A DNA stretch of 63,480 bases, filler included, from Reticulomyxa filosa (lineage: Eukaryota; Protista; Foraminifera): the NCBI GenBank assembly GCA_000512085.1. It is 14 parts of 14 records of this genome, joined end to end, with 100 filler letters (N's around TTAATTAATTAA, not from the genome) between each part and the next. Parts side by side here need not be neighbours in the genome. Positions count along the whole stretch, not along the records: positions 51,667 to 57,528 come from ASPP01010945.1; 13 more parts are not named here. One strand, given 5' to 3'. The number at the start of each line of letters is the position of its first letter. Position 1 is the first letter of the stretch. Below are positions 1-63,480 of this stretch, in pieces. Under the pieces are notes generated by a model. The model made no database searches and was not told where the DNA came from. It was given only the letters and a program-made list of their open reading frames with translations. The position numbers and the translations under genes were made by a program.

Positions 1-3000
1 TTCATTGTGATAAAAAAACCACATCTGGGATCACAAATCATTTCTCGACCTAAAAATTCAAATTTTTCAACTTTTTGCTTGATTGCGTCTAAGAGTACTC
101 TCAATTGTGTCGAGACTACGGATAGCACTTCTGCTTCAATGCGGTTAAATTCGTCAAAGCACCCCCATGCACCGATTTGGATCAGTCCACTAAAAATCGA
201 GCCCATTGCCTTGAAATCCAGTCCCTCTCCGCAATTAGTTACAAAACAAGGGATTGCCAATGCCTTTGCTAAGTCCTATTTTGGTTTTGCAGTGAAATAA
301 AACTTTTTCCTTCTTCCAATTGTACCTCTTACTTAAAATCAAAAGATGGAGCCACTACTAAACTTTGACTGTTTCAGTCTTGCCCGTCCCTGCAGGGCCT
401 GCAGGCGCACCTCCCATATGAAAGGTCAGTGCTTGTGTCAGTGTGATGACACAACGATCTGTCAATGGGGTGATTACTAACCGACCATTCAATCCCATGT
501 ATTCATATCCATAGCGAAATGATCCCGTGCATTGACGCACTGCCACATCATCCAAATCTTTGTCCCAATAAAATTTCAGTTGTGACTCCCATTCGAATTC
601 GTTTGCATCAGAAACCGAATTTCGCACAAATCCAGCAACAATATCTCTTGCATGAACGTCAATGATAATTAGCGTGTTAATTTTACGCCTCTGATTTTTT
701 GTTAAGTCACTCCGACGTACTTGCACTATCAACTGATTAATTTGCTCAGTCATTTTTTCATTTAATTGCTTCATTGCATTCTTGTTACCTTTTGAGACCT
801 TTGGATTTGCCCCGACACATACAATGATGTTTGCTCCTCCTTTCTATCTCCAAAAAGAAAGGATAAAAAAAAAAAAAAACGAACCTTGAGAAAAGTATCT
901 TGGACTTGCCAAGTCCACCAAATTTGACATCCCAAGATTCCCACCATGCCTAAGCAGTCATAAGTCCAATCGACTCGGTTTTTTGATGGATACGTAAACA
1001 CTGCCTCTTTTGCAATCCGGTGCAACGTTGTTCTCATTGCCTTCTGCACCCCATTCATCCATTTTTCTACTTTGGAAGTTGCTTCAACAGTTTCGATGAA
1101 GTCAAATGTCTCCCCCTCACTTGACTCCATTCCAATAATATGGTGACCGCCTCTAAACTTTAGGTTTTTGCAATTGACAAATAGCTTTAGCATATGCTCT
1201 TGCACTGTGGTTGGATCACTGCTCCCCAAAATAGACAACAACTCTTCGTCACTTATGAAAAAGAAGCGAGGAAAGGCATTTCGTTTGCTTTCCAAATAAT
1301 CGCTTAGACTGCGTTGACAAGCGTCCAATTCGTTTGACAAGCGTTTTAAATCTTCAAATCTATTGCCATCTTTACAAGCCCTAACTGCATTTGGATTACT
1401 CTGCAAATTTTCCATCAAATTTTTAAATTCGTTGTGTATCGAGTCAAAGGCTTTCGCGGCATTTTTTAATTGAGTACGAATATCCTCACTTCCAATAAAA
1501 ACTCCTGTTTCGTTCACATATACGTATACACACTTTTGAGTTGTAATTTTTTTTTTTTTTTTTTTGTTTTGTTTTGCTTTGATTCGGAATACAAAAAAAG
1601 TTAAAAATCCTACCTTCCAGATACATCCATTTTTGTTGTACGGTGGTCCAAATCTTGATACAATCGGTCAATCCACTTAAGTTTTTGTCCCATTCTTGCA
1701 CTTCATTTCGAAAATGCATAACAAAGCGCGAATTCAACAGTGTTTGCAAATTTAACACGTCATCTTCCAATTCGGCCTCCATTTCACTGGTATCTGCCAA
1801 TATAGGCACTTCTTTGAATACACCCAGTTCAAAATTGCGCTTGCTCCAATTTTCTTTAATTGATGCCAATTTTTTTTCAATTTTCCTTTCTTGGATTGCC
1901 GCTTGGGTAATTGCAGCTATGCATTTTGTTTTCAACACATCGATAAAAAAAAAGATTTTTAAAAGACATTCAAACACTCAACAGATTTCCTTGGCAAATC
2001 GACTCAAGTTCATGTCGAACAACTTTCCCAAGGTAAAATTGGAAAGACGGAGGTCCATGTGAACTGATGTTAGATCCATTATTTGTTGCCAATGCCTATC
2101 TCTCAGTGCCTATTGATAAAACATGAATCAGTTGTAAAAAAAGAAAGGAAAACTTCAAAAAAAAAACCTCGTTCTTTAATGTTTCAATCACAGCCAATGA
2201 TTCTTTAAATGCGTGAATGGCTTCTGATACTTTTCGAAATGTATTCAAATTTTTTAATTCATTTGGAAGACAGTTCAACTTTTCCAAACAATCTTCACAT
2301 TCTTTGGAAAGCAAACCCACATCTAATTCGCTCCACAAAATTTTACTCCATTGCTGCGCTTTGTCACGGTGAAATAAGTACACATTAAATAGCTCTTCCA
2401 ATTGTTGCACTTGTTTTTCAACAAATGTTAAGTCTGGACATGTGGTAATTTCAATTCCGAACAATTTTTGAGCGTTCACTAATTTTGTCCTGTCCTGCAT
2501 AAACAAAATGTGCAAGATGACTATTTTTTGGAAATAAAAAAACATATTTAATAAAGCGTTACATTAATTAATTGAAGTAAGGATTCTTTGTTGTTGTTCA
2601 TTAATTCCAATCCATCTTCTAATGAAATGTTGTTTTGGTCAGGTCCTTCTTGAACAAATCGTTTTTTCATGTCGATTGTTCGTTCCATAAACACTTCTCT
2701 CAGCTCGCTAGTAACTTGAGTGAACCGCTGCTTCACTGGGAACAACTCTATGTCTCTTGTTTTGGCTTGAAATAATAAGTTTTCCCAACGTGCATCAATC
2801 CCTTGCAATATTTTGAAAGTGTCCTCACCGACTTCGTAATTGTACGTGGCCAGACAGCGATAGCATTCAGTGATATCTTGAAAGATCAAGCCCATTTTCA
2901 AGTTTTTTTGTTCTATTTTACGTATTGTCGTCAATACAAATTGTAATTGATCAATTGTGTTTGTTGGTAATTTTAAATTTCGCTTCAACTCCATCATTTC

Positions 3001-6000
3001 CGCATCAACTTTCATAAGTTGTCTATATTCAATGTCATTTGTTTATTTTATTCATTTAGTCCTTTTTTTTCACTGTCGCAGAATTGTTAGGTTGAACCAA
3101 TAACCCCCCCGCAAAAAAAATTAAAATGTAATACGTGGTCGATTCCTCCATCAAAATTGAGCAGTATTTATCTAGCCATTCTCTTGCCTTCTTTTTGACT
3201 TCGCCAACGATTGCAGAAACATCAACTTTCAAAAACTGGACAGTCATGGACAGCGGCAAGGTGTCCATTAGTTTCCACAAGCGGACATAAGGCCTCATTT
3301 TTGAATCAAAATAAGTCATGGGTTTATTTTGTCCCTTTAATCTTTCAATGTGTGCCAATGTGCGAGAATCCCAAAGGTGATAAACATTGTCATACTTCCT
3401 AAATTCTGTAATTAACGATTGAACTTGAGTGAATACCCATTGTATCAATTGCGAAACTTGATGGAATGCATTTTTAACCCTAGGGTCATCTTTGATGTCG
3501 TCGTGAAACGTATACAAACGCTGTTCGTCATCATCTTGGACAGGAACCGGGGCGCATGCAACGCACGAGTGCTTTTGCCAACGCGGAAAAGCGTAAGCGG
3601 TGCTCACCAATGATTTTAACACAGCACTGAAGGATTTATGGATGTCGGGAATCCGTGGTGACAAGAGAATTTCAGGTGGAGAGCTCATGAGGAAAGAAAT
3701 GGCGATCAAGGGTTTACACTTTGGTACCATGGTGTTTTCATAGTATAATGTGATGTTGTTTGTTGATAAATGTGTGGTTTAATGGTTTCGATAAGTTTAA
3801 AATGTATTGTAAGTTTGACATTCCTCCAACGATACATTGGACAAGAGCATTGTAACATTCCATTTCCACAAAGTGATACATTTCTTTCAATACAGTGTGA
3901 GACTTAGTCTCGGACTGTGCCACTACGCTTTCTATTTTGCCAAGCAATGGAACAATTGCTTCATATTCCTTTATCATTACTTCACATGTGTGTGAACGAA
4001 AGTCTTCTATCTCCCGACAAAAGTCGTCAATTCGTACAATTTTGCTGTTTTTTTCAAACGAGTTTACGTCCACTAGCGCAGCTGTTTGAATTCGAAATAT
4101 TTTCTTCTCGACCTGACACAATGCTTGCTTCATTCTTGATACAATGCCCTTTTACACAAATAATATGTGGTAATTTGTTTTGTTCTCTTGTTTCATGTTG
4201 GTGATTTTAGTTTTTCAATTTGTTAAAAAAATATAACACATTTTTATGTACATTGAAGTCTTGAATTGCTTTGATACACGTCTCAATGAAAGTGGATATT
4301 CCCAAGGAATTCCAATTTAAATGAATAAATCCCGGTCGGAAGAAAGCAAGCAAATTTTTAAAACATCTTCTGACCGCACATCGTTCATAAAATTGTAATG
4401 GTTCACATACTAACTCGTAGCTGTCCAACATTTCTTGTAGCTTGTCTATTGCTGTAATAAATTTTTGTTCTTGTAACAGAATTTTCATTGCGCTGTCACA
4501 AATCTCGAAGCCCATACGATCCAGATATTTGCTCTCTCTCACAATTTCAAATAATTCTGGTGCAAAGTTAACCTTCATTTCTAGCATCTGTGTCAAGGTC
4601 ATCCACTCCTCCAACGTCTCTTCAATATGATGAGCTAAACTGTTGCAAGGAGGATTCAGTTTCGCGTCTGTTTGTTTGTGTATGGTCATCCACTCAAAAA
4701 TGCATTCTCGTACAACTTCATAGAATTTGTTGCAATTTTTGATTATCATATGTTCTCGGTAATTCAATAAAAGGACCGCATCAGTAAAGTTAAACAATAG
4801 ATCATTTAATTCTGGAGGCAAATGTTTTTCACCATTTACCTCGATTGCACGTAGATCACCCGTTAAAATTTTTTCTGGTCTGTTATTTGTTTATTCGTTT
4901 GTTGATTTGTTCTACATTTGCAATTACAATTGTCTTTTTTTTTGTATGTGGCACTCCCCGCTCACCTAAATTTGTGCTTTACAGTTCGAATGTATAAGCA
5001 ACCAAATAACAAATTTTTTTTGGATTTGATCGACAACACTGGTTCCAATCGGCGTTCTTGCCATGATGTCTGTTCAATTTTGCTCAAGTCTGATGATAGC
5101 GTGAGCTGGTGATTGGTCAAGCTGGAGTTGGTATCATTCGCGCTAGTTTTTCGATTGTTGTTGCTTAAGAAAGCGTCTTTCCAAACACTGCCACCTGAAC
5201 GAGAGATCTTCGATCGTGTGACATTGACAAACGAGGCGATGCCTTCTTGCTTGCTGTTATTGATGCTGGCGACTTTAGAAACACTCATCCGAAAAATGGC
5301 CGAGCTTAATTGACTTGTAGTACGGCAATGTGTTTGCGTACGAAGCAATTGCGATTGCATCTTTGTACCGCTATTGCTTCCGTTGGGGTTATCTCCTCCG
5401 TAAGAATTTTCTTTGTAGCGATCTATGCATTGGTTTTCTGGACTTTTTCGTCCGCATTCTGTTGTAAAATACTTAATGCTGTTGTACACACACAAAATTG
5501 TGATTTTGTCTTTTTTTTTCATATCTATTCTAATCGTATTTCAAACCTGTAATGACGTGCTAAAATGGGCTCTTTCAGCAGCACGTCTACCAATTCGTTT
5601 GCTGCTTGACACCACTGACGAAACAGATCTTCTTCAAACTGCACAATTTCTTTGGCCACTCCTAGATAATGATCTTTCACTACTTGAAACTCAGGTGAAT
5701 TGTATAAGTCTTTGGCCTCTTGAAATCGAATCACCACATGTTTAATTTTTGCATACAAACTACGACTCCATGAAATAGCACCTGCAATGGGAGGCTGATC
5801 CTTGCTCACTGGCGGGTTTAGCTTGTTGTTATCAAAAATACTCTTTATCAGATCAATTTCTTTTCTGTAATGCACTAAAATATCACTAAATTTTAACATC
5901 ATTTGTTGTTGTATTGATTTACGACACTCAATATTTTTGAAATCTTGCAACAAGTTGAACGCTCCTTTGTTAGACATAATCCACACAAACAATTAAAATC

Positions 6001-8468
6001 TTTAATTTTGTAAAAAAAAAAATAAAGATTTTGAAGTTCTTGGCACTTTCTACGAATGAAGTTTACCTTCGGCACTACGCAATTTTTGAAATGATGTGTC
6101 AATTAATGTTTTGCTTCTCTCTTCAATTTCGTTTACTTCATCCCAAAACGATTTCATTATTTGCTCCCAGTTATTGTTGTATCGTCGGTCAAATGTACTG
6201 AATGATAAGTTCACAAACGGTTTTTTCAATAAATCTACTTTGTACGTCAGCTGATCTATTTCCTTGCTGTCTTTCGTAATTTCTTTTAGTCGTGGTCCTA
6301 AAAATTTGTTGAATTGTGCCAACACTTCAGCAACCTTATACAAATCGTTGCAAATTTTGGCAGTATACGTAGTCTGCTCGAACAACAGTTTACGATCAAA
6401 TTCCCACCGGTGATCAGTCCCTGATTGAAAAATAAGTTCTCTTTGTTCATGATAACAATCATGCCTGGCAGTTTATTTGTTTGTTTGAATACTCAAATAA
6501 AAGAAGTCACACATCAAATGCAATTAACAAGGATAAATACAAATGCTCTCAAGTTTATGGTCATGTACCATAAATGCAATACTCTCTTTGCATTGTCGAC
6601 AAGTTGCATTACTTTTTCTGGAACATGGTTGAATATTGTTCGGATGTTGATTTTGCGTGCAACACTCTCTGAAATTTCTACGGCAATTAAATCCATGAGG
6701 GTGCCATTCTTTCTTCCCTGTTGTAATGGCGAGAGATAATCCAAACCATTCGTAGCGCATTTAACATAGAAGGAATGGTTTCAATCATTGTCAATAAGTC
6801 ACCACTTTCAATGTTCTTGAAATGTCTTTCCAAGGTACTTAAAAACTTTACATTGTCTTTGGACTCAGTGTATAAGTGAAACAGTTCTTTCAGATGCATG
6901 GAAAACAATTGAACTTTTGTTGTATTGGAGTATTCTAAAACTTTTACCATGTTTCGAAAATCATGTGTGGTTAATTGTTCCCAAAGTCCTGACAACATTC
7001 CATAGCGTGTACGCCAAAAAGTTATTTCTGACAGAGGACCTTCTGCAGTTATGTGTCCATATATTACTGATTTTCGTGGATACAATGCATTCTTTCCACC
7101 ATTACGTTTGCGCTTTTTTTTTAAACAGTATTTAAAGAAAGAGATAGTAATTTTAAAAATCTAAAGTGTAAAACGAAATGTAGAGACACATTTTGGTGTG
7201 CGTATCCACATACATTGCAGTTATTCTTTAGGCTTTCTTGACATTGCAGAATAATTGACTGGATAATATTACACCAATCATCTAAAGCTGTTTCCAAAAG
7301 AGCCAGTATGTTCATGTTACTTGCGCATTCTTTGATGTTGTCTGCAGTTAAAACAATCGGCAGCTTTGGGATCGGTAAACGTGTGTCTCCATGAACTTGT
7401 TGAATGGCGTTGCCCAGTTGACTTGACAATTTGTTCATGTTTGCAAATAATTCATGATTGCTTGCTCTTCCTTTGTACGTGCAGAAATATAAAACCAAAA
7501 AATTTTCTTTTTACTTTAGGATTTTTAAAAACAAACAAAAGCTTTACCATTTTTTGTTTGTTATTGTGCCTTCAATGGCCAACTTTGTTGCAGTCATACG
7601 TTCACTCTGTCTTCCAGAAATATTTTCATATGTGATCGAAGGTGTGTTCGCGTCATATAAGATGTTACTATATACATTTTGGATCATGCGCTTCAACATT
7701 AACAAAGAATGGCCAGGTAGTACTGCGTATTCACAGTAAGAACTCATATGTTCATCGATTTCTTGTATTATGCCATCACCAGGGGGAAGAGGGATTCTGC
7801 TTTGTAATGTCTTAATTATATACATCGATCTGTAGATTAATAGTCAATTTTTTTCAGTTATTGTTCCAAGACATGTTATATTGGCATTGTTATAATGCTA
7901 TCTTTCAAAAAAAAAAAAAGAAAATGTTCATAACGAGACAACATTGTCATTTATTTTTTCTGGTAGTTTATCGGTACTGAGAAGGAGAGTTGTCTTGGGC
8001 TGATTTGTGCAGTTGATTGTTGCATCATTAATGAGTACGTCATTTTCAGAATCTCTTATTATTTCAGTTTCTTGATTTGTGATTGTATTGCTTGAGATAT
8101 CACCTTTGTGGTCATTATCTAATACCACATGAAATATCAGTGCCATTCCACATTCCTGATACTCAAAGAAATTTTTTATAACCTCTCCACAAGGCTTGCA
8201 ATTCTAAATAATCATTTATTATCAAAATATATTACAATTTTTTGTTTTATTACAATTTTTATAACAATATACATACCTCTCGATATGGTGCGTCTATTTT
8301 CTCCGTATTTTCTTTAAGCAAGTTATCCCTCATGCGCGGCAACGAGATTTCCGAGGCCAAGGGATTTACATACACTTTTTCTGATGACATAAGATCAAAT
8401 AGATGATGTGGTATATCCAAACATTTTGTCACAATCCGACGAAGCCATTCAATGCGGTTATCTGACAT
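1..8468 (-). CDS. DNAH10: Axonemal dynein heavy chain, DNAH10 (inner-arm I1/f alpha) type; multi-exon, 5' part through AAA1, runs off the window start
   Basis: Chain of minus-strand exons: N-terminus MSDNRIEWLRRIVTKCL; DHC_N1 motifs (GPLSEITFWR, ESKDNVKFLSTLERHF, RMVWIISRHYN, QPPIAGAISWSRSL); DHC_N2 (YLESKRNAFPRFFFISDEELLSILGS); AAA1 (YGYEYMGLNGRLVITPLTDRC, Walker A GPAGTGKTET, then GAWGCFDEFNR on the minus strand of 1-277). Short GT-AG introns lie between ORF pieces. Confidence 0.93.
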
Positions 8469-8809
8469 ATTACAATTTCTGTCCTTTTATATTCCTGCTT
8501 AATAGTTATTATGAATTCAGCCACGCAAGGCGATCACTCAATGTATTGACGCCATACACTCTTGTTCACGAAAAATTTGCAATTCTTCATAAAAATCATA
8601 ACTGTCGGAGAAAAACCAATCGTCTATTATGATGATAAAGCAAAATTTTGGACAAGTACATATTTACCACTGGTCATTATCTGAACTGTCTAATTTTTGC
8701 TGATAAACATTTGAATGTTAAAATAAAACATGTTTAATAATATTGTTTTACAGTGATTGATCTGAATTAATTCACTCTCTTTAGACAATGAAAACAAAAA
8801 TTTGCAAAA

Positions 8810-11800
8810 TTAAAAAGATTTTGATGTTCCAGAAAGTAATTTTTTGGAATGAGAAACATTAATAGGAATATTGTACTCGTCCCTGCCTTGAGGAATTTGC
8901 CCTTTGTAAGGTTTGTAACCCTTAATTTTTCTCAGTTTCAAAGCTTTCTTGTATTTCATTTTCTTTCTGATTCTCGGAATGGCTTGTTTACGGTACCTTC
9001 TTAGGCCAATGCTTTTGAATATCTTCATATTGATGAGTCTGCGCTCCTTATTTGAATCATCCTCGGCGTCGTCAGCTTGCCAATTGGTCATTTTCCTTTC
9101 TTCTTTGCGGACATACTCGTCAACAATTTTCTTTTCCTTTTCGTTCAACTTTTTCTCTTTTATTGCAAATTCCTCTTTTTTTCTTGTCATCTCTTCTTTT
9201 TTCTTTTCTTCTTCTTGTTTTTCATTTTCCATTTTGCGCTTAATGCGCTCGATTTTACGTTTAAACTGTATTTAAAAAACAAAGTTCCATAAGTTTCAAA
9301 AATGTTTGCAAAGAGAAAAAGTTTGTTACAGACTATCAGAGCCCCTGCGCACGATCATCACACAAGCCATGAATTTTTGTTCTTTTGTAATTGTAACATA
9401 TATTTGCAAATATCTTAAATACAAGCAAACATTGTTGCATATCACAAATTTATTGCGCGTGAACAAAATCAGAGGGTTTGTGCTTCGTGCTTTACGCGTC
9501 ATCACAAAAAAAAGAAAAGAAAAATAAACATGATTAACCTCTTTGTTGTAATTTTGTCTGCTAAATACGGTTCTCAGAGATTCCATTGTATTAACCGTGT
9601 TTTGATAAATGTCTCGCAGAGTGCCAATTCTTCGCCGCAGTTGTAACATGCGCGAAAAAATAACATTTTTTTTTTGCATTTTTCCTTGTGACTATTATTT
9701 ATTTAAAGTGTATAACAGAAAAAATCAAAATTCCTGGAAATCAACAAACAAAAGAACAAGCAGTTTCAGATTCGCCTTTTAATCAACACCTTATTTTAGT
9801 AACAGTTATTACCACAACACAACAACAATTTGACCCGTCGAAAAGCGAGAATGTCTCAAAATCATTCAACTTTTGTTTGATCGAGTTGTTACCAAAACAA
9901 ATGCCTAGCCTACTCTAATCCTTGCTTTTTTGAGCTGGTTTATTAACGCTTTTTCCTCAAACAAAAGCGACATTTTGCTACATTGTGATCACGCTTCGAG
10001 TGCAGTGGGTAAAATTGTTGGTGTATCGTGATAAGTGCAAGGATTTTCTGATTACTAAATTGATCATCAAAGAAAATGAATCAAATAAGAACCACAAAAG
10101 ACTTACCTTGAGCTTCAGGAAAAAGCATAAGATCGAGGCATAAGTTCTGAGCAAATCTAAAAACATTGTTGCATCGTTAACGGCATTGGTAAATTTTTCC
10201 GATATAGCTTTTTTACGAATAGAGTTAACATTTTCCATTTCTTGAATGGTCACTTTTAGTTCCGTGACAATTCCAGGTAACTCTGGATGATCTCGTCTCA
10301 CGATATCCATTACATCTTCCTCTGTTGCTACAGCGGTCCAGTTTTTAACAATTTTTTCCATTGGCACTTCATTCACAGGTTCAAATTGTGTATCTTGAGG
10401 CTTTTTTGTTTCTTTTTGTGTAAACTTTGATTTTTCCTTTGGTACTTGCTTATTTTTTTCCGGTATTGTGTCATCGTGTTCATTCCTATTTCCAACATTT
10501 CAATTTTCTTGCGATATATTTTGCAACACAATCTTTTTTACAAGAGATTATTTCTGTTTCAGAATGAAAACATTCGTCAGCGTTCTCCAACCGTTAAGAA
10601 GGAGAGCTCAAGAGTTGGATTGAACTAGATTCAGTGCTTTGCACTTTTTTCATCCTAACAAAATTTTAAAAACTCTCCAGTTATCTTAACTCAAAAAAGC
10701 TGTTTGATTTTTCGTTTTGTTTTTCAGCTTCATGTTCTTGAGTAATCCATTCCTTCATCAAACTTAAAATTTCTTTGTCGTAAAAGTCCTGTTTTATCAA
10801 AAACGGCACACGTAAAAAAAAAAAAAAATGTGATAACAAATGTCACTGGACAACGGATATTTGAAATATTTAATGTTTTCAAATGTGATGTGTCCAGTTT
10901 TTTTTTATTTTCTTTAAAACAAAGAAAATAAAAAAAAGTTGATCTTGCAATCTCAACGAAAGACAATAATCATCAAAAAATTCATATTGTCTGATCAACT
11001 GAGATGCGAATATTCTTAAGCACAAGAACATTTTCTACCAAACTTCTTTTCGTGACGTTTTAGCCAAATTTTTTTGCATTTGAAGGCCAATTTTCTCTTC
11101 ATCGCGCAATTCCTGCCATTGTGCGTCTGTGCTTGCTTTCTTTAATGTCTCTGTTTGTGTATCCGCACCATAGTACATTTTTTGATTCCGTCCCCATTCC
11201 ACTTTTCCAAGATTCTCTTCTACATCCTTATCCGCGACGTTTCTTTCAATGTCCGAAAATTCTGTAAATGCCACATTTATGCAACGTGCATTCAAAATAT
11301 GATCCCCTTTCCACAAAACCTTTGATTAATGAAATACAAAAAAGCTTTAATATACCTGAGGAAGTACTTTCGTTATCGCTTTGATTCTCATTTTCTTCTT
11401 TTTGTTTAAGTTTTTTTGAAATTTCCAACATTCTTTGCTCCCTTGACTTCGTGGAATCATTTGCAAACATGTTTTCATCAATTTCCTTTTCGACACGAGC
11501 AAAGTCGATGTTTTCGTCATCCCACACCTTTGTCTTTTTATTTGCAGATAGTGTCTTTTTGGATTTCCTCATCACTGTCTGGAGGAGAGTCATCTATAAT
11601 ACCCAATGTTACAAACAAAACAAAAATTTAAAATTCCATAACGTGTTATCTTACAAAACAAAAAAGTAAACGTGAAAAAGAACTGTCTACATCTTCCTCG
11701 TCTTCTTCCTCTTGCATTATTGTATCGATGTCTTTTGCGTTGTTTTCTTCAAGTTGCGTAAAGGGGACGCTGTTATCATTGTTATTGTCAAGGTCATCAC

Positions 11801-12475
11801 CACTCGATTCCAACAAATCCTCTTTGGAATCATATGATGAAGCATTTTCGTCTATCTCTTCATCGTCAGAGTTCGTTTCACGCTTTTTTTTTTTCTACTT
11901 TTATCTCGGAACATGAAAATATCATCATTTTCATCGATTTCATCCAACATTTCATTTCCGGACAACTATTACCGTATTTTTTTTATTTATTTTGCACAGC
12001 TTATCACGCGAAATTGCGGAAAGGTGTGTCAACTTCAAAACTAAACTTCAGAATCACTTGCGTCCAAATCGGATCCCTCTTTTTTGGCCTTTGCTTGAAC
12101 CTTGCAGTCATATCTTTTTCAAATTTACCCAAGTGTCGCTTCGACGATGTAATGTTTTCATTTGGCTTTCCTGTGTTCATAACCTTTCCTATTGTTTTTT
12201 CCATGAACTTGTCCGCAGGGCCAAGGGCTTGCGCCGTTGTCAAGTGTCCATATTTCCAATTCTTTCCACTGCCTTTTTGGTTTATTTTGTTTCCCTGTTT
12301 TTTTATTTGAAATCAACGTTTGAAAAATTTTGAAAAGAATGATAATCGACCTACCATCATGTCACATACTTTGCTGAAATTTCTTGTTTTTATTTTCTCG
12401 TAAAAACCTTTCCGCTTCTTTCACATTTCGAATTTTATCCTTAAATCGGTGCTTTCTTTTGTTAAGATTCGGCAT
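8810..12475 (-). CDS. UTP3: Sas10/Utp3 small-subunit processome protein, multi-exon (5' end approximate)
   Basis: Acidic N-terminal exons; WGRNQKMYYGAD and ELRDEEKIGLQMQKNLAK; central DHPELPGIVTEL helix; basic C-terminal Sas10 domain KSIGLRRYRKQAIPRIRKKMKYKKALK. Candidate ATG at 12475, but exon 1/2 phase could not be resolved. Confidence 0.8.
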
Positions 12476-14356
12476 TTTTTAGATTAATGACGGAAAGAGG
12501 GTATTAACACACAAAGAAAAGAAAGACCTAAAAATTTTTTAACCTTTGATCTAACCCTTCCGAAGTTTTAGTTGCTAAAGTACTAGTGTCAGCGACAATT
12601 GTGAACATCAAAAGTACATATTAACCGGTGTGGACTATTTTTTTGTTTGAGTTTTATCTAGTTTGCTTTGTTAATGTCTTTTTTACAAGTATGAAATTGC
12701 TTTGTTGAGAAAAGTAATTATTACATGTTTGGCAGCCCCACTTTTGCAATAGCTAGCACAAATCATTCAGATCTATGGATGCTATACAAGCAATTATTTA
12801 TATCATTTTGATGTGATAATCTGACAAATGACATACATTTCACATCTTTATCTCCTAAATTATTCAAGAGAAAAAAACAGTAAAAGCGTTATGATAACAA
12901 ACCAAAGTTTTTTGGTGAATGTCATGAGCAAATTAGTTGAGTTACGTTCATATTGTTGTCCCTCAAAAATAAATAATAAAGGAATAGCAATCACAAAATG
13001 TATTCTTCCCATTGCATCTGTTCTTTAACTGATTTGATGCTGCAAAATTAAAAATATATTTAAAAAAAGAAGTGTAATTCATGTGCGATAGTAATATATC
13101 TATATAACTTTTTTCCTGTAGACGATACATTGTGTTAAATACATATGAATAGAATCTTCTTAACTTCAACAAATATTTTTCTACATAACACATTATATGC
13201 TAAATTTTGAAATTCAATTATAAATTCATGTTACATGAATCACACTTTTTATAATGCCTTTTTATAATTTTAAGTTAAAACTTATTAGTTTTGGTTGTTT
13301 TGTCGTGATAAATTAATAATTTAGAAGTAATGAAAAAAGGTATAATCACGTGGAATTCATGGAAACACAAGTCTATTTATGTTTTTCTTGCTGTTTCGGG
13401 AAATAGAGTTTTACATTTTGTGCTTCTCCCACAAATATACTAAAACTTTTAAAGCAAATCACGTTTATTAATTTTATTTTTGAGGGCTTGAAGAACCAAA
13501 TTTTCTCCGTTGTCGAAAATTTATATTATTAATTCCTTACAGATATTTTTTATTTGGAGGTACTTTGTGCAAGTTTTTTCCTCGCTCCAAAATGGAATGA
13601 GTAGATAACTTGTTGAACTTTCCATTATCTTCAAAGAGGATAGTCAGTATGACTTTAGACAATTTGAGTTACATATCAGCGAGTCAATCAAAAACTGCAG
13701 TGCATAATATATTTTTGGCAAAAATTGGTATAATATTTTCATTAGTAATTTTTCTCTTACTATGCATTGCTGTTGATCCATAATAAACAAATGAAAACAA
13801 TTGGTTGTTCGATTGATATGTCATAACCTGAAGCCTTTTCAAAAACAGTGCTTAAAAATTCGTGAGTTTTAGTGATATTGTCAACCTAAATCTATAGTGG
13901 TTTCAGCAAAGGATGCGATACCATAATTCTTACATTCACTGTGGATGACTGCAGAAATGTAAGGCATTGTTCAGAGGAAAAACAATGAAGGGTGGACTAG
14001 TACTTTTTTATTGATGGAGCTTGTTTCATGACTTGAATTGATAATTCTCCTTTCAATTGAATGGAATATCAGCGCCTGATTGATATCGCTGAGGAAATTA
14101 ATACAAATGAAACATCCAAAAGACATTGTCGATTTTTATTTTTGTTTGAAGTTTTTCTGGTGAGTTTGCAAGTTGCGGCAGTAGTTGTGAACTGGAATAA
14201 TAATTGTGAGCGACGTTTGAATTGGTGGTAAGTTCAAAAAAAAGAGCATAAACAATGGGAAATAAAGAAGAGAAAGAATTTCAAAAGAGTGTAAACAATT
14301 GTTTCCCGTCTGTTTCTTTCTTCCTTCTTCAACATGGTGGTGATTAAAAAAAAAGG

Positions 14357-16870
14357 ATGGCACTTGGAATATGTTATCGACTTGGAGTTTGGATATTTGA
14401 GTGGTTTTGCATTGAACCATGTTTAATGTATTTGAGAAGAGATCACGGTAACGAACCAAATAAACCAAAAAAAAAAATAATAAAAAACAAAGCTATAAAA
14501 AGAGTGAAAGGAAAAAAAAAAAAAAAAAAATAGTACAAAAAAATTAACGGACAAGAGGAGAACGATTTTGACGACGAGGAAGATGAAGAAGGGGGACCAG
14601 CAATAGCAAAAAAGCTCGACACATTTTGGCAATATATCCATGACCACAGTTCGCGGCCTTGGGTGAGTGGGTTGTGTTTTACTTGGATAATTGGCTGTTT
14701 GTGGTGTTTGGAGAATGACCTGCCTCTGTTGGCATGGACTGTTGTGGGCACATATTGGTGGAGTGATGCCTGGTTTCATTGTCAATCGCAAATCCATTTA
14801 ATGACCGTCGTCATGTTCGCCGTGCTGTTGCTATCTTACCTTTTGTTCTTCACTTCGATCTTCCTTTGGTTGATCGATCACATTTGTCGTCGTATTCAAT
14901 CGACTCCATCATGGTCGGATCTACTCAAAGGTATTCCCAATGCTTTTATTGTTGTCCCCATTAAAAAAAAAAAAAAAAAAGGGCAAAGGGGGCTCACAGA
15001 GGACAAACAAACAAAAAAAAGTCTAAATTGATTTTTTTTTTTTTTTTTTTTTTATATTGCACTGTGTGTTGTATGTTTATAAGATAGAAAGCCACGAGCA
15101 TAAAAATGACACATCCGTGGTGGAGATCACAGCAGACAAAGAGAGCTGGAATAAAACGCCGGGATCACCCACGGACAATGACCATGTTGTGGACTTTTCG
15201 TTTCGTAAATATAGTGGCGATGGCACTAATGGCGGTAATACACTGACTCTTCCTAATGTATCACATGTTCAGTATCACCATCACCATCTCCATTCTTCCC
15301 ATTCCCATTATCATCAGCATCCCTCTCATGACACACACGCAAGAGATGACAAACCTCACGAAGACGAGGCCTCCAAACCTGTTCATACGTCTCCGTACAC
15401 AGTTTCAGCCAATGCTAATGCTAATGCTAATGCCAATACTAATGCACGTGCATCGACACTTTCCAGTAGCTCTCATTCTGTGAGCAATGGATACAAACGA
15501 TACATCATCAATGCGACCATGGAAGACACCATGGCTATGCAAAAGTATCTGCTTCAACACAAACAGCATTTGAAAATTGATGTCCATCAAGCCATCACTC
15601 AGCAACGCCTGAAATGCAAGCTCTTTGAACAAAGGTACGTCGTCGTTCATGCGAACCCGTTGCCAAAAGGTTTGCTTTTCAATCTTTTTTTTTTTATTTT
15701 ATTAATATTCACATGTGTGTATACATATTTATATGCACATATGTTATAACCACATTATTATGTGTGTGTGTGTGTGTGTTCAAAGATATGCATTTTGCCA
15801 GGAATCGATCGACGAGCTATACTTTGAGCAATGCAGTGATATCAGCATTACGCACACAAAATCGTCGAAAGCGAAAGTCTAGACGGATTGAAGTTACCGT
15901 AAATGAAGCACGGACTGACGTAAACATTGGAAAGAGTCCGAGTGCGCAAGACACTGCCCTTTTGTTTGAAGGAGATGATTTCTTTTGTGATCCATTAAAC
16001 AAAAATTTCAATGACAAAGCAGTTACAACAACAACAACAACAATAACAACAAAAATCATTGAATTGAATTGAATTGAATTGAATGCATTTTCAAAAAAAA
16101 AAAAAAAAAAAAATTAGGAGGAAGATACAACACAAGCAGACGAAACAAAGAAAAATACTGATCGAAAGGAGGAGGAAACACCGGAAACAGAAAATGATTG
16201 GAAATGTCCTAGATGTACAGAAATAGGTCAAGAGTTGATGGATTGCTTACTTGGTTGCAGCAATTTACCCACTTTGACATTGCTTGTACGCAAATTTGAT
16301 GATTGCTTAACATACACAAAGAGCACTACGGCACTGAAATCCACAGAAACGAGTCTGTTGGTCAATCTGAGCAACAAAAAACACAATGACTCCAAATTGG
16401 ACAATCCTACTTACAACGTCGCAAATACCAACAACAAGAAACATAAGCCTCCAAATCCCAACCCAAAAAAAAAAATTCGTCTTTGTGCTTTTTTTGAACC
16501 ACCATTGACTAAACAAGCTATGAATAGTATCTCCAATGCATTCATTTTAAATCGGGAACCTGACAAAAATGCGGCTTCTGTTTTTGTCAATAAACGAAAC
16601 AGAGTGTCAACTGAAGATATTCGAGGTTTTTTTTTTGTTTGTTTGTTCGCTTCTCTTTTATATCGTCATACTTCTTTGTTTTTGTTTTATTTGGAAATTT
16701 GAAAAACAAAAGATGGCGGAAACATGTTTTGTGGCCTGTGCTTCGAAAAGTATTTTCAACATGATACTCTCATCAAAATTTCGTCTTGCAAACACTATTT
16801 TCATCAACAATGTCTATTGGGCTGGTTTGCCGAATATGATGAATGTCCTGTTTGCCAAATTAAAGTTTGA
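14357..16870 (+). CDS. Membrane-anchored RING-H2 E3 ubiquitin ligase, multi-exon
   Basis: Hydrophobic exon 14663-14940 (about 3 TM segments), His-rich and AN-repeat linker, WKCPRC motif at about 16198. The last exon, not in the ORF track, reads MFCGLCFEKYFQHDTLIKISSCKHYFHQQCLLGWFAEYDECPVCQIKV*, a canonical C3H2C3 RING-H2 with the conserved Trp. Start is approximate. Confidence 0.8.
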
Positions 16871-17862
16871 AATATCAATAAAACGCAGAAAAATGCAGTC
16901 AAAATATTAAAAAAAGTTTTTCGTTCCTTTTTTTATTTTCTTTTCTCCCTCAATTGTTCAAGTTCGTTGTTATTTGATTACCGCAGAAGAACTACAATGT
17001 TCTTGCACTACAAACACACAAATTTTTTAAGATCATTGTACTAGTTCTAACCAACAAAAGTGATTCATCTGGTTAGAAGGCATCTTCTTGAAGCGTTCAT
17101 AGGAGTGAATATAACCTTTTTTGACCAAAACATCAAACGTTAGCCTGCAAAAAAAAAACAAAACATAATTTGAATTTCAACTGAAGTTAAAAAATTCAAT
17201 AAGATAGTTCTAAAGTGTATGTTAATCAATTGTTTTCCTAGCCTTTGTTAAATTTTTTGGAATAAAAAACTAACATGAACATATTTGACATACTTGATCG
17301 CACAAGCTGTGTTTTGTTCAAAAGTGTTTTTTTACATATTTTGAATACTGTTGACTTCGAAAAAAAAAAATAGTTTGAAGACTAATCATCATTGCAACTT
17401 CACCAAACTTTTTCTGGAAAGAATATTATTTAGATTGTCACAAAAAAACTTTTGTGACGCTTATCTTTTTTTTAAAAAAAACCAATGAACCTTTTGGTTA
17501 GTCTATCATTTATATATTTTTATCAACAACCAACAATGTGTGCATTTGCGAATTATTATTTTTAGATTTTTAAAAAAAGGATAGAATTAGCGAATAATCG
17601 ATATTAAATTTATAATTTCTGATTTGAAAAACAAAAATGTAAATAATCAATAACTACGATCTGATTAACTTTTTTTTTATATTACAATTAATGTAGATGA
17701 TATACATCAGTAAACTCAATGTTACAAAATATTTTTTTGCAAACGTCGGAGTGGGAAGTTTAGGAACTCTTTTTTTTTTTCTTTTTTTAAAGCTTGCTTG
17801 TTGTTCAAATCGTTAATTTGTAAACAAAAAAATTTATTATTATTAATCTAAAAAGGAACAAA

Positions 17863-19155
17863 ATGAGTGAAAGTAATGATATGCCACACGCGCCCACAAC
17901 AGAAAATATAAATGAGGAAAAACATCAAGAAGTAACGGCGTTAGTTTCAACGAATGAAACAGATCCAGCAAATAATGAAGATGTCTAGAAAAAAAACAAA
18001 ACTCAAGAATAGACAGAAGCAAAAAAACATTGGAAGTTTAGCAGCGGACAATTGATTATGTATTTTTTTTAAAGAAATTTCTTTACGCGAATATTTCGCA
18101 AAAAAAAAAACGTATATACGTATAAAAAAAAAACACGTATGATAAAAAAAATAGAATGACTAATGCCGTTTACTCAAATAATGAAATTTTTGATATATAG
18201 TTATATCAAATGCTAGTAATGCGCTTGACAAAATAAGATATTTATTGCATACGAACCCTGAATTGTTTGATAAAGAGAAAGATATTAAAATTAAAATGAT
18301 ACCCGATCCCGATGAAAAGATGACAATAAGAGATTCCGGGATCGGAATGATGAAAGAAGATCTTGTGAATAAATTGACAGAAGGCACAGACATTTTTATG
18401 ATAATTAGCTTTTATAGAGCCTATTTAGTGAGTGAGCGCTGTTGGTGATAAGTGAGCATAAGGGTGATGAACAACATGTGTGTGAAAGTAATGAAACGGT
18501 ACTTTCAGGTTTCGTAATGATGACGATAGCACGTACAAAATAAAACGGGGATTGTAAATGATAAATGAGCAAACTTTTGTAAGGAAAAAACTGTAAAAAA
18601 AATTGTTAAAAAACTACTATCGCAGTTTATGGTATTCCTGGTTAGCTTGTTAACAATGAAAGAAGAAGAAAAGGTTTTGTGTTTTTTATACGTTTGTGGG
18701 TGAAGTGTTTCTATTTTTTTTTTTTTTTAGACAAGAAAAAACTTTATGTTTAATCCAGTTTAATTTAGTTGAACAAAGATGATGACGATGATAAATGCAT
18801 TGGCAAAGCGGAAGAAGTTGAAATAAGTTATAATGAAAAAAAAAAATAGAAATAAAAAAAAATTAAAGTATATTGTGAACTGCTGAACAAGCAGAAGCCA
18901 ACAGGAGGATTTTACGAATCAAGCATTAACGATTTGAAAGAGCAGCTGGCATTTAGAAACTTGGAAAAAGAAAGCTTGTGTTTACCATTGCCCGAAGAAA
19001 AAAAAGTTAGTTTTTTTTACTTTTTAAAAATTAAAAATGTTTAGTTTGTTTTTGATGTGTTTTACATAAAGGATCAGAAAAAGTGCTTGTCACTAGCCTT
19101 GCTCATTTGATATTGGTTGCGAATATGTAAAGAATTATAAATGCTCAAACCTTAG
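17863..19155 (+). pseudogene. HSP90: Cytosolic Hsp90 pseudogene (unprocessed, heavily deleted)
   Basis: Remnants KEI.LRE, ISNASNALDKIRY, TIRDSGIGMMKEDLVNKL, FYRAYLV, ELLNKQKP and C-terminal ANM*RIINAQTL (cf. ANMERIMKAQAL), with stops, frameshifts and large internal deletions. An intron-like A-rich segment is retained at about 18091-18200. Confidence 0.85.
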
Positions 19156-19710
19156 AATCAGTGTCAATTTACTTTTTTTTTATTGTAAGAAGGAGATTGA
19201 GCAAAGCAATTGGAGTTCTTCTTTGTTTCCCGCATTTTATTTTTTTTTAAATTTTAAATTGAACTTTTTGAAAGAAACAATGTCATCACCAGCAAGCGTC
19301 TTTTCTGCAATTCTTTACTATCATATTCTTTTGTTTTGAATACTTGTTTGGCTCTAATTTTTTAAAAATTAGTCATCCTTTCTTATCTGACGTAGCACAA
19401 CATCGATACTCGGTCGTTTACTTCTAACAAGCTGTATTAGTATAAAAAAACGCCGACAAAAGAGATAGAACGATTTGCTACCATTTTGGTGTTAATTTGT
19501 TTATACAGACAGTATCAAACAAAAATAACGGATTTTATGTTTTTGTTTGATTAAATAATACAATACAAAAGACAAATAAAAGAATATATATGAATTTCTA
19601 ACAGAATATGTCTTTTTTTTTATGTCGTGTGATGGTTTTTGTTAATTGCTGTTTATAAAATGAAATAGTTATTATCTTGACGTGCAAAGTTAAATTTCAA
19701 AAAAAAAAAA

Positions 19711-19810
19711 NNNNNNNNNNNNNNNNNNNNNNNNNNNNNNNNNNNNNNNNNNNNTTAATTAATTAANNNNNNNNNNNNNNNNNNNNNNNNNNNNNNNNNN
19801 NNNNNNNNNN
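19711..19810. other. Artificial contig spacer (44 N + TTAATTAATTAA + 44 N), first of 13
   Basis: Identical 100-nt linkers with stops in all six frames at 19711, 21437, 22623, 23908, 31738, 33707, 47614, 48971, 50215, 51567, 57529, 58805 and 61404. Confidence 0.99.
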
Positions 19811-19811
19811 C

Positions 19812-19964
19812 ACAAATATACAACACATAAAAAAGGATTTGAAAAGTGCGGAAACACGAAACAAACTATTAATGGAATCTAAAATGACACTCATTGTGTC
19901 CACTTCTGAAGAAATCAACTCGCTGCGTGACTTGCTTCGGGAGGTTGGAAGAGTTCAATTGTAA
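19812..19964 (+). CDS. 3' end of a coiled-coil protein gene, truncated by the contig start
   Basis: Open frame from the contig edge: TNIQHIKKDLKSAETRNKLLMESKMTLIVSTSEEINSLRDLLREVGRVQL*, followed by a T-rich 3' region. Confidence 0.5.
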   Translation, partial: TNIQHIKKDLKSAETRNKLLMESKMTLIVSTSEEINSLRDLLREVGRVQL

Positions 19965-20618
19965 TCAGGTATAATTCGCTAATCTTGTCAAAGGTGCTTG
20001 AGTTTTCTTTCTTTTTTTTTGTTGTCATTTTTCACATTTAAATTTTATGTGATTGAAACCTTTTTTTTTACTTTTGGTTGCTGATTGTCTGTACGTATGT
20101 TTTTATTCTTTTTATGTATCCAACTTTTGTTTTTTTTTTGTGGTAAAGTGAATCCTAAAAGTTTGCGCATTGAGGCCAGGGTTCAACATGAGACAATTAA
20201 AAATGCAACTTTTCATCACACTTTTTCAATATACAAAATTTTAGAAATTAAATCTTGATATGTCACAAAAACGACAACATTTTGAAGAGTACAAAAGCAG
20301 AAATGATTTTTGTGCAGTCAGATTATTACTAGCAGTCTGAAAAATAATGCTTGTCAAAGCACTGTGAAACAGTCAAACACGTTTGTTGCATAAATCTACT
20401 TGATACTATTTTTGTTATGTCTCCTTTCAAAAAGAAAATTTGATTTTGTGTGATTGACATTTTTGTATAATGATATTTTTTCAACAAAAATCTAATCATC
20501 ATTATTTGTGACATTGTGAATCTTTTTCGTCCCACAACAGTGAACTTTATTTCAAAAAAAAAACAACTCTAAAATTCAAGGAGAAAAAAAAAAGAGTTTT
20601 TGCTTCCCCTGAATAGAA

Positions 20619-21436
20619 ATGGACAAGAATTGTCTTCTTGAAAAAACAGCCGAGATGACAAAACAAAAATTGAAAGAGTATTACAACTCTCAAGACAAAC
20701 TAGTTCCATTATTTGACGATCTTCCACAGTCAATTGACACTTGTTACGTTCGATTGGTCCTTTTAACCCAACAACAGTTTCAAGAAAGAAAAGATAAAAT
20801 ATCAAACAAACAAGAAGAAAAAGAAGATTCTGATCATAAAATACGTGAAGAAGATGAAAAATGGCCAAACATAATGGATTATTCATTGATTTACAGCGAG
20901 CAAAAAACAATAAAATTAGAAAATATTTGGAGAGTAGAAAAAGAAAGAAAAGAAGATACTGAGAACACCAAGAACAAAGAAACAGAAAAAATGGAAGAAG
21001 ATGGGGACAGTGAATTAGAATTGCGTCACATCAATATTCATGGAGAAGCAGGAACTGAGAAAAGTGTATTGTCGCAAAGAATTGCATATCTATGGGCAAA
21101 TGAACAAATGTGGAATGACAGATTTCAATTATTGTTGCATATTCCTTTAAGAAAAATTTCAAACATTTTTGATAAATTCATGAATAAAAGTAATGATAAT
21201 ATTCAAGAGAAATGGGTAAAAATAATAAATGAATTGAATATTCCACACTGGGATGAAAATGATACAAAATGTATAAAGCGTGCAAAGGATGGATTATTGT
21301 TGGTATTGGATGGATTTGATGAGATTGCAAATGAATTGAACACAAAACCAGGTTTGAAAAAGTGGTTGGAAGATTGTGCTTTAAATACAAATTATTCTAT
21401 AATTATGACAAGTCGTCCCAATGCAATGTGTTCATA
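20619..21436 (+). CDS. NACHT-domain STAND NTPase, N-terminal part, truncated by gap
   Basis: Intronless ORF with IDTCYVRLVLL, Walker A-like IHGEAGTEKS followed by QRIAYLWA, HIPLRK, Walker B LLLVLDGFDE and IIMTSRP. Confidence 0.85.
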
Positions 21437-22089
21437 NNNNNNNNNNNNNNNNNNNNNNNNNNNNNNNNNNNNNNNNNNNNTTAATTAATTAANNNNNNNN
21501 NNNNNNNNNNNNNNNNNNNNNNNNNNNNNNNNNNNNTCTTCAAGAAATCTCAATTTAAATTGAAATAACTTTATTGTTTTCTTTTGATTATTTTTTGAAT
21601 GTCTTTCTTTTATTTTTATGTTTCTTTTTTGAGTACTGTGTTCTATTTCTTAGAACGAGGTGCTCTTTTAACTTGAAAGATCTGAGTTTGTGCAAGTAGA
21701 TAGGGCAAAAAGCAGTGCGAGTTGAGGATGAAGCGATAGAGTAGTCCAACACTTGACACGCCCCACTGCAACCCATCTAAAAAAAAAATATATATAGCAG
21801 CTCTCGCAAAGGGAATATATGCCTTTATTCAGCCTACAAGCCTTGCTGAACGGCTTTCTTGTTATCACCACGATCAGTAAAAGACTTTTTCTTTTGATCG
21901 CGCGTGCCTCAAAATTGTGGTGGATATTTACTGATACCCACCCAGATAAATTGCAACAAATATGTTGCCAAAAGGGACAAAAAATTGAAGACACACTAAT
22001 TACAATATCTCAAAAATTCAGCTTTCGAGATCTTGCTAATCTTTCACAATGATCGTCGATGATGATATAAATTTTTTTTTCCTCAATCT

Positions 22090-22622
22090 AAATTGTTCCC
22101 ATTTGTTGCTTCTCAGATTTCAATTCGTGGTGAATACCACATCATCTGTCCTCCAATTGCTAGAATATAAGATGCACATAATGTGATATCAATGCTTGAT
22201 AATGTATTGAGTATGTAATCCATTGGATACAATAAAATCAAGGATACATTCACCCACATCGTCGATATTATAATCTAGCCATGCAGGATGATGTGCATTC
22301 CAATCCCTCCAAGGACAATATATTCAGTGATTTTCATAGCAGATTGTAATTCTTGCTCGAATGTGTTGAGATGTTTCTTCTTCAGGAATGCATCTTCTTT
22401 GTCAATTTAATACCAAGCTTTTCACTTGCTTTGCGAATCACATCAATCGCTTGGGTGCTTTCAACATAATACACATTTGTGTTTGCTTGGGTCATTCTTG
22501 TGTCGGCATTTTGCCGCTTCATGATTTGCCAATCCGCAATACTTACTTACATACTTTGCGCTTTTTTGAGAATTCACAAACAATATGGTTCAATCTGTAG
22601 CATTTCCTGCATTGCTTGAAAT
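22090..22622 (-). mobile_element. Decayed non-LTR retrotransposon (LINE): gag-like CCHC zinc knuckles plus APE endonuclease remnant
   Basis: Minus strand reads FKQCRKCYRLNHIVCEF / VCKYCGLANHEAAKC / KCVLC*KHPSD (three knuckles; a TAAG duplication shifts the frame), then EYIVLG(G)DWNAHHPAWLDYNIDDVGECILDFIVSNGLH and SSIDITLC, the GDxNAH and IDxT motifs of AP endonucleases. Confidence 0.85.
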
Positions 22623-24007
22623 NNNNNNNNNNNNNNNNNNNNNNNNNNNNNNNNNNNNNNNNNNNNTTAATTAATTAANNNNNNNNNNNNNNNNNNNNNN
22701 NNNNNNNNNNNNNNNNNNNNNNATTGTCTCTCGAAGGTGAAAAGAAAGACTGATTATACTATCTTCGATTAGTTGAAGAATAAAATAAACAGTCGAACTT
22801 TTTTAATGAAAGTAAATTTCAATTTGATTGAAGATTAATTAAAGTTGTGATTATATTCGAAAGAAACTATCTTTCAAAAATATATTTTTTGTCATGATCA
22901 TCAACTGAATTAACATTTCGGTTTTTAAGATCAACACATGAAATTTTATTTAATAACAAAAAAATATTCCACAAAATAAATACCTTTATTCTGAAAAAAT
23001 GAAATAAAAATAAATTTGACTTTATACATGTGATGATAAAATTACTCAAATATTGAAATGATAAAATTTCTATTCGAAAGAATGATTTAATTAACAAAAA
23101 AATTATATATTTTTTCAAAAGATTTTGAAAGAAATGCTGATTTTTTACCATTTTACTACGCAATATTTTGTCATAAATGTCAATAATTCTTTTTAATATT
23201 ATTTTGAATTTTTTAATGTTACTTTAAAAGTAAATTTATTATTATATTATAGAAAATTTTAATAAAACAAAAGAAATAATTTCAATACTGACAATTTTTT
23301 TAAGTTCAAAAAAAGTCCTTTTTTTATACATTTTCACTCATTTTTTTAATCAGAGATGCAAGAAAGAAAAAGCCAATTCAAGATTTATTTAGATGACTTG
23401 CTCTCCAGATGCCAGCGTGTAAATTGCTGTCCGTATTGAGGACTAACCTTAGTCCAAAGTTTAAGCATAATGATGTTGCTTTATGGAATATATATTGACA
23501 ATTATAACACCTTTGGAATGATATGCGTTATGGTGTTAGCAGTATTTTTTGGATTAATTTTACTAGTTGTTCCATTAACAAGTTAATTATATATATTTTT
23601 TCATCCTGATATTTTGTTTTTGTTTTTTTTAGTAAGGACCGTTTTGGTCCGTTAGCATCGCAGTATACGTTCTTCAAGATCTTCTAACTATTCAAGCAAT
23701 CCAAACTATCCAAACAATAACGACAATACTAACTATCACACTAATCCCAAATATCATAACAATCACAAATATCAAAATTCAAACTCTAACAGCAATTCAA
23801 ACGATAACAACACCAATAACAACTTTTAGAACAAACGATTTTTTTCATTTTCGTATTCAACAAATGATTGATACATGGAAACCAAATATTGTAAAGTAAA
23901 ACTGACTNNNNNNNNNNNNNNNNNNNNNNNNNNNNNNNNNNNNNNNNNNNNTTAATTAATTAANNNNNNNNNNNNNNNNNNNNNNNNNNNNNNNNNNNNN
24001 NNNNNNN

Positions 24008-24744
24008 TACTATTACATATTAATTCCTTTTGTTCTCCATACAATTACTTTAAATTTTTGTAAATTCATAAATTAATAAGCAAAAAATATTTACAAATTA
24101 GTATTTACAATGTAAATTTTATTTTGTTACTAAAATATTACAAAATAAAATATTATATTTTAAAATTCACTAAAATCAATTATTTTAAAGTTTGTCATGT
24201 TTTGCACTAGTAGTTTATTACATTGTTGTTCATATCTTTCGAAGATATATTGACCCGATTTGAACTGAAAGCGTATCTACGGATCGATTAATAGAATATG
24301 TAGAATATATTACAATAACGTGCTCTCTTGAATTTCTTAACCAAAAAAACTAAAAAAATCACAATGCCTATCATGTGGCAATTGTTATAATATGTAAATA
24401 TCAATACTATTTTTGCATATCAAACACATTTATCTATTTCAACATACAACTATTTTTAAGCAACAGTAATTTTGTTAAAACTCGTATAAATATTTGAATT
24501 ATTGAACAAAGTACTGTGTTTTGAAAGTTGGAACGATATATCATTTCAAAAAATTACAAGTATTTGTAAAAATTGATTTTAGTGAATTTTAAAATATAAT
24601 ATTTTATTTTGTAATATTTTAGTAACAAAATAAAATTTACATTGTAAATACTAATTTGTAAATATTTTTTGCTTATTAATTTATGAATTTACAAAAATTT
24701 AAAGTAATTGTATGGAGAACAAAAGGAATTAATATGTAATAGTA
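24008..24744. repeat. Perfect 174-bp inverted repeat (24008-24181 / 24571-24744) with a 389-bp spacer
   Basis: Base-by-base reverse-complement match of the two arms; the left arm starts at the first base of the contig. Confidence 0.95.
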
Positions 24745-27263
24745 CAATTAAATATTTCAGTTTTGAAAATATTATGACAAGTTGCAAATATAGGAATATA
24801 TTAATTACTTATACTGGAAATCAACAATAAAGTTTGTTATTGAATCACATCAAAAAAATCACTTAATCACTGGCAACTGGCAAGCCAAACAGTGAGAAAA
24901 CACAATGTTAGACGTGACATCACAAATATGTTAAATTTACACAACATAAAAAGTTTACAATTATAACAAGTCTAACATTAAGCAAAACGGCGAAGCAGTT
25001 GTTATATAAATATTTAAACAATTAAACAAACAATAAACAAAAGCATTTTGAGATTCAAATTACCGAACAAAAAATATGGCTATTGATCCAAACAAATTTA
25101 ATGTTTTTCATTTGTTGTTAAAATTGCTATTGCTTAATTTTATCTCTTATTTTGGATTTAAATTTTTTTAAATGTTTATATTTTTAAAAAAACATGATGA
25201 TCACTTTCTCTTATTGTTTATAGTTTATTTCTTTCCTAATAAATTTTTCCCAAATTCTTGTCAAAAAAGATGTTTGAACATTCTTTTTTTCCTTGTTTTT
25301 TTTTTTTTCTTACAATTCCTTTTGATAGTCTTGGTATGTGAATGAAGTGCTAATTCTATCATAAGAAAAGGAAATTTTACTATTAATTTGTCGTAGCTTT
25401 AATTTCTACAACCAAAACCAAAACAATATAAAAGAAAATAGTGATCATTTTTTGCAAACCGATAGTCAACACAAAAAAAAATTATTTCAATGTTAGTTCA
25501 GACAATCGAGATCAGCATTAAACTCTCCAATTGGAGTTGTCTTTTGAAAATTACAATATCTATCCTTATTACTCAAGTGTATGGAAGCATATTTTTGCAT
25601 AAGTTGTTCAATTTTAGTGTACAAATTTTTGCGATAAAAAAAAAGACAATTTTTTTTTTTTAAATTTTCAATGTATACAAAATATGAACACTTTCCTTCA
25701 TCGATTGGAAAGGGTAAGAGGAAAAAAAATATAATTTTGGTGAAAAAACAACAAACGACGATTAAACTGCTGACGCGTTATTATTATCTCAATTGGTATC
25801 ATCTATATCGTGGTACTTATTTTTGAAATGAGATCTGATTTGCTATTGTATCAAAAATATTGCCAACAAAAAAAACTAGATAAGTCCCTTTCGGAATTTG
25901 TAACGTATTTCTAACTGACAGTACAAGTATATAATGATATTTACAAAACTTGAATAATTTCATCGAAATGATAGAGTTTAAATGTAAAATGTTTGAGTAT
26001 AAAAATTATGTGAATGAAAGTCTTTTTCATTGCTTTTGGTAGAGATATCAAGGATTTGCAAATTCAAAGCGTAGTACTGAGACAGCCAACAAAGACGGAA
26101 GACATGTGCACTTACAAAAAAAAAAAGAAGGGACAAAGTTTAACTTGATAAATCTTTCAGTACTCACTACATTACCCCCCCCCAAGAAATGATGTCTTCA
26201 ATTGAGCTAGTTTTTGTAAGAGATACTGTACATCCACGCGTTATATATCAGTGCCAAGTGTTGTGATAGAACGACTAGCTGGAAGTGACAGTCAGTAGTT
26301 TTGTTCAAAAACTCTTCATCTTTGTTTGATGGGACTGTCTAAAAAACAAACCAAAATTTTTATTTTTTTGTTAGATTGATTATTTTGTAAATCTATCAAA
26401 GAATATTAAAATGATTTTTGTCACAAAATATATTTTTTTCTTGGACAATATTGATTATCTTGATAATCTTGACTAGCAAACTTCAATCTTCTTTGTTCGT
26501 CAATATCATCATATTGAGTGATGTCATTTGCATTACAAAATTAATTTATTATAATTTAAAAGTTCATATTATGTTAAAAAAAAAATGTAGTTCTAGTGCG
26601 AAATATTTATAAATTCATTTATATATTTATAATATGTTGTACTATCAATTGATAGATCCATCAATATATTTTATTCCATTAATAATCATTTACCTGCGAC
26701 CTTGCATCTTTTATAACTCCAGTGAAGGAGTTCAATTGAATAGTATAAAATATACTATTATCAGTTGACTTCTTCTCAGGGACATATGGGAGACTGGAAG
26801 AGATGAACTGGAAGTTTAATTTCTGTTTTTAGACAGAAACGCCCCAGTAAATCTATCCTATTGGCACTCCCTTGTGTTGACCAAGTTGTAAAAATATATG
26901 CAAACTTAAGTTGCATTTATGTTTTATTTAAAAAAAAAAAAATACAAACAAACAGAAATATAGGGCAATATATGCTCATGGTGAGCTATTCCATTAGGAA
27001 GAGTACTGTGTTCGAATCACAGATATTGCATTAAATATTAATATATGAAAAAATTTTAAATTTTTTATAAAAACTTTGAAAATTTTAAAGAAAAATATTA
27101 ATACAAAACCAAATATAGATTTTTGACAAATTGCTGAACTATTTGCCTCTTATTGCAAGCAATGATTGTTCGTTCGATCATTGTTATCCACCAAGTTGTC
27201 TCGTTTATGTATTTATGCCATTTTTGTCTTTGATGATTCATTTGATGGAGTTGTTGGATTGAA

Positions 27264-27731
27264 GTGCATACTACTCACAGGCAAATAAAAGATTATCTCC
27301 ACCGAAAAATTGATCTTTCCAATTGTCATTGTGCACTTCGACAAGGCAAGGTCTCTTTGGCCATAGACGATTTTGGTGCTATAATCACTCATACAACAGT
27401 CACAACCACACCAATACAGCTCAAATCTATCGACTTCTTTTCTGCAATGGCTACGTGTCAACGTATCTTCACTATGACTAGTGGAGCGATACTGGCATGC
27501 ATTGAAGCTTCGGCCATACTTGTCACACAAAACAACCCACAATCTCTACGAGCGCTCATAAAAGAAATATCAAACGAAAAACTATATGTTATGAATATTG
27601 ATATAAACCAGCAAACTGTTGTAGAAAAATGGCAGAGTAAACAAAGCAGCACACGTGTTATTGTTATGATAAATCCAGAAAACACAATGAAAAAACAAAT
27701 TATTGATTGTATCGTTATCCAAGATATTTAA
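27264..27731 (+). CDS. Hypothetical protein, probable terminal exon of an unknown or decaying gene
   Basis: 155-codon open frame with protein-like composition after a CAG acceptor (about 27280). No family recognised; upstream exon-like pieces contain stops. Confidence 0.35.
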   Translation: MHTTHRQIKDYLHRKIDLSNCHCALRQGKVSLAIDDFGAIITHTTVTTTPIQLKSIDFFSAMATCQRIFTMTSGAILACIEASAILVTQNNPQSLRALIKEISNEKLYVMNIDINQQTVVEKWQSKQSSTRVIVMINPENTMKKQIIDCIVIQDI

Positions 27732-29949
27732 ATTATTTGAAAAAGAGTTATTGATCCAAAAAGTATAATATTAGTTTACGTTTAAATTTGAGATTTTTAA
27801 AACGAATTTACAAGTGTGACAATAGCTTATTGTACGAACAGAAATTTTTTTATGGAAATCTACTTATAGAAAAATGGTATTTTGCCATAATTAAAAAGAA
27901 CAAGTTATCACAAAATGAACACAGTACTGTAAAAGAAAAACAAAAATAAAATGAAAACTTGTATTAGCCAACAAATGAAAAAACAAAGTTTTAATTAATA
28001 ATCAAAATAGAAAAAAACAAATCAAATTAAAATGCTGTAAGTCTACATCAGTCAATATTTGTGAATAATTAGCTATTCACTAAGGTGTTATGTTTGAATA
28101 TAATATTCAATCTAAAAAGTAGCAACTTTTTTTTTATATACAGAACAATGATCGAAGCTCTTTTTTGTAATTTGGAGACAAAAATTATTAACAAATCAAA
28201 AAAGGATTATTGTTCAACACATTTTTTTTCCAATGAATGTATCAGATATGTAAGAATATATTTTTTTTTAATTGTGGGTCATTTTGTTTAAATTATGGGT
28301 CATTTTTTATTTTTTTTGAACCTGTTTTTAAAAATGACCAAGTTTTATTCAAACAAATCAAAAAATGTTTTTTCCAATCAAATATTCACTAGTTAAGTCA
28401 GTTATTGTGCTATTGATCTGTTTTTGTCAAATCAAAAATATATCCAAAAAATCAATTAAATCAACGAGTTACAAGGGGGGGGAACGTAGTCACATTTTTT
28501 TTATTTTTTTCACTGTAATGTACCGTTTGTAAACAAGTCCAAAAGAGTCTAATTTGAATTGTACCAGCTAAATGAAGCTCACTTTAGCATTTATATTTTC
28601 TTAAGTGTAGCTTTTTCTTCTGTTGTCATGATAAAATAAAGAACTTAGTCAAGTCTTTAACTTTTATTGTTGATTTATGAGGAAAATCAAGCAAAAAAAT
28701 TTCAACTATTCGTCGCCATTGAAAAAGTTATTTTATAATGTTTGCAATCATCTCGGGTTAGAAGGCATATGCAACAAATACACAACAAATTTTCTCAAAA
28801 TAAAACATAAATCAAGCATCAATATTATCATCACATACATACATTGGATCACGTGATATGTAGTCAAAAGATACTTTCTCTTCATAAGCCATATGTACAC
28901 CATTATCGATTTGAATTAGGAGGACTACTGCATTTCCAAAAGCCGCAAAATTATCTACGTTTTGCATTCAATTTTGCAACAAAAATAAATTTTTTCATTT
29001 TTGAAATGGCAGAAGACGGTGTAACTGAAAACTGAGAGTGTAATTCCGTCAAAAGTAGCTCAAAACATTCTTTTCCTACAACAGTAAAGTAAAAAATCGC
29101 TTAAGCGACTCATAAGTTATCATTTTCTTGTTTGTACTTTTATTACTACGTATATAATTGAAATAGAGTAATTTATCATCAGTTAAAATAAATTACAAGT
29201 TCGTTTGATTATTGTTTGTTACATAGTTATTTGTTGTGATAAAAATGTTCAGTAATTGTGTTCTCAATAATAATCAATTAGACGATCAAAGTATAACAGA
29301 CGAGCAAAATCATGGCTAACTCATGTTATACATAAATTTGTTATCGTCAAATTCAATAGTTACTACAACTGCAACCATTAGCAAAATATCAAATAGCAAA
29401 ATTAATAACATTACGCTACAACAATTCACCGATGTAAATCTGCACTTCCAAATTTGTTTGCAATGCATCACAAAACCAGTCCACTTCAAAATGCTCGTTC
29501 GTATCATTGTATCAATTTGTGACAATATGATCTGATATATTGTAAAGCGGATATTCCTGCAGAACAGTCCTACATGTGATGGAAGGTGTTGCAAGGAATG
29601 TTGAATGCAATATCAAACACCACTATCAAAATAACGTAATTATAGAGGGAAAATAATCATCAAGTTTATGAGATAACTAACTTCTTGGTACATTTTAAAA
29701 TTATTAAAAAAAATTAAAAGTATCAGTATACTTTGCTTTACAGAAAATTGAGTTTTTCAGATGTAGACTACTCTTAAAAAATGAAAAAATTATGGAGTAT
29801 AATAGAGAAAAGAATTATGCAAAAAAAGTAATCATAGTTAATATGAAGGTTACAAAGATAGCTACCCCAACGCTTAATAAAGATTCACTAAGACCAAAAT
29901 AACAGCACAAAAGGAATAAGTATTATACATAAAGTGGTCTTACGAATAC

Positions 29950-31610
29950 CTATTTTTTATCTTGCTTGGTAAAAGACTGGACAAGTGAAGATATTGAGCT
30001 TGTGTCAGATTTCGATTTCTTACTTCGGATTGCTTCTTTTTCTTTTTCGTCACTCAACACATCAATCGCAGCATCGGCGGTAGTAGTTCCGGCAATAACC
30101 GATAGAGATAAATGACCCATATTAGTAGACACGGCCGCGGAATTTTTGACAATGGTGGCAGTTTCATCCGCTACCTCGCCGACTTCATCATCATACTTGT
30201 ATCTCGCCACATCAGCACCAGCATCTGCTACTTCGCCAATCAACACCAACGCAGCTGCGTCCAACTCTTTGTAAATCGAGAGGATGCCTTGCAGCGTCAC
30301 CTTTCCAACCTCTTTTGCCGTTTTCATTTCCTCACTTTGGTCGTCTATATCCGAACATAGATAAATATATGTATGTATAATGTACATATATATATACGTT
30401 TATCACTGCACATTACAAAACTTTGAATTTTTTGACCAATCTCCGTTTTCGATGCAGCATCTACCAATGTGTTGGAAAGTTCGACACATGCTGCTCTTGT
30501 CCCAGCAACAGCTGCATTCGAAACTATATACGTTTTTGTTTTGTTTTGTTTTTTTTGAAAGAAAAATTTTCGGATTTCTTCTTTCCTTTTTTTCTTTTTA
30601 GCAAAAAAAAAAAAAAGAAAATGTTCCATAAAAAACGTATACATACCTTTGATAGCAACAACTGAGGCAAACTTTGCTTTTTGAATGCGCTGTTTGGTGG
30701 TCTCGGAAACATGTACTCGTTTCCGTGTTTGGATGTGTTTCTTCAAATACTCTTTCGATGCGTGGATCCCTTCTGTCGCTGTGATCGTCCCTTTCTTAAT
30801 TCCTACTTTTGCCAAGTCCACGCCTTTTTTAATCAACTTGCCCGCCTTTGTTTTGGGCTTTCCCTCACTCGTTTCGCTATCTTCTTCTTCTTCTTTTTCT
30901 TCGCTTTTTCCTTCTGCCTTTTTTTAATTGTTTGTTTGTATGTCTTTTCATTTTTCGTATTTTATTGACTTCGTTGGAGAAAAGAACAAAAATATTTTTT
31001 GTTATTAACATACAAAAAAAAAAAAAATTAATATATATATAGATATATAATGATACGTGAGCATGAAATTGGCTGAATTGGGCCAATAATCCTTCAAACA
31101 TTTCTATGTCTTCAATTACAGCTTGCCTTTTTTTTTGCGCACACCTTGTAAAGAATCATTTTTTATTTTTGAAAAAAAAAAAATTATCACTAAACTGTGA
31201 TAAAATCAATCCAAAACATTGGTTATTTATTCCTGGGAATACGTAGCTCAGCATCCCGGCTCGTCTTTTTTTTTTTTTTTATGTTTTTTTTTTTAAGGAG
31301 CCTGTCACAACCACCCCTTTTTTTTTATACCAGCGAAGGAAACTGCTTATTAATGGCGTAGCTAAAAACCCCAGGCATAAAAAATAATAATGTGTCCGTT
31401 GCCATTTCCAACACTTGTAGTTGCCCAATTCCCATCGGTATTCGGTTTGCTCCTTCTATTTTGTAACAGCTCACATATTCTAGTGACAGCAGCGGCCTCA
31501 TTGCTACTTCTCCTTCATTTCCGTCCACCTGTTGTGACTGCAAAAGTATTAAACATAATAAATAATAGCTTAATTATTGAAAACAGAGAATATTGATTAG
31601 TATTTACCAT
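29950..31610 (-). CDS. Spartin/ERD7-like senescence-domain protein, multi-exon
   Basis: KVGIKKGTITATEGIHASKEYLKKHI...VHVSETTKQRIQKAKFAS...EVGKVTLQGILSIYKELDAAALVLIGEVADAGADVARYKYDDEVGEVA follows the senescence-domain pattern. First coding exon is ATG alone (31608-31610), then intron 31538-31607. Confidence 0.8.
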
Positions 31611-31837
31611 TCTTCCTATTTTATTATTTGTTAACGGAACTTTCTCTTAACAGGTCGTCTACAAAAGTTGAGCTGACAGATATTCCTTTTCAAAGTAAAC
31701 TGTGAAACGTTTGTACGGTAAACAACGCACTTCATTTNNNNNNNNNNNNNNNNNNNNNNNNNNNNNNNNNNNNNNNNNNNNTTAATTAATTAANNNNNNN
31801 NNNNNNNNNNNNNNNNNNNNNNNNNNNNNNNNNNNNN

Positions 31838-32397
31838 GTATTTGTAGTTATATTCCTACTTGCATTTGCATTTGCATTTACATTTGCATTTACATTTATA
31901 GCTATTTTTGTATTTGCGTCTTCATTCATTTGAATCAATTTCACACTATGACTTCGTGGACGATTGATTGGCATTGCTTTAGGGAGGATAGGGGGGTCGC
32001 TTATCTCTATGCTTTGTGAGCGAATTTTCGTTGGTGTGCTCGGGGTTGTACTCATCGTCATTCGTGGAGGCTCTTCGATCATTGGCATATGTGTTCCCAT
32101 CGTTTTGTTATCTCGGACGTTCGATTTTTGAAACACCTTCTTCATGTTTTGTGCTGTGTTTGTTGGAATCACCTCTTTGATTATCGACCTTCTCACAAAC
32201 AATCCACGATTTCGGGAACAACGGAAGTAACGTGTCCCGTCGATCATGCCGTCATGTCTCGATACTGCGTTCATCAGCTCCAACCCAAACCATTCTCCTA
32301 TGCTGAATTTTACACTGCCTTTGAAGCGAATTATACCAAAGCGTTGCTCTGTTAACAACACCATCTCTCCAACTTCAATTCGCTTCTGCTTTGACAT
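31838..32397 (-). CDS. CAP-Gly domain protein, N-terminal part, truncated by gap
   Basis: EVGEMVLLTEQRFGIIRFKGSVKFSIGEWFGLELMNAVSRHDGMIDGTRYFRCSRNRGLFVR, a CAP-Gly domain with SRHDG in place of GKNDG. Confidence 0.9.
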
Positions 32398-32801
32398 TAT
32401 TATTTTTTATTTTATTTTGTTCGCGTCCTTTCATCCGTCCTCCCTGTTCAGTATATTTTTAGTATTATCTTGCACTCTCTCAAAGTTATTAGTTTGACTT
32501 TTTTTCTTTTTGAAAAATCTGTCGCATTAAATTTTAATATTCTTTTGCCGAGAAGACAACAAACAATTTTGTTTTGACATGTAGCCAAGACCCATTTGTT
32601 CAGAGAAGAAGAGGAAAAAAAAGTAGTTTGATGAAATGAAGTACACGTGCATAAATTAAGGAATGTTCTTTTCTTTTCAGGTGATGCATGTCGCGAGACA
32701 AAGCAAAACTTTTGTTAAAAAAAAAATAACACAGCGTCACCTTAATTTTTCAGTAACTTACTTTGAAAAATAGGTTGCTTTTTTTTTCTTCTCTCTCCCA
32801 A

Positions 32802-33614
32802 ATGTCCTTGAGTAGTTCAGATCATTATGAGGATTTGACAGTGGTGATTGTAGGAGATTCGAAGGTGGGCAAGTCGACACTAATTCAGTCCTACCTACAC
32901 AGTCAGTTTGTTGGAAGCAATGTACAACCAAGCCATAGTTCATTGGTAGGTCCCACGCAAATTCCAGCGCATGATTTTTTAAGCACAGCCCATCGAACAT
33001 TTTCAAGCCGATGCAATATCAACCTGATGGACACAGTATCGAATAGCCTAACAGCACAAAGCAAGCAAGCGATCCGCAATTGCGACGGCATAGTGATAAT
33101 GAGTGCATGGGACAACAAGCCGTCGATCGACCATATAACCGAGTATTGGTTGGGTGAAATTGAGAAGTGCAACAACCCAAATGTGCCAATCTTTGTGTTT
33201 ATAAACAAGGCCGATGTATGTGACAGCATCATCGTGATCCCCGGACAAGTGAACGTGTCAAGAGATCTAAGTGAGCGCGACAGAAGACGGAAAGTGACAG
33301 AAATTTCCGACGCCAATCCATTGATCAGGAACGTGTACGAGTTGTCACTCTTGAAAAACATGGACGGCGCGTTGGAAACAATGGAAAATGTAATCCTGGC
33401 GATTTTGTATCCATTGACCCCTTTGGTAGTGATTGTATCCAATGGAGTGGAAGCCAAGCGTCCATCCGACGACGACACGTCACACGACTCCTCTAGCAAT
33501 CGCTGCTGCGTGCAAAAAACGGCATGTCCAAAGCCAAAGTGTCCCCGACTTTCTTGGCGATTCTGACGAGGATCTTTCATATCTTGGATCGTGATTTTGA
33601 TTTATTGCTTTGCG
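32802..33614 (+). CDS. RHOT: Mitochondrial Rho GTPase (Miro), first exon; rest lost in gap
   Basis: VVIVGDSKVGKSTLI (G1), NKAD (G4), Miro-like LAILYPLTPL. After a frameshift at about 33545 it reads LAILTRIFHILDRDFDLLLC (start of the first EF-hand), then a GT donor at 33615. Confidence 0.8.
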
Positions 33615-33868
33615 GTTTGCGTAACTATACTTTTATATATATATATATATAAAGGAAGAGAGAAAAGAAGAGAAGGGGACGTTTTTTTTTTTTTTTTTTT
33701 TTTTTTNNNNNNNNNNNNNNNNNNNNNNNNNNNNNNNNNNNNNNNNNNNNTTAATTAATTAANNNNNNNNNNNNNNNNNNNNNNNNNNNNNNNNNNNNNN
33801 NNNNNNAAAAAAAAAAAAATCTCTCGGATTTTCGAAAGAAAAATAAATTTTTTTAAAAAAAACATTAC

Positions 33869-34633
33869 CAATCTTTGTTTTGACTGAAATCAATACAGGT
33901 CTTTCCGCGTGTTGAGCTTTTTCAAGGCCTCTTCAATGGCGTTGACATCACGATTTCCGTCGTGCACGGTCAAAGTATCCCATTCGTAGGCTTCGAAACG
34001 TTTGGTGACGTTTTCAGTGAAACTTAATGACGTCTTTCCGTCAATCGTGATGGAATTGTCATCGTAAAGGACGATCAGATTATTCAATTTCAAATGTCCC
34101 GCCAACGACGCAGCTTCACTTGCCACTCCTTCTTGCATGCACCCATCACCGACGATCACATAGACTTTGTGGTTAAATAAGGGATAATCTTTCTTGTTGA
34201 ATTTGGCAGCCATATGCTTTGCTGCGCACGCCAGTCCTACCGCTTGGGCTATTCCTTGGCCTAATGGTCCGGTGGACACCTCCACTCCATCCGTTACACC
34301 GACTTCTGGGTGTCCTGGTGTGTTGCTGTGGAGCTGTCGAAACTTTTTCAAATCGTCCATTGTCACCTTAAATCCGCTCAAGTGCAACAAAGAGTATTGC
34401 AGCGCGCACGCATGGCCGTTTGATAACACAAAACGATCACGGTTGATCCATTTGCTGTTTTTTGGATTCGTTGTCAGAAATTTTGTCCATAAAACGTGAC
34501 CAACTGGGGCCAGGCCCATTGGAGCTCCTGGATGTCCTGCGTCGGCTTTTTCTACTACGTCTGCTGCCAACACTCGAATGGTTCGAATGCTTAACTCATC
34601 CACTTCATCAATTTTCACTTCTTGCGCTGACAT
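33869..34633 (-). CDS. TKT: Transketolase, N-terminal exon; rest lost in gap
   Basis: GHPGAPMG, NRDRFVLSNGHAC, TPGHPE, TGPLGQG and the TPP motif GDGCMQEG...YDDNSITIDG. A one-base slip in an A-run near 33920 restores KKAQHAERPVLISVKTKIG up to the donor at 33868. Confidence 0.97.
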
Positions 34634-35218
34634 GATCGCTTTATTAGTGTCTAAAGGTGTTGATTTTTATGAGCTGCTAAAATCGCAAACGAAAAAAAAC
34701 TTTCTTAGAGTGTTGGTAGGTTACGAATTCCTCTGTCGCCCGAAAAATGTCTTAGTCCTAACGACTTTTCTCCAAGTCAATAGAAATATCATGCATTTAT
34801 TTTCAAGATAGTGTAAAGATATTAAATCAATCATTGAAAGTAAACCACTTTCAATTAACAAGGAAATCCAAATGTAATATCTTTTGTACCTAAAGGAAAA
34901 AAGGATTCGCATTTTTTAATACTCTCCGTTATTGTATCAAACAATTGAAATGGCCACTGCAAGTTAAGATGTTTTGAGGAAAGTTCTTTTAGATAATCTA
35001 TGAGAGGATAATGGTATAAACAGAATGCTCAGACACTATTACCAACAAACCTAATTTTTGAACAGTTTTTGTTGTTCGTGCGAACTAAAAGTGAAAACGT
35101 CTTGCACAAAGGTCAAAAAAAAGGGGTAAAAAAGGTAGCAGTTGGTTCAAGTGATTGAAGCAGCATCTTTTTTGAATTATTGATTTTCTTTTGTGAAAGG
35201 GACTGAAAACACCAGCAA

Positions 35219-38200
35219 ATGAGTAAGCATGGATCAGGGAAAAATCAGGTGGAAGACATAATTGCTTCCGCCGAGAATCTTAAGTCGAGAAAGCCTGACG
35301 TAAGAAAATAAACTTTTCTTTTTTTTTTCCGTTCCTCAGCCCTTTTTTGTTTGGATCAATAAGACTAATCTGGCTTTTTTTATTTGTATTGGCAAAATTG
35401 AAAATACCTAGGATGCAATGGGAATGCTGTTGGACTTGTTGACTCGCCGTCGAGTGCAATGGACAGACAAATTTGAAAGAGCAGCAAAGTTATACGTGGA
35501 AATAGGAGTGGAAAATTTAAAGCCGGTGAGAGACGGGTTGATTGCATTCCGTAACATGGTCCAACAAACCAAGCCAGACTCACTTTCGACAGTATTGTTG
35601 CATTATATAAAAATTGTCGAGGACAAAGGTAAAGCAGTGACTTTTTTAAAACCACACACCCCAAAACAACCAATGAGAGGACATACAAATATGTAAATGT
35701 ATATATAAATATTATAAGTGTATATACATATACAAACATATGTGTATGTGATATATCTTATATGCATTTGCACAAGATATTGTTGACAACGACAACAACA
35801 ATAATAAAAGGGGCAAAGGAATGTGCGATATTTGCAGAGCAAATGAAGCAGCTCGTGGATAATGGGAATGAAGAGGCGAAAATGAAAATAAAACAAAAGC
35901 AATACGACAGTAAGATACTATCGTATCAATGGGAGTGTTACAATAATATATTAATGGTATTGCGCAACAATGGCAAATTGAATCACATTTATTCCAACAC
36001 TGTGTTCAAAGCCGCTCAATTTGCGGTCGAATTGAATCGCACTACGGAAATGAAACGTCTTTGTGAAATAGTTCGAAAGCGTTTCGAGTATGTAATGCAA
36101 AATCAAGACTTGGATTACGCTTTGAAAATGAACAACATTCAGGCATTAAATAGTATGTTTGATGTCAAATTGTTATTGTTACAAAAAGCTCTAGATATGC
36201 AATTGTATCAAGAAAGTTTCAAAAGCAGCAGTGACATACTCAATCTGCTCAAATATGTCGAAAAAATGAACAAAAAAATAGCATGGAACCTTTGTTGTTT
36301 GCACATTACTATGAACAAATCGCCCGAGTGTTTTGGAGTTGTGGACGTTTACTCTTGCACGCTTATGCTATTTACAACGCTTTTTTGTTGAGTTTTTCTT
36401 TTTTTTTTTTTTTTTAATCTCTTACGAAAAATCGCATTTATCATTTTTCCTGTTTTATTATTTACTTTACTGTGAAAAAAAGGCACCGAAAAAAAGCGAA
36501 ACAACCTGCACGTCGACGAGAAAAAGAGAAGGAAAACGAACAAGACCGAGCACAGACATCAGCAACAGTAGCAACAACAACAGCACAACAACAACAGCAC
36601 CAGTAACAACAGCAACAGCAACAACAACAACAGAAACAGCTACTGGACAGATGAGCACCCAAGATATGATAGATAGCTTGTATTCTATCGATGATCAAGA
36701 AATGGAAAATGAGCAACGCATTCGACAACGATTGTCGCAAGCAATGATAGCGGCGTTGGTCGTGAAGGATATGCAATCGGGACAGTCGAGACAGTTTTCG
36801 AGCTCGTCAAGAGGCAATGAATTAATGTTGAGTGGTGACCAGTCATTGATCAAATTGGCCAAAGATTTCGGCTTTCCACCAGAATTATCACGTACTCACT
36901 TGTTGAAATCGCTGTTAAATGAAAGCGCGCTGTCCGAAAACTGTAAAAAGTTGTATTATCGCTTTGAAACAATTTTGGCCCCGACCAAGTTTACGCAAGA
37001 AATTGAGCGTCTTCTTTCTGAAATTGCAAAGAAAGACCTTGTCCCAGTCAAGTTTTATCAACACGAAATTCATTACATGGGTGTTATGAGATTGTCTATG
37101 CAATTGGGAAATTGTACAAAACATTGTCGTGGGATCGATTTCGCAAATTGTGTTTTAGCGATTTGAATGAAAAGGATGTTGAAAAGATCATTGCCAATAT
37201 TGTGACGTCAGGACATGTTAGTCTGAGATTGTCTCACAGCACTAATATGATCACTTTCTCGGGAGATGACGTCTCTGAAAATGAATATTTACTCATAGTC
37301 TGGCGAGTCTGCCGATGCGCTTGATGATTCAGTCGATGGATTAGGTATTTTTTTTTAGTTTTTTTTTTATGTTATATTCGTGTGTAAACTAATCCATTAT
37401 CATTCGGAAAAAAAAAAAGGTGACTCAAAATTGAAACGTGGCGAAATGAATCGAGCTTCTTCCTATCACGAACAGTTGGTATTGTTCAGTCGCGAGTTGT
37501 CGAAAGTTGTTGAATGTATTTATGCTAGCAACAATGCGAAGGAAGCGCAAAAACAACGTTCGTCGGTGTTTCAATTAGTACGTGTTGGCACACGCAAAGA
37601 TCACGAAATGATTGCTCAACGCTTGGAACAAATCATCCAAGAAAAGAGAGAACTGGAAAAATGGAAAGAACACATTGAACGAGAAGGACAGCGAAAACAA
37701 TTGAAACAAAAGAAACACGAAGAAGAGCAAAGAATAAAACGGGAATTAGACGAAAAGCGCAAACGCGAACAAAATGAACAAAAGAAATTAAAAGACGAAC
37801 AAGACAAACAAGAAGCGCAAAAAGTCAAACAGCAATTGCAAGAAATGACTCAAACTGCTAATGTTGGTGCTACCACTGCAAGACAAACCTGGAGTCAACG
37901 TAACTTTTTCTTTTTTTTTACAAAAAAGGTTTTTTTATTATTTTGAGTTAATAGTTAGTTGTAGTCAGTAATGAGATAAAGTTTGTTGGAAATTTTTCGT
38001 TTACAAAATGAATCAATAAATAAAAGATGCAAAGGGAGTGACCGCACCCAAAGTGGTTCCACAGGTTGCCCATGCCGTTGCAGCAGCAGCAGAGTTAGTG
38101 AAGCAATTGGAAGAGGGAAAGACGGACATTGACAAAGAGCAACTCAACCAAATTACTGAAGAGTATCGCACGTCTTTGCGAAAACAACAACGAGAACAAG

Positions 38201-39347
38201 AAAAGGCAGAACGAAAGGCATTTGATTTTGCCATTCGCGCCGAACGCAAATTCTTGATTCCAAAATGTGAACAATTGATCGAAAAAGAAAAAAAAAGCCA
38301 TGAAGAGGACAAAAAACAATTATATAAACAACGAATTAAAGAAGACAAAAAGAAATACGAACGGGATGTCCAAATACGCGATCGATTGAAGGAAATTGGT
38401 GAGTTCTTTGATGAATTTCAGAAAAATGTCGAAATGGAATTAGCTCAGCGTTTCGAAGATGCCGAAAAACGAAAAAAATCCAAACCCAAAGAAAAAGAAA
38501 AAGAAAAAGAAAAGGAAAAGGAAAAGGAAAAGGAAAAGCCACAAAAACAAAAACAAAAAAGAAGAAAAAGAAAAGGAAAGTGAGAAAAAAGAACCGGAAC
38601 CAGGTGCTTCTGTTGCAAGTACTTCCGGAGCAAAAACCATATCTGCTGATGAACACAAACGAATGCCTTACAAGAGTTTACTGACGGTTTTCGACGCAAG
38701 CCAGATGTATCGAATGTAAGTTTTTGTTTGTAATGTTAATGCAAAAAGTATACTATTGCTTTCACATGTATGTTAATTGCTTTGGTCGGGGCGGAAAAAT
38801 AATATAGGCTGATCAAGATGACAGAGCTAACTTTCGCAGACCACGAGAACATCAACGAGAACATCAGCCAGGAGCAGCGCCAGAAGCTCAAGCAAGTGAG
38901 GCGAAACCTAGTTCATTGAAAAAAGGTACATCCGGCTTTCAAGTTCGAAAAGAGGCGGTTCGGTATGAACCTGATGCACCACCATCCGCCCCTCAGAGTC
39001 GTGTGAGCTATTATTCTAAATCAGGCAACAGAGGTGATGAACGAAGAGAACCAAGAAGCATTCGACCCCAACGTGAGGGATCGTCCGGTGATTTACCTGT
39101 GAGAGGTCGTGGTGATATCGGTGACGTGTCCGAGCCAGGTGGTAGAATCAGACCTTCATCTAATACCACTGATTCGACAAATCAACCAGGAAGCTTGAGA
39201 CCACCATCTACCAAAACAGAGTCCACAGGAGGTACTTTATATTGAAATGTTAAAATCAAAGCAAATATACATATAAATGCAATTTGTTTTTATGACACAG
39301 GACCCAGATTCTTCAATTCTAGGTTGAGACCGGATCCAAACAAATAA
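35219..39347 (+). CDS. EIF3A: Eukaryotic translation initiation factor 3 subunit A, multi-exon
   Basis: RDGLIAFRNMVQQ...LHYIKIVEDK; YQWECYNNILMVLRNNGKLNHIY...RTTEMKRLCEIVR; PCI region (YKTLSWDRFRKL...VSLRLSHSTNMITF); long charged coiled coil; R/G/P-rich tail ending ...PDPNK* at 39347. Confidence 0.88.
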
Positions 39348-39730
39348 ATGTTTTTTAGGAGTATTTTTACCGATTATTTCTCTCTCCAACAAAAAAAAAT
39401 TTTCAGTCAAACAACGCGACAACTTCCAAAAATAACGTTTGGCTATCTTTTGTTCTTTTTTTCCGTTTGTTGTTGCGGGATGTTTTTATTATTTTCAACT
39501 GGCAGTTGATCCAGTTTGAGGTTATTGCCAATTTCTCAGAAAACCGCAACTTACTGATCGTTTCGCCTTGTGCGTGCTTCATTTTGTCGTCAAGTCGGTA
39601 TATCTGCCACATTTTTTTACGAAAAAAATAAAAGCGAAGCAGGATAAAATGAAATTAAAAACAAATAAACAAAAAATACAGAAACGACGAACAAACCAAA
39701 CAACGAAGAAAAACAATAATGTTGGTACAC

Positions 39731-42113
39731 TCAAGAAAGTAAGGCTTCACACGCTTGGAATTCTTCTGTTATAGAAAACCGTATAAACGGTTCATTCATC
39801 AAAAGTCGATTTGTAGTAATACAATCATCAAAGAGCAAAAATAAGTCCAGTTCAGAGCAAACAGGTTTTCCGATAACACTGACTCTTTTGGAATCTTTGT
39901 AGGTATTTGATAACCATTCAATCAAATTTTGCATTAACACTTGAAATTGTAAACGCTCTCCACTACTGATGTTCAGCTCAAACCTTTATTTCACAACCAA
40001 TAAACAAAAGCGTTGAAAATTGAGGAACAAGCAGGCTTTTGTCTCTCTCTGTTTTAGTGTTTGCACAATTATAGACATGTTCATAACTCGCTCCCAGTTT
40101 TGATGTACTTGTGAAACAATCGAAATGCAACAAGTTTGTATTGAAAAAGATGCTTATTTGTGGAATCAAGTGTAATTTGTGTGTTATTGGACAGAATTTC
40201 CGACAATTTCCTTTCGCTCCATCCATCTTTATCAAATACGATCATGGATTGAGGAAGATTGGACGGCAACGTGACGTTATATTTTTCCAATCGAGTTTTC
40301 CATACATTATTATCCATAATCTTATCTTTGTCACTTGCATAGCTTCGTCGTACTTCTTGCTGAAATTGGTCCATTTCGATTACTGACAACAATAGTTCTG
40401 TTTTTTTTTTTTTTTAAAGAAAAAATTGATAAAAAGCAAAGCAACGAGCCTCCCTTTTAAAAAAAAAGTCTTGCACTAATGCCTCCGTGGGTAAGTGTCT
40501 ATAAAAAGAATACGTAGATACGGACCCATACTAAATTCCTTGCTCAAATGCTTCATGAAAATATCAATAGTTTGTGGATTACTGATAATATCTCGAAATC
40601 TGATTTTTTTGTCATCAGGATGTGAAATACTTCTGGACAAAGTCGTCATCTTTTTTACCGCGGACTGTTGTTTTTCTTTACGTGGTGACACACTGCCATC
40701 ATTGGATCGATCAAATGTATTGCTTTGCACGGAGACGACAGAGGCAGCATGAGGAGTGTGTGTCTTTCGTTTGTGACGCTTTGTGTTGTCATCTGGAAAA
40801 GACTCTACAATGTTTTTTTCAAGATGTGGAGACACGATAGTTTTTTTTACAACAAAGCGAACGCATTGCTGCCACAAGTAATGATGGACTGTCGTGAGTT
40901 TCTCGAGTTCCTCCAATGGTGTGTTTCTTTCAAGATGCCAACGAGACTGATAATATAGCCCCAGCATTGACACTGGGTCAAGAAGGAAAGCGGCAATCAC
41001 CAAACGATAGAATGGATTTTGCAACACAAGTATCGCAAACCCAGATAACACCGTGTACAAAGTCGGTAACAAAAACGTAGCTATTCCCGCACGCCACAGC
41101 ATTTCACGAAAGCTAAAGCCATCTTGGATCACCAAAACCATATTACGTAATTTGTACGAAAGCACCATAGTAAGTAACGCAACAGCTTTTTTTTTTTTTT
41201 TTTTTTTTTTTGTTTATCCGATTCATTTTTTTTTTTTTTTAAAATATATCCACAAAAGAGAGAGAGGGGGACGAAAACAAACAAACAAAACAAAAAAATT
41301 TAAATAACTCCATCCAAATAAAGTTTCTGCGATGACAAAGAGCATATATGCAGATGCGTCTGTCAAACGACTGTGAATAATGTCCCACATATATACACGT
41401 TTTTTTTTGGAGAATAAGCTTTTATTTAAAAGAAATTATCCTTTTTTTTTTTTTTAACGAAACTAATATTCGTATAAAAAGTAACGAATAAACCCGACGA
41501 TACAGCTTGCAATAATCCATCGGGCGCCCAAATAGTCAGCAGTACCTTTATTTGGTTTTGATGTACATCACATTCGTAGAGTCGAAGGGAAAGAAAAAAA
41601 CTAACTAAGTTGATAAGAAAAGAAGTGAACGTTTTTGTTTTTTTTTTTGTAACCAAATCTGCTTTTTTGTTTGATGAAAAAATTATTCATTGACGGGTTA
41701 TTCAAAGGGTCAATCATCCCTTTCCAAGTGGTTTGGAACGCGATGTCGATGTAACATATGTTGAAATAGCCAAGCCAGGAACGAAACAGAAAACCCATCA
41801 GTATTACAGTCGCTGATACAAAGTACAATAGGTTCGAAGCTTGGTCCAACATCAACCAAATTGCACTTGCCTCTGTGATTGTATTCGTCTTTATTAGCGC
41901 TGCGTTCGTTAAATCGATCACTCTTTGAAAAAAATAACCGACCGCACAAGCGTTTGTCAATACTCCAACCCAACCATATGATTTTTGGAACCATCTCCTC
42001 GTTTTAAATGTGATCAACTGTCGGCAATATAGAAAACACAAATATGCAAAGTATACGTCCACGCTGCAAGCCGCTACACAAACGGCCCAGGTAGCACTAT
42101 TAGGAAGGGCCAT
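39731..42113 (-). CDS. Multi-pass membrane (7TM-like) protein with C-terminal RGS domain, multi-exon
   Basis: N-terminal exons encode several hydrophobic helices. C-terminal RGS motifs: FRDIISNPQTIDIFMKHLSKEFSMELLL, AFRLFHKYIKTGSEFELNISS, LFDDCITTNRLLMNEPFIRF. Confidence 0.85.
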
Positions 42114-42829
42114 CAGTGAACGTGATACGAATCGAATATAAACAACGTGATTACAAATCGAAAGCACAGGTCTATTAGTCCTGCAACGCTAGATTGTTCT
42201 TTAGACCCCTCAATTTTTTTTTAACTGAGGAAGTTGTTCGTTTGAAAGTGTCTAGATCCATTTTTTTTTACTCTTTTAAAAATTTTTTGTGCTAAACAAA
42301 GCAACAGTAAAGTTGAATACATTCATTACGAACTCATCGTTTTATAAATAATTTTTTAAAGAAATAACCAGTAGCCATGCAATGCCATAAATGGGGAAAC
42401 AATATACACTGAAAAGAAAAACGAGAAAGCAACAAGGCTAGAGCTAATGGACTATCCTATAGACGAACAATTCCGGAACCAAAGAAAGTTCCATAATGAA
42501 ACCAATAAAGCTTCGGAAATATGCAAAAACGACTATATTTAAAACAAATTGACTGATTATGCATTTTACTTCTCCATTAGCAGTCCATAATGTTTTTTTC
42601 GAGTCCAAATAATAAATATATTAGGAAGAACATTTAGAAAAAAAAGGAGAGTTGACGAAATTGTCACTGACAGTATGTATTAAGGACAATGCTTATTCCC
42701 GTCTTTAAATGTAATAACGGGGAGGAAAAAAAAAACCAAAAGTAAAAAAGACATTCGTAAAAAGCCAACCTTCAAACAAACACCACCAATTGTTTTTGTG
42801 ATAATTTTGTTTGCACAATGTGGCGCGAG

Positions 42830-43870
42830 TTACATATTGATAGGACGGGACGAATCGTCAAGGGAGCGGATCCGATTGTATTTATTGCGATTATGTCTAG
42901 GACTGTCACTAGATTTGCGATCAGAACAAAGGCACTTGTAAAGTCTGTACTGGTAAACAACTCCACAGATGAACAGTGCAAACCACGCTCCCAACGAAAC
43001 CATACATTCGTAGTTGTGCATCACCGTGTTTTTGTTAAAAAAATTGTGAAAATCGAACACATTGGTGAGCTTTGTTTCACAATATATTTCTGTCGTCCCC
43101 CCCCCCCAATTACAAGCATAATTACAAATAATATAAATATTTATGTTAATAATAAATTATACTTATATAAAAATGTGTAAAACGTAAATAACCATGACGA
43201 AAAAGATGCTCCACTGACGACCATGAAAGACCCAGCAAATGCGGTTAACGCTTTCATGACAAATTCTTCCAATTTAAAGGCAAGCAATCCAAAACCAAGG
43301 CCCGACACCAAAACAAAACCCAAATCGTAATACGAATTGTTTGGACTTGGAGCAAGCATCGAGTTAAACGTATGCCAGATAAGTTGTCCAAATATCACTC
43401 CGGATATCACTCCAGTAACAAATATTGCCGATGTGTATACGTACCAACTGATCCCACCTGTCACAATTCCTATTCCACAACTAATTATTAGGTGTAAATG
43501 CTGTGATGAAGACGCCTCGTTGAAACTATGTGTATTGGAGTGAATGTAAATGTGGATGTGTTTTTTTTTTTTTTTTTTTTTGGGTGATAAACAAAACGAA
43601 GATGGAAGACACATTTTGTTGCTTGTTCATTTGCGTGATTGCATTTTGCATTTTGTATTTTATTTTTTTTTCCCTTTTAAAAACAAAAAAAAAACTTGCG
43701 TTAAACTTGTTCAGACAAAGATACGCAAACAATGCTCCAACTAGGAAACCAATGATAAAAATCACCTTTCTCACCAAGTTCGCGCCTACGAAACACAAAA
43801 TCATACCTGCCACAATCAGTATCAGTGCTACCACTATTTCATTTATCGAGTTCACTGTTTTCCATGCTTC
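42830..43870 (-). CDS. TMEM198/TM7SF3-like (DUF4203) membrane protein, multi-exon; start not resolved
   Basis: ILIVAGMILCFVGANLVRKVIFIIGFLVG...CGIGIVTGG...VTGVISG...LTAFAGSFMVV...LGAWFALFICGVVYQYR matches the Gly-rich TM pattern of the family. Confidence 0.75.
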
Positions 43871-44243
43871 ATTCTGTTTATTTTGTTTCGTTTGAAAGTA
43901 ACACTCAAAAATTTGGAGGACAAAGACCACACATTGCACTATTTATCCTCTTCAAATATAAAAAATGCAAAAACAAACTGCGACTGTCATCCTTCAAATA
44001 AATTGGGCCACAATGTGAAGACCTTTAGTTGTGGGAGACTAGACAAAAAAAAAAGGAACGAGCACAAAAAAAAAGACACTTCTCACTGCTCAATAAACAG
44101 TACTAGAAGTGTCATTCATGCCAAACGCATGCAATAATAAGTGAATAATACTCTCACAAAAAAAAACCCAGAAATTTTTTTTCCTCCCCCCCCCTTGTCT
44201 CCCTCCAATCCGTGGGTTTGCATAATCTTTTTGTTTTGCAAGA

Positions 44244-44772
44244 ATGCAGTCATCAAGGTCCTCAGGACGTCTTCCAGGAACAAATGAGTATAAGCATCCC
44301 AAAGTTCTGACGCTTGCTTTGAGGGAGGGTGGGATGTTGAAAAAAAGAAGGGTGGAAACTCACAGCAACAACAACAAAAAAAAAAAACGTGAAATGAATA
44401 GTAGATATCGGATGGAACAAAGCGAGTGCCAGATGGGATGTCGGGTTATGTGTATCCACCCCCGGAGCAATCGAAGATAGGAAGCATAGATTTCGTAGAA
44501 AAGAAAGAGCGGCCACAGTTTGTGAGTCGATTGATAACAGAGAAAGACAACATGGGCGAGACACACACATACCTGCCCATCGGTCGAAAAAACCCCGATC
44601 ACTTGTTTACCTTCCAAGGAATGCTTGGAATCCTTCGAAACAGAGATCCCTTGGGAAAGCTGATTTCTATAGGCATGGATTTGACACAATTGGGCGGATT
44701 AGATTTGCAATGTCCCGAGTTTTGATTCAAACAAAACAAAATCAATCTACCAACAACAATAATAACAATAAC

Positions 44773-44838
<66 letters not shown>

Positions 44839-46124
44839 TGATAATGGTAATAACAGATTACTTTTTTTAAAACAAACAAACAAATAAAAATAAAAAAATA
44901 AAAAAAAATAAAAAAAAAAAGACCGCAATTATTTCTTCGTTATATAAGCCCATGGGCAGACACAGAGCATATGCGCAGTGCCGAGAAGAGCATTCAGGAC
45001 AAACTGCCGTCAAGTTACAAAAGCATCCCTAAAAAAAGTGACTTGTTCATGAATCCCCAAAATCAACACTTTATGCAAAAGTTCCATCTCGAGACTCTAT
45101 TTTATATTTTTTATGCAATGCCTAATGATTACGCGCAACTTTTTGCCGCCGATGCCTTGTTAGGGATATGTGTGTTTGTCGTTATCTTTGAAAAAAAAAA
45201 AAAATAATAATAATAAATAAAAGATATCAACGTGATTGGGCTTATCATTGGCAAATGCAAGTTTGGGTGATTCAAAAAGCAATAGAATTTGATTTGAATG
45301 ACAATTCTCCAAAAGCATTGGAGCTACAATACTTTGACATATCCACATGGTCCATTCGATCGTTTTTTGCAGATTATGGACACTTGTCATTGGAACAAGA
45401 AAGAGAGCATATTTTGGAACGGCACAAATGGGAGAGTCTATTCAAGAAATACAAACATATTGAAAACACCCATCTGCGTGGCGGTGATGATGACCATCGA
45501 AATGATCCAGACCTCCCTCATGCCGTTGACATCCCTGCCACTGCCAATGTTGACAAAGGCACTGGTGCTGTCGCCAATTCAACTACCACGATGGCTGGTA
45601 CAGCAACGACAACAACGGCAGCAACTGCTTCTTCTTCCTCTTCTTCTTCTTCTTCTTCGACTTCTATGTCTACTGGTTCTGTAGACAATGGGTTGGAAAG
45701 TCGAGGTGTTGGTCGATATTCTCAACCACATAACTGGTACTACTCCCACGGGAAAGGGGCCGCACAGATTAAACATGCCGATTATGTCAGGGACGAAGTC
45801 AACCAAACCAATACAAATAACCCCAATCCTTTGTGGTTCTCTGTTTTTTCTGAATCATCCAAATCGCTGCCACAAAAAGTCAGACCCTGCTGGAGAAAAT
45901 CCTCTTTTGGCAAAAATTCAGACTACAAAGACAGGGATGATCCCAATCGCACCTTTAGCAAAGACAAAGATAAACACGACTATCGAAATCATGTCAATGT
46001 CAATCACAATAATAATAATAATAACAATAATAATAACAATAACAATAACAATAACAATAATAATAATACCATTTATGGAGTTTTGAGTGCTACTGATGAA
46101 AAACATGAACATGATCAAAAGTAA
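44244..46124 (+). CDS. CNOT2: CCR4-NOT subunit NOT2 with low-complexity C-terminal extension, multi-exon
   Basis: FQGMLGILR...ISIGMDLTQLG, SPW, LPSSY and NOT-box KFHLETLFYIFYAMPNDYAQLFAADALYQRDWAYH...YFDISTW; followed by Thr/Ser and poly-Asn tracts. Confidence 0.88.
44757..44838. repeat. (AAT)n microsatellite in a CNOT2 intron
   Basis: More than 20 tandem AAT units visible directly. Confidence 0.95.
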
Positions 46125-46631
46125 CCTGCTCGCTTCGAATGAACGTTTCTTTTCTCCCCTTTTTTTTATTCATCCCAAAAATAAACACACAACAAGTTGA
46201 TTATCATTATTTTTACACATTTTTTTTAATGATATCAACAAGCAACACAATTTTGTCCAATGTTCGAATATTTTCCATCAACTATGAATTATCTTGGATG
46301 TTCCTTTGCAAAGTTATTTTTTTTATAATAACAATGCCGCTTGGATAAAAAGCAGAAATTAAACATTTAGAGTTGTTTATAGTGAATGCATGACTATTAA
46401 AAAATTGTTTTGGATTGTCTTTTGCCCTAAAAAAAGTGAGCTTCATACAAATGATGTCAAACCAGAAACAGTTTTCAAGAAAAAATTTTTAAAAAGAGGG
46501 ATATGTTCCAAATCTAGCACACAGAAAGTTTTTCTTGGGGTGTGCTGTTGGACTCGTAAACTAAGAAGAAATGGGAAAATCATTAAAGCATCGTGCTAAC
46601 CCAAGATTATTAAAAGAAGCATACGTTAACA

Positions 46632-47576
46632 TGGCCATGTTGAGTTGTGTGCTTTGGCGTCTCGTCGTAGCAATAGTATGTTTTTCGTGAAAAAAAAAAA
46701 AAAAGCGTCAAATATAACCAATATAATTTTTTGGTGTGTACTTAATTAATTAATTTTTTTTTTTCCTTTGAGCATTTTTCAAATCGTTTGCGATAACTTG
46801 GAACAGTTTGGACGTTTGGCATTGTCAGTGCCAAGTCGACCAAAGAGTGTGACGAACGAAACGAGTTGGGAGAAGACTGAAAATCTGTCCCCACGTGTGG
46901 GACGAACTGAAAACAAAAGTTGTACTGTCAGTGAGACAGAGATAGGAACAATTGAGCCCAATAAGGACAAAGTACGAAATGAAATAAAAGCAAATAAAAG
47001 CAACGGGTCGTCGTGGCAGGCAATTGAAACAATGTATCAACAGCTTCCATTGCATGTTCAGTGTTTGTTATCGCCGCCTACATGTCTCGGAGTTTTTTGT
47101 TTAGGTATTGAATACATTAACATTTAAGAAACAGTATATACATATATATATATATGTATATATATATATAATATTGTGTGAGTCTAATTCGTGATTTGCA
47201 CTTGTGCAAATGATTGAAAAGGTGCAATCCGAGTGTTAATGTCAATGTGGGAACACGTGTGCCAATTGTACTATCCGCCTTTTTACACCTACTTATTGGC
47301 AACCATATGCTCCCACGCATTGGAATGGCAATGGTATTCTAAGAAATGGTTTGGACACGAATGGGCTCGATTGACATTCCCCAAAAAGTTTTATATGAAA
47401 GGAGTCCCTCTGCATTATTTGAATGATGTCAAGCCGCATCTCATTGCATTTGGATTAAACATTATGTGCACTCTTTTGATCGGACAACTGTTGGCCTGGA
47501 CTTATTTCGGTCCACTTGTTCACTTGCATTCGCAACATTTCTTCTCCACTGGCAATCCAAGACATTCAAGCAAGTT
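46632..47576 (+). CDS. Membrane protein with DUF1761-like segment, multi-exon, truncated by gap
   Basis: Exons at about 46632-46676, 46773-47104 and 47222-47573. YLLATICSHALEWQWYSKKWFGHEWARL resembles the W-Y-x3/4-F-G-x2-W signature of DUF1761; a hydrophobic helix follows. Confidence 0.5.
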
Positions 47577-47613
<37 letters not shown>

Positions 47614-48671
47614 NNNNNNNNNNNNNNNNNNNNNNNNNNNNNNNNNNNNNNNNNNNNTTAATTAATTAANNNNNNNNNNNNNNNNNNNNNNNNNNNNNNN
47701 NNNNNNNNNNNNNAAGAAAGACATTGGTATAAAATATTATTTAATTGAATGACAGGTATTGTTTATTATAAATTAATTTCAGATTTAGTATTTCGTAAAA
47801 GTAAAACGACAAATACATGACATAAAGAGATTTTCAATTTGCAATAAACACTGAAAAGGGATAGAGTTTTATCACGTCAATGTTGCAAGTGGAAGAATGC
47901 CAAACAATAAAAGTAAAAGGCTTAAAAACTTTGTCATTAGTTTAGATGATAAAATTTTCTTTGCAATGAGTTGTGTAATCATCTAAAAAAATATTAATAC
48001 ATCAAATAAAAAAAACTCAATCATTTTTTATTTTACATCAAAGAAAGCATTAAGCAAAAAAACAAAAAAGTTGAAAATGATAACTAATTGAAAACATTCA
48101 CTGGACACACAAATTGTAATACTGTTGAATATTCAATTTTGTACACGTCAATATTTATTATTATGTTGTAAAGCAACTTTACCATTAATATTACAACAAA
48201 AAATTTTTTTTGGATCACTTGTTTATAAAATATACACAAACAAACAAAATTGATCAACTGTTATTCTATGTGGTATTGAAAAGTGTTTGGCATGTTTCAA
48301 GAGAGTCAATGAAAACGTGAAATAAAAAGTGAAAATGAACAAAAAGAAGAAAAAAGATATCATAAAAAAAATGAATGAAGTGATTAACAAGAAATTATCG
48401 TAGTTTCAATGAATATCGATTCTTACCTTCCTGATGCGTCGTCTAATATTTCAAAAAAAAAAAGATATATGTCATGAATTACTACATGTTCGATTATACA
48501 AAAAACATAACAATTGAAATATTTTGCAATTTATTTTGATATTTGGATATAATTTCATTAATTATGTTTTTCAATTCTTTATACAACATTGAATGCAACT
48601 TTTTCGATTTTTTAACAACCAAGTAAAAAAAAAACATCCTTCAATGCTTGCATTCAATAAAATCAAACTTT

Positions 48672-48970
48672 TCAAACAAAAATACTTTCATTTCTTAATC
48701 GACAAAACAGTAAATTATCCCCAAAACGAATGGGACCTCGTGAACAATAACACAAATTCAAATCATATGTAACATTCTTTGTCTTCTCTTTCTTTTTCAA
48801 TCTAATAAATTTAAGACAATATATTCCGCAATCTTCTTTCTCATCTCCTTTGATCATATACAATTCATTCTTATTTGATCGAATATCCCAAAATCGAATT
48901 GTATTATCACTTGATCCAGAACATATCACATTCGAATTACCAATATTATTCTTTATTACAAATGATGAAT
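48672..48970 (-). CDS. WD40-repeat protein C-terminus (expanded Reticulomyxa-type family), possibly pseudogenic
   Basis: NVICSGSSDNTIRFWDIRSNKNELYMIKGDEKEDCGIYCLKF...NLCYCSRGPIRF. A second degraded WD40 remnant (LKTFTGHTN) lies at about 48088-48140 on the + strand. Confidence 0.8.
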
Positions 48971-51859
48971 NNNNNNNNNNNNNNNNNNNNNNNNNNNNNN
49001 NNNNNNNNNNNNNNTTAATTAATTAANNNNNNNNNNNNNNNNNNNNNNNNNNNNNNNNNNNNNNNNNNNNAAGTAAAAACAACTTGCAAGTGCTTGGATA
49101 TCACTACTCGTCATCGTCGTTATACTAGCAGATACGCAATTTTGATGAATGTGCAAAATATTTTATATGGAGATTATCATCCTTCCAATAATATTACACA
49201 GTCTCGACGAGATGACTCTAACAAACTTGAAGAGGAATAGATAAGTGATAAACAATGGTATAAAATGATGGACAGAGTCAACATGCTACATTTATTGCTT
49301 CCTTTTCTTAGCATTACCAATCGATCTCCTCGTGGTTTTCAAGCTTCAAAAAATAAACCACAGAAACTATGTAATTGGAGCAAAGTCCTCATTGTAGGTG
49401 AACAGCAGAAATTAGCCATTGGTTTGATTTTTTGTATCATCTTCTTCTGTTCCTCACAAAAACAAGTCGAGTAATGTTTGGCTTTGTTGATTGCCATCTT
49501 TTCAATATTATTAGCATGGCATTAGCCAAAGTTGTCCTCCTTGGATGAATAGCACGAAAATGTGATCTACGAACAACTATCAAAAAATAATATTACCTTC
49601 ATTAGCATTGGTCATGGACAGTCCTTATTGAAATATCATCATCGTGTTCTATATATTTCTGGAGATGGAAACTGGGAGTTATTATCTCGACAATAATACA
49701 TTGAAATGCTTGTTTGTGTTCTGAAAAATAAATCAAATGGGTAAAAAGTAAATCCACACAATTGAGGAAGTGCATCAAGCAAAGTAATACGAGTATGAAA
49801 AAAATTTAATCAAGTACAGATTGCTATTGATGATTGTATTTTTGTTTGTTTTTTGATTCGTAAAAAAAAATAATGATAATAATTTTTTGTGAACACATTC
49901 ACCAAATTATTGCACTGACATTGTCTTAGTGTAGTTTAAATGAAATATCTTTATGAATACAAAATCATTTTCAACCATTGATTTTAACTTTGAGTTTGTT
50001 AACTACTTTTTTTTATTTTTGAATGCAAAAAAAAATTGCTGAGTTTAACACTCTTTAGAAAAAAAGACAAAAAATTACAATAAGCAAAAAATATTTGTGG
50101 ATGTTGATAAGATGATATTATAATGATTGGAATTTTCTTTTTTTTTCAAATAAGATAAATTAAAAAATAAAATTAAAACAAAACAGTTAGTGCGAATTGC
50201 ACAAAAAATAAATANNNNNNNNNNNNNNNNNNNNNNNNNNNNNNNNNNNNNNNNNNNNTTAATTAATTAANNNNNNNNNNNNNNNNNNNNNNNNNNNNNN
50301 NNNNNNNNNNNNNNGGTCCTGTGCATGAGCACATTCGCAACAACGCGCATAAGCTGGAGGGTGATGGAGGAGATCGAGCAACGAATCACCCAAGAAAAAG
50401 AAAAAAAGAATGTTATCCACACATCACTAAATCGCAATCGAAGAATTGATGTACTGAAAATACCCGCTCAAGGTTTGTCTATCATCACAAGGTAGAATTT
50501 TTTTAACTACGAAGTCCATCACTCTCGGGAACAGTTAACAAGATTTTTTCATATCATCCCGGAAAATCGGATCTTGGTGCGTCAGACAACGAAGAAACGA
50601 GAAAAAAAAAAAGAGTGGTGATACGCGCAAAGTAGAAAAGACGTTGTCGCAACGGCAGCAGAGAAAAGTTGAAAGCGGTGAAGAAAAGAACATGGAGTTT
50701 GTAAAGAAACACTTACTCATCAAATCGCGAAAACCACTACATTGGGAGAACATTCGATATGAGAGTGGTTCAGTTTGGATGGAGGAGTTGTGCGAAACTC
50801 CGTCAAATATTAGCAAGCAAGAAGATGAACATGAAATAGGACGATAAGATAAGAATTATCATATCACGTCGGACCTGTTAAAAAAAAAAAAAAAAAAGAA
50901 ACAAACTCGTTTGCCAGATTTACATAGTGTGGCTATGTATGGCTCTTCACGCCCGCGAGTGAAGATTTTGTGTTTCCAGACTTTACACAGAATGTGCCAA
51001 TTAAAGATAACGCATAAGTTGTGGAGATGTCTTACCGTGGTAAACTGGGCAGTTGGAAAGAACTTAGCTATCTATATAGGTGAACACAAGTCTCTGGTGC
51101 TGTGCTACGTCAACAATTAACCTCAAAAAAGGACATCGAACTGCAATTTACAGGTTCCAACGAACAATGGAAACTTGGTTGTAATGGAAATGGCGCTAAC
51201 TACGTATGTCAAAACTAGTGCACTCGACTCTTGCAGTGATAATCTCTGGGATCGACTAAATGAACTAAAGACGGCGTGTTGGATGCGATGCAATACTTTG
51301 TATTGGTTGCATTATCCCAGTACTTGGAGGACAGTGAAGTGCAAGGTCTCAACTTGAGTTGTATTCGAATCGACGTGGTTTTAAATTACGAATGGCATGG
51401 TGACTTTGGCGTACTCAAAAATCGCTGAGCCATAGTGTCAAGAACGAATACGTCCAATCATGGGAGAAAAGAAAATGCTAATGGTATCATCACTCGTTGA
51501 ATTACCAATCCAAACATTATCAAATGGATGCATTGTGATGGATGCAGAAATTTCTAATATTGACTANNNNNNNNNNNNNNNNNNNNNNNNNNNNNNNNNN
51601 NNNNNNNNNNTTAATTAATTAANNNNNNNNNNNNNNNNNNNNNNNNNNNNNNNNNNNNNNNNNNNNTTTGACAAGTATTTGGATGTAGGGGTTCAAGAAA
51701 TATTACAGTTACAAGCCAAATATTTACACAAAACTCATTTTATTACACAGCCGTTTTTGTAATTTTTTTAAAAAAAGGGAAGCAAAACGAAAATTAGGGT
51801 AAATTGCGCTTTTGAAAAGTTTCCTTCAGCAAGCGTATACGTTACTAATAATTTATAAA

Positions 51860-52207
51860 ATGGGATTTATCGGAAAATTAATTTTGTTTGGCTCTGGAGG
51901 TTTGTTTTTTTTTTCAAAATACATAAATCAAAACAAAAACAAAGTTGGGGTGGAATGTCAGTGGCAACGGGAATTTACTTAGATCAAAAAAAGGTGTGGA
52001 TGCCTCGTATGGATCGATTCATTGAGCGAGCGTCTGAGAGGTAAGACTTGTTTTCAATCCAAGCCTATTTCATTATAGATCCTCTTCTTTTTCGTACACA
52101 GATTTGAACCAGAAGCAAAAGAGATAACTCGTCAGATCTTAACAGCAGTTGGAAGTATCAATTCATCTAAGGACAGCGAAAATGATTCTAGTAAAAAAGG
52201 CAAATAA
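51860..52207 (+). CDS. 81-aa single-TM microprotein, STMP1/DUF4535-like; 3 exons, absent from the ORF track
   Basis: Exons 51860-51903, 51945-52040 and 52102-52207 (GT-AG introns of 41 and 61 nt) splice in frame to MGFIGKLILFGSGGFWGGMSVATGIYLDQKKVWMPRMDRFIERASERFEPEAKEITRQILTAVGSINSSKDSENDSSKKGK*. Confidence 0.65.
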
Positions 52208-52677
52208 CCAAATTGAAGATCTTAATGTTGCAACAATTTTGATCTGAGTCGGGCGTTATGATTGTCAAATTTTGTGATCCAATTTTCTTTGTAAGAAAAT
52301 TGTTTATTGTTCCTTTTTTAGAATTTTAACTGAGCACTTTTCGTCAAAAAATTTTGAAATTAGAAAGCGACTACTTTTGACAGAAACAAACAAGTACCAT
52401 CTATTGCTTTTGTACATTTTCAGGGAAACGAGGAAAGTGAGAAAATACTAGAAAATTCGGGAATTTGAAAATTTTCAAAAAATTTTTGTCCTGGCATAAA
52501 ATGAAGAAGGCTTGCGACAACTTTAAATTTTAAAAGATTAAAAATAATGAAATGATTCAAGTTAAAAAAAAAAGCGAGAAATGATGCAAATCCAAAAGGG
52601 GCCTTTTTGAAGCCCAAAAACATCAATCCCAAAAAAAAGTAAAGACACAATTTGTATGTTAAAAATTAGCAAATCTG

Positions 52678-53071
52678 CTATTGCTGAGAGGTTTTTTTGT
52701 TCAGGCAATATTTTTGCAAACCAATGCCAATACCAATTCCAACGAGAACGCAAACAACGGAATGCACTCCAATGCTGTTGCAGATCGACAAGCAGGACTT
52801 CGAGCTTCCACAGCAACTCGACTTAGCAGATTTGGCGTCACTGCCACATTTGCAATTTGGTCCGCATGAACAACAACTGTTTCCAAAAACATTAATATAC
52901 ATACACGATAGACCCAAAAAAAGAAAAGCGTTGGTACCTGCAGGGCTCGCAGTTGCACGGATCACAGGAGCAGCACGTACACCTGTAACCAACAACACTG
53001 GTTCGAAAGAAAACATTAGAATAGAGAGAAAAACAAAACTTCTTGGAACTAACGCTTTTTGATTCAGACAT
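52678..53071 (-). CDS. 96-aa metallothionein-like Cys-rich protein with C-terminal hydrophobic anchor; 3 exons
   Basis: Exons 53071-53040, 52997-52938 and 52876-52678 (GT-AG introns of 42 and 61 nt, both ending CAG) splice in frame to MSESKSVSSKNVVGYRCTCCSCDPCNCEPCSCCSCGPNCKCGSDAKSAKSSCCGSSKSCLSICNSIGVHSVVCVLVGIGIGIGLQKYCLNKKTSQQ* (18 Cys). Confidence 0.8.
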
Positions 53072-53992
53072 GTTAACAATAATAGACTGTGATCAAGAAT
53101 AAATGATAAAAAATTTTCTCGCAACCGTACATATCCCTAAAAAAAAGTTTATTTCAGTTGTACTCAAAACTATTTGTATTTTTCACATCGAAATAATATT
53201 ACACTTTGAACGATTAAATGATATAATAATCGATAATTGTAGACTTTGAACAACTCATAACAATAGACAGTAAAATAGCATCTTAAATAAGCAACCAGTG
53301 AGTTAAACTCTCACAACAACACTTTCTCTTTTCTTGTTTTCGTTGAATTCTTTGTCATTCGTACATTATTTTCATTAATTAATTTCGTTTTACTAAATTT
53401 TTTTTTTTGGAATAAAGTTCCTTCGTATTACACTTAGTTGACATAGTAATTTACAATTATAATAAATCACTAAGGTGAGTCCCAATAACATTTGTAAGTT
53501 TATTTATGAAAATAGATTTTTTAATTTGTTCAAATATCTCGAAAAAACAAAATAAAATGTTAGTGTTTTAGATTTTAATACAGGAACGAATTATTAACTT
53601 TCAAATTTTCAAAAAATGAAAAATAAAATCAATTGTTAACATTATGTGTAAATTGAACAATTAGAACACTTTAGATTAAAACTGAAAAGACAGTCCTGTG
53701 AAGCAATAAAAAATGAACATATACCAATTGATCCATTAAAACGTTCCGATACAATTTTAGAAGCGATCATGTCAAGATGCATAACAGCCAATAGACTGAA
53801 CGTCAAAAAACTCAATTAAAAATCAGTGTTGTTTTTGTGTTATGAAATTTCAATTTTGGTTTGTGGGTTGAAAAAAAAAAATTGATAGATTTGTTGTTAC
53901 ATATATGCTTTTAAGACATTTTGTTTTTAAATATCGAAGTTATGTTTAAAGTTATTTACAAAGACAAGTCAAATATAACGACATTTGTTGTA

Positions 53993-56430
53993 TCATTTTC
54001 GTCTTTTTCTCCGTCTTTGTTGTGTAGTCTTCAATTGTAATGAATTTTTGAGTTTATTTGATTCACTGTGATTTTCGGAGCGACTTTGTGCAGAACGATT
54101 GACAATGCAATGATTGGCCCCCCATTCAGGAAAAATAGAAAAGAGCCTTAAATCCTTGCTCTTTCGTAGTGATCGGACGCGATCTTTGAGTTGGACATTG
54201 GTTTTGTCTTTCAAAATCGGTCCAAATTCAGGATCCAGTTTAATATTGCGATAAATATGCTGCATATCCCACTTGTATTTGGATAGCCCTTTGTACAGGG
54301 CATTCGTTTCTTCGTGCGTGAACAGTTTTCTCTGCTTTCTCGTCACTGGATCCTCTTGTGCGATTTTACGTTTCTTCGCCGGGTGTTCGCAGTATTTTTT
54401 TTCTTCCAATGTCTTTTGATCACTTTCGCATTCTTGTTCTTCACAACGGCGTCGTTTGCTCTTTACCATTCTTTTATTTGTTTATTAGATCCCCCATACA
54501 CACATGTACATATATGTGGATTGTTAACTCTTGATCAACAAATATATATATGTGATCCTTATTTATGGAAGACTTAACGGTTGCCCATAAAAGAACTGGT
54601 CCAAAGAGGATACTTTGGGGTCAGTGTTTTCATCGACAGTATTGTTCAATTGTTTCAACGGCAATGTCTTGTTTGGACTGGGCTTTGAATCAACGTGTGG
54701 CCTTTCTTCTTTCGGACGCTCAAGCCCGACAACAAACTCTGCAGAATGCAAGCGAATCGTGTCAAACCCTTCACGTCCTACCAAGGGGCCATCCAAAGGC
54801 GTTGTCACAATGTCACTTTCATTCACGCTTTCAACGCGGCCCCGAAACACCACTGAGCAAAACGGTACCTTAACGCGGACCACTTGCCCTTGTGCAATAT
54901 CTGCTGGCCAATTCTTCTCTTTACCCCGGTCAAGGATGTCAGTATATCAAGTCACCCACACACACAAAAAAAAATGCTTGACATATGAACATTTGCTGAC
55001 ACAGCAAAAAAAAAAAAAAACAACAACCCCTTTGAAGGACGTTTTTGGACAAAAAATGTTGCTATTCGTTTTTGTTTGACAAACATCAAACTTTGTTGTT
55101 TTTGATTGGACTCTGCTGCGATCGAAATGGGATCATCTTTGTGATTACCTTGGAACTCAGGAATGGTGGAGGGTTGGTTTTGTGGGCTTGGTGGAGTCAA
55201 TTCAAAGGCCTGGCTATTCAGTTCGATGTCCACAAGCGATCCCGAATATTGGTCGTTCCAGACACTTTCCTCTTTGCTCGTCTCCGTTGCGTCGCTTTGC
55301 AATGACATTGGAGGCGCAGCAGAGTCGTCGATCACATTGCCTTTGTCTTCTGGTGCATCAAGTCGAAATCCACCTTGTATGGCTGCCAAGCACTTACTTC
55401 CGATCGTCGACATCGACTCACAAAAGTCACTCCATTTGTACTTTTTCAACAGCCGTTCGTCTTCCAATTCTTCCCTCGTTTTCCCCGCCAAATTTTTCAC
55501 CTTTTTTTTTTTCACATTTACAAACATATCCGTATTATATACATATATACATATATACATGTATGTACATATATAATAAACAAAGGACGAACTCGAAGAA
55601 TATCACGACAAGTGATATTAGTGCTAAAGCATCTGTCAATCAGACCAATAAACTCCTCTGGGTTGGACGTCATTAAATCGGTACAACTGAGGAAGGCCTG
55701 TTGTCAACAATGTATTTATAATAAATAATTAACACATATTCGAATGATCGATCTTGTTCAAACATTTCCTCACTTTAATAAATAATAAATACATACGTAT
55801 ACATATATGTATGTACATATATGTGTATACGTGAATAGCAAATGTATCGATTTGAGAGTAGAGCAATGTGCCATTATCGCATTGATTGATAATAAGCAGA
55901 CAATAATCGTAGAGCAACCCGAGTGTTTTGTAAAACCATCGTTGCTGTGCTATATCCTTTGGACGACGAAAATAAACATCGTATTCCAGCCCACTCTGTT
56001 TCGAGGGGTGGCTTGTCTTGCACAGTTCAACTATGTGCGCCAATGCCAAATAATATTGTTTTGGCTGATCGACAACATCATACCAGTCACTGATGTCAAC
56101 CATTTCTTTATTCACTCCACAATCTCGCAACAATGCTAATCATTTACCATTTTTTTTTTTTTTTAAATGTTTGCAAAAGATATGTTATATCACATTAGAC
56201 GTAATTGCGCGATATTATTTCTTTTTTTTTTTTCTCCAAAAGTTCTGGACGATATCCGAAAAAATTAACATTTTACAAGAACACAACAAAAAGCCCGAAA
56301 AAAACAACCCTGTGCCTCGTTGTGAGATTTATGCATTAGCAAGTTCACCACAGCCAATTGATTCTCTTGTGAAAGTTGATTTTGATAGTTCTTTGGTGTT
56401 TTGTCATTGCCAATAATGGATATGAACATT
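53993..56430 (-). CDS. TRF-like telomere-repeat-binding protein (C-terminal Myb/telobox), multi-exon; start approximate
   Basis: Last exon RKQRKLFTHEETNALYKGLSKYKWDMQHIYRNIKLDPEFGPILKDKTNVQLKDRVRSL resembles the telobox (R/K-T-x-V-x-LKDxxR). Upstream exons encode a helical region, an acidic linker and a small beta-rich domain. Confidence 0.75.
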
Positions 56431-56992
56431 GCATACAATTTCAAACCTTTTTTTTTTGGACCAAAGAAACCAAACGAATTTGTTGCGTTGATTTTAGCTA
56501 TTTTTGGGATTGCTTTTATTTGTGTCATTTTTATGTTTCTCTATTATACACACCTTGGAGGAAGTTGCTTTTTTTCGTATGCACTAACGCTTCCCCAAAC
56601 AGAAACAATTAATAAATCCTTTTCTTTCCTATTCCTATGTTATCCACAAAAATGTTTAGTGTGACGAAGTGGAAGAATTATCGTTAAAATAAACATTCTT
56701 TCGAAAAAAGCAAATCTTCAATAGTAACGCATAGAAAATAGCCTCACAACGACATTAAGATAAATCAAAATTCAATTTGTTGCTATCTACACTTGTTTTT
56801 TGTCCAAAGCATTAAATTTATCATTTTCCTTTTTTTGTTCTGTTTTTTTTTTTGGAATAAAAAAATCTAGAGTCGGTTGACATGAAAGAAAAAGTAAGAT
56901 TTACTGATAACAAAAAAAGGAAAAGTGTAGTATTTTTTCCAAAAAAAAAATACTACACTTTTCACAAAAGATGGTCATTATTTTGTTTTTTT

Positions 56993-57508
56993 TTAAGAAA
57001 AATCTCGTCTACGAACACGCTTCACATTGCTTGTACCAGCATTAGTTTGAGTGGCAGATTTTTCATCAAACTTGTGTATGATATACTTGGTATTTAAGAT
57101 GGTTACCGTGGTCTATGTAATCAAAGTGAGATCAAAGATGTATTTTTATCCGTTCCGCATGGATAAAAGAGAGAGAAAAGAAATCTAAAGAACTGAAGAG
57201 CTGGTAGGAATTCTTTCAATTTGAGCCGAAATATCAGGATCATAGGGTTTGAAGGTATCATCATTATCCTTCCATTCTGTCCGTCCCAAAAAAAAAAAAA
57301 AAAAAAAAAAAAAAGGAATTTTTTCTCATTTTGTAAGTATTGCAAAAGAAAGAGAAGAGATCACACACAGATACTGCTAACCCCAAACAAACTTGGCTTC
57401 GACTCGACGAATGATTCGTTTTTTTTTAGTGTGCACATTAGTTAGGAGGCAAGTGAATTTGTTTATCTTTTCCACCTCATATATATTTTTTCCATGGCTC
57501 GTCTTAAT
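56993..57508 (-). CDS. 3' end of a tandem WWE-domain protein; 3 exons, absent from the ORF track, 5' part lost in gap
   Basis: Exons 57508-57382, 57276-57194 and 57112-56993 splice in frame to IKTSHGKNIYEVEKINKFTCLLTNVHTKKKRIIRRVEAKFVWEWKDNDDTFKPYDPDISAQIERIPTSSSTTVTILNTKYIIHKFDEKSATQTNAGTSNVKRVRRRDFS*. Confidence 0.75.
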
Positions 57509-58948
57509 CTTTTTTTTTTTTTTTTTTTNNNNNNNNNNNNNNNNNNNNNNNNNNNNNNNNNNNNNNNNNNNNTTAATTAATTAANNNNNNNNNNNNNNNN
57601 NNNNNNNNNNNNNNNNNNNNNNNNNNNNCACTTTGAAATGAAAAAAAATTGTTAAATGGGGTACATCCCCCCCGTCTCCGAAAGGAGTTGAAGAGGTTTG
57701 TAATTTATTAATTTTTTTATTTTTAATATATTAAATTGTGATTTGTTTTATAATAGATGTCCCCAGCATATTAAAAAAAAAAAGTTTTATCCTTACCCTC
57801 CCTCATCTATGATAGAAAATAATGGGTTGAAGTCCAACCCGCATGGAAAAATAAAAAAAAGGGTTTGTACATTTGTTTGTATTTTTGTATTTATTATAAA
57901 AAATATGACTTTGTTTGTCCTTATCAATAGGCATGCCCCAATCAATGAAAAAATGTATTTATTTGCTCCCCCCCCCTTTTTATACACAAAAATGTTTTGT
58001 TTGATGCATTGCATCATGCTCAAGAAAAAAATAGGAATTGGAGTGGAAATTATGGCCAGGTTCCGTTCGACTAAAGTATTGTTTTCGTTTGTTTTTTTTT
58101 GTTTAAAAAATAAAAACATTATTTGTTGTTTTACAGACGTTCAAGATTCAATGCAAAGGAAAAATATTGGAAAAATAATAATAGAAGGGTGGGATAATAA
58201 ATTTGGGAAAATAATGAAAAAAATAATTAGAAAAAAGGGTGGAAAAGAATGGAAAAAATGGGGAAAAGAATATGAAAAAGAATGGGAAAAATGATGAAAA
58301 TAATGGGGAAAAAGAATGGGAAAAGGGTTAAAAAAATAAAATAAATGAAGAAAAATAAAAAAGGAAAAAATTATTAAAAAAAAAGAAAAAAACGTTGCGG
58401 TTCTGACAGTTAATTATCTTTTTTTTTTCATTTGTCTTTATTTAAAATCTAAAAAATGTTTGATGATGTATAGAAAGATTAACGTTCACGCAAACGCGCA
58501 AAATTTAAATGGATTTTTCGTGACTTTTCGAACAAGTTGTATCCAATTGGACTTTGGAAATGGCTTGGAACAAATACTTCAATTTTGGCATCATTCATTG
58601 GACCAAATGATTAAGTTATTTATTTCTTTTTTGCTGATCAAATAAAAAAATCTCTTTTGTTATTGAACGGTGTGCAAAACGATTTGCATTTTTTCTCTCT
58701 GTCATACTATAGGCAGCAAGACTGGAAGAATTTAATTGAATGGCATATCTGTTATCACATTGTCAATGTTAAAATCATACTTTATTTTTTTGCATTAAAA
58801 AAAANNNNNNNNNNNNNNNNNNNNNNNNNNNNNNNNNNNNNNNNNNNNTTAATTAATTAANNNNNNNNNNNNNNNNNNNNNNNNNNNNNNNNNNNNNNNN
58901 NNNNAAAAAAAAAAAGAAAAGCAATAACACACAAAGATAAGCCAGGAA

Positions 58949-61236
58949 ATGTCAGAACACAATAACACTCGCCATAAAACAAAAACTAAAAAAAAGATTC
59001 GATCAGTGGACGAAGCAACAGAGATGAACTCATCCAAAAAAGACAATGTACGACATTCACAATCGGCCGTGACATATGGTCGCGTGAATTCGATATCGTT
59101 GACGCACAGTCACACAAGGCCCCTGAAAACGCCCAAGAGCATGAGCAGGAGTTCATTATCGCGAGGCGGTAAGCAGCAATCGCCCAGCAAAGATAAGACT
59201 AAGCATCGACACAAGCGAGAAAGTAAGAACAGCGATGGTAGCAAACAGAAGAAAAGGTCGAAACATAAAAACAAGTACGAAGGCAAGAGCAAAGCATGTC
59301 AATCCAAGACTCCAAAGCAAAAGCAAATATCGTGTTCCTCCTCGAACTCTATCAATACCAACGGCAATAACGATGACGAGGGCAATGACGGCCGACGCTG
59401 TATAGCTCTGCAAAAAGTATTTCACAATTTCATTCGCCATCCTGTCACAAGTGATCTTTGGTCAGTTTTGATAAGTTCCCGTTCCTTGGAAATTTTATTC
59501 ATTGTCATATTCGGTATAAACCCTTTTTTTTTTTTATGAAGGGGGAGGGGGGGGGTTGGATCATTCTTGCAAAAAAAAAAATTTTTAAAAGTATACGTTA
59601 GTTTAAAAAAAAAAAAAAAAAATGCTCACATAATGCACGTCCTTAATTTTTTTTTTTAATAGAAATGAACCACAAAAAAAAAAAAAAAAAAAAAAAGGGA
59701 ATTCGGTGATATTGTTAATAATTGCACTGTTCAGTGAAGAGATTGGAATAAAGTGGCCATTCAAAGTGACCCCGGTGAACAGTGTGACGTTTCAATTAGC
59801 GAATGTGTTTTTGCTGATAAGTTACATGTGCACGAATATCTTGTGGCTTCGCATCGTGCTGACGCTGGCGACGACGTTTTTGATGGTGTGGGCGGGGACG
59901 TTCCCCTTTGGCAAGATGGTGGACGTGTTCATGTGGAACATGGTGATGATGCTGATCAACCTACGCCACTCGATCGTGCTGCTGTCGCAGCGCAGACCCG
60001 CACAGTTTGATCGGCCGGAACATGAACACATCTATGTCGAAATGTTCCAGGGGATCATGAGTCGAGCGGATTTCAAGACTTTGTGTGCTCCAAGTTTGAT
60101 TCGCCGATTACGAAAAGTTCACTTTTTTTTATTAAAAAAAAAAAAAAAAAAAAAATGATGCCCCCTTTTTTTTTAAAAAAAAAAAGGGACGTTATTATTG
60201 TCAAGTAAATGATGCGTGTAACAATTTAAGCATATTGATCGAGGGGACCATCCAGGTCCTGAAACCTGCTCAAGAGTCGACCTACAGCCTTCGCAAAAAA
60301 CCTCGCAAACTCTCTCTTCATCCACATAGCAATGGTAATGGTAATGGCAATGGCGATGAACAAGACGAAAACACACTCGACATTCGATCAGGGAGACCTA
60401 GGTATCGCTTCTCGATTTCTACATCATAATTTCTGTGTTTTGCTCTTTTTCTCTGTCTCTTCCAATTATTGGCAGACACCATATACACATATCCAAAAAG
60501 CGTTATAATTCGACAAGCATATCGCTCTTTGAGTCCGCGTGAAAAGACAGTGAGTTCGAATGACGATGAGGACAGTGGCCAGCAGCAGCAGCAGCAGCAA
60601 AAGAAACAGAAGAAAAAGGAAAAGCAAAAGCAAAAGCAAAAAGCGCACGAGAGCAAGGACAAGAAAGAAGACAACAAAGTCCAAGTCGTCAATGGCGAAA
60701 GAGAGAACAAAGAAGAAGAAGAAGAAGAAGAGAATGAGAATGAGAATGACAATGCCAACGAACAAAAAAAAGAAAACAATAATAACAATGTCAATCCAAA
60801 TGTTGGGATGGAAGATAAGAACAAAGATAAAGGCGAAAACGATGACAATGAAGAAGAAGAGAATCATAATAATAGTGATAATAATGATAGTGATGATAAT
60901 GATAATGATAAAAATACAAGTGATATTGGTGATGATGATGATGATGATGATGATGAGAGCGGCTCTAGTTCGGCCGATAACACAGTGGGCTCTAAAGAAG
61001 AGAAGACAATATGTATAAACCCATATGAATTCTTTGATTCTCCCGAGTGGCTAATGCGTCAAACACGCAGCGGCTTAAAGTTTAGTGTTTCCATGAAAGC
61101 CGTCAAGTCGTGCAGATATCTCATGTGGCCCAGAGAGGCCCTCTTAGATATACTCGAAAATAATCCCGCTTTGGAGGCCCCTTTGTTGGGAGTCTTGGGA
61201 ATTGACGTTGCTCGAAAATTATTCCGAAGCACTTGA
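58949..61236 (+). CDS. Popeye-domain-containing (POPDC/BVES-like) cAMP-binding membrane protein, multi-exon
   Basis: TM block FQLANVFLLISY...LWLRIVLTL...DVFMWNMVMMLINLRH...RPAQFD...IYVEMF; cNMP-fold LSILIEGTIQV; signature INPYEFFDSPEW...FSVSMKAVKSCRYLMWPREAL...GIDVARKL. Confidence 0.88.
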
Positions 61237-61531
61237 TCTTGCATTTGTATTATTTTATTTTAATTTTTTTTTTTTTTCTTCCCCTCCCTCCCCCTCCCTC
61301 CTCTTTCTTTACGGAAAGTTTGTGTTCTGATTCTTCGAAAAAAGTTTCTTTTTTAATATGTTTTAATAGAGCCATTTTTTTTTCCATTTATAAAAAAAAA
61401 AAANNNNNNNNNNNNNNNNNNNNNNNNNNNNNNNNNNNNNNNNNNNNTTAATTAATTAANNNNNNNNNNNNNNNNNNNNNNNNNNNNNNNNNNNNNNNNN
61501 NNNAAAAAAAAAAACAAACATAAAACAACTT

Positions 61532-62293
61532 ACTTGCACGTGTTCAAAAGTGAACATGTCCGAAAACTGCTGCAAGGAGGCAGCGTGGATTTGTGGGTGA
61601 TGTTGAGTGAGTATGGTAAGCAATTCTTTGTCCAGTTGATTTTGATAAGATTGAAACTCTTTTTTCTTGACTCTCGAAAGGTGTGCCAAAGTTTGTTCAG
61701 TGCTAACGACAACACTTGGGTTTTCATCGATCAAGCGCAGTATCAATGCGTTGAACAAGTGATTAGTGTTTGAAGAAGGAAGTAGTTCTTTTTGTGAAGT
61801 ATACGTGTTCCCAAAAAAATTTTTTTGTTGTCAATCGCAGTATCCTTACCGATCACTTGTGGGAGCACCAAGATGCTCCCTTGGCGGACTTTGGGATTGT
61901 CATGAATAAACCCCACATTGATCAAGGTATCAAGGATCAGATCCACAGAATATAATTGCTTTACGAACACAATCAAAGTGCTGAGAGTGGATCGACGAAT
62001 GATACCTTTGTTGTTTCCGAGATTGAGAATTAAATGGGGTAAAATGACCGGCAAGTGTATAGATAAATCAAGCACATGAGGAGCTATTTCCCTAATAACA
62101 ATATACATGCTTGGGTCACACTCCAATTCTCGTCCAACAAGCAATTGCACAACAATTGAAATAATCTCTTCACATTTAGAAGATCTAAGTTCTCACTGTT
62201 TTCTTTTACGTATGCACGCAACGCTGATATGGAAGAGTAGCGAGCGTTGTAGTTCGGATGTTTTAAGTTGTTTATTACTGTTGTTAAATCCAT
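61532..62293 (-). CDS. TOG/HEAT-repeat protein, TOGARAM/crescerin (FAM179)-like TOG1; truncated by gap, with frameshifts
   Basis: LLDENWSVTQACILLL / ILPHLILNLGNNKGIIRRSTLSTL...LDTLINVGFIHDNPKVRQGSILVLP / ALILRLID...EFQSYQNQL parallels the first TOG domain of crescerin. Pieces lie in different frames. Confidence 0.65.
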
Positions 62294-62922
62294 CTGAAGT
62301 GGCTGGCTAGTTTCGCGCGGATTTGTTTAGAAAAAACTCAAACAATTTTTTAATGCAAAAATTCTCAAAACAAAGCAAATCAAAAATTGAATGTAAACAT
62401 TTTCTATTAACTTTTATAATTATGTGTTGTTTTTGAGCTCACTTTTTTTGGCTTGTTCATTTTTTTTTTTGCTTGCTATGATGACGGCATCACATGCTCA
62501 AAACAACTTCGTAGTTTTTAATCATTGTTACATACTTCATTTTCAGTTTGGAAAAAATGTAAATTTAAACACTTTACAACATTGTCAAATTGTAAATCTG
62601 TTGAATAACTGTCACAAGGAATTATGTGCATTTAAATAAAAACACACTATTCTTTCATCTCGCTTCCCTTGTTCCGTGTTATAGTTTGCATTTACTCTTT
62701 AGAAAAATTATTGTCATAAAATTAACCCAACATTATTTTTTTTTTCCTCCAAAATATTTATGATATTTCATTACAAGTTATTTTGGATTTTTTCACTATA
62801 AAGCAATATTGTTTGTTGTTAACCACTTGTGATTGTTTTTTTCTTCACAAAATACCCTTTGGATACCTAGCTTTCGCCAGCAAAAGTCGAGTTTTTGTTG
62901 GTATTTATTATATTTGTATCAC

Positions 62923-63355
62923 ATGGCAGCAGGAGCAGTAGTTGAAATCACCTTCAGTGATTTTGAAAAGATAGTTCATAAGGGTTGTCCACCTCAGTCG
63001 TCAGTAGACATTCAAACACAATTCGACAAGTTTCAAAAAAAGAATGGCACAAACGATATACATCAAAAGGAGACAATTACGACCAAAGCATTGTTCGAAA
63101 GCGAGCCCTTTTTACATATACTGCTAGTTCTGAGAAGAAAAGAGAGGGAAAGGGGAAGAATAGGCAACGAAGAGGTATTGGTAGGCACATTAAGTGATGT
63201 ACGCACTGTCAAAAAATATCCAAACAAAAAAATAGAAAGCAGCACTTTGCGAACCAGCAAGAAATTCCAAGAATTTACAGGCAACTGAGCAAATAGAATT
63301 TGAATTGGAAAGCCGAAAGGCAATAGAAGCCTTGGAACATGTCGTTGAGGAACAA
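62923..63355 (+). CDS. Hypothetical protein, first exon
   Basis: ATG at 62923 opens MAAGAVVEITFSDFEKIVHKG...; the coding-like sequence continues in another frame (ATEQIEFELESRKAIEALEHVVEEQ) to a GT donor. No family recognised. Confidence 0.45.
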
Positions 63356-63480
63356 GTTCAGTTACAAACAAAAAAAAAAAAACTTTTTTTTTTTTTCCTC
63401 CGCCCCCTCCCCCCCCTTCTTACAGGTACATGAACTTTTTTTAAAAAAAAATTTGAACGTTGCAAAGGATAAACATGTGT

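Follow-up and report, generated by a model that had tools for sequence, protein, structure and literature searches.

Metallothioneins are viewed as soluble buffers. Some features of the protein described here recall two other groups: the cysteine-string proteins, which contain a J domain and have hydrophobic residues within the string, and the HIPPs, prenyl-anchored metallochaperones of plants in which an HMA domain is combined with a lipid anchor. The former are alike in keeping a dense Cys cluster by the membrane and the latter in tethering a metal-binding domain to it. As for metallothioneins anchored to a membrane, they are known mainly as engineered constructs, namely surface-display metallothioneins designed for bioremediation, in which a fused membrane anchor raises local metal binding (reviewed in PMC8911655). 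The nearest natural analogue of the present protein is the CYSTM family (PF12734; Venancio and Aravind, 2010; PMC2804304), whose members are likewise small (<150 aa), tail-anchored, eukaryotic and Cys-rich, and which would also share the role proposed below. In CYSTM proteins, 5–6 cysteines, with 3–4 of them consecutive, lie inside the transmembrane helix, which is followed by an acidic residue and preceded by a Pro/Gln-rich head (Venancio and Aravind, 2010; PMC2804304).

Here we report on a locus of Reticulomyxa filosa that probably represents a real orphan gene of unusual, apparently undescribed architecture. The window, i.e. the whole stretch of DNA that was analysed, is 63,480 nucleotides long, and the locus lies within a 5.9-kb piece of it (ASPP01010945.1), on the minus strand. 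The gene has three proposed exons and is seemingly unannotated. Its features, together with two that overlap it, are the following.

53071–53040, minus strand: proposed exon 1, the least secure part of the model (32 nt; GC 0.34).
53039–52998, minus strand: proposed intron 1 (42 nt; GTTTTG...ACCAG; GC 0.31; T-rich).
52997–52938, minus strand: exon 2 (60 nt; GC 0.57).
52937–52877, minus strand: intron 2 (61 nt; CAG/GTACCA...AAACAG/T; GC 0.33; T-rich).
52876–52678, minus strand: exon 3 (199 nt including the TAG stop; GC 0.45).
52876–52780, minus strand: first part of exon 3 (residues 31–63, 9 Cys), comprising the second block of cysteines plus a Ser/Lys/Gly/Ala linker.
52773–52717, minus strand: hydrophobic segment of exon 3 (residues 66–84), a predicted single C-terminal transmembrane anchor.
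52716–52678, minus strand: end of exon 3, a 12-residue tail (three Lys, one Cys) and the TAG stop at 52680–52678.
52720–52742: tandem repeat of a hexanucleotide (ATTGGY as read on the minus strand, 3.8 copies), encoding the Gly-Ile run of the anchor.
52697–53062, plus strand: antisense open frame of 121 codons, spanning the whole locus.

In a preliminary description of this DNA it had been proposed that the three minus-strand exons join in frame, through two GT...CAG introns, to encode a protein of 96 aa with 18 Cys, 12 of which fall within residues 17–41. When the exons were joined by script the same product was obtained, from 291 nt corresponding to 96 codons plus the stop, and all the counts proved correct on recomputation (Cys at positions 17, 19, 20, 22, 25, 27, 30, 32, 33, 35, 39, 41, 52, 53, 59, 63, 73 and 88). 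The accompanying remark that the ORF track shows only the last exon is right in that exon 3 is covered by a 148-codon open frame (53124–52678) and the whole gene is in no single ORF, but a 59-codon ATG ORF (53071–52892) covers exon 1, intron 1 and exon 2. The locus is an example of the very small genes with several exons that annotation based on ORFs overlooks.

The Cys-rich head of the protein comprises 47 residues (17–63), 16 of which are Cys (34%, with 19% for the whole protein). The cysteines are arranged in six CxC, three CC and two CxxC motifs, the first block (residues 17–30, with 7 Cys in 14 codons, from 52981 down) being borne by exon 2. Phe, Tyr, Trp and His are absent from residues 17–63, where what separates the cysteines is limited to Ser, Thr, Asp, Pro, Asn, Glu, Gly, Lys, Ala, Leu and Ile; between those of residues 17–41 the choice narrows to Ser, Thr, Asp, Pro, Asn, Glu, Gly and Lys, none of them hydrophobic or aromatic. 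Metallothioneins are recognised by a low molecular weight, a Cys content of about 15–35% and CxC, CC and CxxC arrays free of aromatic residues and His, and the composition of the present protein agrees on each of these points. Classical metallothioneins, such as the vertebrate alpha- and beta-domains, are alike in their small size, in a Cys content comparable to the 34% of the head, in CxC/CC/CxxC spacing, in having Ser, Lys, Gly, Asn, Asp and Pro between the cysteines and in lacking aromatic residues and His in the cluster; they are soluble, whereas the present protein has a predicted C-terminal hydrophobic anchor. With the exons searched separately, no match was found in the Pfam metallothionein families at E up to 1 or 10, nor in any PDB chain at E up to 10. 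The term “metallothionein-like” used in the preliminary description is borne out by composition and Cys spacing; as neither of the Cys-bearing exons is matched by a curated family or by a solved metallothionein, the term describes composition only. On present evidence the protein would be metallothionein-like on paper and is not filed in any metallothionein family.

The hydrophobic segment that follows the head (residues 66–84) averages 2.27 on the Kyte-Doolittle scale over its 19 residues, which exceeds the classical threshold of 1.6, and has a marginal sum of +1.4 kcal/mol on the Hessa scale, owing to the five Gly, one His and one Ser that it contains. The segment also includes one Cys (residue 73) and a GxGxGxG run. 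The hexanucleotide repeat that underlies the Gly-Ile run suggests recent slippage, and the origin of this part of the anchor in a repeat speaks against the reading proposed below. GxxxG is a known helix-packing feature, and with two overlapping GxxxG motifs in the Gly-Ile run self-association of the anchor would be possible. Beyond the segment, the tail of 12 residues has a charge of about +3, with three Lys, as originally noted for a short basic tail after one C-terminal hydrophobic segment, and neither Asp nor Glu. The model contains no N-terminal signal sequence and no other transmembrane segment, and by hydropathy its single C-terminal segment (66–84 of 96 residues) with a short tail agrees with how tail-anchored proteins are defined by sequence. 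The sole database echo of the segment is a sub-threshold match to PF09527, a small transmembrane protein family (E 0.056 and 0.0049). AlphaFold2, run on exon 3 as a single sequence, gave a low-confidence result (pLDDT 67, with one of five models above 52) and drew the anchor as strands, with no helix, which we take as uninformative and not as speaking against a helix.

As to the destination of the anchor, the published rules come from mammals and yeast. Among mammalian tail-anchored proteins the mean tail charge is 6.0 for peroxisomal proteins, 2.5 for those shared by peroxisome and mitochondrion, 1.1 for mitochondrial and 0.2 for ER proteins (Costello et al., 2017; PMC5450235); in yeast, ER tail-anchored proteins have a transmembrane GRAVY above 1.75 (PMC5450235). 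The same paper demonstrates that a very hydrophobic segment (2.4) can outweigh the tail charge and direct the protein to the ER. The tail charge of about +3 is close to the shared peroxisome/mitochondrion class of mammals (2.5). The anchor had been called moderately hydrophobic, which was overstated, given that its mean of 2.27 exceeds the yeast ER threshold; likewise, the mitochondrial-outer-membrane or peroxisomal signature that had been read in it is not clear, since a GRAVY of 2.27 and a tail of about +3 point in different ways. By these rules, the predicted destination is ambiguous.

When the head and the anchor are considered together, the differences from the systems mentioned above become apparent. 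In CYSTM the cysteines are inside the membrane (PMC2804304), while here they are in the soluble head: the CYSTM helix holds 5–6 Cys against the single one (residue 73) of the present segment, the acidic residue that follows the CYSTM helix has no counterpart in the present tail and, with respect to the Pro/Gln-rich CYSTM head, the whole present protein contains 3 Pro and 3 Gln. No PF12734 match was obtained for exon 3 (E up to 1) or for the open frame of 148 codons (E up to 10). The engineered anchored metallothioneins rely on the same tethering principle as proposed for the present protein; they are, however, artificial fusions, mostly displayed outside the cell, while here a natural gene would be concerned, with the head on the side of the cytosol. 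Neither the J domain of the cysteine-string protein DNAJC5 (no DnaJ match in Pfam) nor the HMA domain and lipid anchor of the HIPPs is present. In full-text literature searches on tail-anchored, transmembrane or membrane-anchored metallothioneins, no description of a natural protein built in this way was found; what these searches gave were CYSTM, the plant PLAC8/PCR proteins, Cys-rich surface proteins of diplomonads and the engineered surface-display fusions.

The reading that we put forward, tentatively and at somewhat less than an even chance, is that the locus is a lineage-restricted small minus-strand gene for a tail-anchored protein with a metal-binding head. The gene would consist of two or three exons encoding 91–110 aa (96 in the model of the preliminary description). 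The anchor would emerge from the ribosome only after termination, and the product would then be inserted post-translationally as a tail-anchored protein, leaving the Cys head in the reducing cytosol; it is the 12-residue tail, with no signal sequence in the model, that would place the protein among the tail-anchored ones by definition and hence make the head cytosolic and reduced. For a head in this state, thiolate metal binding would be, we infer, the most natural chemistry, and its thiols would most probably gather Zn, Cd or Cu into metal-thiolate clusters, the product acting as a membrane-tethered metal buffer or donor. The more specific claim, i.e. that this is a natural membrane-tethered metallothionein whose thiolate cluster would hold about four metal ions, or more, at the plasma membrane or an organelle, facing the cytosol, appears rather doubtful. 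If it were true, cells could confine thiolate metal buffering to one membrane surface, and the protein would buffer metal locally, or pass it on to a transporter, instead of serving as a buffer for the cytosol in bulk. The locus would then offer a compact natural anchor-plus-chelator module, and the GxGxGxG anchor might build oligomers of the membrane-tethered metallothionein.

A different use of the cysteines has to be considered in this context. S-acylation is common at cysteines that flank or lie within membrane anchors, and Cys 59, 63 and 73 flank the present anchor or sit in it. Gene and anchor could thus be real and the cysteines serve not as a metal buffer but as S-acylation sites, of the cysteine-string or SNAP25 type, or as redox or Fe-S ligands, in which case the head would adhere to the membrane or sense the redox state. 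That no metallothionein profile or solved metallothionein matches the protein fits this alternative, to which we assign a rather low probability. Residues 17–41, with no hydrophobic or aromatic residue between their cysteines, are instead in the style of metallothioneins and not in that of cysteine-string proteins, and neither a J domain nor any other partner domain was found in Pfam.

No relatives of the predicted protein were found in the collections searched exon by exon. Exon 3 (65 aa) found none in a word-indexed protein collection of 5.8 billion clusters, and the ESM Atlas, JGI metagenome contigs, GTDB genomes and IMG/VR viral contigs were likewise blank for it. With phmmer, exon 3 gave two matches among 1.84 billion protein representatives, both to long repeat proteins and both spurious, being weak matches of 15–45 residues multiplied by repetition. 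As phmmer was run without a length limit, no predicted protein of that collection contains exon 3, either because the gene is unannotated or because the proteins of this genome are outside the collection; exact look-ups of five ORFs of the piece were blank too, which fits either case. Exon 2 holds 19 whole codons, and the unspliced 59-codon ORF was used in its place for the protein searches, with no match in Pfam or PDB; no metagenome contig matched a degenerate DNA pattern of 27 nt that represents the motif of exon 2. Altogether, the exons, searched separately, matched no Pfam family (CYSTM included) and no PDB sequence, and the statement that the architecture is not one already described stands, as none like it was found in Pfam, PDB, the protein collections or the literature. 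The locus is thus a single-locus orphan with no conservation to reveal selection, and being such its value is limited for now.

The splice model differs in security from one part to another. Its well-supported core is regarded as being intron 2 with exons 2 and 3. Whichever of the six frames is read, a density of at least 6 Cys per 25 stop-free codons is reached at just two places in the 5.9-kb piece, and these are adjacent, on the same strand and in different frames, with a 61-nt spacer in between. This arrangement is the best evidence that the sequence itself offers for the gene. The spacer is T-rich, with a GC of 0.33 against 0.57 and 0.45 beside it, and has GT and AG at its ends, by which it resembles an intron; it is intron 2, which changes the frame by one and is needed by every model that links both Cys blocks. 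We consider it quite likely that exons 2 and 3 truly code for protein and belong to a live gene.

Exon 1 and intron 1 are more open to revision. The exon consists of an ATG (53071), the first one past an in-frame stop, followed by 10 codons and 2 nt, which encode a hydrophilic, Ser/Lys-rich N-terminus, and its GC (0.34) is not above background. The donor of the intron (GTTTTG) is weak. Being free of stops and divisible by three in length, the intron is read in frame when retained and yields 110 aa, while an alternative acceptor 15 nt downstream (52983/52982, TTACAG/G) makes a 57-nt intron and a product of 91 aa. Cys head and anchor are kept in all three versions (91, 96 and 110 aa). As many as 1159 combinations of one or two GT..AG introns are open from this ATG to this stop, and hence in-frame joining alone proves little. 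A branch-point-like TAATGTTTT is found in intron 1 (53018–53010) and in intron 2 (52894–52886), with its branch-like A 15–18 nt upstream of the acceptor in both, and has no other copies in the piece, which is weak support because the motif was picked after being seen.

These uncertainties bear on the possibility that the Cys-rich exons are coding but belong to a gene that is incorrectly modelled or in decay. The first exon might be another one, perhaps with a signal peptide that would lead to an extracellular, disulfide-bonded head, or the locus might be a relic of a larger Cys-rich gene. Besides the weak support for exon 1 and intron 1 and the many in-frame alternatives, the failure to find relatives agrees with it, as does a short hydrophobic ATG exon at 53720–53683 with a phase-2 donor. 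The latter was the sole hydrophobic candidate when 53992–52998 was scanned for alternative exons that begin with ATG and have a donor of the right phase, and no convincing upstream signal-peptide exon in the required phase was found in that interval: the candidate has 12 codons, lies in AT-rich DNA (GC 0.22–0.27) and requires a 685-nt intron, far exceeding the 42–133 nt of the introns seen or inferred here, which makes it an unlikely first exon. Also against this possibility, the model of the preliminary description is intact from ATG through stop. All considered, an incorrect model or a decaying gene is an unlikely explanation.

The locus is also crossed, without interruption, by the plus-strand ORF of 121 codons listed above, which could in principle be the real gene, with the minus-strand model as its antisense shadow. 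Its GC at the three codon positions (0.50, 0.41 and 0.37) is nearer to that of the neighbouring coding ORFs than that of the minus-strand model, and it has A > T like the coding strand of the neighbours; the proposed coding strand has more T than A, the reverse of the neighbouring coding exons, as would follow from T-rich Cys, Ser, Val, Ile and Gly codons. A synonymous-codon likelihood test, trained on neighbouring ORFs, lacked power, since it did not distinguish frame or strand even for the training ORFs, and its result was discarded. The plus-strand ORF found neither a Pfam match nor a homologue, long frames of the antisense kind are frequent in this DNA (five comparable ones run over the neighbouring gene), and it leaves unexplained why two Cys-dense frames on the opposite strand are separated by a low-GC spacer bounded by GT and AG. 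We therefore regard it as very unlikely to be the gene, and as most likely a shadow of the minus-strand gene.

Lastly, the chance occurrence of the two Cys blocks was estimated with 20,000 dinucleotide-preserving shuffles of the 394-nt region, which retain its TG-rich dinucleotide content. One Cys-dense window (7 or more Cys per 25 codons) appeared in approximately 10% of the shuffles, two Cys-dense frames on one strand in 33 of the 20,000. A repeat scan found no tandem repeat beneath the Cys blocks, and GC reaches its maximum over the locus (0.46, with flanks at 0.22–0.29). A chance arrangement within TG-rich DNA with nothing functional in it, with which the frequency of single Cys-dense frames and the complete lack of external support of any kind would agree, is the least probable explanation and a highly improbable one, given the rarity of paired frames, the absence of an underlying repeat and the way in which start, stop and splice signals coincide with the peak in GC and with a protein of coherent layout.

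Other features were observed within the same piece. A tRNA scan, phage BLAST and an ESM Atlas search with a neighbouring exon were blank, as was Rfam apart from the sub-threshold matches given below. A small convergent gene lies on the plus strand at 51955–52207, with an ATG at 51955, 28 codons, an intron, 34 codons and a TAA at 52205–52207; it has no Pfam match. Its likely intron (52041–52101; 61 nt, GTAAGA...CACAG) has the same length as intron 2 and the same ACAG type of acceptor. An upstream ATG at 51861, also on the plus strand, opens a Gly-rich hydrophobic stretch, for which in-frame joining to the 51955 gene was not achieved.

Upstream of the locus, a probable multi-exon gene on the minus strand (53993–56133) shows five open stretches of 51–202 codons with a GC of 0.40–0.50, separated by putative introns of 68–133 nt with GTA-type donors, the exon joins being guessed. 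The last stretch (54469–53993, 158 codons) has a weak SANT/SLIDE-like match (E 0.011), and its 158-aa product found no homologue within the length range searched. Five plus-strand ORFs of 110–164 codons, between 54615 and 56139, are antisense to the coding stretches of this neighbour, which indicates that such frames should not be taken as genes unless they have other support. In putative introns of the same gene, AT-rich repeats of the TATATACA/GTATATAC type (55536–55575 and 55790–55830) gave weak, sub-threshold matches to mir-297 in Rfam, which are almost certainly compositional.

In the remaining part of the piece, an 87-codon ORF on the plus strand (56401–56664), in a region with GC 0.31–0.33, has no Pfam match and encodes a strongly hydrophobic stretch of about 24 residues. 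On the minus strand, a 34-codon open stretch (57188–57289) has a near-threshold match to the start of the WWE domain (PF02825; E 0.0016, score 19.2 bits, cut-off 21.1); it follows immediately on a homopolymer run of 27 bases. Runs of A or T of 15–27 bases are found at 55006–55020, 56150–56164, 57288–57314 and 57510–57528, one of which ends the piece.
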